This document shows, piece by piece, positions 1 to 64,000 of a stretch of 64,000 nucleotides of DNA. Origin of the DNA: Alphaproteobacteria bacterium (lineage in GTDB: Bacteria; Pseudomonadota; Alphaproteobacteria; SHVV01); the NCBI GenBank assembly GCA_965261735.1, contig OZ253470.1, positions 4,967,632 to 5,031,631 on the forward strand, in the 5' to 3' direction. Numbering within the stretch: the first letter of the stretch is position 1; each line of letters begins with the position of its first letter. The notes beneath the pieces are model-generated. The model made no database searches. It saw nothing but the letters and a program-made list of their open reading frames with translations, and had not been told where the DNA came from. The position numbers and the translations under genes are program-made.

Positions 1-347
1 ATCGCGAGATACGCACCGCTCAACCCGCGGCCCCAGAAGAGGGCCATGCCGAGCAGCGCGCCGAATAGGGCCGCAACGGCGATCGCCGAAGCGAGGCCCA
101 CGTAGCTCGAGACGCTGATCCCGAGCAGGCCCATGGTCAGCGCCGCCATGACGTAGCCGCCGAGACCGAAAAAGATGGCCTGGCCGAAGCACAGGATGCC
201 GCCGCGGCCCCACACGAGCGAAAGCGACATGGCGAACAGCCCCAAGATCACGTAACGGGCCGCCTGATCGGTCCAGTACTCGGCCGCGAATACCGGAACG
301 ACCGCGAGCACCACGAAGACGCTGAGGGCGAGGCCTCTAGGCGCCAT
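1..347 (-). CDS. Branched-chain amino acid/urea-type ABC permease (UrtC/LivM-like), runs off the window edge
   Basis: Manual translation from ATG at 347: MAPRGLALSVFVVLAVVPVFAAEYWTDQAARYVILGLFAMSLSLVWGRGGILCFGQAIFFGLGGY; overlaps the stop of the upstream permease. Confidence 0.85.
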   Translation of the reverse strand, partial: MAPRGLALSVFVVLAVVPVFAAEYWTDQAARYVILGLFAMSLSLVWGRGGILCFGQAIFFGLGGYVMAALTMGLLGISVSSYVGLASAIAVAALFGALLGMALFWGRGLSGAYLA

Positions 348-1197
348 CGCGATCCCCGAGAATACCCTGCGGCCGCATCCGGATGACGGCGATGGCGAGC
401 GCGAACACGACGATCTGCGCCACCACGGGCGACAGCCACAGCGTGAGCAGATTGGTGCCGCCGCCGACCAGGGTGCCGCCGACGAGCACGCCGGCCAGGG
501 GCCCCGCGCCGCCGACCATGATCGAGATGAATCCGGGAATGAGGTAGCCGAGCCCCATGTGCGGATCGACGCTGATCAGCGGCGCCACCAGCGCACCCGC
601 GAGGCCGGCGAGGCCGGTACCGATGACGAAGCTCGCGCGATAGAGGCGGCGCGTATCGATGCCGAGACAAGCGGCGGTATCGGGACGGGCGATAACGGCG
701 CGCGCCATCAACCCGAAGTCGGTGCGCAGGAACACCCAGAAGGTCGCCGCGACGATGACGACGGCGATGCCCATCAGGAGCAGGCGGTAGACCGGATAGG
801 TGGCCTCGCCGAGAACGAGTGTCGCCTGCACCGGTGCGACGACGCTGTGCGATGCCGGCCCGAAGACCAGCACCACCGCCTGCTTGAGGGCGATCGACAG
901 GCCCCAGGTGGCGAGGATCGTATCGAGAGGGCGGCGATAGACGTGGCGCACCAACAGCGCCTCGATGAGGTAGCCCGCGGCGCCGACGACGACGGGCGCG
1001 GCCGCGACCGCGAGCCAGAACGGGGCGCCCGCACCCGTGGCCGCAACCACCGTATAGGCGCCGAGCATGAACAGCTCGCCGTGCGCCATGTTGATCACTC
1101 GCATCATACCGAACACGACCACCAGGCCGAGCGCGACCAGGATGAGGATGAGCACGAACGACGCCATGTTGAGCGCGGTGATGAGGACATCGGCCAT
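337..1197 (-). CDS. ABC permease (UrtB/LivH-like)
   Basis: LivH motif 'GLVVVFGMMRVINMAHGELFMLGAY'; multiple transmembrane segments. Confidence 0.9.
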   Translation of the reverse strand: MADVLITALNMASFVLILILVALGLVVVFGMMRVINMAHGELFMLGAYTVVAATGAGAPFWLAVAAAPVVVGAAGYLIEALLVRHVYRRPLDTILATWGLSIALKQAVVLVFGPASHSVVAPVQATLVLGEATYPVYRLLLMGIAVVIVAATFWVFLRTDFGLMARAVIARPDTAACLGIDTRRLYRASFVIGTGLAGLAGALVAPLISVDPHMGLGYLIPGFISIMVGGAGPLAGVLVGGTLVGGGTNLLTLWLSPVVAQIVVFALAIAVIRMRPQGILGDRDGA

Positions 1198-1205
1198 CGC
1201 TGGGC

Positions 1206-1909
<704 letters not shown>

Positions 1910-1910
<1 letters not shown>

Positions 1911-2638
1911 CAACCGTGGCGCCCGAAATAGAGCTCGCGGACGGCCGGGTCGGCGCGGATCTCCGCGTAACTTCCGGAGCGCAGGAGCCTCCCGCTCGCC
2001 ATCACCGTGACGGGACACGCGAGCTGCCGGATGAATCCCATGTCGTGCTCGATGACGAGAATGCTGGCCCCAAAGTCGGCGACGAGGCGCAGTACCAGGT
2101 CGGCGGTGGCCGAAGTCTCGGGCATGGTCATGCCCGCGGTCGGCTCGTCGAGCAGCAGCAGGCGCGCGTCGCCGGCGAGCAGCATGCCGATTTCCAGCCA
2201 TTGGCGTTCGCCGTGCGACAGTGCGCCGGCCGCGACCGCACCCCTGCCGGCAAGGCCGACGCTGGCCGCGACCTCGTCCGCCTCGTGGGTGCGCACACCG
2301 GCCCATAGCGGAAGCGCACGGCCGGCCCAGCGCGGCACCATGAGATTCTGCGCCACCGTCAGTTCGTCGAACACGGCGGGCACCTGGAACTTGCGCCCAA
2401 TACCGCGGCGCGCAACGGCGTGGGGGGCGAGGTCGGTGATGTCCTCGCCGTCGAAGACCACGCTCCCGGCACTCGGCGCCAGGGCACCGGTGATCAGGTT
2501 GAAAAGAGTCGACTTGCCGCAGCCGTTGGGCCCGACGAGCGCGTGCAGAGCGCCGCGCTCGAGGCGCAGGCTGAAGCGATCGACCGCGGCGAGGCCACCG
2601 AAGTCCTTGCACAACGCATCGAGTTCGAGAAACGCCAT
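1910..2638 (-). CDS. ABC ATPase (UrtD/LivG-like)
   Basis: Walker A GPNGCGKS, LSHGERQWLEIGM, LLLDEPTAGM. Confidence 0.9.
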
Positions 2639-2783
2639 CTGCCCCCAGCGCCGGCGAATCACCGCCCCGGGGATTCATCATTCCCGAAATCCGGCGTGCG
2701 GCAAAATGCTTTCGCCTTGACGCGTGCGCTCATCGGCGCTTCAACATAGCAACCCCGTTCAGGCCCTCTTACGGAAAGCGCAC

Positions 2784-3980
2784 ATGACCAAGTTGGATCG
2801 CCGCCAATTCATCGCAACCGCGGCCGCAGCCGGGACCGCGGCCGGCGCTTCGGTTCTCGGGTTTCCGGCCATCGCTCAGGGCGCGCCTGTGAGGGTGGGT
2901 GCGGCCTTGCCGTTTTCGGGGGGGCTCGAGCTATTCGGCGACCAGGCGCGAATCGGTATCGATCTCGCGGTGGCGGAAATCAATGCCAACAGGGGCATCA
3001 TGGGCCGCCCGGTCGAGGTTCTCTACGAGGACATGAAGACCGACCCCAAGACGGCGGCCGAGAAGGCGCGCAAGCTCATCCAACGCGACGGCGTGATCGC
3101 GGTGGCCGGGCCGATCACCTCGTCGGGGCGCAATGCGATGGCGCCGCACATGGCCCGGCTCAAGACGCCCCTGCTCTACGCCACGAACTATGAGGGGGCC
3201 GACGATCAGGGCAGCGGCTGCGGGCGCTACCTGTTCTTCTTCAACACCGTGCCCAACCAGGATACGGCCCCGCTCATCCCTTATCTCGCCAAGGAGGGGA
3301 TCGGCACCTCCTACTACATGTTCGGCGCCAACTACGTGTGGCCGCGCAACATGTTCAAGGCGGCCAAGCAGATCATCAAGACCACCGGCGGTGCGGCCCG
3401 GGCGGAGGAGTTCACCCCCTTCGGCGTCGCCGATTTCACGTCAGTCATTCGCAAGGTCGCGGACTCCGGCGCCGACATTCTGCTCTTCGCGCTACCCGGC
3501 GCCGATGGCATCACCTTCATCAAACAGGCCGAGGAGTTCGGCCTGATGAACAAGGTGACGGTGGCCTTCCTCGGTTTCAGCGAGACCTATCTCGGCGCCT
3601 TCGGAGCCGGCAAAGGCGAGAACATGTATGTTTGCGTGCCCTTCGTCGCCGCCAGCCCCGAACCCGAGGTCGCGGACTTCGTCGCTCGGGTACGGCACAT
3701 GCGCGGGCCCGACACGGGCGTTTCGCACTATGTCATGACCCACTACAACGCGATCATGGCGCTCAAGGCGGGGCTCGAGAGGCAAGGGACGATCGGGCGC
3801 GAGGAGGCGGTCGACGGCATGGCGGGGCTTAACTTTCGGATTCCGACGGGGCGCGCGCGCCTTACCGCCGGCGACCACCACACGGCCATGAACATGTACA
3901 TCGCCAAAACCGAGGGCGGCATGCTCAGGGTGATCGAGCCGCTCGGCACCATCGAGCCTGAATCGGGCTGCCGTATTTGA
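2784..3980 (+). CDS. ABC substrate-binding protein (UrtA/AmiC/LivJ family) with Tat signal
   Basis: MTKLDRRQF twin-arginine leader; GANYVWPR motif typical of urea/amide-binding proteins. Confidence 0.85.
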   Translation: MTKLDRRQFIATAAAAGTAAGASVLGFPAIAQGAPVRVGAALPFSGGLELFGDQARIGIDLAVAEINANRGIMGRPVEVLYEDMKTDPKTAAEKARKLIQRDGVIAVAGPITSSGRNAMAPHMARLKTPLLYATNYEGADDQGSGCGRYLFFFNTVPNQDTAPLIPYLAKEGIGTSYYMFGANYVWPRNMFKAAKQIIKTTGGAARAEEFTPFGVADFTSVIRKVADSGADILLFALPGADGITFIKQAEEFGLMNKVTVAFLGFSETYLGAFGAGKGENMYVCVPFVAASPEPEVADFVARVRHMRGPDTGVSHYVMTHYNAIMALKAGLERQGTIGREEAVDGMAGLNFRIPTGRARLTAGDHHTAMNMYIAKTEGGMLRVIEPLGTIEPESGCRI

Positions 3981-3994
3981 CGATCGGCGCGCCG

Positions 3995-4270
3995 CTAGCG
4001 CGGCCACTCGCCATAAATCTGTAGCGCGAATCCAGTGGCAAGCACGAAGGCGCAGGCAATCGCCAGTCTCGAAGCGCCGAGGCGTTCGAACCACGATACC
4101 CGAGACGCGCCGCCGCCGACGTTGGCGGCGGGCACGGTCGCGGGCACCGTCGAGCCGCGGGCGACGTCCCAGGCGAAAGCGATCACGGCGAGAGTATCCA
4201 GGCCGAGGCCAACCACGCTGAACCAGGGCGGGCTCGGCAGCGTAAGTCCCATCATCACCGACTCGTTCAT
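3995..4270 (-). CDS. Small hypothetical membrane protein
   Basis: MNESVMMGL... with two hydrophobic segments; GGAGG upstream. Confidence 0.5.
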   Translation of the reverse strand: MNESVMMGLTLPSPPWFSVVGLGLDTLAVIAFAWDVARGSTVPATVPAANVGGGASRVSWFERLGASRLAIACAFVLATGFALQIYGEWPR

Positions 4271-4310
4271 GGGATGTCCCCTCCACTCTCCGAGTCGGCT
4301 CGAGCGCGGC

Positions 4311-4643
4311 TCACGCCCCCGGGCCGCCAAGGGAAACCGCGACCTCTTCCCAGTACTTGCCGGCGGCCACGAGGCAGGTGAGGCCGTTGGCGGTGGTGAC
4401 CAGGATCGACCAGGAGCCGCGCGGCGAGGCCAGCAGTTCGAGGACGCGGCCGTCGGCGGTGAGGCCCATCGAAACAGGGCCTTCACCGTGGGAGCGCGCG
4501 AGTTGCTCCACCAGCCCGCTTCGCTCTCCGCAGGCGGCCTGCGCGGCCGCGGGGCGCACTGCCGTCAGAACGGTAAATAAAGCGACAAAAGCGAGCAGGC
4601 TCGCGCCGATCGGTAGCACCTTGAGGAAATTGCGTTTGATCAT
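4311..4643 (-). CDS. Conserved exported hypothetical protein (separated from its RBS by an IS insertion)
   Basis: Signal peptide, then CGER...GSWSILVT...CLVAAG..W pattern typical of small alphaproteobacterial proteins. Confidence 0.7.
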   Translation of the reverse strand: MIKRNFLKVLPIGASLLAFVALFTVLTAVRPAAAQAACGERSGLVEQLARSHGEGPVSMGLTADGRVLELLASPRGSWSILVTTANGLTCLVAAGKYWEEVAVSLGGPGA

Positions 4644-4648
4644 CGTGG

Positions 4649-5514
4649 CTTGCCTATCCGGTTAACGCCCATGACCGCTACATGTAGGGTGCCACCACTC
4701 TCCCGAGTAAAGCTCGGCATAGGTTGGAGCAGAGGTGTCGCCCGCGATGCCGAGCAATGAGCGGAAGGCGTTGAACGGGTAGAACCGCCTGTTGAAGCGG
4801 AAGGTGAACTCGTTGAGGTAGGCTTGTAGGTGCTGGTGGCTAACGCCGTGGTGGATACCGATCAGCCACGTCTTCAGGTTGGCGAAAACCAGATGGATGA
4901 TCGGCAGGTATTGCTCGGCAACCTCTGGATCACCACACTCGGCAACAGCGAAGTGCTCATAGCCGCGCTTACCGAGGCCAGCATAGCCGCTCCAATCGTC
5001 AGTAACGATCAGCGATCGCGGCGCGACGGTGCTCTCGACGAACCCACAGAGCGACTCGGCGCTACGGTCGAGCACGACGGCGAGCCGAACGCGTCCGGCA
5101 TAGCGTCCGTCTTTCCGGTTGTCGAGCTTGGTGCCCGGCTTTCGATGACGCACCTCGATGGCACAGGAGACGGGAACCTTGTGGTGAACACCACGGCCTT
5201 CCCCACGCGTTCGCCCGCCAACCCAGGTTTCGTCCACCTCAACATGGTTCTTGGGCTGTCCACCGATCCTGTCTTGGTTGGGCCGCACCATGCCCGAGCG
5301 GAGCTTGTGGAGAATTTGAAAGGCCGTCTCCCCAGCGGGCTTTCTCCAGGTAGGCGGCGCAGGCCGCATCATCGGGGAAAAGTCGCTGGAACTCGGGTAG
5401 CGAATGCGGGAATGGGAGATCGGCGCGGTCGAGAACATCCATGGCGCGCTCCCCTATATCCGGTTTGCGCCCACTCTAGCCCTAGTGGGTGTGGGTGTAA
5501 ACCGGATAGGCAAG
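4649..5514 (-). mobile_element. IS1595-family element copy A (866 bp; internal 239-bp deletion, frameshifted transposase)
   Basis: TIRs cttgcctatccggtt / aaccggataggcaag; 8-bp TSD CATCGTGG at 4641-4648 and 5515-5522; VEVDETW, TDDW and YLNEF.FRFNRR motifs. Confidence 0.95.
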
Positions 5515-5578
5515 CATCGTGGCCTCCAACTTGGCAACTACGACCTTCTCCCCGCGCCTTGTTATTTGGCGCGGCCTA

Positions 5579-6727
5579 GTGGATTGATCGGAACGAAAGA
5601 GTCCGATTTGAGATTCCGTATTGTGCGGTGTCATGCGAGTCTGTGCTATGCGCACCGGCATCCATTTTACTGTCACGTCTGGCGACCGTCAGCGATTGCA
5701 AGCTATCGTCGCGGACCCGAAGAGCTCGCAGAAACATGTCTGGCGGGCGCGGATCATCCTGAAGAGCGACGAGGGGCTCGGGAACTCGTCGATCATGGCC
5801 GAGACCGGCAAGTCCAAGACCTGTGTCTGGCGCTGGCAGGAGCGGTTCATGCACGAGGGTGTCAACGGCTTGCTTCGCGACAGGTCCCGTCCGCCTGGCA
5901 AAGCGCCGATCCCGCCGGAGCGCGTCGCCGAGATCGTCCGCCTGACCCAGCAAGCGCCGCCGCACGAGGCGACCCACTGGACGCTGCGCGCGATGGCGAA
6001 GGTTGCTGGCGTCGCGGCGTCGACGGTCCAAGCGATCTGGAAGGCCCATGGCCTCAGCCCGCACCGCTGGCGGCACTTCAAGCTCTCCAATGATCCCGCC
6101 TTCGCCGAGAAGCTCACAGATATCGTCGGCTTGTATGTCGATCCGCCGGCCCATGCCGTGGTGCTGTCGGTTGATGAGAAATCACAGATCCAGGCGCTCG
6201 ACCGCACCCAACCCGGCTTGCCGATGAAGAAGGGCCGCGCCGGTACGATGACCTATGATTACAAACGGCATGGCACGACGACGCTGTTCGCCGCGCTCAA
6301 CGTGCTGGACGGTACGGTCATCGCACAGAACATGCAGCGCCACCGCCATCAGGAGTTCATCCGCTTCCTCAACCGCATCGAGCGCGAGGTGCCGACGGAC
6401 AAGGCCGTCCACGTCATCCTCGACAACTACGCCGCGCACAAGAAGGACAAGGTCCGCGCCTGGCTCGCCCGCCATCCACGCTGGACCTTCCACTTCACGC
6501 CAACCTCGTGCTCGTGGCTCAATGCCGTCGAGGGCTTCTTCGCCAAACTAACGCGGCGCAGGCTCAAATACGGCGTCTTCCAATCCGTCGTCGACCTTCA
6601 GGACGCCATCAACCGATTTGTCCGCGAATACAATGACGCAAACCCAAAACCCTTCATCTGGAAAGCCGACCCCGATCATATCATCGCCGCACGAAACAGA
6701 GGGTTCCAAACGTTGGAATCAATCCAC
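5579..6727 (+). mobile_element. IS630-family element
   Basis: TIRs gtggattgat / atcaatccac, TA duplicated within CTAG on both sides. Confidence 0.95.
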
Positions 6728-6730
6728 TAG
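5648..6730 (+). CDS. IS630 transposase (intact ORF)
   Basis: VDEKSQIQALDR, YKRHGT, ILDNYAAH and SWLNAVE DDE motifs; stop codon uses the target TAG. Confidence 0.95.
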   Translation: MRTGIHFTVTSGDRQRLQAIVADPKSSQKHVWRARIILKSDEGLGNSSIMAETGKSKTCVWRWQERFMHEGVNGLLRDRSRPPGKAPIPPERVAEIVRLTQQAPPHEATHWTLRAMAKVAGVAASTVQAIWKAHGLSPHRWRHFKLSNDPAFAEKLTDIVGLYVDPPAHAVVLSVDEKSQIQALDRTQPGLPMKKGRAGTMTYDYKRHGTTTLFAALNVLDGTVIAQNMQRHRHQEFIRFLNRIEREVPTDKAVHVILDNYAAHKKDKVRAWLARHPRWTFHFTPTSCSWLNAVEGFFAKLTRRRLKYGVFQSVVDLQDAINRFVREYNDANPKPFIWKADPDHIIAARNRGFQTLESIH

Positions 6731-6737
6731 GACGGTC

Positions 6738-6773
6738 GACCAATCACCGACGATAACTAGTCGGTGATTGGTC
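6738..6773. repeat. Perfect 14-bp inverted repeat with 8-nt spacer (terminator- or operator-like)
   Basis: gaccaatcaccgac-gataacta-gtcggtgattggtc. Confidence 0.7.
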
Positions 6774-6826
6774 CGTGACATTGGCCTTGGAGGCGGCGCA
6801 GGCGCTGGATCACGCGGGGAAGGAGG

Positions 6827-7639
6827 CTTGCCTATCCGGGTTACACCCACACCCACTAGGGCTAGAATGGGCGCAACCCGGATATAGGGGAGCGCGCCAT
6901 GGATGTTCTCGACCGCGCCGATCTCCCATTCCCGCATTCGCTACCCGAGTTCCAGCGACTTTTCCCCGATGATGCGGCCTGCGCCGCCTACCTGGAGAAA
7001 GCCCGCTGGGGAGACGGCTTTGCCTGCCCGCACTGCGGCACGGCGGGAGAGCCGTTCCACTTTGAAAACCGCCCTGGCGTCCTGCGCTGCCGCAAGTGCC
7101 GCCAGAACACCGGGCTGACGGTGGGAACAGTGATGGAGCGTAGCCACACTCCGCTGAACGTCTGGTTCTGGGCCGCTTATCTGGTCGCCAGTCAGACGCC
7201 CGGCATGTCCGCCGTGCAGTTTCAGCGGCAACTTGGTCTTTCGCGCTACGAGACGGCCTTTCAAATTCTCCACAAGCTCCGCTCGGGCATGGTGCGGCCC
7301 AACCAAGACAGGATCGGTGGACAGCCCAAGAACCATGTTGAGGTGGACGAAACCTGGGTTGGCGGGCGAACGCGTGGGGAAGGCCGTGGTGTTCACCACA
7401 AGGTTCCCGTCTCCTGTGCCATCGAGGTGCGTCATCGAAAGCCGGGCACCAAGCTCGACAACCGGAAAGACGGACGCTATGCCGGACGCGTTCGGCTCGC
7501 CGTCGTGCTCGACCGTAGCGCCGAGTCGCTCTGTGGGTTCGTCGAGAGCACCGTCGCGCCGCGATCGCTGATCGTTACTGACGATTGGAGCGGCTATGCT
7601 GGCCTCGGTAACGCCTTCCGCTCATTGCTCGGCATCGCG
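6827..7639 (+). mobile_element. IS1595 copy B: intact 5' end, 198-bp internal deletion, 3' end missing
   Basis: Left TIR at 6827; transposase from 6899 with zinc ribbon CPHC..CRKC; sequence jumps ggtaa|cgcc; ends at ...ggcatcgcg. Confidence 0.9.
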
Positions 7640-8213
7640 CCGCGCGCTCGGCCGTGAGGTTGGCGCTCCATGCCAGCACCTTCATGTCGAAGGCACGGCC
7701 GATGGCGGCCACGCGCGCACCTAGGCGGCCGAGCCCGATCACGCCCAGTGTGCGCCCCGCGAGGTCGACGCCGATGGTCGACTGCCAGGCGCCCGAGCGC
7801 AGCGTGCGATCCTCGCTCGGAATGTGCCGTGCGAGCGCGAGGATCAGCCCCCACGTGAGTTCGGCGGTGGCCCGCCCCGACCCCTCGGTGCCACACACGG
7901 TGATGCCGAGCTCGGCGGCTGCCGCCACGTCGATTGCCGCGTTGCGCTGGCCCGTCGTAACGAGCAGCCTTAGCTTCGGCAACCGCTCGAGCAGCTCGCG
8001 GCCGAACCGCGTTCGCTCGCGCATGATCGAGATGATGTCGAAACCGTCTAGGCGGCGGGCCAGTGCGTCGACGGCGCTCACCGGGTCGCGGAACACGCTG
8101 ACCTCGGCGTCAGGCGCCAACACGCTCCAGTCGGCCATTTCCAGGGCGACGCCCTGGTAGTCGTCGAGGACGGCGATCCGGACCGGACGCGGGATGGTGC
8201 CGCTGCGCGTCAT
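7640..8213 (-). pseudogene. D-2-hydroxyacid dehydrogenase, 3'-truncated at IS1595 copy B
   Basis: RIAVLDDYQ, MRERT, TAELTWGLIL and GVIGLGRLG Rossmann motif; homology ends after WSANLTAERA. Confidence 0.85.
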
Positions 8214-8300
8214 CGCGATTCCTCCAAGGGTGTTGAATGCGGTGTCCTGGGGTCCAAGATACCATGGGAGGCGCCGGTCAACGGCGCGAGGAGATCCGCC

Positions 8301-8939
8301 ATGCGCACCCCCAAACTTTCCCGCCGGCACCTCGTGGCCTCCGCGTTCTCGTTGGCGGCACTTGCCGCGGCGCGGCCCCTGCACGCCGCCGTGGGGACAA
8401 CCCCGCGCCAGGGCGAAGGGCCGTTCTACCCGCGGCGGCTTCCGGCGGACGCCGACAACGATCTGGTCAACGTCGCCGGCCGGCCTGAGCGGGCAGCCGG
8501 CGATATCGCGCACGTCAGCGGCCGCGTCCTAGATACGAACGGCCGACCGCTCGACGGCGTACGCGTCGAGATCTGGCAGTGCGACGCCTTCGGTGCCTAC
8601 CACCACCCGCGCGATTCGCGGGGGCCGGCGGACCCTAATTTTCAGGGCTACGGCCAGACGATGACGGGCGCCGACGGCACTTACCGCTTCCGCACCATCC
8701 GGCCCGTTCCTTACTCAGGGCGGGCCCCGCACATCCACTTCAAGCTATCGAGGAACGCTCGCCACGTTCTGACCACGCAGCTCTACGCCGCCGACGGCGC
8801 CGGCAACGACAGGGACCCGCTGCTGCGCAGAGTGCGTGATCCGCACGCCCGGGCACGGCTCGTCGCGCCGTTCCGCCCGGCGCCCGAAATCGAGTCGGGT
8901 GCCCTGGCCGCCACCTTCGACATCGTGCTCCGCGCCTGA
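8301..8939 (+). CDS. Intradiol ring-cleavage dioxygenase (PcaH-like) with Tat signal
   Basis: LSRRHLV leader; EGPFYP, EIWQCDAFGAY, PVPYSGRAPHIHF (Tyr/Tyr/His/His iron ligands). Confidence 0.85.
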   Translation: MRTPKLSRRHLVASAFSLAALAAARPLHAAVGTTPRQGEGPFYPRRLPADADNDLVNVAGRPERAAGDIAHVSGRVLDTNGRPLDGVRVEIWQCDAFGAYHHPRDSRGPADPNFQGYGQTMTGADGTYRFRTIRPVPYSGRAPHIHFKLSRNARHVLTTQLYAADGAGNDRDPLLRRVRDPHARARLVAPFRPAPEIESGALAATFDIVLRA

Positions 8940-8958
8940 AGCGCCGAGCGCCGGCGCC

Positions 8959-10305
8959 TTACGCGAGGGTCACGTCCGCCCTCTGAGCGGGCGGGTCCTC
9001 GAGGATCCGCTCGGTGAGCTTGCGCGCGGTTTCGTGCAGCAGCTCGAGGTCCTGCTCCGGCGTCGGCGCGGGCGGGACCCGCAGGACGGCGTCGTTACCG
9101 TAGGTCGGAATGACGCCGTTGCCGGCGCGCGACAGGCCCTTGGGCTCCTTGCCCTCGCGCACGGCCTCGATGCCCTCGCGCACCATTCGCCGGAATATGG
9201 CGACGCCACGGTCGGTCGCCGTGAGGTGCTCGGTGGCATGGCGCGCAATGGCGCGCTGTCCCACTTGGGCTTCGTAGTCTCCCGGCGTGCGCTGCATCTC
9301 GTCGTAGCTGCGCTCGCCATAGTTGGCGCGAAGCGCGATATTCGGCCTGGTGATGTAGGTGTTTTCCTGACCGGGACGGAGGCGGACGAAGGCGTACTCC
9401 ATCGTGCTCGTATCGTCGACGGGAACCCGCCAGCGGGTAATGCGGGGCAGGTACGTATTCTCGGTCTCGCCGTCCTTGTACTTTGTCGGGAACGAAGGGG
9501 ATTGCGCGATCTGCGCGATGTTGGGGCAGATGAATTCGAGCGTGCGTACCCAGATCTCCTCGTCCACGCGCCGGGTCTCCTGGCATAGGACGCCGTGCTC
9601 GGTTTCGACGAACTCGCACTCGCCGATCTTGGCCAGCGCCGTCACCGGCTTGCCGTCATCGCTGAAGAACTGATAGCCGCTGATGGTGGCGTGCAGAAAC
9701 GCCTCATGGGCGATGTCGAGGACATTGTCCATGATCTGGACCCAGTTGCAGGGCTTGATGTTGGGTACCCCAATAAGCTCGCCGAAGCCGAGCTCGTAGC
9801 CCGGCAACTCAAATGAATCGAGAACCGGGAACGGCGGCGTCGTGTCGGGCGGGCCCATATAGGTGAAGATCATGTCGCCATAGACGTGGAGCGGATACGC
9901 GCCGTGGCACAGCCGATCCTTCAGGGTGCTGTCGGCGGGCTCGTTGGGCGTCTCGAGAATCCGGCCGTCGACATCGAAGAGCCACGAGTGGTAGCAGCAG
10001 CGAATGCCGTGCTCCTCGATCTTGCCGTATTCGAGCGAGGTGCCGCGGTGACTGCAATGGCGCTCGAGCAGGCCGAACTGGCCACTCTTGTCGCGAAACA
10101 GAACGAGGTCCTCGCCGAGCACGCGGACGGCGAGCGGCAGGTCCTTGAGGTCGGGGGCGTGCGCGATGGGGTGCCAGAAGCGCCGCAAGTACTCCCCGCC
10201 CGGCGTTCCCGGGCCGACGTGGGTCAGCTCCTCATCCTCGTTGGGGACCTGGTTTTGGTGGTAGGCGCCATAGGTCTGCCGAAGGAAGCGCTTCTGTTCC
10301 GCCAT
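8959..10305 (-). CDS. Rieske oxygenase alpha subunit (phthalate 4,5-dioxygenase/LigXa-like)
   Basis: Rieske motif CSHRG...CCYHSW; mononuclear Fe motif DIAHEAFLH; VGPGTPGGEYLRRFWHP. Confidence 0.85.
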   Translation of the reverse strand: MAEQKRFLRQTYGAYHQNQVPNEDEELTHVGPGTPGGEYLRRFWHPIAHAPDLKDLPLAVRVLGEDLVLFRDKSGQFGLLERHCSHRGTSLEYGKIEEHGIRCCYHSWLFDVDGRILETPNEPADSTLKDRLCHGAYPLHVYGDMIFTYMGPPDTTPPFPVLDSFELPGYELGFGELIGVPNIKPCNWVQIMDNVLDIAHEAFLHATISGYQFFSDDGKPVTALAKIGECEFVETEHGVLCQETRRVDEEIWVRTLEFICPNIAQIAQSPSFPTKYKDGETENTYLPRITRWRVPVDDTSTMEYAFVRLRPGQENTYITRPNIALRANYGERSYDEMQRTPGDYEAQVGQRAIARHATEHLTATDRGVAIFRRMVREGIEAVREGKEPKGLSRAGNGVIPTYGNDAVLRVPPAPTPEQDLELLHETARKLTERILEDPPAQRADVTLA

Positions 10306-10480
10306 CGTCTGTTGCCCTTCCAGTCCGTCAAGTCCGGCCCCGAGCCGGACCAGAATACACCGTCACGATAGTATAAACCGGACCAACGTCAAATCCCTTC
10401 GCGGCCCGCTAATCGATGCGCGCCGCGGCCCGCATCCGTTATGATGGACGGCACACGCCGCCGCCACGGAGAACGGATCG

Positions 10481-11629
10481 ATGACATCCCTTCACGCTTC
10501 TGCTGGGCCGGCGCCCGGCCAGGGTCTCGATGAAGTCCGCGCGCCCTTGGATCGGGCGCGACATGCGCCCGGCTACTATTACGGCTCGCCCGAAATCTTC
10601 AGGCTCGAGAAGGAGAGGGTCTTCCTCAAGGACTGGCTCTATGTCGCCCGCGAGGAAGAGGTCGAGAACCCGGGCGACTACCTCGCCTTTCGCATCATGG
10701 GCGAGCCCGTCCTCGTCGTTCGGGATCAGGAGGGCGCGCTCAATGCCTTCGCCAATGTCTGCCTCCACCGCGGTGTCGAGGTGGCCCACGGTCAGGGCAC
10801 GGCGAAGCAGTTCAGCTGCCCCTACCACGGCTGGCGCTATGGCCTCGATGGCCGCCTCGCCGGCGCCTCGTTCATGGAGCACGCCGAGGGCTTCGATCCC
10901 GAGAACTGCCGTCTGGCCCCGCTCAGGATCGGTGTCTGGGCGCGCAACGTTTTCATCTCTTTCGATCCGGAGGTGCTGCCCCTGGCCGATTTCGTCGCGC
11001 CCTGGGAGCACGACTTCGGGTTCCTGCGGCAGGAAGACTGCCGGCTCGGCAACAAGGTCGTGGTCGAGCTCGACTGTAACTGGAAGTTCGCCAGCGAGAA
11101 CCTGATGGACTTCTATCATGTCGGCGTTTTGCACGTGAATACCTTCGGCGCCAAGTTCGCGGTCACCGACGACGACGTGACGACGAAGGAAAAAGGCGGG
11201 CTCAGCATCTTCTACAAGGCCGCCGCTCCGGTGCCGGGCGGCCAATCCCTGTTCGGTAAGATGCCGTGGCTCTCCGATCAGCTCGACAGCTTCGCGTGCA
11301 CCGGCTACCTAGCGCCCAACCTCCACATCTTCGGCCGCATCGATTGCGTCCGCCCGATCGTCATCTGGCCGCTATCGCCCGACAGCTGCCGCATGATGTG
11401 CTACCACCTGTTTCCGAAGGAGCTCCTCGCACGGGCGGACTTCGCCGAGAAGAGCAAGGTCTATCACGACTATCAGGTGGAGGTGCTCGAGGAGGACCGG
11501 TCGATGATCCAGTCGATGCAGCACGCCACGGGCGCATCGACCTTCCGTCCCGGCGCGCTATCGACGCTGGAGCGCCCCATCCACAACGCCGTCAATTATC
11601 ACCTCGAGCGCCTCTTCGCCGAATCATAG
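10481..11629 (+). CDS. Rieske oxygenase alpha subunit (choline monooxygenase/GbcA-like)
   Basis: CLHRG...CPYHGW; NWKFASENLMDFYHVGVLH. Confidence 0.85.
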   Translation: MTSLHASAGPAPGQGLDEVRAPLDRARHAPGYYYGSPEIFRLEKERVFLKDWLYVAREEEVENPGDYLAFRIMGEPVLVVRDQEGALNAFANVCLHRGVEVAHGQGTAKQFSCPYHGWRYGLDGRLAGASFMEHAEGFDPENCRLAPLRIGVWARNVFISFDPEVLPLADFVAPWEHDFGFLRQEDCRLGNKVVVELDCNWKFASENLMDFYHVGVLHVNTFGAKFAVTDDDVTTKEKGGLSIFYKAAAPVPGGQSLFGKMPWLSDQLDSFACTGYLAPNLHIFGRIDCVRPIVIWPLSPDSCRMMCYHLFPKELLARADFAEKSKVYHDYQVEVLEEDRSMIQSMQHATGASTFRPGALSTLERPIHNAVNYHLERLFAES

Positions 11630-11720
11630 AAAAGCGCCGGTACCCTGTGGGGCACCGGCGCCAATCGTCACAAAGCGTCACTCGGTCGATCGGGCCGCAG
11701 GTCGCGGCCCCTGTAGCGGC

Positions 11721-12869
11721 TTACGGCCAGGGAATGAGTATGCCGTTGTCGCTCACCTGTACCATCACCGGCTTATCTCGCGTGATATCGCCAGCGTTGT
11801 TCCAGCTTACGACCCCGCTGATCGTCTCCATGTTCCTGACCCCGAGGAACGCATTCTTGAGGTCCTCGCGTGACAGCGACTTCGCCTCGTTGAGCACCTT
11901 GGCGAGGACGAGAATGGCGTCATACGTCGCGGTAACGTAGGCGTCCGGTGCCTCGTTCGGCTTGTTCATCGCCGTCTGCCACTTCTTGATCCAGTTCTGC
12001 ACCTGGGGCCGGGGGTCGGTGGCCGCGTACGTCGAATAGCCGACGGCACCCTTGCCGGTGCCCTCCGACAGCTTCCAGAAATCTTCGCCGACCACGGTCG
12101 AGCTGCCGTCGACGATCTGTGTTTTCATACCGCGGTCGCGCAGTTGCCTCACGATCTTGCCGCCATCGCCCGGCTGATGGCTGATGACGACGATATCGGG
12201 GTTGGCCTGCCGGATCGCCGCGACCTGGGAGGCGAAGTTGGTCTCGTTCATCCTCGACGACTGCTCGGTGAGGATCTCGAAGCCCTTTTCCTGCAGGATC
12301 CTTTTGGCGATCCTCATGTTGAAAAGCGAGAACTCGTCATCGATCGAGTACGAGATGGCCACCGTCTTGGCGCCGAAAACCTCCTTCACCTTCGAGTACA
12401 TCGCCGGTAGCACCTTTTCCGGCATCGGCAGGTAGCGGAAGAAGATGTTGCCGAAATCGGGGAAGGTCCATGCCGCGCCCGAAGTCGGCGCGAACACCAA
12501 CATTGGACAGGTCTTGTTGGCGTCGTAGATCGAGAACAGCATCTTCGATGAGCTGTTGAACAGCAGCAGCGGGTGGTCCTGGTTGCGACACAGGAGCCGA
12601 TACTCAGAGATCCACTTCGCGGTGTCGGGTGAGTGAACGTCGACCTTGAAGAACTCGAGCTTCTTGCCCCTGACGCCGCCGGCCGTGTTCACGTCCGCGG
12701 TAGCGGTCACGACGCCGCCGTTGAACAACCGCTCCCCGAAGTCGACGAAGGGGCCGCTCAGGCTGCCCGCGTAGGGAATACGGATGGTATCTTCGGCCGC
12801 ATTGGCCGACGGGCCGAACGGCAGCAGCGCCGCCATCGTGACCGCCAGCCCCGCAAACAACTTCCTCAT
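11721..12869 (-). CDS. Orphan LivJ-type periplasmic binding protein
   Basis: Signal peptide; GGVRGKKLEF, NFASQVAAIRQANPD and YDAILVLA motifs. Confidence 0.85.
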   Translation of the reverse strand: MRKLFAGLAVTMAALLPFGPSANAAEDTIRIPYAGSLSGPFVDFGERLFNGGVVTATADVNTAGGVRGKKLEFFKVDVHSPDTAKWISEYRLLCRNQDHPLLLFNSSSKMLFSIYDANKTCPMLVFAPTSGAAWTFPDFGNIFFRYLPMPEKVLPAMYSKVKEVFGAKTVAISYSIDDEFSLFNMRIAKRILQEKGFEILTEQSSRMNETNFASQVAAIRQANPDIVVISHQPGDGGKIVRQLRDRGMKTQIVDGSSTVVGEDFWKLSEGTGKGAVGYSTYAATDPRPQVQNWIKKWQTAMNKPNEAPDAYVTATYDAILVLAKVLNEAKSLSREDLKNAFLGVRNMETISGVVSWNNAGDITRDKPVMVQVSDNGILIPWP

Positions 12870-13033
12870 GACCAAGCCTCCCTCTTTTCGGTCCTAGTCG
12901 AACGCCGGTGAGCGACATACTAACGACAAATGCCCGCCCCCGGGCAAGCCCCGAGCGCGGATCAGGCCGGCGACATCACGCAAACGGGCCGTCCCTCCAC
13001 TATTGGAGCGACGCGACTCCGCCGCCCTCCGGG

Positions 13034-13636
13034 TCAGGATCGGAAGCGAGTCGCCAGCCGCCACGAGAGGGGCAACAGGGCTACCCCTAATGCCACCTTC
13101 AACGCGTCGCCAAGAAGAAATGGCGTGACGCCGAACTCGATGGCCTTGGCGAAGCCAATCATAATGGACAGCCAGGCCACGCCGAGCACGTAGATGACCA
13201 CGTTTCCGGCCACCATCGCCGCCGCGGTCGACAGCGGCCGGCGGTCCCAGCCGCGCTCGGCCAGGTATCCGACCGTGACCGCCGCGGCGACAAATCCAAC
13301 AAGATAGCCGCCGGTCGGGCCGGCCATGTAGGCGAGCCCGATGCCGCGCTCCGGCGTGCCCGCGAATACCGGCAGGCCGACCGCGCCCTCGGCGAGGTAA
13401 AGGAGCAGCGTGGCGGCGCCGAGGCGCCATCCGTAGGCCATCCCGAGCGCCAAGACGACCAAGGTCTGCATAGTCATCGGCACCGGCCGGAACGGCACCT
13501 GAACCTTCGCCGATACGGTCAGCAGCAGGGTGCCGAGCAAGGCCAGCACCACGAACCTCAGCGTTCGACCGCCCAAGCGCGAGGGCCACAACGCGGCGGC
13601 TAGCGTCGGCGCGTTCGCGCTATCGGAAACCGTCAT
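13034..13636 (-). CDS. bioY: Biotin transporter BioY
   Basis: PVPMTMQTL, YLAEGAVGLPVFA, GPTGGYLVGF. Confidence 0.92.
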   Translation of the reverse strand: MTVSDSANAPTLAAALWPSRLGGRTLRFVVLALLGTLLLTVSAKVQVPFRPVPMTMQTLVVLALGMAYGWRLGAATLLLYLAEGAVGLPVFAGTPERGIGLAYMAGPTGGYLVGFVAAAVTVGYLAERGWDRRPLSTAAAMVAGNVVIYVLGVAWLSIMIGFAKAIEFGVTPFLLGDALKVALGVALLPLSWRLATRFRS

Positions 13637-13732
13637 GTCAAGATTTTCCCGAATGAATGTCGGCTGATGTGAGCGGGCGCGCATCTTGGCAGAAGCCCGC
13701 GCCCGAGTCCACGCGCCCCCAAACTAAGAAAG

Positions 13733-13810
13733 TGGGGCGAGTGACGGGTCTTGAACCCGCGACCTCCAGATCCACAATCTGGCGCTCTAACCAGCTGAGC
13801 TACACCCGCC
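13733..13810 (-). tRNA. tRNA-His (GTG) with G-1 and encoded CCA
   Basis: ggcgggtgtagctcagctggttagagcgccagattGTGgatctggaggtcgcgggttcaagacccgtcactcgccCCA folds as a cloverleaf. Confidence 0.97.
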
Positions 13811-13917
13811 ATCTGGGGCGCCACCTCTAGCGCCTACGCGGCGGCGCCGTCAAGCCGGGAGCAGGTGGCGCCCTCGTTGCCTTTGCCGCGCCTCATTCAT
13901 AGTGGCATAAGGGTGCG

Positions 13918-15084
13918 ATGCAGACGAGCCGGCGGATGGCGCGCCTTGGTACCGAGAGCGCGTTCGAGATTCTAGCGCGTGCCGAGGCGCTCTCGGCGCA
14001 GGGCCGTGACATTATCAATCTCGGCATCGGCCAGCCCGACTTCCCGACGCCCGAGCACATCGTCGAGGCGGGCCGCAAGGCGCTCGCCGACGGCCACCAC
14101 GGCTACACGCCCGCCGCCGGCATCCTGCCTCTGCGCGAGGGGGTCGCCGCCGACATCAGCGGGCGCCGGGGGGTTGCCGTCGACCCCGACAACATCGTCA
14201 TCGTGCCCGGCGCCAAGGTGACCATGTTCTTCGCCATCATGATGTTCGGCGAACCGGGGGCGGAGATCATGTACCCCGATCCGGGCTTCCCGATCTACGA
14301 ATCGGTCATCCGCTTTTCGGGCGCGACGCCGGTGCCGATCCAGCTCCACGAGAGCAACGATTTCTCCTTCAGCGCCGAGGAGGTGCTCGCTCAGATTACG
14401 CCGTCAACCCGGCTAATCATTGTCAACAGCCCCGCCAACCCAACGGGCGGCGCAGTGCCGCGCGATGAGATCGAGCGCCTCGTGGACGGTCTCGCCGGCT
14501 ACCCTGGCGTCGCCATCCTCAGCGACGAGATCTACTCACGCATCCTCTATGACGACCGCGAGCACGTGAGCATGCTGGCCTTCGAATCGATCCGCGACCG
14601 CCTGATTATCCTTGACGGCTGGTCGAAGACCTACGCCATGACCGGGTGGCGTGTCGGCTACGGCGTCTGGCCCGACAGCATCGTCGAACTCGCCAAACGC
14701 TTCGCCATCAATGACCACAGTTGCGTCAACGCGGCTTCGCAATACGCGGCGATCGCCGCCCTCGACGGGCCGCAGGACTGCGTCGAGGACATGGTGCGAG
14801 CCTTCGACGAGCGCCGCGAAGTCATCGTGGCGGCGCTCAACGCCCTTCCCGGCGTGCGCTGCGTACGGCCCGTCGGCGCCTTCTACGCCTTCGCCAACAT
14901 CACGGCCACGCGCTACACCTCGCGCGAGCTCGAGACGCGGCTGCTCGAGGAGGCTGGCGTCGCCACGGTCTCAGGCACCAGCTTCGGCAGCCGCGGCGAA
15001 GGCTATTTGCGCTTCTCCTACGCCAACAGCGTCCCGCGCATTCGCGAAGCCATGGACCGCATTCGCACCAGCCTCGGCAACTAA
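13918..15084 (+). CDS. PLP-dependent class I/II aminotransferase
   Basis: NLGIGQPDF, NSPANPTG, SDEIY, SKTYAMTGWRVG. Confidence 0.92.
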   Translation: MQTSRRMARLGTESAFEILARAEALSAQGRDIINLGIGQPDFPTPEHIVEAGRKALADGHHGYTPAAGILPLREGVAADISGRRGVAVDPDNIVIVPGAKVTMFFAIMMFGEPGAEIMYPDPGFPIYESVIRFSGATPVPIQLHESNDFSFSAEEVLAQITPSTRLIIVNSPANPTGGAVPRDEIERLVDGLAGYPGVAILSDEIYSRILYDDREHVSMLAFESIRDRLIILDGWSKTYAMTGWRVGYGVWPDSIVELAKRFAINDHSCVNAASQYAAIAALDGPQDCVEDMVRAFDERREVIVAALNALPGVRCVRPVGAFYAFANITATRYTSRELETRLLEEAGVATVSGTSFGSRGEGYLRFSYANSVPRIREAMDRIRTSLGN

Positions 15085-15101
15085 CGTCGCAACTCGCGTG
15101 C

Positions 15102-15128
15102 GGTAGGGGTTTCAAACCCGCCTCTACC
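15102..15128. repeat. REP-like palindrome (GTAG family), similar copy at about 48171-48196
   Basis: ggtaggggtttcaaacccgcctctacc just downstream of a stop codon; related gagggcggggctcaaacccgcgctac between xth and the next gene. Confidence 0.45.
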
Positions 15129-15139
15129 AGTCACACGCC

Positions 15140-15176
15140 TGCCCAAAACTTAGGCAAAGTGCCACAGCTTTGTGCA
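15140..15176. promoter_or_regulatory. Two tandem NtrC-type binding sites
   Basis: TGC-N11-GCA at 15140-15156 (tgcccaaaacttaggca) and 15160-15176 (tgccacagctttgtgca), about 80-110 bp upstream of a sigma54 promoter. Confidence 0.7.
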
Positions 15177-15181
15177 GGTGA

Positions 15182-15658
<477 letters not shown>

Positions 15659-15737
15659 ACCTGGCCTGCCGGAAGTCCCCTGCGGGAACAGGCTAGAGTT
15701 TGGATTACCACCAGTTTTGGAAGAGGGAGCACATTCC

Positions 15738-17168
15738 ATGTCACTCGGTTGCAAGACGCCCGAAGACGTCACCCGCGCGATCAAGGAGCACGACATCAAG
15801 ATCGTCGACGTTCGCTTCACCGATCTGCCCGGCACCTGGCAGCACTTCTCGGTGCCCGTGAGCACCATCGACGCCGATACGTTCAGCGAGGGCATCGGTT
15901 TCGACGGCTCGTCGATCCGCGGCTTTCAGATGATCCACGAGAGCGACATGCTCGTGATTCCCGACCCGACGACCGCGCTCCTCGACCCCTTCACGGCGGT
16001 GCCGACCCTCGTCCTCATATGCAACATTCGCGATCCCATCACTGGCGAGTCCTACTCGCGCGACCCGCGCTACATCGCGCAGAAGGCCGAGACCTACTTA
16101 CAGAGCACCGGCCTGGCGGATGTGAGCTATTGGGGGCCCGAGGCCGAGTTCTTCGTGTTCGACGACGTTCGCTACAGCCAGGGCACGAACTTCGCCTTCT
16201 ACCAGGTCGATTCGTCGGAGGGGAGCTGGAACTCGGGCAAGGAGGAGGAGCCCAACCTCGCCCACAAGCCGCGCCCCAAGGAGGGCTATTTCCCGGTTCC
16301 CCCGACCGATAGCCAGCAGGACCTGCGCACCGAAATGGTGCTGCTGATGGAAGAGGCGGGTATCGAGGTCGAGGCCCACCACCACGAGGTCGCGACCGGC
16401 GGCCAGGCCGAGATCGACGTTCGCTTCGACAGGCTGACGCGCATGGCCGACAAGCTGATGATCTACAAGTACATCGTCAAGAACGTCGCCAACTCCTACG
16501 GCAAGACCGCGACCTTCATGCCAAAGCCGCTATTCGAGGACAATGGCAGCGGCATGCACACCCACCAGAGCCTGTGGAAGGGCGAAACCAACCTGTTCTA
16601 CAGCGAGGCCCACTACGCCGGCCTGAGCGAGGCGGCGCGTCACTACATCGGCGGCCTGCTGCGCCACGCGCCGGCGCTGCTCGCCTTCTGTGCGCCGACG
16701 GTGAACTCCTACCGCCGCCTGGTGCCCGGGTTCGAGGCGCCGATCAACCTCGTCTACTCGCAGCGCAACCGCTCGGCCTGCTGCCGCATTCCGATGTACT
16801 CGCCGAGCCCGCGCGCTAAACGCATCGAGTTCCGCTCGCCCGACCCCTCGTGCAACGGCTATCTCGCCTTCGCCGCCATGCTGATGGCGGGACTGGACGG
16901 GATAGAGAACCGCATCGACCCGGGCGATCCTATCGACAAGGACCTTTACGACCTGCCGCCCGAGGAGGCGGCCCAAGTGAAGTCGACGCCGGCCTCGCTC
17001 GACGAGGCGCTGGATGCACTCGAGGCCGACCACGCCTTCCTGCTCAAGGGCGACGTGTTTACGCCCGACGTGATCGAGATGTGGCTCGACTACAAGCGCA
17101 AGAACGAGATCGATCCTCTAAGGCTGCGCCCACACCCCTACGAGTTCTTCCTCTACTACGACATGTAG
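15738..17168 (+). CDS. glnA: Glutamine synthetase type I
   Basis: [30 protein letters not shown], adenylylation motif [11 protein letters not shown]. Confidence 0.97.
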
Positions 17169-17183
17169 GGGGTGGCAGGGCTC

Positions 17184-17576
17184 TCACGCGTCCACCGCGC
17201 GCGGCTGCCCTGCGGCGTCGAGGGCGACGAAGACGAAGGTGCCCTCGGTCACGGTGACCTCCTCGGGACCCGTGCGCCGGTGTGCGGTGGCGGTCATGTG
17301 CACGCTGATCGAGGTGCGGCCGACCTTGACCACCTCGGCGAAGATGCTGACGAGGTCGCCGACAAAGATCGGGCGGTGGAATGCCATCGCATCGATCGCC
17401 ACCGTCGCCACGCGCCCGCCCGCCCGCTGTAGCGCCACGGCGCCGCCCGCGATGTCCATCTGCGACAGGATCCAGCCACCGAAGATGTCGCCGCTGGCAT
17501 TGGCGTCGGCCGGCATCGGCACCGTGCGGATGGCGGGCTCGCCGCGCTTGATCGGGCTCTCAGGGCGCTTGGCCAT
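17184..17576 (-). CDS. Acyl-CoA thioesterase (YciA-like hotdog fold)
   Basis: MPADANASGDIFGGWILSQMDIAG, VGRTSI. Confidence 0.9.
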   Translation of the reverse strand: MAKRPESPIKRGEPAIRTVPMPADANASGDIFGGWILSQMDIAGGAVALQRAGGRVATVAIDAMAFHRPIFVGDLVSIFAEVVKVGRTSISVHMTATAHRRTGPEEVTVTEGTFVFVALDAAGQPRAVDA

Positions 17577-17670
17577 ATCATTGCACTATATCTTGTTGAG
17601 CGAGCTTCGCAGTATACCCTATAGTGAATCCTGGCACCTTTATTTCGCTACCTCCGATCCCATGTAGGCA

Positions 17671-19638
17671 ATGATGGCGAAGCGGTCCGAGCAACTGGCG
17701 TTTGCGGCGGTCGACTATACGGCCGACGACATTGAGGTCCTCGAGGGCCTCGAGCCGGTGCGTCGCCGGCCCGGGATGTATATCGGCGCCACCGACGAGT
17801 ACGGGCTCCACCAGCTCGCCGCCGAGGTCCTCGACAACGCAATGGACGAGGCCGTCAACGGCTTCGCCAGCCGCATCGAGGTCGAGCTCGCGGCCGACGG
17901 ATGGCTCACGGTGCGCGACAACGGCCGCGGTATCCCCATCGATCCGCACCCAAAATACCGCGACAAGTCGGCGCTCGAGGTCATCCTGACGACGCTCCAC
18001 TCGGGCGGCAAGTTCGGCGGCAAGGCCTACCACACCGCGGGTGGCCTGCACGGCGTCGGCCTCTCGGTGGTGAACGCGCTCTCGGACGCGCTGAGCGTCG
18101 AGGTCGCGCGCGACGGCAAGGTATGGCAGCAGAGCTACAGCCGCGGTACCGCCCAGGACGAGCTCGCCGCGCGGGCACAGCGCAACCGCCGCGGCACCAC
18201 CATCGCCTTCCACCCCGATCCCGATATATTCGGCGCGGCGGCGCAGTTCCGACCGGCGCGGCTCTATCGCATGGCGCGTTCCAAGGCCTATCTCTTCAAG
18301 GGAGTCGAGATTCGCTGGCGTTGCGCACCCGAGTTGCTCCAGGGCGAGGACGAGGCGCCCGCGGAAGACACGCTGCATTTTCCGGGGGGGCTCGTCGACT
18401 TCCTGGCGGCGAGCTTGGCCGACCGCCCGACGCTCACGCGTGCGCCCTTTTCGGGTCGCGCCGACCTGCCGCGCGGGCGCGGCCACGTCGAATGGGCGGC
18501 CGCCTGGCCCGAAGACGGCGAGGGTACGCTTACCTCCTATTGCAACACGGTGCCGACGCCCGACGGCGGCGGCCATGAAACCGGCCTCAGGGCGGCGCTG
18601 ACCAAGGGCCTCAAATCGTACGGCGACTTTGCCGGTAATCGGCGGGCTCAAATCGTTGGCGCCGAGGACCTGGTCGGCGGCGCCACGATCGTCCTTTCGT
18701 TGTTCCTGCGCGATCCGCAATTCCACGGCCAGACCAAGCAGCGGCTCGGTAACGCCGACGCCGCGCGCCTCGTCGAAGGTGCCCTTCGCGATCATTTCGA
18801 GCACTGGCTGAGCGGTGACCCGGAGAGCGCCAACACCCTGCTCGCGCACATGATCGAACGGGCCGAGGAAAGGGCGCGCCGGCGCGATCAAAAGGAGTTC
18901 GCGCGCAGAACGATTGCGCGCAGCCACCGCCTCCCCAGCAAGCTCACCGACTGCAGCGAGACGTCCGCCGAGGGCACTGAGCTGTTCATCGTCGAGGGCG
19001 ACTCGGCGGGCGGGTCGGCCAAGCAGGCGCGCGATCGCCGCACCCAGGCGGTGTTGCCCCTGCGCGGAAAGATACTCAACGTCGCCAGCGCCGCCCAGGC
19101 CCGCTTCAGCGGCAACCAGGAGCTCAGAGACCTTGTGCAAGCGCTGGGCTGCGGTGTCGGCGAACGCTACCGCGAGCAGGACCTGCGCTATGGCCGGGTC
19201 ATCATCATGACCGACGCCGACGTCGACGGCGCCCATATCGCTGCCCTGCTAATGACCTTCTTCTACCGCGAGATGCCGGAACTGATCCGCAATAATCACC
19301 TCCATCTCGCGCAACCGCCGCTGTATAGGCTGACGCAGGGGCCGAAATCCGCTTACGCGCGCGACGAGGCGCATAAAGGAGCGCTGCTGGGCTCGACGTT
19401 CGGTGGCTCGGGCAAGGTGGAGATCAGCCGCTTCAAGGGGCTCGGCGAAATGCCGGCGAGCCAGCTCCGCGAGACGACGATGAGCCCGGCGAGCCGCACC
19501 CTGCTGCGGGTCGTGGTGCCCGAAGGGGCGGCACAGCAGACGGCCGGACGCGTCGAAGCGCTGATGGGGCGCAAGGCCGAGCTGCGGCTCGCCTTCATCC
19601 AGGAAAACGCGAGCCGCTTCGTCGACCTCGACATATGA
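17671..19638 (+). CDS. parE: DNA topoisomerase IV subunit B
   Basis: LEGLEPVRRRPGMYIG, LHSGGKF, VEGDSAGGSAKQARDR, MTDADVDGAHI, RFKGLGEM. Confidence 0.95.
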   Translation: MMAKRSEQLAFAAVDYTADDIEVLEGLEPVRRRPGMYIGATDEYGLHQLAAEVLDNAMDEAVNGFASRIEVELAADGWLTVRDNGRGIPIDPHPKYRDKSALEVILTTLHSGGKFGGKAYHTAGGLHGVGLSVVNALSDALSVEVARDGKVWQQSYSRGTAQDELAARAQRNRRGTTIAFHPDPDIFGAAAQFRPARLYRMARSKAYLFKGVEIRWRCAPELLQGEDEAPAEDTLHFPGGLVDFLAASLADRPTLTRAPFSGRADLPRGRGHVEWAAAWPEDGEGTLTSYCNTVPTPDGGGHETGLRAALTKGLKSYGDFAGNRRAQIVGAEDLVGGATIVLSLFLRDPQFHGQTKQRLGNADAARLVEGALRDHFEHWLSGDPESANTLLAHMIERAEERARRRDQKEFARRTIARSHRLPSKLTDCSETSAEGTELFIVEGDSAGGSAKQARDRRTQAVLPLRGKILNVASAAQARFSGNQELRDLVQALGCGVGERYREQDLRYGRVIIMTDADVDGAHIAALLMTFFYREMPELIRNNHLHLAQPPLYRLTQGPKSAYARDEAHKGALLGSTFGGSGKVEISRFKGLGEMPASQLRETTMSPASRTLLRVVVPEGAAQQTAGRVEALMGRKAELRLAFIQENASRFVDLDI

Positions 19639-19745
19639 GGCGGCGCCCGGCCGATCACGGGATCATCAAGATCAACGTGACCGGGGCCGTGCGCGCCACT
19701 TTCACCGTTGTCCGCCTACCGCGGCAGGCCCATCATTGAGCCAAC

Positions 19746-20325
19746 ATGGCAACGATCGACGCTGTTGCGCGCGCCATCGGCGGGCGAGCCAAGATCGCCG
19801 CTCTCTGCCTGGCCGCCGGGCTCGGCGCCTGCGCGGAGACAGGTGCCGTCAGCTACGGCACAATCACGTCTCTCTACAGCACCGGCATGGTGGGCTACGC
19901 CACGCGAGACGGGAACTTCCGCGTCGCGGTTCTCGGCAACCCGTTTAACGTACCCCAGGCGCAAACGAACGCCGCCGTCAAATCGGCGCTCCGGCCCCCT
20001 TTCTTCGTAGGTTCGGTGAACGTGAGGGTGCTCGATCCGGCGGCCGCGACGGGCGATTCAAGGCTCGTCCTGACGTTCAACGCCAAGCCCGGAGTTGCCC
20101 CCAAGGCGTGCGAGCTCGATCGCGTTGATGCGGCGGCGGGACGCGCCGAGATCCGCATCGACGCCGCCTTCTGTGCCGGCACCCGCCTGGTCTCGCGCGC
20201 CTACCTACGCGCGTGGGCCCGCCCTCGGCGGCCCCGACGACCCACGTCTTGCGTCCCTGCTCGACGGGCTCATCGACGTGGTATTCCCCCATGTCAACTA
20301 CAGGAGCCGCCGGGGCCAGCAGTAG
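19746..20325 (+). pseudogene. Putative lipoprotein, frameshifted near 20205-20215 in a (CG)n run
   Basis: Lipobox GLGAC; GNPF..RLVLTFN..C..AAFC; the C-terminus continues in another frame as RGPALGGPDDPRLASLLDGLIDVVFP. Confidence 0.65.
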
Positions 20326-20434
20326 CTGCAGGATCCGGCACGGAGAGCCGCCACTTCTATCCTGGCCTGGAAATACCCATATTCGGGTTATGGGCCAAGG
20401 GAACGCCGGCTCGATGCGGGCCGGAACGCGGATA

Positions 20435-21000
20435 ATGAGATACGGAACGCTCCTCGCGCTGGCCGTCGCGCTGGCCGCTTGCAGTACCGGCATTCGGACC
20501 AGCTCGCTGCCCAAACAAAGCGCCCTCTACTCTCCTGAGGAAGTGACCTACGCCACCAGAGACGGGCATCTTGCGACCGTCATTCACGGCAACCCGTTCG
20601 ACATTCCCAAGGCCGCCTCGGACGACGCGGTGATCGCCAGCTTGAGGCTGCCCGGCGGGTTTCCGGACACCGAGTTCATTCCCCGACCACCGCAAAGAAA
20701 GCCGACCGGGCACCGCCTTGTTCTGGTTTTCAACCCCGTGCCGCCGGGGGCCCCTACGGCGGCAATGCCTGCCGCGATCTCAGCAACGTACCGGTGGCCG
20801 CCGACAAGACACAGACCCGGCTCACCGCCGCTTTCTGCGTGAGCGACCGCATGGCATCGGAAATCCGCTCCTGGGGTCCGCCCATGGAACCCGGCGGCCC
20901 TGTGTTCCGCCAGTTCATGGACCAAACCCTGGCGTCGCTGTTGCCGCAACGGAATATCCACGATCAGCCGGAGTGCCCGCAGTTCCTGCCTAACTGCTGA
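20435..21000 (+). pseudogene. Paralogous putative lipoprotein, frameshifted near 20750 in a G5C4 run
   Basis: Lipobox LAAC; YATRDG..GNPF..RLVLVFNP, then shifted frame PYGGNACRDL..TAAFCVSD..PVFRQFMDQTLASLLP. Confidence 0.65.
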
Positions 21001-21141
21001 CGCCCTGCCCTGGGCACGATCGAGGGGCGCCGGCCACCGCGTCTTCGTTGACATGGGCCACCGCCTAAAGTATTCGGACACGAGGAGGGGTCGCCGCAGG
21101 CGCCCCGTGTCCCGCCGCTAGGTCGTGGTCCAACCGTTTTC

Positions 21142-22563
<1,422 letters not shown>

Positions 22564-22854
22564 ACTGGGCGAGGCCTACGAGGTCGCCGATCAGGCGATC
22601 CAGTCGGTGGAGCAGGTGTCGGAGGTGCACTCGATTTCGGGTCAATACGATCTGATGATGAAGTGCTACCTCGCGCAGGACACCGACATCGGACATTTCG
22701 TGACGGAAAGGATCCAAAGGATCCCGGGAATCAAGGACACCTTCACGATCATCACGTTCAAGGCATTTGCCTGAACGCCGCGACCCGCAATAGTCTTGAC
22801 GCCACGCGCCAAGTTTCGCGCGAGGTTGCGGACGTGCCGAGGACAGCGGCCGAC

Positions 22855-23655
22855 ATGCGAGCCCAGCCCGGCGACCTCCCGCTTGCCGGACAACACGCCA
22901 TCGTCACGGGCGGCGGCCGCGGCATAGGAGCGGCCATCGCGGCCGAACTCGCTCGCCTCGGCGCGCACCTTAGCTTGATTGGGCGCGACCGCGGACGGAT
23001 CGAGGCGCGAGGGGCAGCACTGGCTCGCGATTTCGGGGCCACCGTCACGCCCTTTTCCGCCGACGTCACCGACGAGGGAGCGCTGGGTGAGGCGTTCGCC
23101 GGGGCCGCACACGCCTCCGGCACCGCGGCGATCCTCGTCAACAACGCAGGCGGGGCGCTGTCCGAGCCGTTCCTGAAAACCACGCCAGAGCAGTGGCAAC
23201 GGATGCTCGACGTCAATCTCACCGGGGCGTTCCTGTGCGCCCGTCTGGCGCTCCCGGGCATGATCGCCGCCGGATACGGCCGCATCGTCAATGTCGCCTC
23301 CACCGCCGGCTTGGTGCCCTACCGCTATGCCGCCGCCTATTGTGCCGCCAAGCACGGCCTCATAGGCCTCACCCGCGCGCTCGCCCTCGAGCTGGCGCGG
23401 ACCGATATCACCGTCAATGCCGTGTGCCCCGGCTTCACGGATACCGATCTCGTCGCCGAGGCGGTACGTAACATCGAGACGAAGACGGACCGCACAGCCG
23501 ATCAGGCGTTGGCCGCGCTGACCGCCACCAATCCGCAGGGCCGCCTGGTGCAGCCCGACGAGGTCGCCCGCGTGGTCGCGTGGCTGTGCCAACCGGGCAC
23601 GCAGTCGGTAACGGGCCAGTCCATTCCGGTGGCCGGGGGCGAGGTTATGTCATGA
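22855..23655 (+). CDS. Short-chain dehydrogenase/reductase
   Basis: TGGGRGIG, NNAG, YCAAK; typical member of aminobenzoyl/salicylyl-CoA clusters. Confidence 0.9.
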   Translation: MRAQPGDLPLAGQHAIVTGGGRGIGAAIAAELARLGAHLSLIGRDRGRIEARGAALARDFGATVTPFSADVTDEGALGEAFAGAAHASGTAAILVNNAGGALSEPFLKTTPEQWQRMLDVNLTGAFLCARLALPGMIAAGYGRIVNVASTAGLVPYRYAAAYCAAKHGLIGLTRALALELARTDITVNAVCPGFTDTDLVAEAVRNIETKTDRTADQALAALTATNPQGRLVQPDEVARVVAWLCQPGTQSVTGQSIPVAGGEVMS

Positions 23656-24185
23656 CCGAAGGCGCCCTATCGCCGCAAGGGCGTAGCGACCTCGAATCCG
23701 CCGTCCAGATCGACGACAAACTCGAGCTGCGCGCCTGGATCAGGCTCCTCACCTGCTCGACTCTGATCGAGCGCGAGGTGCGCGCACGCCTGCGCCGCGA
23801 ATTCGACACGACACTGCCGCGCTTCGATGTGCTGGCCCAGCTCGACCGGGCGCCTCGGGGCCTCAGCATGGGCGAGCTGTCCGACCGTATGATGGTATCG
23901 AACGGCAACATAACCGGCCTCGTCGTCAGGCTGGCGCAGGAGGGGCTCGTCACTCGGGCGCCGGCGGCCGGCGACAGGCGCACGCGCCTGGTCCGCCTCA
24001 CGGCCAAGGGCAAGCGCGCCTTCGATCGCATGACTCCGGCGAACGAGGCATGGATCGAGGCGATGATGGAGCAGGTTCCGCACGAGGACATGGCCCGGCT
24101 CCTCGCGCTTTTGGCCAAGCTCAAGCGCTCCATCGAGTCCGCCGTGGGTGAGCCTCAAGGGCCGCGTCCCGATGAAGGGCGCTGA
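23652..24185 (+). CDS. MarR family regulator
   Basis: [41 protein letters not shown]. Confidence 0.9.
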
Positions 24186-24987
24186 TCTTTCACCACAGCA
24201 CTTTCGCTGGGAGGTGGCCGAGCGGATCGCCACCATTACCCTCGATCGGCCCAAGAAGAAGAATCCCCTGACGTTCGAATCCTACGCCGAGCTCCGGGAC
24301 ACCTTCCGAGCCCTGGGCGAGGCCGAGGACGTGCGGGCCGTGGTCGTCACCGGCAGCGGTGGCAACTTCTGCTCGGGCGGCGACGTCGACGACATCATCG
24401 GCCCCCTCCAGCGCATGGACATGCCCGGCCTGCTCGCGTTCACGCGAATGACGGGCGATCTCGTCAAGGCGATGCGTGGTTGCCCGCAACCGATCGTCGC
24501 CGCGGTCGACGGCGTGTGCGCCGGCGCCGGAGCCTGCATCGCCATGGCCGCCGACATGCGCCTCGGCACCGCGCGGAGCAAGGTCGCCTTCCTGTTCACG
24601 CGCGTCGGCCTGGCGGGTTGCGACATGGGCGCCTGTGCCATCCTGCCGCGCCTCATCGGGCAGGGACGGGCCTCGGAGCTGCTCTATACCGGGCGTAGCA
24701 TGGACGGCGCCGAGGCCGCGCAATGGGGCTTCTACAACAACTTGTGCGAGCCCGGTCAATTGGCGACGCAAGCGCGCGCCCTCGCCGCCCGTATCACCGA
24801 GGGCCCCGGCTTCGCCCATGCCATGACCAAGAGCGCGCTCCATCAGGAGTGGGACATGGGCGTCGACGACGCGATCGAGGCCGAGGCCGAGGCGCAAGCG
24901 CAGGCGATCTGCATGCAGAGCAAGGATTTCGGCCGCGCCTACCGCGCCTTCGTCGCCCGCGAGAAGCCGGTGTTCGAGGGTGACTGA
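24172..24987 (+). CDS. Enoyl-CoA hydratase family protein
   Basis: [32 protein letters not shown]. Confidence 0.9.
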
Positions 24988-26195
24988 TGGCCGATCGCAC
25001 GTTTCTCGACTGGCCCTTTTTCGATGACGACCATCGCCGGATGGCGGCCGACCTAGCTGCGTGGACCGCGCGCGAGGTCGCACCGCTGGAGGGAGACGAG
25101 GGCGATCCACAGGCCCTGACCCGGCAGCTCGTCGCTAAGCTCGGCGCCGCCGGATGGCTTCGCCACGTGGTGCCGCGCGACTATGGCGGCGCGCGCGAGA
25201 CGCTCGACGTACGCTCTCTCTGCCTGGCCCGCGAAACGCTCGCCCGCGCCTTCGGCTTGGCCGAATACGCGTTCGCCATGCAAGGCCTCGGCTCGGCCTC
25301 CATCGCGCTGTTCGGTGGCGACGACCTCAAGCGCGCGTACCTGCCACCGGTGTGCGCGGGCGAGCGCATCGCCGCTTTCGCCATGACGGAACCGGGATCC
25401 GGCTCCGACTTCGGCTCGATCCAGACCACGGCCGTCGCCGCGCGCGACCACTACCGCCTCGACGGCGTCAAGACCCTGATCTCGAACGCCGGCATCGCCG
25501 ATCACTACATCCTGTTTGCACGCACCGGCGAAGCCGGCGCCAAGGGCTTGAGCGCGTTCGTCGTCGATGCCGATGCGCCGGGCCTCGAGGTGAGCGAAAG
25601 ACAGCACCTGATGGCGCCTCACCCGATCGGGGCGCTGAGGCTCACGAACTGCCGCGTCCCCAAGGCCCATCGGCTGGGCGCGCCCGGTGACGGCTTTACC
25701 ATCGCCATGGCGACGCTCGACATCTTCCGCCCGAGCGTGGGCGCGGCCGCGGTTGGCCTCGCCAGGCGCGCGCTCGACGAGGCGATCGGCTTCACCGCCG
25801 CGCGCGAGGCCTTCGGGCAAACGCTGGCGGACCTCCAGCTCGTACAGGCGAAGCTCGCCGACATGGCGACGGAGATCGATGCCAGCGCCCTCCTCGTCTA
25901 CCGCGCGGCCTGGGCGGGCGATACCTCGGACGCACGCACGAGCCGCGAGGCGGCGATGGCCAAGATGTACGCCACCGAGGCCGCGCAGCGGGTTATCGAC
26001 TCGGCGGTGCAGCTCCACGGCGGCCGCGGCGTGCTTCGGGGCGAGACTGTGGAGCGCCTCTACCGCGAAGTCCGCGCCCTCAGGATCTACGAGGGCGCGA
26101 CGGACATTCAGAAGCTCATCATCGCCCGCCACACCCTCAAGGCCGCGGAGGCGGCCGCGCCCGCCAAGCGACGTGGCGCTGCGAGCCCGCGCTAA
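24987..26195 (+). CDS. Acyl-CoA dehydrogenase
   Basis: [30 protein letters not shown]. Confidence 0.92.
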
Positions 26196-26206
26196 GGCAT
26201 CGCGCC

Positions 26207-27832
26207 ATGTTCGAGCCGTCGGCGCACCAGGACACCTTCGCGCGCGACCATCTGCCGCCCCGCGAGCTGTGGCCGGAGATGGACTGGGCGGCGACGCCCG
26301 AGCTCGCCGCCTATCCGGCGCGCATGAACTGTGCGGCCGCGCTCCTGGATGCGCAGGTGCAGGCGGGGCGCGGCACGCGCCCGTGTTGCCATTTTGCCGG
26401 TACGGTCTGGACCTACGGCGACATGCTGGCCACCGCGAACCGCTACGCTCACGTGCTCGTGGACGATCTCGGCGTGGTGCCCGGCAACCGGATACTCCTG
26501 CGCGCCCCGAACAACCCACAGGCGCTCGCCGTATGGTTCGCGATCCTCAAGGTGGGGGCCGTGGCAGTGGCGACGATGCCGCTACTTCGAGCCCGCGAGC
26601 TGGGCCACATCTGCAACAGAGCAAGGGTTGTATTTGCCATACATGACAGTCGGTTATCAGATGAACTTCACAAAGCGAAGGCGCTGACGCCGCAGCTCAC
26701 CTCGATCCTCGACACGGCGGAGCTCGGCACGCTCTCGCGGTCCAAGCCCGAGACCTTCAATAATGTCGACGCGGCGGCGGACGATGTCGCCCTGATCGCC
26801 TTCACCTCGGGCACCACCGGCCCCGCCAAGGGCTGCATGCATTTCCACCGCGACGTGTTGGCGATCTGCGACACCTTTTCGCGCCGCGTGCTGCAGCCCA
26901 ACGAGGACGACGTCTTTTGCGGCACGCCGCCGATCGCCTTCACGTTCGGGCTCGGGGTGCTCGTTGCCTTCCCCTTTCACGTCGGCGCATCGGTGGCGCT
27001 CATCGAGCAACCGAGCCCCGAAGCCTTGCTGCAAACCATCGCCGAAACCGGCGCCACGATCTGCGCCACCGCGCCGATCGCCTATCGGGCCATGGCGGAC
27101 ATGGCCGCGGGCTACGACCTATCGAGCCTGCGCGCCTGCATATCGGCCGGCGAGACGCTGCCGCTCGCGATCTACCAGGCGTGGGAGGCGGCAACCGGAA
27201 TTCGGACGATTGATGGCCTGGGCGCGACCGAGATGCTGCATATCTTCATTTCCGCTGCGGGAGACGACATCCGCCCCGGCACCACCGGCCGCGCGGTGCC
27301 AGGCTTCCAGGCGCGCGTGGTCGACGAGGCGGGCCGAGACGTGCCCGCCGATACCGTCGGCCGGCTCGCCGTGCGCGGGCCGACCGGCTGCCGCTACCTC
27401 GACGACATCGAGCGCCAAAAGGCCTACGTCCAGGACGGCTGGAACCTCACGGGTGATTCCTATCGCCGCGACGCCGAGGGCTATTACTGGTTCCAGGCGC
27501 TCACCGACGACATGATCGTCGCCGCCGGCTACAATGTCTCCGGCCCCGAGGTCGAGGGCGTGCTGTTGGAGCACGCCGCGGTCGCGGAGTGCGCGGTGGT
27601 CGGCTGCCCCGACGCGGAGCGCGGCACCGTCGTCAAGGCCTTCATCAAGCTCCGCGAGGGCGTGGCGGAGAGCCCGGCGCTCGTCGAGGAGTTACAGGAT
27701 TTCGTGACGGCCGGGATCGCACCCTACAAGTACCCGCGCGCCATCGAGTTCGTCGCCGCCCTGCCGCGCACCGAAACCGGCAAGCTACAGCGCTACAAGC
27801 TGCGCGAGCAGGAACGGTCCGGGGCCGGCTGA
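26207..27832 (+). CDS. 2-aminobenzoate-CoA ligase-like acyl-CoA synthetase
   Basis: SAHQDTFARDHLPP, FTSGTTGPAKGCMHFHRD, GATEMLHIF, GPTGCRYL, APYKYPR. Confidence 0.85.
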   Translation: MFEPSAHQDTFARDHLPPRELWPEMDWAATPELAAYPARMNCAAALLDAQVQAGRGTRPCCHFAGTVWTYGDMLATANRYAHVLVDDLGVVPGNRILLRAPNNPQALAVWFAILKVGAVAVATMPLLRARELGHICNRARVVFAIHDSRLSDELHKAKALTPQLTSILDTAELGTLSRSKPETFNNVDAAADDVALIAFTSGTTGPAKGCMHFHRDVLAICDTFSRRVLQPNEDDVFCGTPPIAFTFGLGVLVAFPFHVGASVALIEQPSPEALLQTIAETGATICATAPIAYRAMADMAAGYDLSSLRACISAGETLPLAIYQAWEAATGIRTIDGLGATEMLHIFISAAGDDIRPGTTGRAVPGFQARVVDEAGRDVPADTVGRLAVRGPTGCRYLDDIERQKAYVQDGWNLTGDSYRRDAEGYYWFQALTDDMIVAAGYNVSGPEVEGVLLEHAAVAECAVVGCPDAERGTVVKAFIKLREGVAESPALVEELQDFVTAGIAPYKYPRAIEFVAALPRTETGKLQRYKLREQERSGAG

Positions 27833-27847
27833 GCCCTCCGATCCCGC

Positions 27848-28636
27848 ATGGCCGTCGAACCCGCCTTTGAGAATATCCTGGTCGAGATGCCGCGCCCGTT
27901 CGTGCGCCTGATAACGCTGAACCGCCCCCAGCAGCTCAACGCACTGAGCGCTAGCTTGCTCGGCGGGATCGTGGATGCGCTCGGCCTCGCCGCGAACGAT
28001 GAGGCCGTTCGGGTCGTCGTGATCACCGGCGGCGAAAAGGTGTTCGCGGCCGGCGCCGACCTCAACGAAATGGCGGCGCGTGAGATGGCGACCTCGCTGT
28101 TCGACGAGCGCAGTCAGCACTGGCAGGCGATACGAGGCTTCTCCAAGCCCCTGATCGCGGCCGTCAACGGCTTCGCGCTCGGCGGCGGGTGCGAGCTCGC
28201 GATGATGGCCGACATCATCCTGGCCGGCGACAGCGCCCGCTTTGGCCAGCCCGAGGTCAATCTCGGCATCATGCCGGGCGCCGGCGGCACGCAGCGCCTC
28301 GCGCGCGCGGTCGGTAAATCATTGGCGATGAAGATGATCCTCGCCGGCGAGATGATCGACGCGAAGACCGCACTCGCGGCGGGATTGGTCGCCGAGGTGG
28401 TGCCGCACGAGGTGACGATCGAACGGGCCCTGGCGCTGGCCCGAACCATCGCCGCGAAGCCGCCGATCGCGGTGCGCCTGGCCAAGGAGGCGGTGCTCAA
28501 ATCGTTCGACATGACGCTCGAGGCTGGGCTCGACTTCGAGCGCCGGGCCTTCGCGATCCTGCTCGCCACCGAGGACAAGCGCGAGGGCGTGGCGGCCTTC
28601 CTCGAGAAGCGCAAACCTGAGTTCAAGGGCCGCTAG
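27848..28636 (+). CDS. paaF: 2,3-dehydroadipyl-CoA hydratase
   Basis: FAAGADL, GFALGGGCELAM, PGAGGTQRLARAVGKSLAMKM. Confidence 0.75.
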   Translation: MAVEPAFENILVEMPRPFVRLITLNRPQQLNALSASLLGGIVDALGLAANDEAVRVVVITGGEKVFAAGADLNEMAAREMATSLFDERSQHWQAIRGFSKPLIAAVNGFALGGGCELAMMADIILAGDSARFGQPEVNLGIMPGAGGTQRLARAVGKSLAMKMILAGEMIDAKTALAAGLVAEVVPHEVTIERALALARTIAAKPPIAVRLAKEAVLKSFDMTLEAGLDFERRAFAILLATEDKREGVAAFLEKRKPEFKGR

Positions 28637-28647
28637 GGGGGCACCTG

Positions 28648-29430
28648 ATGAGCTTCGAGACGATCCTCTTCGACATCGACGCCGGGGTCGCGACCCTGAC
28701 GCTCAACCGGCCCGACGTCCTCAACAGCTTCAACGCCCAGATGCACGAGGAGATCCGCGCGGCGCTCAAGCAGGTGGGCGAAAACGACGAGGTGCGGGCG
28801 ATGCTGTTGACCGGCGCGGGGCGCGCCTTCTCCGCGGGCCAGGACCTCGGCGACCGCGCCGTCGGCGCGCCCGCCGACCTCGCCGAATCGCTGGAGAAGA
28901 ACTACAACCGTCTGGTCCGGTCCTTGCGCGAGCTCGAGCTTCCCGTGGTCTGCGCGGTCAACGGCGTCGCCGCCGGCGCCGGCGCCAACATAGCGCTCGC
29001 CTGCGACATCGTGCTCGCCGCCCGGTCCGCCGATTTCATCCAGGCCTTCGTGCGCATCGGGCTGGTACCGGACGCGGGCGGCAGCTACATCCTGCCGCGC
29101 CTCGTCGGCCGGGCGCGCGCCACCGCCCTCGCCATGCTCGGCGAGAAGCTGCCGGCCGAGACCGCCGAAGGTTGGGGGCTGATCTGGAAATGCGTCGACG
29201 ACGACGCGCTCGCGGGCGAGGCCAAGGCGCTGGCCGAAAGGCTCGCGAAGCAGCCCACCCGTGCGCTTGCGCTGATGAAGCGGGCGTTGAACGCCTCCTT
29301 CGAGAACTCGCTCTCGCAGCAGCTCGACCTCGAGCGCGATCTCCAGTCGATCGCGAGCAAGAGCGCGGACTTCAAGGAGGGCGTGGCCGCGTTTCTCGAG
29401 AAGCGTCCTGCGGTGTTCAGCGGCCGCTGA
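28648..29430 (+). CDS. paaG: 2-(1,2-epoxy-1,2-dihydrophenyl)acetyl-CoA isomerase
   Basis: [43 protein letters not shown]. Confidence 0.85.
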
Positions 29431-29476
29431 GGGAGATATCCTCGTCCGCACCTCGCGCCCTGGAAGGAGACCAAAG

Positions 29477-30685
29477 TTGAGCGAAGCCTTTATTTGCGAT
29501 GCCGTGCGCACGCCGTTCGGCCGCTACGGCGGGGCGCTTTCGACCGTGCGCGCGGACGATCTCGCGGCGATCCCGATTCGCGCCCTGATGGAGCGCAACC
29601 CGGGCGTGGCCTGGGAGGAGCTCGACGACGTGATCTACGGCAACGCCAACCAGGCGGGCGAGGACAACCGCAACGTCGCCCGCATGGGCGCGCTGCTCGC
29701 TGGGCTGCCCGATTCGGTCCCTGGTGTGACCGTCAACCGGCTGTGCGGCTCCGGTCTCGAGGCCGTGGCCGGTGGCGCCCGCGCGATCAAGACCGGGGAG
29801 GCGCGGCTCGTGATAGCGGGCGGCGCCGAGAGCATGAGCCGGGCGCCCTTCGTCATGCCCAAGGCCGACGCCGCCTTCTCACGCCGCCACGAGATCTACG
29901 ACACCACGCTCGGCTGGCGCTTCGTCAACCCCAGGATGAAGGCCATGTACGGCGTCGATTCGATGCCGGAAACGGCCGAGAACCTGGCTAAGGAGCAACA
30001 GATCTCACGCGCCGATCAGGACGCGTTCGCGCTACGTAGCCAGCAGCGCGCCGGCGCCGCCCTCGATTCGGGCGTTTTCGCCGAGGAGATCGTGCCGGTC
30101 ACCATCCCACGGCGCAAGGGCGAGGATGTCGTCGTCGACACCGACGAGCATCCCCGACCCGACAGCACGCTGGAGGGGCTCGCGGAGCTGCCAGCCCTAT
30201 TCCGCGAGGACGGTACGGTCACCGCGGGCAACGCCTCCGGCGTCAACGATGGCGCGGGCGCTCTGTTGCTGGCCTCGGAGGAGGCGGTTGCGGACTACGG
30301 GCTTACGCCGCGCGCCCGCGTCGTCGGTGGCGCCAGCGCAGGCGTGCCGCCGCGCGTCATGGGCATCGGACCCGCGCCAGCCTCCGAAAAAGTGTGGCGG
30401 CGCCTCGGGCTCGGCCGCGACGACATGGACGTGGTCGAGCTCAACGAGGCTTTCGCCGCCCAGGGACTCGCCGTGCTGCGCCAGCTCGGCATCGCGGACG
30501 ATGCCGAACACGTCAACCCCAACGGCGGCGCCATCGCCCTCGGCCACCCGCTGGGCGCCAGCGGCGCGCGCCTGGCGATGACGGCACTGCACCAACTCGA
30601 GCACATCGATGGCCGCTACGCGCTGTGCACGATGTGCATCGGTGTCGGCCAGGGCATCGCCGTCGTCATCGAGCGGGTACACTAG
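29477..30685 (+). CDS. pcaF: 3-oxoadipyl-CoA thiolase (PcaF/PaaJ)
   Basis: [38 protein letters not shown]. Confidence 0.9.
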
Positions 30686-30714
30686 AGGGGCGACGGTCCG
30701 GTCCTCCGCCGCTT

Positions 30715-31053
30715 TCACTTGCGCTTAGACTTGGCTTTGTCCCTGTTCGCGGTTCTCGCCACGTCCGCCGCCTTGGCCGCCCATTCGAGCACCGCATCGC
30801 GGTCCTCGAGCACCTCGCTCGGGACCTCGTAGTACGGCATCGCCATCGACTTTCCCCTACGGCCCTCGTAGAGGAACGGTCCCATACCCGCGGCTATGTA
30901 ATCCTCGCGGTTGGCGTCGCCGGTCTTGAAATAGATCGCGTCATTGGCGATCAGGCCGAACATCACGCCATCGACGAAAATGCCGAAGCCGCCGAACATG
31001 GCGCGCACGTTGGCATCCATCGGGGCCAGCAAATCGACTACGAAATCCCGCAT
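30715..31053 (-). CDS. TfoX/Sxy N-terminal domain protein
   Basis: RAMFGGFGIF..MFGLI..YFK..MPYYEVP. Confidence 0.85.
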   Translation of the reverse strand: MRDFVVDLLAPMDANVRAMFGGFGIFVDGVMFGLIANDAIYFKTGDANREDYIAAGMGPFLYEGRRGKSMAMPYYEVPSEVLEDRDAVLEWAAKAADVARTANRDKAKSKRK

Positions 31054-31208
31054 CTCGGATCGTGCCTTCACCTCGCCCTCCCGCGGCAGATTGAGGGGTG
31101 AGCAAAGCACGAATGAGGCCCCGCGTTCCAGCACGAGGTAGGGCGCAGGTGCTGGCGATACTCCGGCGGGCTGGGTTAACCTCGGGCTCCACTCGCGGAG
31201 CCCCGGCC

Positions 31209-32006
31209 ATGATCATCGGCCAAATCACCGACCTGCACATTGCGCCGCCCGGCCACCGCGTCGATCGGCGCTATCGCACCGCATGGCACCTCGAGCGCGC
31301 CGTGACGCACATCCAGGCTCTGGCGCAGCCGCCGGACGTCCTCCTGCTCACCGGCGATCTCGTCGAGGAGGGAACGGCGGCCGAGTACGAACGCCTCGTC
31401 GACCTCCTCGCCCCGCTCGCCATGCCGCTCTACGCCATACCGGGCAACCACGACACGCGCGCGGGTTTGCGCGCCGCCTTTGCCGGCCTGCCGGGCGAGG
31501 ACCGCGACTTCGTTCAATACACGGTCGATGACCACGCCGTGCGCCTGATCGCCCTCGACACCCTCATTCCCGGCGAGCCCGGAGGCGAGCTGTGCGCGGC
31601 CCGCCTCGACTGGCTCGAGGCACGCCTTGCCGAGGCGCTCGAGGCGCCGACGATGATTCTGATGCACCACCCGCCCTTTCTCACCGGCCTCGCGGCCATG
31701 GATCGCAACGGCAGCCATCTGGGGCTCAAAGGGGCCGAACGGCTCGGCGCAATCGTTGCCCGCCACCGCCAGATCGTGCGCATCGTCTCGGGCCATATCC
31801 ACCGCCCGATCAGCGTGAGCTGGCACGGGACCACGGCGAGCGTCGCACCGAGCACGGCCCACCAGATCGCGCTCGACCTGGGCGACGGTGCGATCACCAC
31901 GGTCATGGAGCCGCCGGCCCTGCAGCTCCATGTGTGGATGCCGGGCCACGGGCTGGTCACGCATACGAGCTATATCGGCGACTACCCGGCCCCGCCGCCC
32001 GAGTGA
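31209..32006 (+). CDS. Metallophosphoesterase (GpdQ/CpdA-like phosphodiesterase)
   Basis: TDLH, TGDL, PGNHD, HHPP, GHIH. Confidence 0.9.
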   Translation: MIIGQITDLHIAPPGHRVDRRYRTAWHLERAVTHIQALAQPPDVLLLTGDLVEEGTAAEYERLVDLLAPLAMPLYAIPGNHDTRAGLRAAFAGLPGEDRDFVQYTVDDHAVRLIALDTLIPGEPGGELCAARLDWLEARLAEALEAPTMILMHHPPFLTGLAAMDRNGSHLGLKGAERLGAIVARHRQIVRIVSGHIHRPISVSWHGTTASVAPSTAHQIALDLGDGAITTVMEPPALQLHVWMPGHGLVTHTSYIGDYPAPPPE

Positions 32007-32880
32007 GCGGCGGCGGGCTCCGCGCGAGGGTACAACCGCTACCGTAGTCGCATGTATGAAAGGGTGCAGGGATGGTCGAGAATTGACCATCCTCGCGCTT
32101 CGTCCGCTGAGTGCCAAATCAGACCCTATCGTTGTCCAATCAGCGCCTAAACAAACGCTTAGGAGACCTAATAGCCTTCAGGAGCGTCAACGGTGTCAAA
32201 GTGTTCGTCGAAGGCCGAACCTTGCCTATCCGATTAACGCCCATGACCGCTACATGTAGGGTGCCGCCACTCTCCCGAGTAAAGCTCGGCATAGGTTGGA
32301 GCAGAGGTGTCGCCCGCGATGCCGAGCAATGAGCGGAAGGCGTTGAACGGGTAGAACCGCCTGTTGAAGCGGAAGGTGAACTCGTTGAGGTAGGCTTGTA
32401 GGTGCTGGTGGCTAACGCCGTGGTGGATACCGACCAGCCACGTCTTCAGGTTGGAGAAAACCAGATGGATGATCGGCAGGTATTGCTCGGCAACCTCTGG
32501 ATCACCACACTCGGCAACAGCGAAGTGCTCATAGCCGCGCTTACCGAGGCCAGCATAGCCGCTCCAATCGTCAGTAACGATCAGCGATCGCGGCGCGACG
32601 GTGCTCTCGACGAACCCACAGAGCGACTCGGCGCTACGGTCGAGCACGACGTCGATGGCACAGGAGACGGGAACCTTGTGGTGAACACCACGGCCTTCCC
32701 CACGCGTTCGCCCGCCAACCCAGGTTTCGTCCACCTCAACATGGTTCTTGGGCTGTCCACCGATCCTGTCTTGGTTGGGCCGCACCATGCCCGAGCGGAG
32801 CTTGTGGAGAATTTGAAAGGCCGTCTCGTAGCGCGAAAGACCAAGTTGCCGCTGAAACTGCACGGCGGACATGCCGGGCG

Positions 32881-34274
32881 GGCTGTGTCTCGAAAGTGGT
32901 GGAAATTTGAGGATGGCGTAATCTCCGGGTGACAAGACAACCACCCAATCGGCGGCTAGCACCGCCAAGGAGATCACGCCATGAAGAACACTACCGAGAC
33001 TTCCGCGCTTTCGCTACTGGCCAATGACGCCGGCTATGATCCGCTCGAGGACCGGCTGCGGGAGAACATCAGATCCACGATCGAGGCCGTTTTTGAGGAG
33101 GAACTTGCGCAGTTTCTCGGGCGCTGCCGATACGGTCGAGAGGACGCGCTTCGGCAAGGGTATCGGAACGGGCACCGGGAGCGGCAACTGACGGGGACAT
33201 TCGGGACCGAGAGGGTGAGCGTGCCGCGTGCGCGGATCGTTGAGGAAGACGGTCGGGCGTCGGAATGGCGTTCGCGGGCGCTGCCGCGCTACCAGCGGCT
33301 GACCAGAAAGGCCGAGGCGCTGATCGCTTCGGTGTATCTGTCCGGAACCAACACGCGGCGGGTGAAACGCGCGCTGTTCGGGCTCTTCCGGGGTGCTGTG
33401 AGCAAGGACGTTGTGAGCCGGGCGTGGCGCAAGGTGAAGGTCGATTGGGACGCCTGGTGCAGCCGTGGCCTCGCGGATGAGGATATCGTTCGGCTGATCC
33501 TTGACGGCACTGTGATCAAGACCCGACTGGACCGCAAGGCCACCAACATCTCGGTTCTCGCGGCTATAGGGGTGCGCCGGGATGGCCAGAAGGTCTTGCT
33601 TTCGATCGGGAATATGGGCGGAGAAAGCCAGGCGGCGTGGCGCCAGTTCCTCGACGACCTTGATGCGCGTGGACTGAAACGGCCCGGGTTTGTCATCGTC
33701 GATGGCGCGCCGGGACTGGAGGCGGCTCTGTCGGCGCTTTGGGGCGATGACCTTCCCGTTCAACGCTGCACCGTGCACAAGCACCGCAACCTTCTGGGTC
33801 ATGCTCCCAAACACATGCATGACGAGCTGAGCGAAGATTACCGCGATATGATCTATGCCGACACTGCCTCCGAGGTGGAAACCCGCCGCAAGGCGTTTGT
33901 CCGCAAGTGGCGGCTGAAATGCAGGGCCGTCGCGGACAGCCTCGCAGAAGCGGGCGACAAGCTCTTTACCTTCACGCGCCTGTCCAAGAGCCAATGGAAA
34001 TCAGCCCGAACGACCAACGCCATTGAGCGTCTCAACGAGGAGTTCAAGCGCCGGATCAAAACACAGACCGTGCTGCCGTGTCCCGAAACAGTGCCGATGC
34101 TCCTCTGGGCACTCCTCGCTTCCGGCCAAATCCAGATGCGCAAAGTCGATGGATGGGAAACCCTCGATCAGCTAATCGCCGACGAAACCCTTGACCGCGC
34201 AGCCTGACCGCCGCAAAACTCAACCCGCTCGGAGAGGCGCCAAAACCAATTTCCACCACTTTCGAGACACAACC
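32881..34274 (+). mobile_element. IS256-family element (type a)
   Basis: TIR gg(c/t)tgtgtctcgaaagtggtggaaatt; 8-bp TSD GCCGGGCG at 32873-32880 and 34275-34282. Confidence 0.95.
32981..34207 (+). CDS. IS256 transposase (intact ORF)
   Basis: GYRNG, LILDG, VDGAPGL, QRCTVH, TTNAIERLNEE. Confidence 0.95.
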   Translation: MKNTTETSALSLLANDAGYDPLEDRLRENIRSTIEAVFEEELAQFLGRCRYGREDALRQGYRNGHRERQLTGTFGTERVSVPRARIVEEDGRASEWRSRALPRYQRLTRKAEALIASVYLSGTNTRRVKRALFGLFRGAVSKDVVSRAWRKVKVDWDAWCSRGLADEDIVRLILDGTVIKTRLDRKATNISVLAAIGVRRDGQKVLLSIGNMGGESQAAWRQFLDDLDARGLKRPGFVIVDGAPGLEAALSALWGDDLPVQRCTVHKHRNLLGHAPKHMHDELSEDYRDMIYADTASEVETRRKAFVRKWRLKCRAVADSLAEAGDKLFTFTRLSKSQWKSARTTNAIERLNEEFKRRIKTQTVLPCPETVPMLLWALLASGQIQMRKVDGWETLDQLIADETLDRAA

Positions 34275-34689
34275 GCCGGGCGTCTGACTGGCGACCAGAT
34301 AAGCGGCCCAGAACCAGACGTTCAGCGGAGTGTGGCTACGCTCCATCACTGTTCCCACCGTCAGCCCGGTGTTCTGGCGGCACTTGCGGCAGCGCAGGAC
34401 GCCAGGGCGGTTTTCAAAGTGGAACGGCTCTCCCGCCGTGCCGCAGTGCGGGCAGGCAAAGCCGTCTCCCCAGCGGGCTTTCTCCAGGTAGGCGGCGCAG
34501 GCCGCATCATCGGGGAAAAGTCGCTGGAACTCGGGTAGCGAATGCGGGAATGGGAGATCGGCGCGGTCGAGAACATCCATGGCGCGCTCCCCTATATCCG
34601 GGTTGCGCCCATTCTAGCCCTAGTGGGTGTGGGTGTAAACCGGATAGGCAAGGTTCCAAACTCATCCAGTTTGTCTGACGATGCTCTCA

Positions 34690-34765
34690 GAGTCGGTTTC
34701 GAAAGTCATGGGGCTCGGGCCAATCTGCGGACGAGGAGCATGACGGAGGCGGCGTAGAGGAAGGC
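34690..34765 (-). mobile_element. 3' remnant of an IS5-family element
   Basis: Minus strand reads AFLYAASVMLLVRRLARAP* (IS5-type transposase C-terminus) followed by a TIR-like ctttcgaaaccgactc. Confidence 0.55.
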
Positions 34766-34912
34766 GCGGGCCGGAAAGGCAGCATGTTGCCGTTTGTTCC
34801 TTATTACGCAGAACCTATCCCTCATCCGAAGGAGATCAATAGGTTGGTACTATGCCCGGCACCCTAGACTGACGCCGGCAACCATCATGCGATTATGTGC
34901 GGCGCGGTGATG

Positions 34913-36415
34913 CTACATGCGCAACGCAAGCTGCGACTGAGGCTCCAGTTCCCGCTTGGTGAACGCGGTATATTCGTCGCTCAAACCGGTTTCATCCGAA
35001 ACCTTCTCCAGCGAAATACGCTTTAACAGATCCGCCGTTATCGGACGCTTGTCCTCCGCGAAAATCATTGCATGAAGGAGCCGAGAGTACGGCATGGACT
35101 GAACAAGGCAGTGAACAAAATCCGCCTCCTTCTCTGACCAACATGGGAGGAAGTACACGGTGTCATCAAACACCACAGGCTTCTCACCGACCGGGCCGAC
35201 CTTTACGAATCGTACGACCTTATAGAAACCAGAGACTGCTACTTTCCAAGGCGCAAACGTATAGGGTCCCACCCCGAAGATGGAGAAACGGGGCTTGCCC
35301 CGGTAGATAACACTCCCCCGACCGTCAAGCCTCGCCCCTTTTGCGCTAAGGTAGGCCCATGTTTGCGGCGCGTCCTCACGAATGTGTGAAGTGTCCTCGC
35401 CAATCTCGCGCTGCGGAACAACCATCAAGCGGTCGGAGCGCTTTCGCCCCTTGGCAACGTCTGAGCTTTTCAGCATTGGGTACAAGTAGCGGTCTTCAAC
35501 CTCCACCGCCTCGCCAAGCCCGTTCGCAAGCCCGCCGTCCTCGACACGCGTCAGGTCCATGACCCTCGCACAGTCGTGCTTCACCCCTGAGCGCCACACA
35601 TAGCTGCCATTGGACCCCAGGAGATGACGGTACTCCAAGAACGCATCAGCGTCCGCGACCAGCACGCCATCATGGTAGCCGACTGTCCCACTGGGCTCGG
35701 GCTCATCCAACCCGTCAAATACATCGCAATTTCGCGAAGGCGCGCCCAGCCCGACAGGTAGCACGAATAGGCAGGCATCCACGGCGGCCCCGAAGTGGTG
35801 CCTCACGTCCACCTTGAAGATCGCAGATCGCCCAACTGCCTCACCCGCCCTCCACATCTGCCGAAGGACCTTACGCGCTACCGCCGTCTTGACCAGCATT
35901 GCAATCCAGCCGGACCGCTCCTTGAGCCATCCAACCTGTTTCAGCAGCATCCACTCAGAGATATCAAAGTTCGCCTTGCCGGTGACCGCATCAAATCCTC
36001 TGTGACCTTGGAAGTTGCTCTTGTTGGGCAAGTTTGTGCTTCTGAGCAGGCCCATCTCCGCATTAGTGACCCAAGGTGGATTACCCAAGATGAGCCAACC
36101 ACCTACTTCCCTATTCAAGACGTGTGGCCAGTCTTTCTGGAAGAAGTCTCCCTGTTCGATCTTCACCCGACTACCGCAAATCTCACGCGCCTCCGCAACG
36201 TAACTCTCGTTTATGTCGACCCCAAGGATGGCTCTGGCATCCGGATACGCCTCTGCAGCCGCCACAAGAAAGGCACCGCGCCCACAGGTGGGTTCTAGAA
36301 TTGCCGATGGCTTAATGCCCATAACACGGAGCCGCGTGCAAACTTGCGCCGCCAGTTGCGGAGGTGTCTGAAAGTCCCCGTACTGCCAGATGTCCCGCTC
36401 TTTCCGCCCCGCCAC
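34913..36415 (-). CDS. Amino-DNA methyltransferase, probably N6-adenine (M.NspV-like), intact
   Basis: GDFQTP, LEPTCGRGAF (motif I), GNPPW (motif IV), WRSGVKHDC; GTG start 1 nt after the endonuclease stop; lower GC than the core genes. Confidence 0.88.
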   Translation of the reverse strand: MAGRKERDIWQYGDFQTPPQLAAQVCTRLRVMGIKPSAILEPTCGRGAFLVAAAEAYPDARAILGVDINESYVAEAREICGSRVKIEQGDFFQKDWPHVLNREVGGWLILGNPPWVTNAEMGLLRSTNLPNKSNFQGHRGFDAVTGKANFDISEWMLLKQVGWLKERSGWIAMLVKTAVARKVLRQMWRAGEAVGRSAIFKVDVRHHFGAAVDACLFVLPVGLGAPSRNCDVFDGLDEPEPSGTVGYHDGVLVADADAFLEYRHLLGSNGSYVWRSGVKHDCARVMDLTRVEDGGLANGLGEAVEVEDRYLYPMLKSSDVAKGRKRSDRLMVVPQREIGEDTSHIREDAPQTWAYLSAKGARLDGRGSVIYRGKPRFSIFGVGPYTFAPWKVAVSGFYKVVRFVKVGPVGEKPVVFDDTVYFLPCWSEKEADFVHCLVQSMPYSRLLHAMIFAEDKRPITADLLKRISLEKVSDETGLSDEYTAFTKRELEPQSQLALRM

Positions 36416-36416
36416 G

Positions 36417-36827
36417 TCAGCGCACCCTGTCAATTCCGTCAATGCCCCCAGCTTGCACAATAACCCGCCCGTACTGAAGCCGCCACTGCAGGGCGTTGGA
36501 GATAGTCAGGTAGCCTTGGAGTGGTGGTTCCCGAAGGATGTTCACCGCAAGTTTCTGAGCTTCAATCTCGTCTACCGGAAGATTCTTGTCCTGGAGGAAG
36601 GCAACTATGTCGTCCTCGTTACCTTCGTTATCTACGATTTGGCGCAGTCCCCGCGTCATCTGGTAATCAGCCGTGCGCCTCTTCTCCACAAAGATCGTGT
36701 GCGCCATGTTGAGACGCCCGGTTCTCGCCTCATGATCGTCGGACTTCTCGTAGACGAAGATGATGAGGTGGTGACCCAGCCCGTAAATCTTTTGGCGTGC
36801 AGACTTGAATGGGCAAGAGGACTGAGG
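36417..36827 (-). pseudogene. Type II restriction endonuclease (NspV-like), C-terminal part
   Basis: PQSSCPFKSARQKIYGLG...GYLTISNALQWRLQY; joins the 39136-39250 part once the IS and one TSD copy are removed. Confidence 0.85.
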
Positions 36828-39135
36828 CTTGCCTAACCGGTTAACGCCCATGACCGCTACATGTAGGGTGCCGCCACTCTCCCGAGTAAAGCTCGGCATA
36901 GGTTGGAGCAGAGGTGTCGCCCGCGATGCCGAGCAATGAGCGGAAGGCGTTGAACGGGTAGAACCGCCTGTTGAAGCGGAAGGTGAACTCGTTGAGGTAG
37001 GCTTGTAGGTGCTGGTGGCTAACGCCGTGGTGGATACCGATCAGCCACGTCTTCAGGTTGGCGAAAACCAGATGGATGATCGGCAGGTATTGCTCGGCAA
37101 CCTCTGGATCACCACACTCGGCAACAGCGAAGTGCTCATAGCCGCGCTTACCGAGGCCAGCATAGCCGCTCCAATCGTCAGTAACGATCAGCGATCGCGG
37201 CGCGACGGTGCTCTCGACGAACCCACAGAGCGACTCGGCGCTACGGTCGAGCACGACGGCGAGCCGAACGCGTCCGGCATAGCGTCCGTCTTTCCGGTTG
37301 TCGAGCGATCGTGTCCCGCGGAGTGGTGTAAGAGCGTTGCGCTCTACGCGGCTCCCGGCGGGTAGGGCCGGGACGTTCAGGCTGCCACGGTGGGCAGCGT
37401 GATGGGGACACCATCGCTCAGCGGAGCGATGGATTCCAGCGTCATGTATCTCCTTGAGACGGCCCACTCGTCGTTCTGCTCGAGAAGGATGGCGCCGACG
37501 AGCCGTGTGATGGCGGCTTCGTTGGGAAAGATACCGACGACGTTGGTGCGACGCTTGACCTCGGCATGGAGCCGTTCGATCGGGTTTGTGGAGTGCAATT
37601 TCTGGCGGTGCTCCCTGGGGAAGCTCATGTAGGCGAGGACGTCGTGCTCGGCTTCGTCCATGAGAACTGCCAGCTTGGGCACCTTGGGCCTGAGCTGGTC
37701 GGCGACCTGGCGCCACTGGACCTTCGCGCTGTCGGCGTCCTCCTGGGCGAAGGCGGAGACGACGCGCCGGCCCTGGCGGCCGGCATGGGCCAGCAGGTTG
37801 CGGGCGAAGTGCACGCGGCAGCGCTGCCATGTGGCGCCGAGGATCCGGGTCGCGGCGGCCTTCAGGCCCTTGTGGTCGTCGGAGATCACCAGCTTCACGC
37901 CGCGCAGCCCGCGCCGGGCCAGCGAGCGCAGGAACTCGGTCCAGAAGGTCTCGGCCTCCGACGCGCCGATCGCCACGCCCAGGACCTCGCGGCGGCCTTG
38001 GTCGTTGACGGCCACAGCCACGGTCACCGCGACCGAGACGATGCGTCCGGTCTGGCGCACCTTCACGTAGGTGGCGTCGAGCCACAGATAGGGTCAGTCG
38101 CCCTCCAGCGGTCGATCGAGGAAGCCGGTGACCTTATCGTCGATCTCGCCGCACAGCCTGGAGACCTGGCTCTTGGAGGCGCCCGACATCCCCATCGCCT
38201 GAACCAGATCGTCGACCGAGCGGGTCGACACCCCCTGGATGTAGGCCTCCTGGATCACCGCAGCCAGCGCCTTCTCGGCCATCCGCCGCGGCTCCAGGAA
38301 GCCCGGGAAGTAGCTTCCCTTCCTCAGCTTCGGGATCTTCAGCTCGACCGTGCCGGCCCGCGTCTCCCAGGACCGGTCGCGGTAGCCGTTGCGATGGGTG
38401 ATACGATCCGCCGAGCGCTCGCCGTGCCCGGCGCCGGTCAGGCCCTCAACCTCCAGTGCCATCAGCCGCTCGGCCGTGAAGCCGATCATCTCGCAAAGCA
38501 GATCGGCATCGGAGCTCTTCTCCAAAAGCGCGCGCAGGGTCATCATGTCCTGGGTCATCGTGGTTCTCCTTCGGGTCAGGTTGGTTTGCACTAGCCCAAC
38601 CCTAAACCGGAACCGCGATGGCCTCCGCTGTGGATAGCCGGCTTGCCTACGCCAGACTCTCGGCGGTCGCTACGGCAAGCCGCCTACCCACAGCTACCAG
38701 AGGCTCCAACAACTCCTACACCACGTCCTGGGACACGACCTGTCGAGCTTGGTGCCCGGCTTTCGATGACGCACCTCGATGGCACAGGAGACGGGAACCT
38801 TGTGGTGAACACCACGGCCTTCCCCACGCGTTCGCCCGCCAACCCAGGTTTCGTCCACCTCAACATGGTTCTTGGGCTGTCCACCGATCCTGTCTTGGTT
38901 GGGCCGCACCATGCCCGAGCGGAGCTTGTGGAGAATTTGAAAGGCCGTCTCCCCAGCGGGCTTTCTCCAGGTAGGCGGCGCAGGCCGCATCATCGGGGAA
39001 AAGTCGCTGGAACTCGGGTAGCGAATGCGGGAATGGGAGATCGGCGCGGTCGAGAACATCCATGGCGCGCTCCCCTATATCCGGTTTGCGCCCACTCTAG
39101 CCCTAGTGGGTATGGGTGTAAACCGGATAGGCAAG
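36828..39135 (-). mobile_element. IS1595 copy D (same 239-bp deletion as copy A), interrupted by IS256
   Basis: TIRs at both ends; 8-bp TSD GACTGAGG at 36820-36827 and 39136-39143. Confidence 0.95.
37307..38740 (-). mobile_element. IS256-family element (type b), transposase inactivated by a nonsense codon at 38094-38096
   Basis: TIRs gatcgtgtcccgcggagtggtgtaagag / ggtcgtgtcccaggacgtggtgtaggag; TSD TGTCGAGC at 37299-37306 and 38741-38748; GD*PYLWLDATY. Confidence 0.93.
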
Positions 39136-39250
39136 GACTGAGGTTGCTTGATGCTTGTGACCTTGATATCCAATTCGAGGTTCGGGATGTCAATACCGTT
39201 AGCCGAGTTGCCCTCGCTGAATGAATACTTTGATTGGAGCTGGGCAACGT
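39136..39250 (-). pseudogene. Restriction endonuclease middle part (N-terminus deleted)
   Basis: QLQSKYSFSEGNSANGIDIPNLELDIKVTSIKQPQS, PD-(D/E)xK-like ID...DIK. Confidence 0.85.
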
Positions 39251-39562
39251 GCCGTCCTTCATCTTGGCGATCTTGGCCTCGGGGTCGCTCTTCGAAACCC
39301 AATCCGTGTTGAAAAGCTTCTTGCCCTTGCGCTTCCGGTCCAGACGCGCCAGGTCCTCGGCCGTGGGTGTCTCGACCCCGCTTTCCCGGGCCAGGCGCTC
39401 CAGCATCTCCCGGTAGCCTTCGCCGTTGTCGCGCCGCACGATGTTCCGCAGCGCCGCGTTGGCCTCCATGGTCGAGGCATCGACGCCGATGCGCTCGCCC
39501 TTGATCAGCCCCGCCTCGGCGATCAGCACCAGAACCCAGTTGAAGACCGCCGCGTGTGCTTC
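39249..39562 (-). mobile_element. Internal transposase fragment (IS1182/IS5-like)
   Basis: HAAVFNWVL..IGVDASTMEANAA..SDPEAKIAKMKDGT; no ends visible. Confidence 0.75.
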
Positions 39563-39590
39563 CCATTGCTGGACACACCGGGAACCCGCC

Positions 39591-39650
39591 ATGCCCGCTC
39601 AGATCAAGATCACCAAGCGAACCGTCGACAGGATCACCGCGACGGATCGA
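39591..39650 (+). pseudogene. N-terminal stub of a phage-type tyrosine integrase
   Basis: MPAQIKITKRTVDRITATD resembles the start of an integrase arm-binding domain; only about 20 codons remain. Confidence 0.45.
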
Positions 39651-39739
39651 CACCTCTGCTCCAACCTATGCCGAGCTTTACTCGGGAGAGTGGTGGCACC
39701 CTACATGTAGCGGTCATGGGCGTTAATCGGATAGGCAAA
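39648..39739 (+). mobile_element. IS1595 isolated 3' end (copy G)
   Basis: cgacacctctgctcc...cgttaatcggataggcaa matches the right end of copies A, C and D. Confidence 0.9.
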
Positions 39740-39876
39740 CATGCATGTTCCCGGCGCGCGGCCCCTTAACCTGGATTAGGGGTAAACCCCGGTAACCAGC
39801 TAGTCGGATCGGTCACGCCGACCGTGGTGTCGGTGGCACGACCTTGGGGACAGGCTCTAGCAAGCCTCGCGTTCTC

Positions 39877-40476
39877 TTATGGCTGCTCCGGCGCGCTCGG
39901 CTCGGTCACGGAGACGGGCATTTCCAACAAGCCCGTGGCTTTGAGCTCCGCGAGTCCCGGCAGATCGGCCACGCTCTCGAGCCCGAAATGCTCGAGGAAG
40001 GCGTCCGTGGTGCCGTAGGTGACGGGCCGGCCGGGCGACCGCCGCCTGCCGCACATCTTGATCCAGCCCGCGTCGAAGAGAATATCGAGTGAGCCGCGGC
40101 TCAAGCTGACACCGCGGATCTCCTCGATTTCCGCGCGCGTCGCCGGTTGATGGTAAGCGATGATGGCCAGGGTCTCGACGGCCGCGCGCGATAGCCGCCG
40201 CGAGACCTTGGTCTCGTGCTTGAGCAGGAACACGAGATCGGGTGCGGTGCGTAGCGCCCAGCGTCCCGCCACACGTACGACATTGACCCCGCGCTCGGCG
40301 TACATCTCCGAGAGCCGTTCGAGCGCGCCGTCAACATCCGTGCCCTCGGGCAGGCGCGCCGCGATCGTCGCGGAATCTAGCGGCTCCGCAGCGGCGAACA
40401 ACAGCGCCTCGACCATGCGCAGGTGGCGCGGATCGAAACTGGCCGCCGCGGGCGCGGGCGGTTCGGTCGCCGTCAT
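39877..40476 (-). CDS. scpB: SMC-Scp complex subunit ScpB
   Basis: EALLFAA, LSRAAVETLAIIAYHQP, PGRPVTYGTT..FLEHFGL. Confidence 0.95.
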   Translation of the reverse strand: MTATEPPAPAAASFDPRHLRMVEALLFAAAEPLDSATIAARLPEGTDVDGALERLSEMYAERGVNVVRVAGRWALRTAPDLVFLLKHETKVSRRLSRAAVETLAIIAYHQPATRAEIEEIRGVSLSRGSLDILFDAGWIKMCGRRRSPGRPVTYGTTDAFLEHFGLESVADLPGLAELKATGLLEMPVSVTEPSAPEQP

Positions 40477-41252
40477 GAGGTGCCCTCGTCGCGCTTGCGC
40501 ACGTAGATAGGGCCAAATGGCTGCGCTTGACGGAGCTCGACCTCGCCCGTGCGCGCCAGTTCGAGGCTCGCCGCTAGAGTCACCGACACCGCCTGACGGC
40601 GTGCGAAACCCGCCGCGAGCTCGCTCGGCAGAAAGCGCTCGAGGACCTGCCAGTCGGGTAGCTGCCCCAGCATGTCGGACAGCCGCCGGTACGCGTCCTC
40701 GACGCGATAGGTAATGCGCGGAGTGATATGGAGGGGCGCCGCCGTCGCCCGTTGCTGCTGCTCGCCATAGGCCTTGAGAAGCTCGTAGAGCGAGACCTCG
40801 AACACCGGAGTCTTGATCAGCCGTACGCCCTCGGGGGCGCCGCGCGCGAAAACGTCGCGGCCCAGGCGGTCGCGCGCCATCAGCCGACCTGCCGCCTCAC
40901 GCATGCCCTCCAGCCGGCGTAGCCGGGCCGCCAAGCGCGAAGCCATCTCGGGCCCGCTCAACGGCTCGCCCTCGTCCTCCGGAAGCAGCAGCCGCGACTT
41001 GAGGTAAGCGAGCCACGCCGCCATCACAAGGTAGTCGGCGGCGATCTCCAGGCTCAGATTCTTGGCCTCGGAGACGAAGGCGAGATACTGATCGGCGAGC
41101 GCAAGGATCGAGATGTGCGCCAGGTCCACCTTCTGGCTGCGGGCCAAGGCCAGTAACACGTCGAGCGGTCCCTCGTAGCCCTCGAGGTCGACCACCAGCG
41201 GTGCGGCGGCGGACTCGAACGGCTCATCGAATGGCGCTTGCTCGACGTCCAC
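40473..41252 (-). CDS. scpA: Segregation/condensation protein ScpA
   Basis: YEGPLDVLL, ADYLVMAAWLAYLKSRLLLP, QAQPFGPIY. Confidence 0.95.
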   Translation of the reverse strand: MDVEQAPFDEPFESAAAPLVVDLEGYEGPLDVLLALARSQKVDLAHISILALADQYLAFVSEAKNLSLEIAADYLVMAAWLAYLKSRLLLPEDEGEPLSGPEMASRLAARLRRLEGMREAAGRLMARDRLGRDVFARGAPEGVRLIKTPVFEVSLYELLKAYGEQQQRATAAPLHITPRITYRVEDAYRRLSDMLGQLPDWQVLERFLPSELAAGFARRQAVSVTLAASLELARTGEVELRQAQPFGPIYVRKRDEGTS

Positions 41253-41262
41253 TCTTCAACCC

Positions 41263-41961
41263 TCAACCGTGCCCTGTGATCACCAGTATGAATCTTAGCA
41301 AGAACTCCACGGGCGGCCAAATCAACCAAGCAAAAAGATTGATGCGAACGCCGAGCTGACTGCCAATGAGCGGCAAAAAGAACAGCAGCCCGATCAGCAG
41401 GAATAGCCCGGTTCGCTCCAGGCGACTGAGCGGATAGGCAAGCGCGTCCGGGAGAATGCCGACGGCGACGCGGCCCCCGTCGAGCGGCGGAATCGGCAGC
41501 ATGTTGAACACCGCAAGGACGAGGTTGATGAGAATCGCGTTTTGCAGATTGGCGACGACCCAGTCGCCCGCGATCCCCGGAAGCCAGGCGGCAACGTGCA
41601 GCAGGAACGCCGCCGCGACGGCGAGCCCGACGTTGGTCGCGGGTCCGGCGAGCGCGACCCAGACCATGTCACGGCGCGGATTGTTGAGGCGACCGAAATT
41701 CACCGGCACCGGTTTGGCGTAACCGAAGAGGAAGGGCGCCCTGAGGATCAGGAGAAGCGCCGGCAGGATGATAGTGCCGAAGCGGTCGACGTGGCGCAGC
41801 GGATTGAACGACACCCGGCCCTTGCGGTAGGCGGTGTCGTCGCCCAGCCGCCACGCCACGTACCCGTGCGCGGCTTCGTGGAAGGTGATCGCGAACAGCA
41901 CCGGCAGAACCCATGCCGAGGCGCTGTAGAGGGCCGCGAAGATGCTCATGCCAGCGATCAC
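41263..41961 (-). CDS. Site-2 protease (M50 family)
   Basis: HEAAH, AGPATN, FNMLPIPPLDG. Confidence 0.92.
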   Translation of the reverse strand: MIAGMSIFAALYSASAWVLPVLFAITFHEAAHGYVAWRLGDDTAYRKGRVSFNPLRHVDRFGTIILPALLLILRAPFLFGYAKPVPVNFGRLNNPRRDMVWVALAGPATNVGLAVAAAFLLHVAAWLPGIAGDWVVANLQNAILINLVLAVFNMLPIPPLDGGRVAVGILPDALAYPLSRLERTGLFLLIGLLFFLPLIGSQLGVRINLFAWLIWPPVEFLLRFILVITGHG

Positions 41962-42995
41962 GGCGACACCCGCTCGCCCGCGAGCAGCCCATCAAGGCGC
42001 GCCGCAGCACCGCCGTCGAGGGACGCGGGCGAAGGTAGCCGCGCCCGCGCGCTCGCCAAGCGCCCTTTCGCGCCCTCGCTCAATCGTCCCGCTCCGCCGG
42101 CGAGGGCCCACAGCTCCTTTGGCGCGCCGCCGCGGTGCAAAACCACGTCGCAGCCGGCCGCGACCGCTGTCTCCGCGCGCTCCTCGAGGGTTCCCGCGAG
42201 CGCGCCCATGGCGAGATCGTCGCTCAGCAGCAGCCCGGCGAACCCGAGCGCTGTCCGAACGATTTCGCCGATCACGATTGCGGACGTGGTGCACGGGTGG
42301 CGATCGTCGATCGCGCTGTACAGGACATGGGCCGTCATCGCGATCGGCATATCGGCGAGGGCGCGAAACGGCACGAAGTCGCTCGCCTCGAGCTGATCGC
42401 GCGGAGCCGCGACGACGGGCAGCCCCTGATGGCTATCGACCGGCGCACGGCCGTGTCCCGGAACGTGCTTAATGACCGGCAATACGCCGCCCGATAGCAG
42501 CCCATCGCAGACGGCGCGGCCGAGCGCGACGACACCGTCTGGCGTGTCGCCGAGCGCGCGATCGCCGATAACTGGATCGGCGCCGTTTACCGGGATGTCG
42601 AGCACCGGAGCGCAGTTCACATTGATGCCGAGGGCATTGAGATCGGCCGCGGTGAGCCGGGCATTGAGGCGCGCCGCTTCTATGGCGGCCGATCGGTCGC
42701 GGCGATAAAGCTCGGCAAAGCCCGCGGCCGCGGGCGAAGCGCGCCATTCGGGCGGGCGCAGGCGCGCCACGCGGCCGCCCTCCTGGTCGATCAGGATCAA
42801 CGCATCGGCGCCGGCCACGGCGCGCAGCGCGGCGATCAACGCCCGCGTTTGTTCAACGGTCCGGCAGTTGCGCTCGAACAGGATAAAGCCAAGCGGCTCG
42901 ATGTCGCTGAACAGCTCCTCTTCCGCGACGCTAAGCGCAGCACCTTTGCAACCGATGATAACCGCCCGCGGCGGTGCTCGCCTAGGGTCGGACAA
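41958..42995 (-). CDS. nagZ: Beta-N-acetylhexosaminidase
   Basis: IDQEGGRVARL, KHVPGHG..DSH, MTAH, SDDL. Confidence 0.92.
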   Translation of the reverse strand: MSDPRRAPPRAVIIGCKGAALSVAEEELFSDIEPLGFILFERNCRTVEQTRALIAALRAVAGADALILIDQEGGRVARLRPPEWRASPAAAGFAELYRRDRSAAIEAARLNARLTAADLNALGINVNCAPVLDIPVNGADPVIGDRALGDTPDGVVALGRAVCDGLLSGGVLPVIKHVPGHGRAPVDSHQGLPVVAAPRDQLEASDFVPFRALADMPIAMTAHVLYSAIDDRHPCTTSAIVIGEIVRTALGFAGLLLSDDLAMGALAGTLEERAETAVAAGCDVVLHRGGAPKELWALAGGAGRLSEGAKGRLASARARLPSPASLDGGAAARLDGLLAGERVSP

Positions 42996-43821
42996 CCAAA
43001 CAACCTTGCTTGCGCTCGCTCAACCGCGCGCACAGCGCGCGGGCCGCGTCGGCGTCAGCCAAGGGACCTACCTGAAGGCGGTGGAACACCCCTTTGCCCG
43101 TCCCGAGATCGACCTCGGTGACCGTGGGTTCGAGCTCTCCCAGCAGGTCCTTGTGCGCCGCCTTGAGGCGCTCCCAGCCTGCATCCGCCGCCGCGGGAGT
43201 GCGGTACGCAGCAATCTGCACCCGGTACGCGGGAGGCGCCGGAGTCGAGGTCGCCGGCGCTGCAGGGGCCGGGGGCGGCGCCGACGCGGTCTCGGTCGGC
43301 GCAACGATGGCCACGGCCGAAGCTTCGTCGGTGGTGGCGCTGTCGGCCGGGGCTTCATCCGCCGACACCACGGCATCATCGGTGCCGGCGTCCTCTATGA
43401 CGCTCGCGGCCGCCGTATCCGTGGCTAGCGCGGCTGCGGGCGCGGCGGCGGGCGGGGCCGGCTGAGTTTGGGGCGCCGGATCCTCGGCGACGGGCTTCGC
43501 CAGCGGCTGCTCAGGTGGCGGTAGCAGCTTTTCGGCCGCGCTTTCGACCTCGTTGCTTTCGATGGCGTCGTAAACCAGCTTGTCCTGATGGGGAACATCG
43601 AGGCCTCCGGGCGCCTCGGGCGGCACCTTATTCGGCCCCGGTTCGGCCTTGATCAGGGGCGGTGTGAACTCCATGTCACGGCGGACGCCGTGATCGTAGA
43701 CGTAATAGAGGGCGGCGGCGAAGGTGATGACCACGGCCACGGCAGCGGCCACACCCATCGCTCCGAGCCACGGCTTGCGGCCGGGCGTTGCTTGTCCCTG
43801 TTCGGGGCCTGCGTCAGCCAC
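42982..43821 (-). CDS. SPOR domain cell-envelope protein
   Basis: TM segment, PPLIKA..K..P..PGG motif, C-terminal YRVQIAAY...FHRLQVGP..LCARL..GCLVV. Confidence 0.88.
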   Translation of the reverse strand: MADAGPEQGQATPGRKPWLGAMGVAAAVAVVITFAAALYYVYDHGVRRDMEFTPPLIKAEPGPNKVPPEAPGGLDVPHQDKLVYDAIESNEVESAAEKLLPPPEQPLAKPVAEDPAPQTQPAPPAAAPAAALATDTAAASVIEDAGTDDAVVSADEAPADSATTDEASAVAIVAPTETASAPPPAPAAPATSTPAPPAYRVQIAAYRTPAAADAGWERLKAAHKDLLGELEPTVTEVDLGTGKGVFHRLQVGPLADADAARALCARLSERKQGCLVVRP

Positions 43822-45582
43822 CTAGCGCATCTCCTCGGCGGGCGCGACCCCCATGACCTCGAGGCCCGAGGCGATGACGGTGGCCGCGCCTTGCGCGAGC
43901 GCAAGCCGCGCGGCCGTCAACCCGGCGTCCCCGGGAACGAGGAAGCGCAAGCTCTCGTCCTCGTTGCCCTTGGTCCACAGGCCGTGAAATTCGGCCGCCA
44001 GGTCGGCGAGGTAGAAGGCAACGCGGTGCGGCTCGTGGGCCACGGCGGCGGCCTCGACGACATGAGGCCAGCGGGCCAGGACCTTGATCAGATCGAGTTC
44101 CGCGGGCTGTGCGAGGTGCGTTAGATCGGCGCGCGCGAGGCCGGCGGGCGTCGTCTCGAGCCCGGGCATCTCCTCGTGCGCCTTGCGCATCAGCGAACGC
44201 ACCCGGGCGTGCGCGTACTGGACATAGAAGACCGGATTGTCCTTGGACTGCTCGGTCACGCGCGCGAGGTCGAAGTCGAGCGGCGCATCGTTACGACGTG
44301 TGAGCATGATGAAGCGGACGACGTCCTTGCCGACGGCGTCCACGACCTCGCTCAGGGCGACAAAATCCCCCGCGCGCTTCGACATGCGCACCGGGACGCC
44401 TTCGTTCAAGACCTTGACGAGATTGCAGATTTTCACGTCAAGCGACGCCGCGCCACTGCTCAGCGCCGTCACCGCCGCCTTCATCCTTTTGACGTACCCC
44501 GCATGGTCGGCGCCCCAGACGTCGATCATGCTGGCGAAGCCGCGCCGCCATTTATCCCAGTGGTAGGCGATATCGGCCGCGAAATAGGTCCAGCTGCCGT
44601 CGGATTTCTTGAGCGGGCGGTCGACGTCGTCGCCGAACTGCGTGGCCCGGAACAGGAGCTGCGGCCGCGGCTCCCAATCCTCCACCACCTTGCCCTTGGG
44701 CGCTTCGAGCACGCCCGTGTAGATGAAGCCGTTCTTCTCCAGGAAGTCGAAGGCTTCCTGGACCTTGCCGCCCAGATGCAAGGCGCGCTCGGAGTGGAAC
44801 GCGCGCTCATCAAAACGAATACCGAGCAGTGCGAGGTCATTCTTGATGAGGTCGAGCATGCGCTCGCGGCCGAAGTCAGCGCAGCCGTCACTCCACTCCC
44901 TTGCCGAACCCGAAAGCCATTTTCGGCCATCGCGCTGGGCGAGCGCCTCGCCAACCGGCATGAGGTACTCGCCGGGATAGAGCCCCTCCAGAAGTTCGCC
45001 AACCGCCTCCCCGAGCGCCTGCCGATAGCGATAATGGATCGAGCGGCCCAGCGCCTCAAGCTGCGCGCCGGCATCGTTGACGTAGTACTCGCGAGTGACC
45101 TTGAAGCCCGCCTTCCCGAGCAGGTTCGCGAGCGCATCGCCGAAGACTGCGCCTCGGCAGTGGCCGACGTGCAGCGGCCCGGTTGGGTTGGCCGATACGT
45201 ACTCGACGTTGACAGCGGTGCCCGCGCCGAGATCGGAGTCCGCGTAGGCCGTGCCCGACTGAAGGACGTCCGCCAGTTGGCGGTGCCAAAACGCGTCGGT
45301 GAGCCGGAGGTTGATGAAGCCGGGTCCGGCGACGTCGGCCACGACGATATCGGAGTTGCCGAGTAGGCGCGCGGCCAGCGGTTGGGCGATGTCGCGCGGC
45401 GCGCACTTTGCCTGCTTGGCCAGGACCAGCGCCGCGTTGGTGGCGAGGTCGCCGTGCGCGGCATCGCGCGGCAGTTCGACGGCCACGGCACCGACATCGA
45501 TCCCCGGCGGCAGATCGCCTGCCTTCGCCATTTCCTCGACTTCCAAGACAATAATCTCTTGGAAGCGATTGAAGACATTCAT
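43822..45582 (-). CDS. argS: Arginine-tRNA ligase
   Basis: [41 protein letters not shown]. Confidence 0.97.
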
Positions 45583-46773
45583 CTAAGGTCGCGACCCCGT
45601 ATCGAACAACTGGCGGTGCTGATCGAGCGCGAAGCGGTCGGTCATGCCGGCGATGAAGTCGGCGACGAGGCGCGCCGTCTGCGGCGTCCCGGCGCCCGTC
45701 GCGCTGCGTCGCCACTCGGTCGGCAGGCACTCGGGTTCGGCCAGGAATAGGTTGAAGAGATTATCGACCACGCGCCGCGCCCTGCTGTGCGCCCGCGCCA
45801 GCTTGTAGTGGTTGTACATGTTGGCGTAAAGGAATGATTTGAGGTCGCGGTCGTTATCCGCCATGGCGCGCGAAAATCCCACCGCCGGGCGGCCCAATTC
45901 ACGCACCGCCTGCGCCCCGACGGACGTGATTTCGCCGAGCCGACGCCCGCCTTCGCCGACGAGATCGTTGACCATGTGGTCGATGAGGCGGCGAATGACT
46001 TCGTGGATGAGGCGCGGCTGCTCCAGGCCGGGGTATTTGGCCGTCACCTCGGCGATGATCGGGCCGACGAGAGGCACTTCGGCGAGGTCGTCGAGCCCGA
46101 AGAGCCCTGCCCGCAGGCCGTCCTCGACATCGTGGCTGTTGTAGGCGATGTCGTCGGAGAGCGCGGCGACCTGCGCCTCGGCGCTTGGGTAGGTATGAAG
46201 CTCGAGGTCGTGCCCGGCCACGTATTCGGCAATGGCGGCGGGCAACGTGCCTCCGCTCAGGCAGGCGCCGGAGCCATCGACCAGCGGACCGTTGTGCTTG
46301 ACCACCCCCTCGAGCGCTTCCCACGTGAGGTTGAGGCCGTCGAATTCGGCGTAGCGGCGCTCCAGCCTGGTCAGGATGCGTAGCGTCTGCGCGTTGTGGT
46401 CGAAGCCACCGAAAGGCGCCATCGCCGCGTCGAGTGCCTCCTCGCCGGCGTGTCCGAATGGCGTATGGCCGAGGTCGTGGGCCAACGCCAGCGCCTCGGC
46501 CAAGTCCTCGTCGAGCCCGAGGACACGGCAGATCGAGCGCGCGATCTGGCCGACCTCCAGGCTGTGCGTGAGCCGCGTGCGGTAGTGGTCGCCCTCGTGC
46601 GAGATGAAGACTTGGGTCTTTTGCTTGAGCCGGCGGAAGGCCGCGGAGTGAACGACGCGGTCGCGATCGCGCTGGAACACCGATCGGGTTGTGCTCTCGG
46701 GCTCGGCAAACAGCCGACCGCGACTGGCTTCGGGCCGGCAAGCGTACGGCGCATAGGCGAACGGCACGGCCAT
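45583..46773 (-). CDS. dgt: Deoxyguanosinetriphosphate triphosphohydrolase
   Basis: FQRDRDR, FRRLKQKTQVF, RTRLTHSLEV, HDLGHTPFGHAGE, DFIAGMTD. Confidence 0.95.
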   Translation of the reverse strand: MAVPFAYAPYACRPEASRGRLFAEPESTTRSVFQRDRDRVVHSAAFRRLKQKTQVFISHEGDHYRTRLTHSLEVGQIARSICRVLGLDEDLAEALALAHDLGHTPFGHAGEEALDAAMAPFGGFDHNAQTLRILTRLERRYAEFDGLNLTWEALEGVVKHNGPLVDGSGACLSGGTLPAAIAEYVAGHDLELHTYPSAEAQVAALSDDIAYNSHDVEDGLRAGLFGLDDLAEVPLVGPIIAEVTAKYPGLEQPRLIHEVIRRLIDHMVNDLVGEGGRRLGEITSVGAQAVRELGRPAVGFSRAMADNDRDLKSFLYANMYNHYKLARAHSRARRVVDNLFNLFLAEPECLPTEWRRSATGAGTPQTARLVADFIAGMTDRFALDQHRQLFDTGSRP

Positions 46774-46960
46774 GATGGGAAACTAGCGCGCCGGTCCCCG
46801 GCGATCAACGCCGCCCGCGCGGCGGTCTGCCGGCCCGCGCGCCGGGCGCCCGCGTCCGAACGAATTGACAAGGTCGGCAAAAACACTACATACCGTGCGG
46901 GAACAACGGCACCGAGCCGCCAACCCCCGTGCCTCCGACACAAGCTCGAGCGAGCAGGGA

Positions 46961-47329
46961 ATGAGCGAGTCGACCAGCGAAGTGAGGCCCGCCGCGCCAT
47001 CGCCTCTGAGCTTGAGCGACAGCGCCGTCAAGCGCATCGGCCTCCTGCGAGAGCGCGAATGCAACCCCGGCCTGATGCTGCGCGTTACGGTGGGGGGCGG
47101 CGGCTGCTCCGGCTTTCAGTACAGCTTCAATTTCGACGAGACCCTGAACGACGACGACTCGGTAATCGAAAAGGACGGCGTTAGCGTCGTCGTCGACAGC
47201 ATGTCGCTGGTTTATCTGTTCGGCTCCGAAATCGATTTCGTCGAGGATCTGATCGGATCGTCGTTCGCGATGCGCAACCCGAATGCCACCGCCTCCTGTA
47301 GCTGCGGGGCATCTTTCGCCGTCGGTTGA
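46961..47329 (+). CDS. erpA: Fe-S cluster insertion protein (ErpA/IscA family)
   Basis: GGGCSGFQY, NPNATASCSCGASF. Confidence 0.88.
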   Translation: MSESTSEVRPAAPSPLSLSDSAVKRIGLLRERECNPGLMLRVTVGGGGCSGFQYSFNFDETLNDDDSVIEKDGVSVVVDSMSLVYLFGSEIDFVEDLIGSSFAMRNPNATASCSCGASFAVG

Positions 47330-47393
47330 CGGCACCGAGCGCCCCCAAGCCCCCCGGATTCTTTGACCGGGCACTGCAGCCTGGGGCCAATCG

Positions 47394-48164
47394 ATGAAAA
47401 TCGCGACCTTTAACGTCAACGGCATCCGCGCGCATCTGCCGCAGATCACGGGGTGGTTGAAGGAATCGGACATCGACGTGGCCGGGCTCCAGGAAATCAA
47501 GTGTGCCGCCGAAAACTTCCCGACCAGCGAGCTCGAGGACCTCGGCTACAACGTTGCGATCAACGGCCAGAAGGGCTTCAACGGGGTCGCCATCCTGTCC
47601 AAGCGCCCGATCGAGGATGTGCAAGCGGGACTGCCGGGTGACGAGAACGACACTCAGGCCCGCTATCTCGAGGTTACGGTCGACACCGTGCGCATTGCCA
47701 CGATCTATCTACCCAACGGCAATCCCGTCGAGTCCGAGAAGTACGGCTACAAACTCGCGTGGATGGAGCGCCTGCGCGATCACGCAACGGCGCTGCTGGC
47801 GGACGAGGAGGCGGTGGTGCTCGGCGGCGACTACAACATCTGCGCCGCCGATGCCGACGTCTACGACCCCCTCGGATGGGCGGACGACGCCCTGTGCCGC
47901 CTCGACTCGCGGCGCCGCTTCCGCGAAATCGTCTACCTCGGCTACACCGATGCCTTTCGCGCCCTGCACGCGGACGCCAAGGCCTACTCGTTCTGGGACT
48001 ACCAGGGCAACGCCTGGCCCAAGGGCAACGGGCTGCTCATCGATCACCTGTTGCTGTCGCCGAAGGCCGCCGACCGGCTGCGGGCCTGCGACATCGACCG
48101 CGCGCAGCGCGGGCACGAGAAACCCTCCGACCACGTGCCGGTGTGGTGTGAATTAGGCGAGTAG
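47394..48164 (+). CDS. xth: Exodeoxyribonuclease III
   Basis: TFNVNGI, LQEIK, NGVAILS, GDYN, IDHLL, SDHVP. Confidence 0.95.
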   Translation: MKIATFNVNGIRAHLPQITGWLKESDIDVAGLQEIKCAAENFPTSELEDLGYNVAINGQKGFNGVAILSKRPIEDVQAGLPGDENDTQARYLEVTVDTVRIATIYLPNGNPVESEKYGYKLAWMERLRDHATALLADEEAVVLGGDYNICAADADVYDPLGWADDALCRLDSRRRFREIVYLGYTDAFRALHADAKAYSFWDYQGNAWPKGNGLLIDHLLLSPKAADRLRACDIDRAQRGHEKPSDHVPVWCELGE

Positions 48165-48196
48165 CGGCCGGAGGGCGGGGCTCAAACCCGCGCTAC

Positions 48197-48670
48197 CTAA
48201 CGCCGCCCGACGGCATCCTTGACGAAATAGCGCAAGGCGGGGCCGGTGCCGCGCCAGGTTTCGCCGCTCGTCGTATGCGCCCAGGCGCGCCGCATGTCGG
48301 CGAGAACCGGGTGATTCGCGAGCCCCGGGCCGAAATAGGTAATCACCGATTCACCGGGATCGAGCCGCCGCGGCCAACCTTTGGAATCGTGGAGCATCGG
48401 CTCGTGCATCGTGATACGCGGTGCGTCGAAGCGGCCGGCAAGGCCGACCTCGGCGCAGACCAGCGGGCGCCGGCCGTCGTTGACGATCTCGAGGCACAGG
48501 CTCGGGCCCGTGAGAGGACGCGCGGAGAGCGCGTTGACCTCGCGTGGATGGTCGCTCAGGACCACGGTCTCGCGGGCGATGGCGATGGCGAGCTTGGGCC
48601 GCACGCGTAGGCGCGCACCCATTCCCCACCCGGTCGGCACGCCGCGCGCGAAGCGTTCGAGAAGTGCCAT
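48197..48670 (-). CDS. Hypothetical protein
   Basis: 157-aa ORF filling the gap directly downstream of ilvD; no motif recognised. Confidence 0.55.
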   Translation of the reverse strand: MALLERFARGVPTGWGMGARLRVRPKLAIAIARETVVLSDHPREVNALSARPLTGPSLCLEIVNDGRRPLVCAEVGLAGRFDAPRITMHEPMLHDSKGWPRRLDPGESVITYFGPGLANHPVLADMRRAWAHTTSGETWRGTGPALRYFVKDAVGRR

Positions 48671-48697
48671 GGTGCCGGCGCGGCCGAACCCGAGCCG

Positions 48698-50422
48698 CTA
48701 GATGTCGGCGTAGCAGTGAGTCTCCGCCGCGCCGCCTGGGTGGGTCACCGCGCCCTTTTCGGCATCGCCCACCGACTGGGCATAGCGCCACAGCGCCCCG
48801 GACTGGAAATCGGTGGAACGCGGCCGCCATTGGGCGCGCCGCTCGGCAAGCTCGCCATCGCTCAGCTCCACCTCGAGCGTACCCTTGTCCGCGTCCATGG
48901 CGATCACGTCGCCGTCGCGCAGCAGCGCGATAGGGCCGCCAACGGCGGCCTCGGGACCGATGTGGCCGACGCAGAAGCCACGCGTGCCGCCGGAAAACCG
49001 GCCATCGGTGATGAGTGCCACTTTATCGCCCATACCCTGGCCATAGATCGCCGCCGTCGTCGACAGCATTTCGCGCATGCCGGGTCCGCCGCGCGGTCCC
49101 TCGTAGCGGATGACGATAACCTCGCCGTCGCTGTACTCGCGGGCCTGAACGGCGGCAAACGCATCCTCCTCGCGATCGAACACCCGTGCCGGACCTCGAA
49201 AGGTGAGGCGCGACATGCCGGCGACCTTCGCGATTCCCCCTTGCGGCGCCAGATTGCCCTTGAGGCCGACGACCCCGCCCGTCGGTGACAGCGGATTCGA
49301 GGTCGGCCGGACCACGTCCTGCTCCTCGGGAAAGGTCACGTCCTTGAGGTTTTCGGCGATGGTCTTGCCGCTTACCGTCAGACAGTCGCCGTGCAGGTAG
49401 CCGCCGTCGAGCAGCGTCTTCATCAGCACCGGCACGCCGCCGACCTCGTAGAGGTCCTTGGCGACGTAACGCCCGCCCGGCTTGAGGTCGGCTATATAGG
49501 GCGTGCGCCGGAAGATCTCGCACACGTCGTTGAGGTCGAACTCGATGCCGGCCTCGTGGGCGATCGCCGGGAGGTGGAGACCACCGTTGGTCGAGCCGCC
49601 CGTCGCGGCGACGATCACGGCCGCGTTTTCAAGCGCCTCGCGGGTCACGATGTCGCGCGGCCGGATGTTGTTGGCGAGCAGCGCCATCACCGCCTCGCCC
49701 GAGCGCTCGGCATAGACATCACGCGACTCGTAGGGCGCGGGTGCGCCGGCCGAACCCGGCAGCGCCAGCCCCATCGCCTCCGACACGCAGGCCATGGTGT
49801 TGGCCGTGAACTGGCCGCCGCAGGAGCCGGCGCTGGGGCACGCTACGCGCTCGAGCTCATAGAGCTCTGCCTCGTCCATATTGCCGGCGCCGAGCTGGCC
49901 GACCGCCTCGAACAGATCGACAACGGTGACATCGCGGTTGCGGAAGCGACCCGGCAGAATCGATCCGCCATACATGAACACCGCCGGCACGTTGAGGCGC
50001 AGCATGGCCATCATCAGGCCGGGAAGCGACTTGTCGCAGCCGGCGAGGCCGACGACCGCGTCGTAACAATGGCCGCGCACGGTGAGCTCGGTGGAGTCGG
50101 CGATCACCTCGCGGCTCACGAGCGAGGACTTCATGCCGGCGTGGCCCATGGCGATACCATCGGTCACCGTGATGGTGGTGAACTCGCGCGGGGTGCCGCC
50201 GGCCGCCTTGACGCCCAGCTTCACGGCCTGTGCTTGGCGCGACAGCGAGATGTTGCAGGGCGCCGCCTCGTTCCATGTCGTCACCACGCCGACGAAGGGG
50301 CGCGCGATCTCTTCCGCGCCCAGGCCCATGGCGTAATAGTAGGAGCGGTGCGGCGCGCGTTCCGGCCCCACCGACACGTGCCGGCTCGGCAGCTTCGACT
50401 TATCGAACGTCTTCGCGTCCAT
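48698..50422 (-). CDS. ilvD: Dihydroxy-acid dehydratase
   Basis: [46 protein letters not shown]. Confidence 0.95.
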
Positions 50423-50551
50423 GTTTCTTCTCCCTCGCCCTCTCTTAGCGTGACGGCGCGGCGGGGGCACCGCACATGCCAACAAAATAGCAGTTGGCTC
50501 AAGGATTTGAAGGTATTCCTCGCTGGCCGAGCGCCACGCGAGGGCACGCGC

Positions 50552-50938
50552 CTAAGCGGCCGCGACCAGCTCCACCTCCAGCAACAGCGCGGGCCGAGCC
50601 AGGCCGGCGACGACGAGCATTGTCGCCGGCGGCCGCGCCTCCGCCACGTACTTGGCGAGAACCTCGCGGTACGCCGGGAGGTTGTCGGCGCTGGTGATGA
50701 AATGGTTGATCTTGACGACGTCGGCCATCGTCATCCCGTTGTGCTCGAGAATCGTCGTGAGATTATTCCAGACGTTCTCCGCCTGGGTGCGGAAGTCGGC
50801 CGGGATTTCGTTGTCCAGCCCGACCCCCACCTGCCCGGCCGTGTACAGGATGCGGGCGTCCGGGGGCAGCGCGGCGCCGTGCGTGTAATTGCCGAGCGGC
50901 GGCGCCATGTCATCGGGGTTCGAAAATTCGTTCGTCAC
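50552..50938 (-). CDS. Rid (YjgF/YER057c/UK114) family protein lacking the catalytic Arg
   Basis: YTAGQVG, DVVKI, PPATML..GLARPALLLEVE. Confidence 0.88.
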   Translation of the reverse strand: MTNEFSNPDDMAPPLGNYTHGAALPPDARILYTAGQVGVGLDNEIPADFRTQAENVWNNLTTILEHNGMTMADVVKINHFITSADNLPAYREVLAKYVAEARPPATMLVVAGLARPALLLEVELVAAA

Positions 50939-50971
50939 CGCTTTCTCCCTTGGAATCCGTAGCCCGCCGCC

Positions 50972-51361
50972 TCAGGAAGCGGCCGCGATCATCTCCACCT
51001 CGAGTAGGAATTCGGGGCGCGCAAGGCCGCCGACGAGGAGGAGCGTCGATGCCGGGTAGGGCTTGATGAGATGGCCCGAAAACACCTCGAGATAGGCCGG
51101 AATATCCTCCGGCCGCGTCAGAAAGTGCGTGACCTTCACGATATCGGCCGCGCCCATCCCGTTGTCCGCGAGGATGCTCATCAGGTTTCGCCAGGTGTTC
51201 TCCGCCTGACCCTTGAAGTCGTCCGGCAAGGAGCCGTCGGGCGCCACGCCGACTTGTCCGGCCGTGTGAACGATGCGCGAGCCGGGCGCGATTTCGGCGC
51301 CGTGCGAAAAAGTGGCGCCCGGCGCACGCATGTTGGGGGGATTGAAGATCCGGTTGGCCAT
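50972..51361 (-). CDS. Rid family protein lacking the catalytic Arg (tandem paralog)
   Basis: HTAGQVG, DIVKV, YPASTL..GLARPEFLLEVE. Confidence 0.88.
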   Translation of the reverse strand: MANRIFNPPNMRAPGATFSHGAEIAPGSRIVHTAGQVGVAPDGSLPDDFKGQAENTWRNLMSILADNGMGAADIVKVTHFLTRPEDIPAYLEVFSGHLIKPYPASTLLLVGGLARPEFLLEVEMIAAAS

Positions 51362-51364
51362 GAT

Positions 51365-52174
51365 TCAGCCGCCAGTCCTTGGCTCGCCTGGCTTGCGGGC
51401 AAGAAACGCGTGTCCGTACACCTCGAATTGCCGGGCCTTGGCCTCGCCGCCGGCTCCACCGAAAGTATCGACCGGGGGGCCCACGCGAACGTCGACGAAA
51501 CCCATCTCCTCAAGCATTTTTTGCCAGCCCGCGCACGGCAGGCCGCCGGCGATTCAGGCGGTCCACAGGTCGATGTCGCGGAGCGCGGACTCCGGGATCG
51601 GTCGGTCGTTGGCGATATCGGCGAACTGGAGGCGGCCGCCGGGACGCAGCACCCGCGAGATCTCGGAGAAGGCGCGCCGCTTGTCGGCACACAGATTGAT
51701 GACGCCGTTGCTGATCACGACGTCAGCGGATCCATCGGCCACGGGTAAATCCTCCGCCAATCCCTCCCTGAATTCGACCTGCTCGTACCCGAACTCGCTC
51801 GCCGTCGCCCGCGACTTGGCGAGCATCTCCTCGGTCATGTCGACGCCGACCACTCTACCTTGGGTGCCAACCTGAATCGCCGCGATGAAGGTGTCGAAGC
51901 CCGCGCCCGACCCAACGTCGACCACGCTTTCACCCCGATCCAGCGCGCCCAGCGAGAACGGATTGCCGACGCCAGCGAACGATTCCACCGCCGCATCGGG
52001 CAGGCGCGCCACCGCTTCGGCATCGTACCCGAGGCGGGCGGCCAGCGGTCGTCCGGTATGGAAATGGTAGGTCGCCTGCCGCTCGAGCGCGACTTCTCGA
52101 TATTTGGCCTTGACCTGTTCGCGCAGGATCCGGGGATCGACCGTGATCTCGGCGTGATCATCAATTTCGGCCAT
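51365..52174 (-). CDS. ArsM-like SAM-dependent methyltransferase, probable selenoprotein (UGA at 51554-51556, 269 aa on readthrough)
   Basis: VDVGSGAGFD, GVDMT, ISNGVINL, RVLRPGG; LWTA-UGA-IAGG aligns with the ArsM-type W..CIAGAL motif; the frame stays open 62 more codons and ends 3 nt before the next ATG. Confidence 0.85.
51522..51540 (-). promoter_or_regulatory. Candidate bacterial SECIS hairpin
   Basis: 13 nt after the UGA: UGCCG-U-GC-GCGG-GC-UGGCA (stem, bulged U, G-first apical loop). Confidence 0.55.
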
Positions 52175-52272
52175 GCGCCCGCTCCCCGCTTATCGAAGAT
52201 CCATTGCTGCAGAGGTTATCAAACCCGCGCCCGGAGTGCCATCTGCGGTTGGGCGGTCCCGGGTCGCGCTCC

Positions 52273-54924
52273 TCAGCCTTCCGCGGCGATACGTCCGAGC
52301 GCCGCCGACAACCGCGCGCGCGTGCCCTCGACCTCGGCCCGGCGCTCACGCTGCTCGGCCACGACGTGCGCCGGCGCGCGCTCGATGAACGCGCTGTTCG
52401 CTAGCTTGGCATCGATCCGGTCAATTTCACCCGCGAGCCGGTCGAGCTCGCGCTTGAGCCGCTCGCGCTCGTGGCTCAGGTCGATGACTCCGGCGAGCGG
52501 CAGCACCACCGTCGCCTCGTCGAGGACTAACTGGGCCGAGCCCTTGGGCACGCCGCCCTCGAACACAATACTCTCGATCCGGGCGAGCCGAACGATCGCG
52601 TCCTCGTTGGCGGCGAGCCTGCGACGTGTTTCGGCGTTGGCGTCGCGCAGGCGCATGGCGATGCGGGCCGCGGCCGGCACGTTGACGGCGGCACGAACGG
52701 CGCGGATCTCGCTGATGAGCCCGATGACCCACTCCATTTCGGCGGCCGCATCAGCATCCCGCGGGGTTCCGGAATGGTCCGGCCAAGGGCCCTCGACGAG
52801 CATCGGCTCGCCCTGCCCGGCGAGCCTCAACCACAGCTCCTCGGTGACGAACGGGGTGATGGGGTGGAGCAGATGCAAGAGTTCGCCCAGGCACCAGGCG
52901 GCGGCGGCACGCGTCTCCTCCTTCGCAAACTCGTCCTCGCCGGCGAGCAGCGGCTTGATGAATTCGAGGTACCAGTCGCAGAAGGTGCCCCAGGTGAACT
53001 GGTATAGAGCGGCCGCCGCTTCGTTGAACTTGAAGGCATCGAGGGCGAGGGCGACCTCCTCGGCGACCCGTGCGACCTCGCCGACGATCCAGCGGTTCAC
53101 CGTCTGGCGGCAGTGTTGCAGGTCGAAATCGCGCTTAGGCACGCACACGTTCATCTCGCAGAAGCGCGCGGCGTTCCACAGTTTGGTCGCGAAGTTGCGA
53201 TAGCCGGCGACACGCTCCTCGGACAGCTTGATGTCGCGCCCCTGCGCCGCCATCGCCGCCAGAGTGAGGCGCAGCGCATCGGCGCCGAACTTGTCGATCA
53301 ACACCAGGGGATCGATGATGTTGCCCTTGCTCTTCGACATCTTCTGGCCCTTCTCGTCGCGGACCAGGGCATGGATATAGACCGAGCGGAACGGTACCTC
53401 CCCCATGAAGTGGAGGCCCATCATCATCATGCGAGCGACCCAGAAGAAGATGATGTCGAAGCCGGTCGCGAGCACGTCGGTCGGGTAGAATCGCTCAACC
53501 TCAGGCGTGCGCTCAGGCCAGCCGAGCGTCGAAAACGGCCATAGCGCCGAGGAGAACCAGGTGTCGAGCACGTCTTCGTCGCGCTTGAGCGCGGTCTCCT
53601 TGCCGTAATGGAGCTTCGCCGCGGTCAGCGCCTCGTCCTCGGTCATCTCGACGAAGATGTGCCCGTCCGGCCCGTACCACGCCGGAATCTGGTGGCCCCA
53701 CCAAAGCTGGCGTGACACGCACCATGGCTGGATGTTCCGCATCCACTCGAAGTAGGTGTGCTCCCACTGCCTCGGTACAAACCGCATCTCGCCACGCTCA
53801 ACGGCCTCGATGGCCGGCTTGGCGAGCACGGCGGCGTCGACGTACCACTGTTCGGTGAGCCAGGGTTCGATGACCACGCCGGAGCGATCTCCGTAGGGCA
53901 CGACGTGGCTGTGCGGCTCGATCCTGTCGATCAGGCCCTCGGTCTCGAGGTCGGCGAGCACGCGCTCGCGCGCCTCGAAGCGGTCGAGGCCTTGGTAGGC
54001 CTTGGGCGCCATGGCGTTGATATGCGCATCGGCGTCGAAGATGTTGACGAGGTCGAGGCTGTGGCGGCGACCGACCTCGAAGTCGTTGAAATCGTGCGCC
54101 GGGGTTATCTTGACCGCTCCGGAGCCCTGCTCGGGGTCGGCGTACGAGTCGGCAACGATCGGAAGTCGCCTGCCGACAAGTGGAAGGACGGCGAAGCTCC
54201 CGATGAGGGAGCGGTGGCGCTCGTCGTCGGGGTGGACCGCCACCGCGGTATCGCCGAGCATCGTTTCCGGCCGTGTCGTAGCGACAACGATGTAAGCGTT
54301 TTCAAGGTCTTCCAGGGGATACTTGATGTGCCATAGATGGCCGTCCTCCGGTCTTTGCTCGACCTCTAGGTCCGAGATCGCGGTATGTAGCTGGCAGTCC
54401 CAGTTGACCAGCCGATTGTCCTTGTAGACCAGCCCCTGCTTGTGCAGGTCGACGAAAACCTTGCGCACGGCGAGCGACAGGCCTTCGTCCATCGTGAAGC
54501 GGTCGCGCGACCAGTCGCACGAGGCGCCCAGGCGGCGCAGCTGATCGTAGATGGTGCCGCCCGAGTCTTCCCGCCACTGCCAGACCCTGCGAACGAAGGC
54601 CTCGCGCCCGAGGTCGTGCCGCGTGAGCCCCTCGGCGGCGAGCTGGCGCTCGACCACCATCTGGGTGGCGATGCCGGCATGGTCGGTGCCCGGCTGCCAC
54701 AGCGCGTCGCGCCCGCGCATGCGCTCGTAGCGCACCAGGATGTCCTGCAACGTGTTGTTGAGGGCATGGCCTATGTGGAGGCTGCCGGTGACGTTGGGCG
54801 GCGGAATCATGATGGCGTAGGGCCGCGCGTTCGTGCGCTTGCCGCTTGCGAAGGCACCTGCGGCCTCCCAGCGCGCGTAGTGCTTCGCTTCGACCTCGTG
54901 TGGTCGATAAGTCTTGTCCAGCAT
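52273..54924 (-). CDS. valS: Valine-tRNA ligase
   Basis: PPPNVTGSLHIGH, DHAGIATQ, KMSKS, C-terminal coiled coil. Confidence 0.97.
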   Translation of the reverse strand: MLDKTYRPHEVEAKHYARWEAAGAFASGKRTNARPYAIMIPPPNVTGSLHIGHALNNTLQDILVRYERMRGRDALWQPGTDHAGIATQMVVERQLAAEGLTRHDLGREAFVRRVWQWREDSGGTIYDQLRRLGASCDWSRDRFTMDEGLSLAVRKVFVDLHKQGLVYKDNRLVNWDCQLHTAISDLEVEQRPEDGHLWHIKYPLEDLENAYIVVATTRPETMLGDTAVAVHPDDERHRSLIGSFAVLPLVGRRLPIVADSYADPEQGSGAVKITPAHDFNDFEVGRRHSLDLVNIFDADAHINAMAPKAYQGLDRFEARERVLADLETEGLIDRIEPHSHVVPYGDRSGVVIEPWLTEQWYVDAAVLAKPAIEAVERGEMRFVPRQWEHTYFEWMRNIQPWCVSRQLWWGHQIPAWYGPDGHIFVEMTEDEALTAAKLHYGKETALKRDEDVLDTWFSSALWPFSTLGWPERTPEVERFYPTDVLATGFDIIFFWVARMMMMGLHFMGEVPFRSVYIHALVRDEKGQKMSKSKGNIIDPLVLIDKFGADALRLTLAAMAAQGRDIKLSEERVAGYRNFATKLWNAARFCEMNVCVPKRDFDLQHCRQTVNRWIVGEVARVAEEVALALDAFKFNEAAAALYQFTWGTFCDWYLEFIKPLLAGEDEFAKEETRAAAAWCLGELLHLLHPITPFVTEELWLRLAGQGEPMLVEGPWPDHSGTPRDADAAAEMEWVIGLISEIRAVRAAVNVPAAARIAMRLRDANAETRRRLAANEDAIVRLARIESIVFEGGVPKGSAQLVLDEATVVLPLAGVIDLSHERERLKRELDRLAGEIDRIDAKLANSAFIERAPAHVVAEQRERRAEVEGTRARLSAALGRIAAEG

Positions 54925-55001
54925 CGCTGAACGCTCTCCGAAACGGTTGACGAACGGGGCCTAGGCCGACCTTAGGTGGGATCGTCGCGGCGCATCAATA
55001 G

Positions 55002-55778
55002 CTACTTGTCGGCACGCCCCGCAAGCTTGGAAATCTCGCGCTCGACGAGCCGCTGAACGAGCGGCGGGAGATTCTCGTCGAGCCACTCCTTCAGCATCGG
55101 CCTAAGCAGCTCCTTGATGAGCTCCTCGAGGGTGCGACCGGAGCCGCCCAACGCGACGCCTCGCGTTTGCGAGACGCCCGCGGCCAGATCCGTGAACGCG
55201 GTGGACGTGGCCGCCGCGGCGGCCTGAGATACCAACGCGGCCTCGAAATCGAGCTCGGCGCCTACCGGATCGACCGTTGTCTGCTGCGGCGCGGCCGCGC
55301 GCTCCTCGACCGCGGGAACCACGGCCGGCGCCATTACCAGCTCGGGGGCCGCGACCACCTCTGGCACCGGCGTCGGTGCGGGGGGCGCCTCGGCCACTGG
55401 TTCGGGTTCGGGGATGGCTGGCTCGGGCTCCGGGATAACAGGCTCGGCTTCCTCGACGCCGTCCTCGTGCTCCTCCGTACCCGATTCCTCGGGTTCGATC
55501 ACGTCGGTGAGTTCGATGACGGTGTCGTCGAAGTCGCTGTCGTCCTCCGCCTCGGGCTCGTCGGGCTCAACGACCTGATCCTCGGACAGCACGTAGGCCC
55601 CGAGATCCTCGGCCTCTTTGTCGCCTGCGTCCTCCGGCTCGGCCTCGACCGTTCGCTCGGCTTCCGGCGGAGTACCGGCTTCTTCGCCGTCTGGATCTTG
55701 ATCTTCGGTAATGATCCGGCGGATCGACGACAGAATCTCCTCCATCGTCGGTTCCTGCTGCGTCTTCGGGTCGCTCAT
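55002..55778 (-). CDS. popZ: Polar organizing protein PopZ (DUF2497)
   Basis: EPTMEEILSSIRRII, acidic Pro-rich linker, TLEELIKELLRPMLKEWLDENLP.LV.RLVEREI. Confidence 0.92.
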   Translation of the reverse strand: MSDPKTQQEPTMEEILSSIRRIITEDQDPDGEEAGTPPEAERTVEAEPEDAGDKEAEDLGAYVLSEDQVVEPDEPEAEDDSDFDDTVIELTDVIEPEESGTEEHEDGVEEAEPVIPEPEPAIPEPEPVAEAPPAPTPVPEVVAAPELVMAPAVVPAVEERAAAPQQTTVDPVGAELDFEAALVSQAAAAATSTAFTDLAAGVSQTRGVALGGSGRTLEELIKELLRPMLKEWLDENLPPLVQRLVEREISKLAGRADK

Positions 55779-55870
55779 GCCCAGCCTTGATCAGACGCTA
55801 CGGCGCACCGACGCGCGCACTCTATATCACAAATCCGGTATCGCATACACTGTTTCACCACAACACTTAG

Positions 55871-57262
55871 CTATTCGCCTCCGATATTTCGTCCCCACCA
55901 CGCGCCGCGAACCCGTTTGTAGTGGAGGGCCGGGTCGTAGCGCTCGACGTCGAGGCCGATTTGGTCGGCGGTCAACTGACCGATCGCGGCGCGCAGATCG
56001 AAGGCGGCGACATACTCGTCGCGCTCGTCAACGACGAGGCCCACCCGGGCATCAAGTAGCTCCTGCTGGGCATCGAGCACGTCGAGCGTGGTGCGCGAGC
56101 CGACCTCGGCCTCCTGGCGCACGCCTTCGAGCGCGATCTCGGCCGCTCGAACTTCCTCGAGCCTCGCCTCGTATCGCGCCCGCGCGGTGCTGAGCCGCTC
56201 CCACGCGGTGGTGACACCCTCGATGACATCGCGCCGCGCCTCTTCGACCTCGATACGGCGCTGCTGGTTGGTCTGGCGCCGCTCACGCGCCCGCGAGTAC
56301 ACGGCACCTGCCTGGTAGAGCGGAATGACGACGCGCGCGGTCACGGAAGCGCTCTCGGTTTCGGTGTTGGCGGCGATCGAGTTCTCGACGCGAGACAGGT
56401 CGCCGTCCACCGATACCGTTGGCAGCAAGCCGCCATCGGCGACGTCAATCGCGTTCCGGCTCGCCGCCTCGGCGAACCCCGCCGCCAGCAAGTCTGGATT
56501 GTTATCGACCGCGATGCGAATCGCCTCCTCCTCGCTGGCCGGTACGTCGAAGAGCTGGGGCGCGGGCTCAAGTGCCCCGGGCGGCGTGCCGATAACGGCT
56601 TTGTATGCCGCGCGGCTCGAGATCAGGTTGCCTTCGGACTGGATACGGTCCGAGGCCGCGCGCGCCAGGCGTGCCTCAGCCTGCGCCACGTCGGTGCGCG
56701 TGATTTCACCGACGCGGAACCGATCCTGGGTGGCCTCGAGCTGGCGGCGCAGGACCAGCTCATTGTTGCGGTCGAGCTGCAATACGGCTTGGTCGCGGAG
56801 CACGTTGATATAGACAGCGACCGCATCGCCAAGCACGGCTTGCTCAACGGACGCGAGCCGGGCACGCCCGGAAAGGACTAGGTTCTCGGCCTGCCGGGTC
56901 GCCGCCACCGTACGCCCACCTCGATAAACCGACTGCGAAACCGTCAGCGAGAGCGTGTTAGGTGTGAGGTTGGTGCGGCCGCCGGTGCTGGTGTCCTGGG
57001 TGCGGCGCGCTAGCGATCCGGCCGCCTGGGTGGTCGGGCGAAAGTCGGACAGCGCTTGCGGTACGCCTTCATCTGTAGCCCGCAAAGCGGCGCGTTCCGC
57101 CCGCAGGGTTGGGTTGTTGCTGTAGGCCGCGCGCAAGGCATCGAGCAGCGTCTCGGCGCCAGCCGGAAGGGCCACGATCAAGGCAACCGCGGCCGCACAA
57201 CCGGCGAGACTTTGCCGGAAGGCGCGCGCCCATCCGCAACGGCCCGCCCTTGCCCGTTTCAA
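55871..57262 (-). CDS. tolC: TolC family outer membrane protein
   Basis: RFRVGEITRTDVAQAEARL, VGSRTTLDVLDAQQEL; pcm-tolC-popZ-valS gene order. Confidence 0.9.
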   Translation of the reverse strand: MKRARAGRCGWARAFRQSLAGCAAAVALIVALPAGAETLLDALRAAYSNNPTLRAERAALRATDEGVPQALSDFRPTTQAAGSLARRTQDTSTGGRTNLTPNTLSLTVSQSVYRGGRTVAATRQAENLVLSGRARLASVEQAVLGDAVAVYINVLRDQAVLQLDRNNELVLRRQLEATQDRFRVGEITRTDVAQAEARLARAASDRIQSEGNLISSRAAYKAVIGTPPGALEPAPQLFDVPASEEEAIRIAVDNNPDLLAAGFAEAASRNAIDVADGGLLPTVSVDGDLSRVENSIAANTETESASVTARVVIPLYQAGAVYSRARERRQTNQQRRIEVEEARRDVIEGVTTAWERLSTARARYEARLEEVRAAEIALEGVRQEAEVGSRTTLDVLDAQQELLDARVGLVVDERDEYVAAFDLRAAIGQLTADQIGLDVERYDPALHYKRVRGAWWGRNIGGE

Positions 57263-57912
57263 AACACAAACCCCCGTGCGACCTCGAACCCCGGCAGCGG
57301 CGGCACGGCGGCGTCGACAAGCGGCCGCGACGAAAGGCGCCCGCCCGACCGGGTCATCACGATGCCTTTGGCCGCCCGCCCGCCGCCAATGATGGCGACC
57401 AGCCGACCGTCCTCGGTGAGCTGCTCGCCGAGGACGTCCGGCACCTGCTCGAGCGAGCCGTTAAGGACTATGGCGTTGTAGGGGCCCTGTTGGGCATAGC
57501 CGTCGGCGAGCGCACCGGTCACGACCACCGCGTTGCCGATTTCGAGCTTGGCGATCAATGCGGCCGCGGTCGCCGCCAGCTCGGCGTCGCTCTCGAGCGC
57601 CACCACCGTACCGGCGAGTTGGGCCAACACCGCCGTCGAGTACCCGGTGGCGCATCCGACATCGAGAACGATATCGTCGGGGCCGACGTTGGCGGCCTGG
57701 AGCAGCCACGCGAACACGAGGGGTTCCATGAGGTAGCGCCCCGACCCGACGGCGAGGTCCTCATCGACATAGGCGACGCCGCTGAGCGCTTCGGGGACAA
57801 ACAGCTCCCTCGGCACCTCCGCCATCGCGGCGATCACCCTAGGATCGCTGATCCGATTGGGCTCGAGCTGACTGTGAACCATGTGCCGGCGCGCGGCGGC
57901 GTAATCAGGCAT
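57259..57912 (-). CDS. pcm: Protein-L-isoaspartate O-methyltransferase family
   Basis: ARRHMVHSQL, VPRELFVP, LDVGCATGYSTAVLA. Confidence 0.88.
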   Translation of the reverse strand: MPDYAAARRHMVHSQLEPNRISDPRVIAAMAEVPRELFVPEALSGVAYVDEDLAVGSGRYLMEPLVFAWLLQAANVGPDDIVLDVGCATGYSTAVLAQLAGTVVALESDAELAATAAALIAKLEIGNAVVVTGALADGYAQQGPYNAIVLNGSLEQVPDVLGEQLTEDGRLVAIIGGGRAAKGIVMTRSGGRLSSRPLVDAAVPPLPGFEVARGFVF

Positions 57913-58070
57913 GGTTGCCCGTGTTTCGTTCCTGGCCCGACGGTTTGATGGTGTTCGTGTCCCCAACGCGGTATATAGCCCGCGTTGTTCGCGAGCACAA
58001 CCGGGCCACCGCCGGCGGGACTCGGGCTCGCCCGCACGACTATGGCGGAGCGCGGTTTCGGAATGGTTAG

Positions 58071-58144
58071 GGCCCGGTGGGAGAGTGGCTATCCAGCGGA
58101 CTGCAAATCCGCGCACGCCGGTTCGAGTCCGGCCCGGGCCTCCA
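58071..58144 (+). tRNA. tRNA-Cys (GCA)
   Basis: ggcccggtgggagagtggctatccagcggactGCAaatccgcgcacgccggttcgagtccggcccgggcctCCA. Confidence 0.96.
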
Positions 58145-58250
58145 AGGCGGCGCTCACCGCGCCTGGATTTGCGTATGGCCAGCGCGACGGCCGATTGCTA
58201 TAAGCCGCTGCCCGGCGGTGCCTCGTAAAGCATCGAAGGAAGCACTTCCT

Positions 58251-58326
58251 TCCCCGGTAGCTCAGTTGGTAGAGCGGGTGGCTGTTAACCACTAGGTCGC
58301 TGGTTCGAGTCCGGCCCGGGGAGCCA
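58251..58326 (+). tRNA. tRNA-Asn (GTT)
   Basis: tccccggtagctcagttggtagagcgggtggctGTTaaccactaggtcgctggttcgagtccggcccggggagCCA. Confidence 0.97.
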
Positions 58327-58406
58327 GACAATATGGCTAAGTACTTTAAAATAAAGAACTTTTTACGTACTTATCCATCGCAGTTCCCCCAGGCATTCCC
58401 CCTTTC

Positions 58407-58538
58407 CTACAAGGGCGCGGGAGTGTCTGGGGGGGCAACGCGGCGCTCATCCGTAAGCTCTTCCTCGATTGCGAGAATGGTGTTGAGCTTCTCCCGCAAT
58501 TCGGACTGCTCCACTTGCAGCTTGATGGTTTTCTTCAT
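58407..58538 (-). pseudogene. Probable N-terminal stub of a phage major capsid protein
   Basis: Strong GGAGGT RBS, ATGA overlap with the HNH stop; MKKTIKLQVEQSELREKLNTILAIEEELTDE coiled coil resembling an HK97-type delta domain, then an abrupt end. Confidence 0.45.
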
Positions 58539-58840
58539 CGTTGTACCTCCATTGGCAGTAGTTCACGGACCAGGTTCGACCATCCCATTTGCGCGGGGGT
58601 GGGCGCGGTTGCGTGCTCTGCCATATGGCAGGCGCGGCAAACACTCTCGCAATTCTCTAGCGACCACGGATCACCGCCGTCTCGGATCGGCGCTAGGTGA
58701 TGGACAATCTCAGCCAAGGTCGTTCGGCCCTCCGCACAGCACTGGACGCACAAGCCGCCGTCTCGGGCGAGCGCTCGGGCGCGCACCGTCCCCCAGCGCT
58801 GCGTCGCGTAGATCGTCTGGTGTTCATGTTTTGTGCTCAT
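58535..58840 (-). CDS. Phage HNH endonuclease (gp74-like, cos packaging)
   Basis: RW..VR...L.RDGGLCVQC..VHH...GG....ENCESVCRACH; start overlaps the terminase stop. Confidence 0.88.
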   Translation of the reverse strand: MSTKHEHQTIYATQRWGTVRARALARDGGLCVQCCAEGRTTLAEIVHHLAPIRDGGDPWSLENCESVCRACHMAEHATAPTPAQMGWSNLVRELLPMEVQR

Positions 58841-60290
58841 ATCGCCGCCCTCACGAAACCCGGTCCATCCTCGACCGGCGCGGATAGGAGCCGGTGGACG
58901 TGGGCGCCGGCGAGACAGGCAGCAACAGCCGCGTCGTCGCGGGACTTGTCGCGGCGTTTGACGATCTTCCGATTGCCTGCGGGGTCGCTTACGGTCACCG
59001 CCTCACTCATTGCCGAGCGGAGGAGGAGAGACGGCTGCGGCCTGACTTGCCCGGACAGAATTGCGCGCTGGAAGTGACGCACATCTTCGCTACCGTCCCG
59101 GAAGCCCATGCCCCGGACCTCGATAACAGACGCCGCGCCAATCATGGAAAGCGCATCCAGCAATTCTTTCTCCCGCCACCGGTCGCAAACGATGGAAGTA
59201 GGAACACCAAACCGGACAAAGGCGGTTTGAAGAAGTGCGTCGATAGCCGTGACGTGCTCGCCTAGCGTCAGCAAGTCGCCGCTATCCGCCATGTTCAGAT
59301 AGAGACGGCCCACGCCGTCCCGCAAACCGCGCTCGGCCAGCGACGGTTGCGAAGGGACCGCGGCCATGATTTCGAGCCGTCCGCTACCGGCCCAGCAAGC
59401 CGCGACGGCGCTCATGCTCGCGCCCGAGCCTAGGTCGATCCCGAATACCAGCTCACCTTCTCTCGGCACGTCCGCCTCAGCCGCCTTCCACGCGTCCGGG
59501 CCAATCAGATATTCGCGCCGCACGTCCGGCATCCCGAGATTGAGCCTCAGCGATTTGAACATCGCCAGTGCCGAGGGGTCGCGCTTCGCTTCCTCCGCTT
59601 CCGACTTGATGGCATCTTCAAGATCAGGCATCCGCGCGAGCGACGGGTTGGCCTTGCGCCAAGTGGACTTGGCGAAGGGCTTATCTTCGCCGTCCGCCGC
59701 GTGACATTGCGCGTAATCCGCCCCGCCCGCGAGCATCCGGCTGAACCAATGATCTTCGCTCGCGGGCCGCGTCCCGAGGGCGACGAATTTGCAACTGGTT
59801 TGTTTACCCGCCGCCGTCCGTAGCGCGGCCACCATGCGCTCAGATTTGTTGGGATCCCACTGTGCCGGTTCATCGCACAAGATCAAGACCGGCGCGAGCC
59901 CATGCGCCCGGCGCGGATCGCTCCCCATGACGCGGACGCGAGCGCCGGTCAACTTGCATTCGATCCGGGCTTGCTGCGCGGTGTCCCAAACGCGCCAACG
60001 GTCCTTGTCTCGGAAAATCCTCGGCCCCATGAAAGCGGCGATATGCTCGAATGCGATCCGGGCTTGCTCGAAAGAACTGGCCACGATGATCGTCTCGCCG
60101 CGCGGGACTACTAGCGGACCCTCAACCGTCGCCGCCGCGATACCCGCCAGCAACGCCGTCTTGCCGTTACCTCGGGCAACCGATAGAGCGGCAGTCGTTA
60201 CCGATGGTTTGAATGCTTCGTTGATGAAACGCTTCTGCCAGGGGCAGCGGTCTTAAAGTACTCACCCGAAAGTCCACCTTGTGAAAGGGG
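58837..60290 (-). pseudogene. Phage terminase large subunit, 5' end frameshifted/truncated
   Basis: PWQKRF, Walker A VARGNGKT, Walker B LILCDEP, WRKANPSL, nuclease GIDLG and RDDAAVA; extra bases and an in-frame TAA near 60240-60256. Confidence 0.85.
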
Positions 60291-60299
60291 CTTATAACT

Positions 60300-61624
60300 A
60301 TTCCTTGAACTGTGGCCACCCAGCACCATATCATGCAATTGTCCGCGCATAACGGACCCATCGAATTGCTTCTTCTGTCTCGGTTTAATCTTAAAGGGTC
60401 TGAGCATTCGAGAGAGTGCATTCGTGTCGAAGCCTTTGCCCTTATTCCACTTCGACCAAGGCCGCTCTTCCATCATGTTTAGGTAGTCACAAATGACTGA
60501 TGATTTGATGAATTGTTCCCCCTCTGTGTTGGAGAAAATGGAGCACAGATCACCAATCAATCGTTCTGCGTTGGATCGCGTATCCTCGGAAGCGTCTGTG
60601 ATGTGTTCGCAGGCCGCATAGGCTCGTTTTGGCCAATCGCCCCCGGCGACATCCGCAATTGCTACTAGAACCTCCCATGAGTCCCATTGCCGGTCGTTAA
60701 TAGTCTCGGGTAGTTTTACCCGTTCGCGGGCATCAACGATTTCATCGGCTTTACTCTCTACCCATGTCCCGATTTTCGGCACAGGTTCATAACTGCTTGG
60801 CGGTCGTGATTGCGCCAGCGGGGGCGACGCTCGTTCTTGGGTTTCCGCTCCATCCTGATTTGGATAGATCGTTCAACAGTCGTGTCCGCGAGGCCCCCGA
60901 TGCCGCACAAGACCTTTGGACACCACGTGCTAAACTGCACGGGGACTAGTTCAGTCACCTGCCCGTTTTGGACTTTTTCCACTCGGCCTATTGTTGCTGT
61001 TTCCCGTGTTTGCGACCCGTTCGGCAGTCCAGCCAAATAGGCGCCTTCCCCGTCATGCTTTGCGAGTTGTCTGTCTATTTCATCCAGTATCAAAGTCGGT
61101 GCATATTTCTCAATCAAGCGGAACACAAACGCCTCACTCGCCCCGACCAACGACTTCGGGCGCGGGACGAGCGCCACAACGAGGGTAACTAGCGTGGTTT
61201 TCCCAGCTTTACTACCTGGGGCGGTGATGTTCAAGAACGCGACGCACTCAAGTTTCGGGTGTTTGTGGAGCCACGCCATAGCACACCACAACGCCACCGC
61301 GTCGGCTTGCTCGGGTTTAATGTACAGATGCTGGTTGATAAGGTCTGCGAGGCTAGACAGTATCTCGTCGCCGGCAACCGTCCTCTTCCAAGGCTCGAAT
61401 TCCGGAACGACACCGTTCTCCCGGTGGCCCGCTCGTCTGTCCCAGGTTTTTCGATCTCATTCGGACTAACGGCCCCATCTAGGATCGTCTGCCGTAGGTC
61501 CATTTTCTCTTCAGCGGTTTCGCATTCTTCGATCCAATCTGCGATGTCTGACTTATCTGTGCCGCGGCGAGAGTAGATCGTAATTGAGCAACGTTGTTTT
61601 GCGAGCTTATCCGAGACAAGTAGG
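60300..61624 (-). pseudogene. Primase-associated DUF3631-type replication protein, two frameshifts, truncated at both ends
   Basis: KSDIADW, EPW..V.G, Walker A PGSKAGKT, PTLILDEID, STWCPK, DR..DSWE.L.AIAD.AGGDWP; frame breaks near 61430 and 60770. Confidence 0.75.
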
Positions 61625-62168
61625 GCCTGAACCAGATCGTCGACCGAGCGGGTCGACACCCCCTGGATGTAGGCCTCCTGGATCACCGCAGCCAGCGCCT
61701 TCTCGGCCATCCGCCGCGGCTCCAGGAAGCCCGGGAAGTAGCTTCCCTTCCTCAGCTTCGGGATCTTCAGCTCGACCGTGCCGGCCCGCGTCTCCCAGGA
61801 CCGGTCGCGGTAGCCGTTGCGATGGGTGATACGATCCGCCGAGCGCTCGCCGTGCCCGGCGCCGGTCAGGCCCTCAACCTCCAGTGCCATCAGCCGCTCG
61901 GCCGTGAAGCCGATCATCTCGCAAAGCAGATCGGCATCGGAGCTCTTCTCCAAAAGCGCGCGCAGGGTCATCATGTCCTGGGTCATCGTGGTTCTCCTTC
62001 GGGTCAGGTTGGTTTGCACTAGCCCAACCCTAAACCGGAACCGCGATGGCCTCCGCTGTGGATAGCCGGCTTGCCTACGCCAGACTCTCGGCGGTCGCTA
62101 CGGCAAGCCGCCTACCCACAGCTAACAGAGGCTCCAACAACTCCTACACCACGTCCTGGGACACGACC
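61625..62168 (-). mobile_element. IS256 type b, 5' fragment
   Basis: Near-identical to 38197-38740 including the left TIR; truncated after DDLVQA. Confidence 0.92.
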
Positions 62169-62790
62169 GGCATGGTCTGCCGAGTATAGAAGTGCAGCCA
62201 CAGCAGCCGGGAGTAGCCGAGGACGATCACCAGGGCATGGCGCCGGCCCCAGGGCAGCGTGAACGTACCGAAGTCCACCTGGCCCTGACGCCCCGCCGGC
62301 GTCTCGAACCGGACCAGCGATTCAACCGGTTCGCGCGGTCGCGTCGCCCGCACGTAGTCGTTCACGCGAGAGTAGCAGCCCGGGTAGTCCGCAGCGCGGA
62401 CCTCATCGAAAAGCCGCTTCGCCGACAGCTTCGGGAACGCCTCAAGACGGGCGTCGATGATCGCCTTGTAGGGGTCCAGCTTGTGGGCCACCGGCGGACG
62501 GGGCGAATACCCTCGCGCACCGGCCGCCAGATCCCGGTCCAGTTGGCCGGTATCGACCCAATTGTGGATCGTCCGACGGTTCACCCCGAACCGCCTCGAC
62601 AGCTCCGCCTTCGAGACACCCCGGTCCAGATAGTGCTTCAACAACATCCTGGTCTCCCATTTGTACATCCGCGCACCGATCCCGCTCTGTTGGCAAAGCC
62701 AACAGAGCGGCCCGGGACGCCTTCAGCGACAAGCCCAAAGTGAGAAATTTTGGGTCGTTACAAATGGGAAATTTACGGTCGCTACCAACA
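62169..62790 (-). mobile_element. istA: IS21-family element, left end plus istA 5' part (62169-62668)
   Basis: End begins TGT with tandem subterminal repeats; HTH, KLDPYK, RFETPAGRQGQVDFG, LGYSR. Confidence 0.88.
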
Positions 62791-62948
62791 GCGCAGGCCG
62801 CATCATCGGGGAAAAGTCGCTGGAACTCGGGTAGCGAATGCGGGAATGGGAGATCGGCGCGGTCGAGAACATCCATGGCGCGCTCCCCTATATCCGGGTT
62901 GCGCCCATTCTAGCCCTAGTGGGTGTGGGTGTAAACCGGATAGGTACG
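62791..62948 (-). mobile_element. IS1595 copy F, 5' end only
   Basis: Matches the left end and first codons MDVLDRADLPF...DDAACA; terminal bases degenerate. Confidence 0.9.
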
Positions 62949-63120
62949 GGGAGTTTTATCGTGGATTGCTTAATCTTGTGTAAAAGAGCGCTTCATTATT
63001 TGACTCTACGCTCATATCATTTGTTCTCCATTCTCTTTTTATTTGGCGATTCTTCTCGACAAAATTGAGAAAAAAGCCCGACTCCCGGCTGGCGGCCGCT
63101 CGTTCGTGAGGCGCCGCAAC

Positions 63121-63768
63121 TCAAGGGTTGTCGAGAACGAAGAAGACGGAGCGGCACGGACTCGTAAAGTCACGCCGGCGAATTCGGAACCCGGCGCCCT
63201 TGAGCTTACGCTCCAGCGCCCTCAGGCTCGTGCCGCGGTAGCCGACCTCCCACTTGTGGCACTGCGGATCGGCGACGGCGTCGAAGCGGAAGGAACGGAG
63301 GAACCTGAGCTTGCGGAAGGCCACGGATTGCGCCGCTTTGAACCGGTTGAGGTAGAGCCTGATGTCGAGTTGAAGGCCCTCGTACGGGACGGAGAGTACG
63401 ACGTGGCGCGCACCCGAGTGACGGAACTTGGCGAGCACTCCGTCGACCTCGTGCCAATAAAGGTGCTCGAGAGTCTCGCAGCAGAGAATGCAATCGAACC
63501 CGGCGAGCCGCTCACCGGATACGGTCCGTAGATCGGCCTCGATGCGGCCCACCCGCCGGTCCTCGTCAGGCGCCGGAGTGAGGTCGAGTGTCGTCACGGC
63601 GAAGCCCGCGTTGCCGAGCATGGCGGTGACGAGCCCGAGGCCGGGCCCGACCTCCAGTACCCGCGTCACGTCGAGGTCACGTAACAGATGGACCTGAAAC
63701 CACTGGTGATAGATCCGCTTGCCCGAGTAGTAGCGAAACCACTCCGCACGACGAGGGTCCTGGGGCAT
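63121..63768 (-). CDS. Class I SAM-dependent methyltransferase
   Basis: VLEVGPGLG, TLDL, DCILCCETLEH, LSVP, HKWEVG. Confidence 0.8.
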   Translation of the reverse strand: MPQDPRRAEWFRYYSGKRIYHQWFQVHLLRDLDVTRVLEVGPGLGLVTAMLGNAGFAVTTLDLTPAPDEDRRVGRIEADLRTVSGERLAGFDCILCCETLEHLYWHEVDGVLAKFRHSGARHVVLSVPYEGLQLDIRLYLNRFKAAQSVAFRKLRFLRSFRFDAVADPQCHKWEVGYRGTSLRALERKLKGAGFRIRRRDFTSPCRSVFFVLDNP

Positions 63769-63772
63769 CACC

Positions 63773-64000
63773 CTATTGCGGCCGGGGCCGGGGCCGGGGC
63801 ACGGGCCGCTCGGTCCCCGGGTGCGCGTCGGCGACGTCGATTCGGGCGTAGATGCTCCCGGGGTCGGTCGCAATCGGCCCGCCGAGAATCTCACGGATGA
63901 GCTTGCGCAGGATGGCATCGGCGAAATCGTCGTAGTCGGCGACCGCCATCACGAACGCCGACGGTCCGCCGACCACCTGGTCGGCGTAATAGGCGTCGAG
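63773..64000 (-). CDS. DUF1194 (vWA-like) protein, C-terminal part
   Basis: YY.DQVVGGPSAFVM..ADYDDFADAILRKLIREI. Confidence 0.75.
   Translation of the reverse strand, partial: LDAYYADQVVGGPSAFVMAVADYDDFADAILRKLIREILGGPIATDPGSIYARIDVADAHPGTERPVPRPRPRPQ

What the first reader, a model, noticed from the sequence alone, without database searches (positions are those of the whole stretch)
51365..52174. Hidden selenoprotein: ArsM-like methyltransferase with UGA at the catalytic Cys position and a SECIS-like hairpin
Seen: the ORF track stops at 51554 (LWTA*), but the frame continues IAGGLPCAGWQKMLEEMGFVDV...FLARKP for 62 more codons to a stop 3 nt before the next gene. A hairpin with a bulged U and a G-first loop starts 13 nt after the UGA. 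Known: arsenite methyltransferases (ArsM/AS3MT) carry a catalytic Cys in a W-x-x-C-I-A-G-A-L motif followed by L..aGF.dv, and bacterial SECIS elements lie immediately 3' of the UGA. Also seen: the N-terminal ArsM 'GCGNP' Cys is replaced (FAGVGNP), and a further Cys lies 7 residues after the UGA. Inference: a Sec enzyme with a different thiol set from canonical ArsM, so possibly a different metalloid or organometallic substrate. Sec-containing relatives may already be catalogued; I cannot check that.
Basis: partly seen in the sequence, partly recalled or inferred. Interest (0 to 1): 0.85.

Follow-up and report, generated by a model that had tools for sequence, protein, structure and literature searches.

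The report
Selenocysteine ArsM-like methyltransferase, mis-annotated as truncated
This gene almost certainly encodes a selenocysteine-containing relative of arsenic methyltransferases that gene callers cut short at its UGA codon; such selenoproteins are already catalogued, so it is a well-supported new member rather than a new kind.

Summary
The minus-strand gene 52174..51365 has an in-frame TGA (51556..51554, codon 207) and stays open for 62 more codons. That column is Cys in 115 of 119 full-length homologs and aligns with As(III)-binding Cys224 of CmArsM. At least 119 other species genomes carry the same TGA with a conserved 55-56-codon tail. The genome has selA, selB, selD and tRNA-Sec, plus a second Sec candidate (a BCP-type peroxiredoxin).

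A SECIS-like hairpin is supported only by comparison: stem +12..+19 / +25..+32, loop +20..+24.

The protein is ArsM-like but not a canonical ArsM:
- It scores below every NCBIfam cut-off.
- It lacks the Cys72 and Cys174 equivalents and the ArsM C-terminal domain.
- It has no ars neighbours.
- Its Sec clade keeps another Cys (Cys162) in 102 of 104 members.

Sec-containing "arsenite methyltransferase (UxxG)" is already listed in selenoprotein catalogues. Verdict: a real selenoprotein and a new member of a known kind. The substrate is unknown. Interest is moderate to low (0.35).

The parts
51365..52174 (-). Whole gene: 269-residue ArsM-like class I SAM methyltransferase with Sec at residue 207. 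ATG at 52174..52172, terminal TGA at 51367..51365.
   Evidence: frame; Methyltransf_31/11/25; best NCBIfam hits are ArsM families, all below cut-off; closest solved structures are ArsM/AS3MT; AF2 mean pLDDT 86.8.
51554..51556 (-). UGA codon 207, read as selenocysteine (inferred).
   Evidence: Cys in 115 of 119 homologs. Aligns with CmArsM Cys224. The same TGA is found in 119 other genome stretches with a conserved downstream frame. No variant in contigs of 4 runs.
51525..51545 (-). SECIS-like hairpin: stem +12..+19 with +25..+32 (U of UGA = +1), apical loop +20..+24 = 51537..51533 (CGUGC).
   Evidence: It is the MFE of +4..+45. 91.1% of cells paired over 114 Sec forms, 0 of 500 shuffles as high. 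Absent from Cys forms. Odd codon choices at its synonymous sites. Not above chance in the window alone.
51368..51553 (-). 62 codons after the UGA that are missing from the annotated 206-aa product. They hold helix 214-223, strand 227-231, helix 244-249 and strand 252-260 of the model.
   Evidence: Conserved in 117 of 120 stretches, the other 3 being cut by contig ends. pLDDT blocks 90/98/90/82/93 for residues 211-260. The PDB alignment runs to residue 232.
51689..51691 (-). Cys162 codon (TGT), in 'INLCADK'. A candidate second ligand or redox partner of Sec207 (inferred).
   Evidence: Cys in 102 of 104 Sec forms. In the other listed homologs outside the Sec clade it is Val 69, Cys 36. Aligns with Ser179 of CmArsM.
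51704..51706 (-). Gly157 codon, in the place of the canonical As-binding Cys174 of CmArsM ('VISNGV' against 'VISNCV').
   Evidence: Gly in 119 of 119 homologs.
51968..51970 (-). Val69 codon, in the place of the canonical Cys72 of CmArsM ('FAGVGNP' against 'FYGCGST').
   Evidence: Val in 119 of 119 homologs.
51899..51925 (-). SAM-binding glycine-rich motif (VVDVGSGAG, residues 84-92). The motif name is recalled.
   Evidence: Lies inside the Pfam Methyltransf_25/11 matches. G88, G90 and G92 are invariant.
51533..51535 (-). Cys214 codon (TGC), which forms +22..+24 of the hairpin loop.
   Evidence: C 69, R 34, G 1 of 104 Sec forms. +23 is G in 114 of 114. Arg here is CGT in 94%, against 12% elsewhere in the same genes.

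Best explanation
The gene 52174..51365 (minus strand) encodes one 269-residue selenoprotein, not the 206-residue product on record.

Recoding: UGA 207 is recoded to selenocysteine by the genome's own SelA/SelB/SelD/tRNA-Sec system. The signal is a hairpin that starts 8 nt after the UGA and presents a loop at +20..+24.

The enzyme: it is a class I SAM-dependent methyltransferase of the ArsM/AS3MT lineage. Sec207 sits in the substrate-site column that holds As(III)-binding Cys224 in CmArsM.

Shown here: the recoding signature, the homology and the residue correspondences.

Inferred: the selenolate of Sec207, probably with Cys162, binds a soft metalloid or organometalloid substrate and holds it for methyl transfer from SAM. 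Only one, or with Cys162 two, of the usual three ligand positions exists. The substrate is therefore more likely one that needs one or two ligands than free arsenite. This last step is a guess.
For: In-frame TGA and open tail:
- The frame continues for 62 codons after the TGA.
- The column is Cys in 115 of 119 listed homologs.
By phylum: Actinomycetota 65, Pseudomonadota 49, Binatota 1, Myxococcota 1, unplaced 3.
- With the window that makes 120 stretches, of which 117 have a conserved tail. The other 3 are cut by contig ends.
- The terminal stops of these genes are TGA 79, TAG 21, TAA 17. TGA is thus the ordinary stop in these organisms.

Sec machinery:
- selA 555 bits, selB 404 bits and selD 298 bits, all over their cut-offs, plus tRNA-Sec.
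- selA is over cut-off in 5 of 5 other Sec-form genomes sampled.
- A second gene in the genome has TGA at the peroxidatic Cys of an AhpC/TSA protein (TPG-U). Its downstream hairpin loop also begins CGUG.

Hairpin:
- 6 to 8 of the 8 pairs form in 114 of 114 distinct Sec forms, against 2 to 7 in 64 distinct Cys forms, where only 1 of 64 reaches 7.
- Median energy of that structure is -9.9 against -2.1 kcal/mol.
- Codon choices inside it: Ala215 is GCA or GCG in 84 of 84 cases, while GCC plus GCT make 57% of 3110 Ala codons elsewhere in the same genes. Arg214 is CGT 94% against 12%. Gly210 is GGT 56% against 17%.

Fold:
- Residues after the UGA are modelled with high confidence and supply two strands.
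- The best fold matches are ArsM/AS3MT: TMq 0.58-0.66, 24-34% identity.

Sequence integrity: the TGA is unchanged in contigs of 4 runs from 4 studies; one of them may be the source.
Against: - No direct evidence of selenium incorporation or of expression exists.
- In the window alone the hairpin is not more stable than dinucleotide shuffles.
- Covariation is thin once relatedness is counted. The 14 double-changed cells at pair +18/+26 trace to about 2 changes of U18 on the tree, and the independent-pairs test has no power: 3 pairs, p = 1.
- The Sec-against-Cys contrast in hairpin content is between two clades, so it is partly confounded by descent.
- 36 actinobacterial Sec forms fit a shifted hairpin (+18..+21 with +27..+30) better than the main one.
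- Function: no ars genes nearby. The protein is below the NF008823 cut-off, 225.6 against 263. Two of three As-binding Cys columns are lost. Arsenite as substrate is therefore doubtful.
- On the other side, a one-Cys ArsM from Thermus is reported to methylate As(III) (PMC8649762, passages). Loss of the Cys residues therefore does not exclude arsenite as substrate.
Confidence: 0.9

Rival explanations
1. The UGA is a true stop. The gene is a nonsense-mutated pseudogene or yields a 206-residue truncated methyltransferase, and the downstream open frame is a remnant.
For: Public records hold the 206-aa product. TGA is the commonest stop for this gene family. The hairpin in the window is no better than chance.
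Against: The same TGA with an intact, protein-level-conserved tail of 55-56 codons occurs in 117 of 120 stretches from at least four phyla. A remnant would decay. The tail carries two core strands of the fold and 31 positions that are at least 95% conserved.
Confidence: 0.03
2. The UGA is read through without selenium, as Trp, Cys or another residue by near-cognate tRNA or an altered code, so the product is full length but not a selenoprotein.
For: Two database homologs carry W at the column. Three other in-frame TGAs in the genome sit where I would expect Trp in the family consensus (recalled): an IS256-type transposase in 3 copies, a dienelactone-hydrolase-like ORF and a Sel1-repeat ORF.
Against: The column is Cys, the usual counterpart of Sec, in 115 of 119 homologs. 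The two W proteins come from metagenome gene calls and nest inside the Sec clade. The genome and 5 of 5 sampled others carry selA. TGA ends 79 of 117 of these very genes, so it is not a sense codon genome-wide. The Sec forms share a hairpin with constrained synonymous sites, which plain read-through would not need.
Confidence: 0.04
3. It is a selenoprotein, and functionally an ordinary arsenite methyltransferase (detoxifying ArsM). Sec207 and Cys162 replace the Cys174/Cys224 pair.
For: The best sequence and fold matches are ArsM/AS3MT. ArsMs that need only two Cys, and a one-Cys ArsM, are reported (title of ref. 31 and passages of PMC8649762). Catalogues name the Sec family 'arsenite methyltransferase'.
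Against: Below the NF008823 cut-off. Cys72 and Cys174 equivalents are lost in 119 of 119 homologs. At 269 aa it lacks the ArsM C-terminal domain; the matched structures have 299-333 residues. There are no ars genes beside it in the window and no conserved ars neighbourhood in 119 loci.
Confidence: 0.3

Closest known systems
Sec-containing 'arsenite (S-adenosyl)methyltransferase' selenoprotein family (NF008823/PRK11873, motif UxxG), as listed in PMC13188914 and PMC9312934 (table passages), PMC2398784 (passage) and PMC5029168 (table row with counts 39 and 41; headings not seen)
   Same: ArsM-type SAM methyltransferase with a single Sec in a U-x-x-G motif. Here it is U-I-A-G, the only such motif in the protein. 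It is a bacterial gene with a SECIS directly after the UGA.
   Different: This protein scores 225.6 bits against the family cut-off of 263. It lacks the Cys72 and Cys174 equivalents and the C-terminal domain. I could not see the catalogue's representative sequence or the supplements. Whether the catalogued members include this short clade is therefore unknown.
CmArsM / CrArsM / human AS3MT (solved structures 4fr0, 4fs8, 6cx6, 5evj, 8xt7)
   Same: Same fold core: Foldseek E 1e-18 to 1e-16, TMq 0.58-0.66. Sequence E about 3e-28. Sec207 is in the Cys224 column.
   Different: V69 replaces Cys72 and G157 replaces Cys174. There is no N-terminal Cys at all. The protein is about 60-110 residues shorter and is 24-34% identical.
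NCBIfam fused selenoproteins: NF041537 (ArsM/AhpD, 3 Sec), NF041536 (ArsM/DUF2284, 2 Sec), NF047649 (methyltransferase/UXPK-star, 2 Sec)
   Same: The methyltransferase part matches over residues 13-231 with 199-227 bits. All are listed with a UxxG Sec.
   Different: Scores are far below the cut-offs of 460-575. There is no second domain. No conserved extension or second Sec follows the terminal TGA in 79 TGA-terminated relatives.
Escherichia coli fdhF-type bacterial SECIS (recalled, not from a call)
   Same: A hairpin just 3' of the UGA with G23 and U24 (counted from the U of UGA) exposed in the apical loop. Here G23 is invariant in 114 of 114 and position 24 is U in 78 of 114.
   Different: There is no bulged U in the supported register. 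The loop is CGUGY (79 of 114) or, in the shifted actinobacterial form, CGUGC. No Rfam family matches.
TtArsM of Thermus thermophilus (PMC8649762, passages seen)
   Same: An arsenite methyltransferase reported to work with only one conserved Cys. This is a precedent that a reduced thiol set can still methylate As(III).
   Different: The authors describe it as evolutionarily distant from other ArsMs, with His residues proposed as ligands. It has no Sec. It was not compared by sequence here.

Membership tests
Bacterial selenoprotein gene (Sec-decoded UGA) | In-frame UGA aligned with Cys in homologs | tested here: met
   Cys in 115 of 119. Aligns with CmArsM Cys224.
Bacterial selenoprotein gene (Sec-decoded UGA) | Coding sequence conserved downstream of the UGA across species | tested here: met
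   117 of 120 stretches have a conserved tail of about 55 codons; 3 are cut by contig ends. 31 tail positions are at least 95% conserved.
Bacterial selenoprotein gene (Sec-decoded UGA) | SECIS hairpin directly 3' of the UGA, with the apical loop about 16-37 nt from the UGA and a G early in the loop (criteria recalled) | tested here: met
   Stem +12..19/+25..32, loop +20..24, 16 nt between UGA and loop, G at loop position 2. Specific to Sec forms. Caveats: not above chance in the single sequence; covariation is weak after phylogeny.
Bacterial selenoprotein gene (Sec-decoded UGA) | Genome encodes selA, selB, selD and tRNA-Sec | tested here: met
   All three proteins are over the curated cut-offs. 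tRNA-Sec (anticodon tca) lies beside selD.
Bacterial selenoprotein gene (Sec-decoded UGA) | Selenium found in the protein | not testable with these tools
   Needs 75Se labelling or mass spectrometry.
ArsM/AS3MT arsenite methyltransferase | Score over the curated family cut-off (NF008823) | tested here: not met
   225.6 bits against 263.
ArsM/AS3MT arsenite methyltransferase | As(III)-binding cysteines (CmArsM Cys72, Cys174, Cys224) | tested here: not met
   V69, G157 and U207: one of three is kept, as Sec. V and G are invariant in 119 homologs.
ArsM/AS3MT arsenite methyltransferase | ArsM-like fold of the N-terminal and methyltransferase domains | tested here: met
   The top 13 Foldseek PDB hits are ArsM/AS3MT, TMq 0.57-0.66.
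ArsM/AS3MT arsenite methyltransferase | C-terminal domain beyond the As-binding loop | tested here: not met
   The protein ends at residue 269. The matched structures have 299-333 residues, with TMt only 0.48-0.58.
ArsM/AS3MT arsenite methyltransferase | ars gene neighbourhood (arsR, arsC, acr3 and the like). This is supportive, not strictly defining. | tested here: not met
   Neighbours are valS, two RidA-family genes, ilvD, DUF2497 and an OEP/TolC-like gene. No conserved neighbour in 119 loci apart from an unassigned MFS transporter in about 21.
ArsM/AS3MT arsenite methyltransferase | Methylation of As(III) | not testable with these tools
   Needs an enzyme assay.
NCBIfam fused Sec methyltransferases (NF041537, NF041536, NF047649) | Score over cut-off, and a second domain or second Sec | tested here: not met
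   227/510, 199.5/575 and 208/460 bits. No conserved extension past the terminal TGA.

The most novel reading that the evidence does not exclude
The short Sec clade is not an arsenite methyltransferase at all. It is marked by Sec207 plus Cys162, no canonical ArsM cysteines, no ArsM C-terminal domain and no ars neighbours, and it occurs in at least 119 species of Actinomycetota, Pseudomonadota, Binatota and Myxococcota. On this reading it is a functionally distinct, widespread and largely un-annotated selenoenzyme. Its selenolate/thiol pair would handle another substrate, for example methylated or organic arsenicals that need one or two ligands, antimony, or selenium/tellurium species. Alternatively it acts as a methyl relay through Se-methyl-Sec.
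Probability: 0.3. Interest if true: 0.6.

Novelty: new member of a known kind. Interest (0 to 1): 0.35.

Why it matters
Practically, public records hold this product as a 206-residue fragment, and at least 119 species genomes carry the same hidden UGA. Models that name selenoproteins do not capture this short clade, because every score is below cut-off.

Biologically, this Sec clade has shed the cysteines that define arsenite binding in ArsM but keeps Sec207 and Cys162. It is a clean test case for two questions. One is what Sec contributes in a methyltransferase substrate site. The other is whether 'arsM' counts in environmental surveys include enzymes with another substrate.

The family also gives a large natural set of 114 distinct SECIS sequences that overlap a conserved coding stretch, with two hairpin variants. 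That set could help define SelB recognition outside Escherichia coli.

Tried and rejected
Single-sequence folding did not help. An 81-nt stretch around the UGA gave z = +1.24 and +4..+45 gave z = +0.31, so neither is better than shuffles. The MFE, which pairs the UGA itself, has no comparative support: 86.4% of cells paired, 487 of 500 shuffles as high. A shifted register with a bulged U31 fits only the actinobacterial variant, 75.8% overall.

The Rfam scan of 51350..51700 gave one chance hit, mir-1181 at E = 4.8, and no SECIS family.

The phylogeny-aware covariation test had no power.

I considered the second TGA (51367..51365) as a second Sec, since it is in frame with the RidA gene. I rejected this because no conserved extension follows the terminal TGA in 79 TGA-terminated relatives.

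There is no Sec-type formate dehydrogenase. The TIGR01553 hits have no internal stop and are below cut-off.

My genome-wide scan for other in-frame TGAs by GC3 went from 561 to 73 candidates. It is crude and missed the target gene itself, so it is not a census. It did find the BCP/Prx candidate.

Clustering of neighbours across 119 loci found no conserved operon. An MFS transporter lies near the gene in about 21 loci. It matched only generic MFS models and is not in the window.

Among relatives of the window's genome, only 2 of 40 other genomes matched at E <= 1e-20, and 0 of 7 in the same family.

Expression: no RNA holder was listed.

Literature searches on function gave no characterised member of this short clade. 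This is not a claim that none is in print. I looked up Haft and Tolstoy 2025 by DOI and by PMC id and it is not held. I did not look up Fomenko et al. 2007, which I know only from the reference list. Supplements are closed. Supplementary lists of Sec-ArsM organisms, for example for PMC5029168, may already include this clade.

Full report
WHAT IS THERE.

On the minus strand an ORF starts at ATG 52174 and reaches TGA at 51556..51554 after 206 codons. The same frame stays open for 62 more codons to a second TGA at 51367..51365, three bases before the ATG of the next gene.

The 269-residue read-through product matches Pfam class I methyltransferase domains (Methyltransf_31, E = 2.4e-31). Its best NCBIfam matches are all arsenite-methyltransferase families:
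- NF041537: 227 bits against a cut-off of 510.
- NF008823: 225.6 against 263.
- NF047649: 208 against 460.
- NF041536: 199.5 against 575.

Three of these four are models of selenoproteins. All four scores are below cut-off.

IS THE UGA A SEC CODON?

(a) Homologs. Of 8000 scored candidates, the best 120 were listed. Among the 119 that are not the window's own fragment, the UGA column is C in 115, W in 2, L in 1 and a gap in 1. The two W proteins are metagenome gene calls that nest inside the Sec clade. The L and gap cases have a scrambled local sequence or a truncation.

(b) The same TGA elsewhere. By phylum they are Actinomycetota 65, Pseudomonadota 49, Binatota 1, Myxococcota 1 and unplaced 3. 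With the window that makes 120 stretches. In 117 of them the frame continues for about 55-56 conserved codons, and the other 3 are cut by contig ends. These genes end in TGA 79, TAG 21 and TAA 17 times. TGA is therefore the normal stop in these organisms, and nothing conserved follows the terminal stop.

(c) Machinery. selA (555 bits), selB (404) and selD (298) are over their cut-offs. A tRNA-Sec lies beside selD. selA is over cut-off in 5 of 5 other Sec-form genomes that I sampled.

(d) A second candidate selenoprotein in the same genome. A 150-residue AhpC/TSA protein has TGA at the T-P-G-C peroxidatic position, and the Pfam match spans residues 6-128, across the TGA. There is no Sec-type formate dehydrogenase.

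(e) Sequence integrity. Contigs of four runs from four studies cover the codon with no other letter; one of them may be the window's source.

THE HAIRPIN.

In the window alone nothing exceeds chance. Positions below count from the U of UGA as +1.

Across 114 distinct 63-nt Sec-form sequences (alignment A1), I compared four registers:
- +12..+19 with +25..+32, loop +20..+24: 91.1% of cells paired, 0 of 500 shuffles as high, and far above all slid controls.
- The MFE: 86.4%, 487 of 500.
- A shifted register: 75.8%.

That shifted register is the MFE only for the 36 actinobacterial 'LPR' variants.

As a control I used 64 distinct Cys-form sequences from metagenome contigs (78 usable of 80 stretches). 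They form 2 to 7 of the 8 pairs, and only 1 of 64 reaches 7. All 114 Sec forms form 6 to 8. The median energy of the structure is -9.9 against -2.1 kcal/mol.

Against this support, the 14 compensatory cells at +18/+26 (G-C 93, U-A 14, broken 7) come from about two changes on the tree, and the independent-pairs test has no power. The Sec and Cys forms are also largely separate clades.

The strongest RNA-level evidence is therefore codon choice inside the hairpin, compared with the rest of the same 104 genes:
- Ala215 is GCA or GCG in 84 of 84 cases. GCC plus GCT make 57% of Ala codons elsewhere.
- Arg214 is CGT in 94%, against 12% elsewhere.
- Gly210 is GGT in 56%, against 17%.
- Cys214 is TGT in 58%, against 25%.

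G23 is invariant. Residue 214 is restricted to C, R or G, all with xGx codons, in Sec forms. Among the 119 homologs it is also V, T, L or S.

The peroxiredoxin candidate's hairpin loop also begins CGUG. From recall, G23 and U24 in the loop match the E. coli fdhF SECIS.

WHAT KIND OF ENZYME.

Alignment to CmArsM gives three correspondences:
- V69 aligns with Cys72.
- G157 aligns with Cys174.
- U207 aligns with Cys224.

I counted the numbering from the printed coordinates. It agrees with the PDB titles 'C72A' and 'C224A'. V69 and G157 are invariant in the 119 homologs, so the reduced thiol set is a subfamily trait.

The abstract of PMC3877260 (search listing) states that arsenite binds three Cys, methylarsenite two and dimethylarsenite one.

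In 104 full-length Sec forms the only other conserved Cys is C162 (102 of 104). C214 is C 69, R 34 and G 1. Among the listed homologs outside the Sec clade, position 162 is V 69 and C 36.

The AF2 model has mean pLDDT 86.8 and pTM 0.88. It places helix 214-223, strand 227-231, helix 244-249 and strand 252-260 after the UGA with high confidence. The loop around residue 207 is less confident, with block means of 66 and 64. A 206-residue product would lack these strands.

The top Foldseek PDB hits are ArsM/AS3MT, with TMq 0.58-0.66. The next hits are natural-product methyltransferases.

Neighbours in the window are housekeeping genes and include no ars genes: argS, an HD phosphohydrolase, ilvD, two RidA genes, valS, DUF2497 and a TolC-like gene.

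EVOLUTION.

A FastTree of 278 rows (104 Sec, 174 Cys) needs 7 Sec/Cys changes. One pure Cys clade holds 163 rows, with support 99. The Sec forms make up the rest, with a few nested Cys rows. Of those nested rows, two are the W calls and two are damaged.

A six-member Cys group (L141 and others) keeps the Sec-type 'LPRAGW' sequence and hairpin letters. This looks like a recent Sec-to-Cys change.

The root is not inferred, so the direction of change is not shown.

WHAT IS KNOWN.

Several papers already list this kind of selenoprotein:
- PMC13188914 (table passages) lists 'Arsenite methyltransferase, NF008823, UxxG, 1 Sec' under experimentally verified selenoproteins. It cites Fomenko et al. 2007, which I did not read. 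It also lists the three fused families from Haft and Tolstoy 2025, which is not held.
- PMC9312934 lists the same family.
- PMC2398784 names arsenite S-adenosylmethyltransferase among selenoprotein families.
- PMC5029168 has a table row for it with the counts 39 and 41.

The kind is therefore catalogued. What I could not establish is whether this short clade, with its missing cysteines and conserved Cys162, has been described or annotated. Records hold the window's product as 206 residues.

VERDICT.

This is a genuine selenoprotein gene (about 0.9) and a new member of a known kind. The substrate is unknown, and I put arsenite at about 0.3. Interest is 0.35.

Noticed in passing
G000:C1:2872878-2873330 (minus strand), TGA at 2873193-2873195; locus L222:279-731: A second candidate selenoprotein in the same genome. 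It is a 150-residue AhpC/TSA (BCP-type) peroxiredoxin with TGA at the T-P-G-C peroxidatic position. A downstream hairpin has a loop that begins CGUG. This is a known selenoprotein family (Prx, TxxU).
   Followed up: partly
window 37377..38591 (minus strand), TGA at 38094..38096; also G000:C1 near 166884 and 228176: An IS256-type transposase is interrupted by an in-frame TGA ('...LEGD-TGA-PYLWLDATYVKVR...'). The context is identical in three copies in the genome. From recall of the family consensus, Trp may be expected there. It could be a pseudogene spread in trans or a programmed read-through. I did not test this.
   Followed up: no
G000:C1:1502514-1506431 (L010), ORF 1381..3804 minus in locus coordinates: selD is the C-terminal part of an 807-residue ORF. 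By eye, its N-terminal half looks like a pyridine-nucleotide-disulfide/NADH-dehydrogenase-type oxidoreductase. tRNA-Sec lies next to it. From recall, such SelD fusions have been described. I did not scan it against Pfam here.
   Followed up: no
window 50552..51361 (minus strand): Two tandem RidA/YjgF (Endoribonuclease L-PSP) paralogs lie directly downstream of the methyltransferase gene. The first is in the same frame as the methyltransferase. This appears coincidental, because relatives show no conserved extension.
   Followed up: partly
window 52071, 52080, 52218: Contigs of two runs (X6, X7; two studies) differ from the window at three places. By my reading of the codons, two of them change residues of this protein (T35I and R32P), and R32 is at least 95% conserved in Sec forms. 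The UGA itself is unchanged.
   Followed up: no
loci L141, L163, L167, L186, L190, L211 (metagenome contigs): This Cys-form group nests among the Sec forms. It keeps the Sec-type 'LPRAGW' residues and almost the whole hairpin sequence. It looks like a fossil SECIS left after a Sec-to-Cys change.
   Followed up: partly
about 21 of 119 Sec-form loci, e.g. L038:5422-6744, L073:1471-2907, L034:5505-6872: An unassigned MFS transporter lies within about 4 kb of the Sec methyltransferase gene in many actinobacterial loci, in either orientation. It is not present beside the gene in the window.
   Followed up: partly
G000:C1 near 1763936 (+) and 4269875 (+): Two more in-frame TGAs occur in ORFs that look protein-coding: a dienelactone-hydrolase-like ORF ('GYCFGGYVA-TGA-LAA') and a Sel1-repeat ORF ('EEAAR-TGA-YSASARQG'). 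From recall of the family consensus, Trp would be expected at both positions. They are most simply TGG-to-TGA pseudogenes.
   Followed up: no
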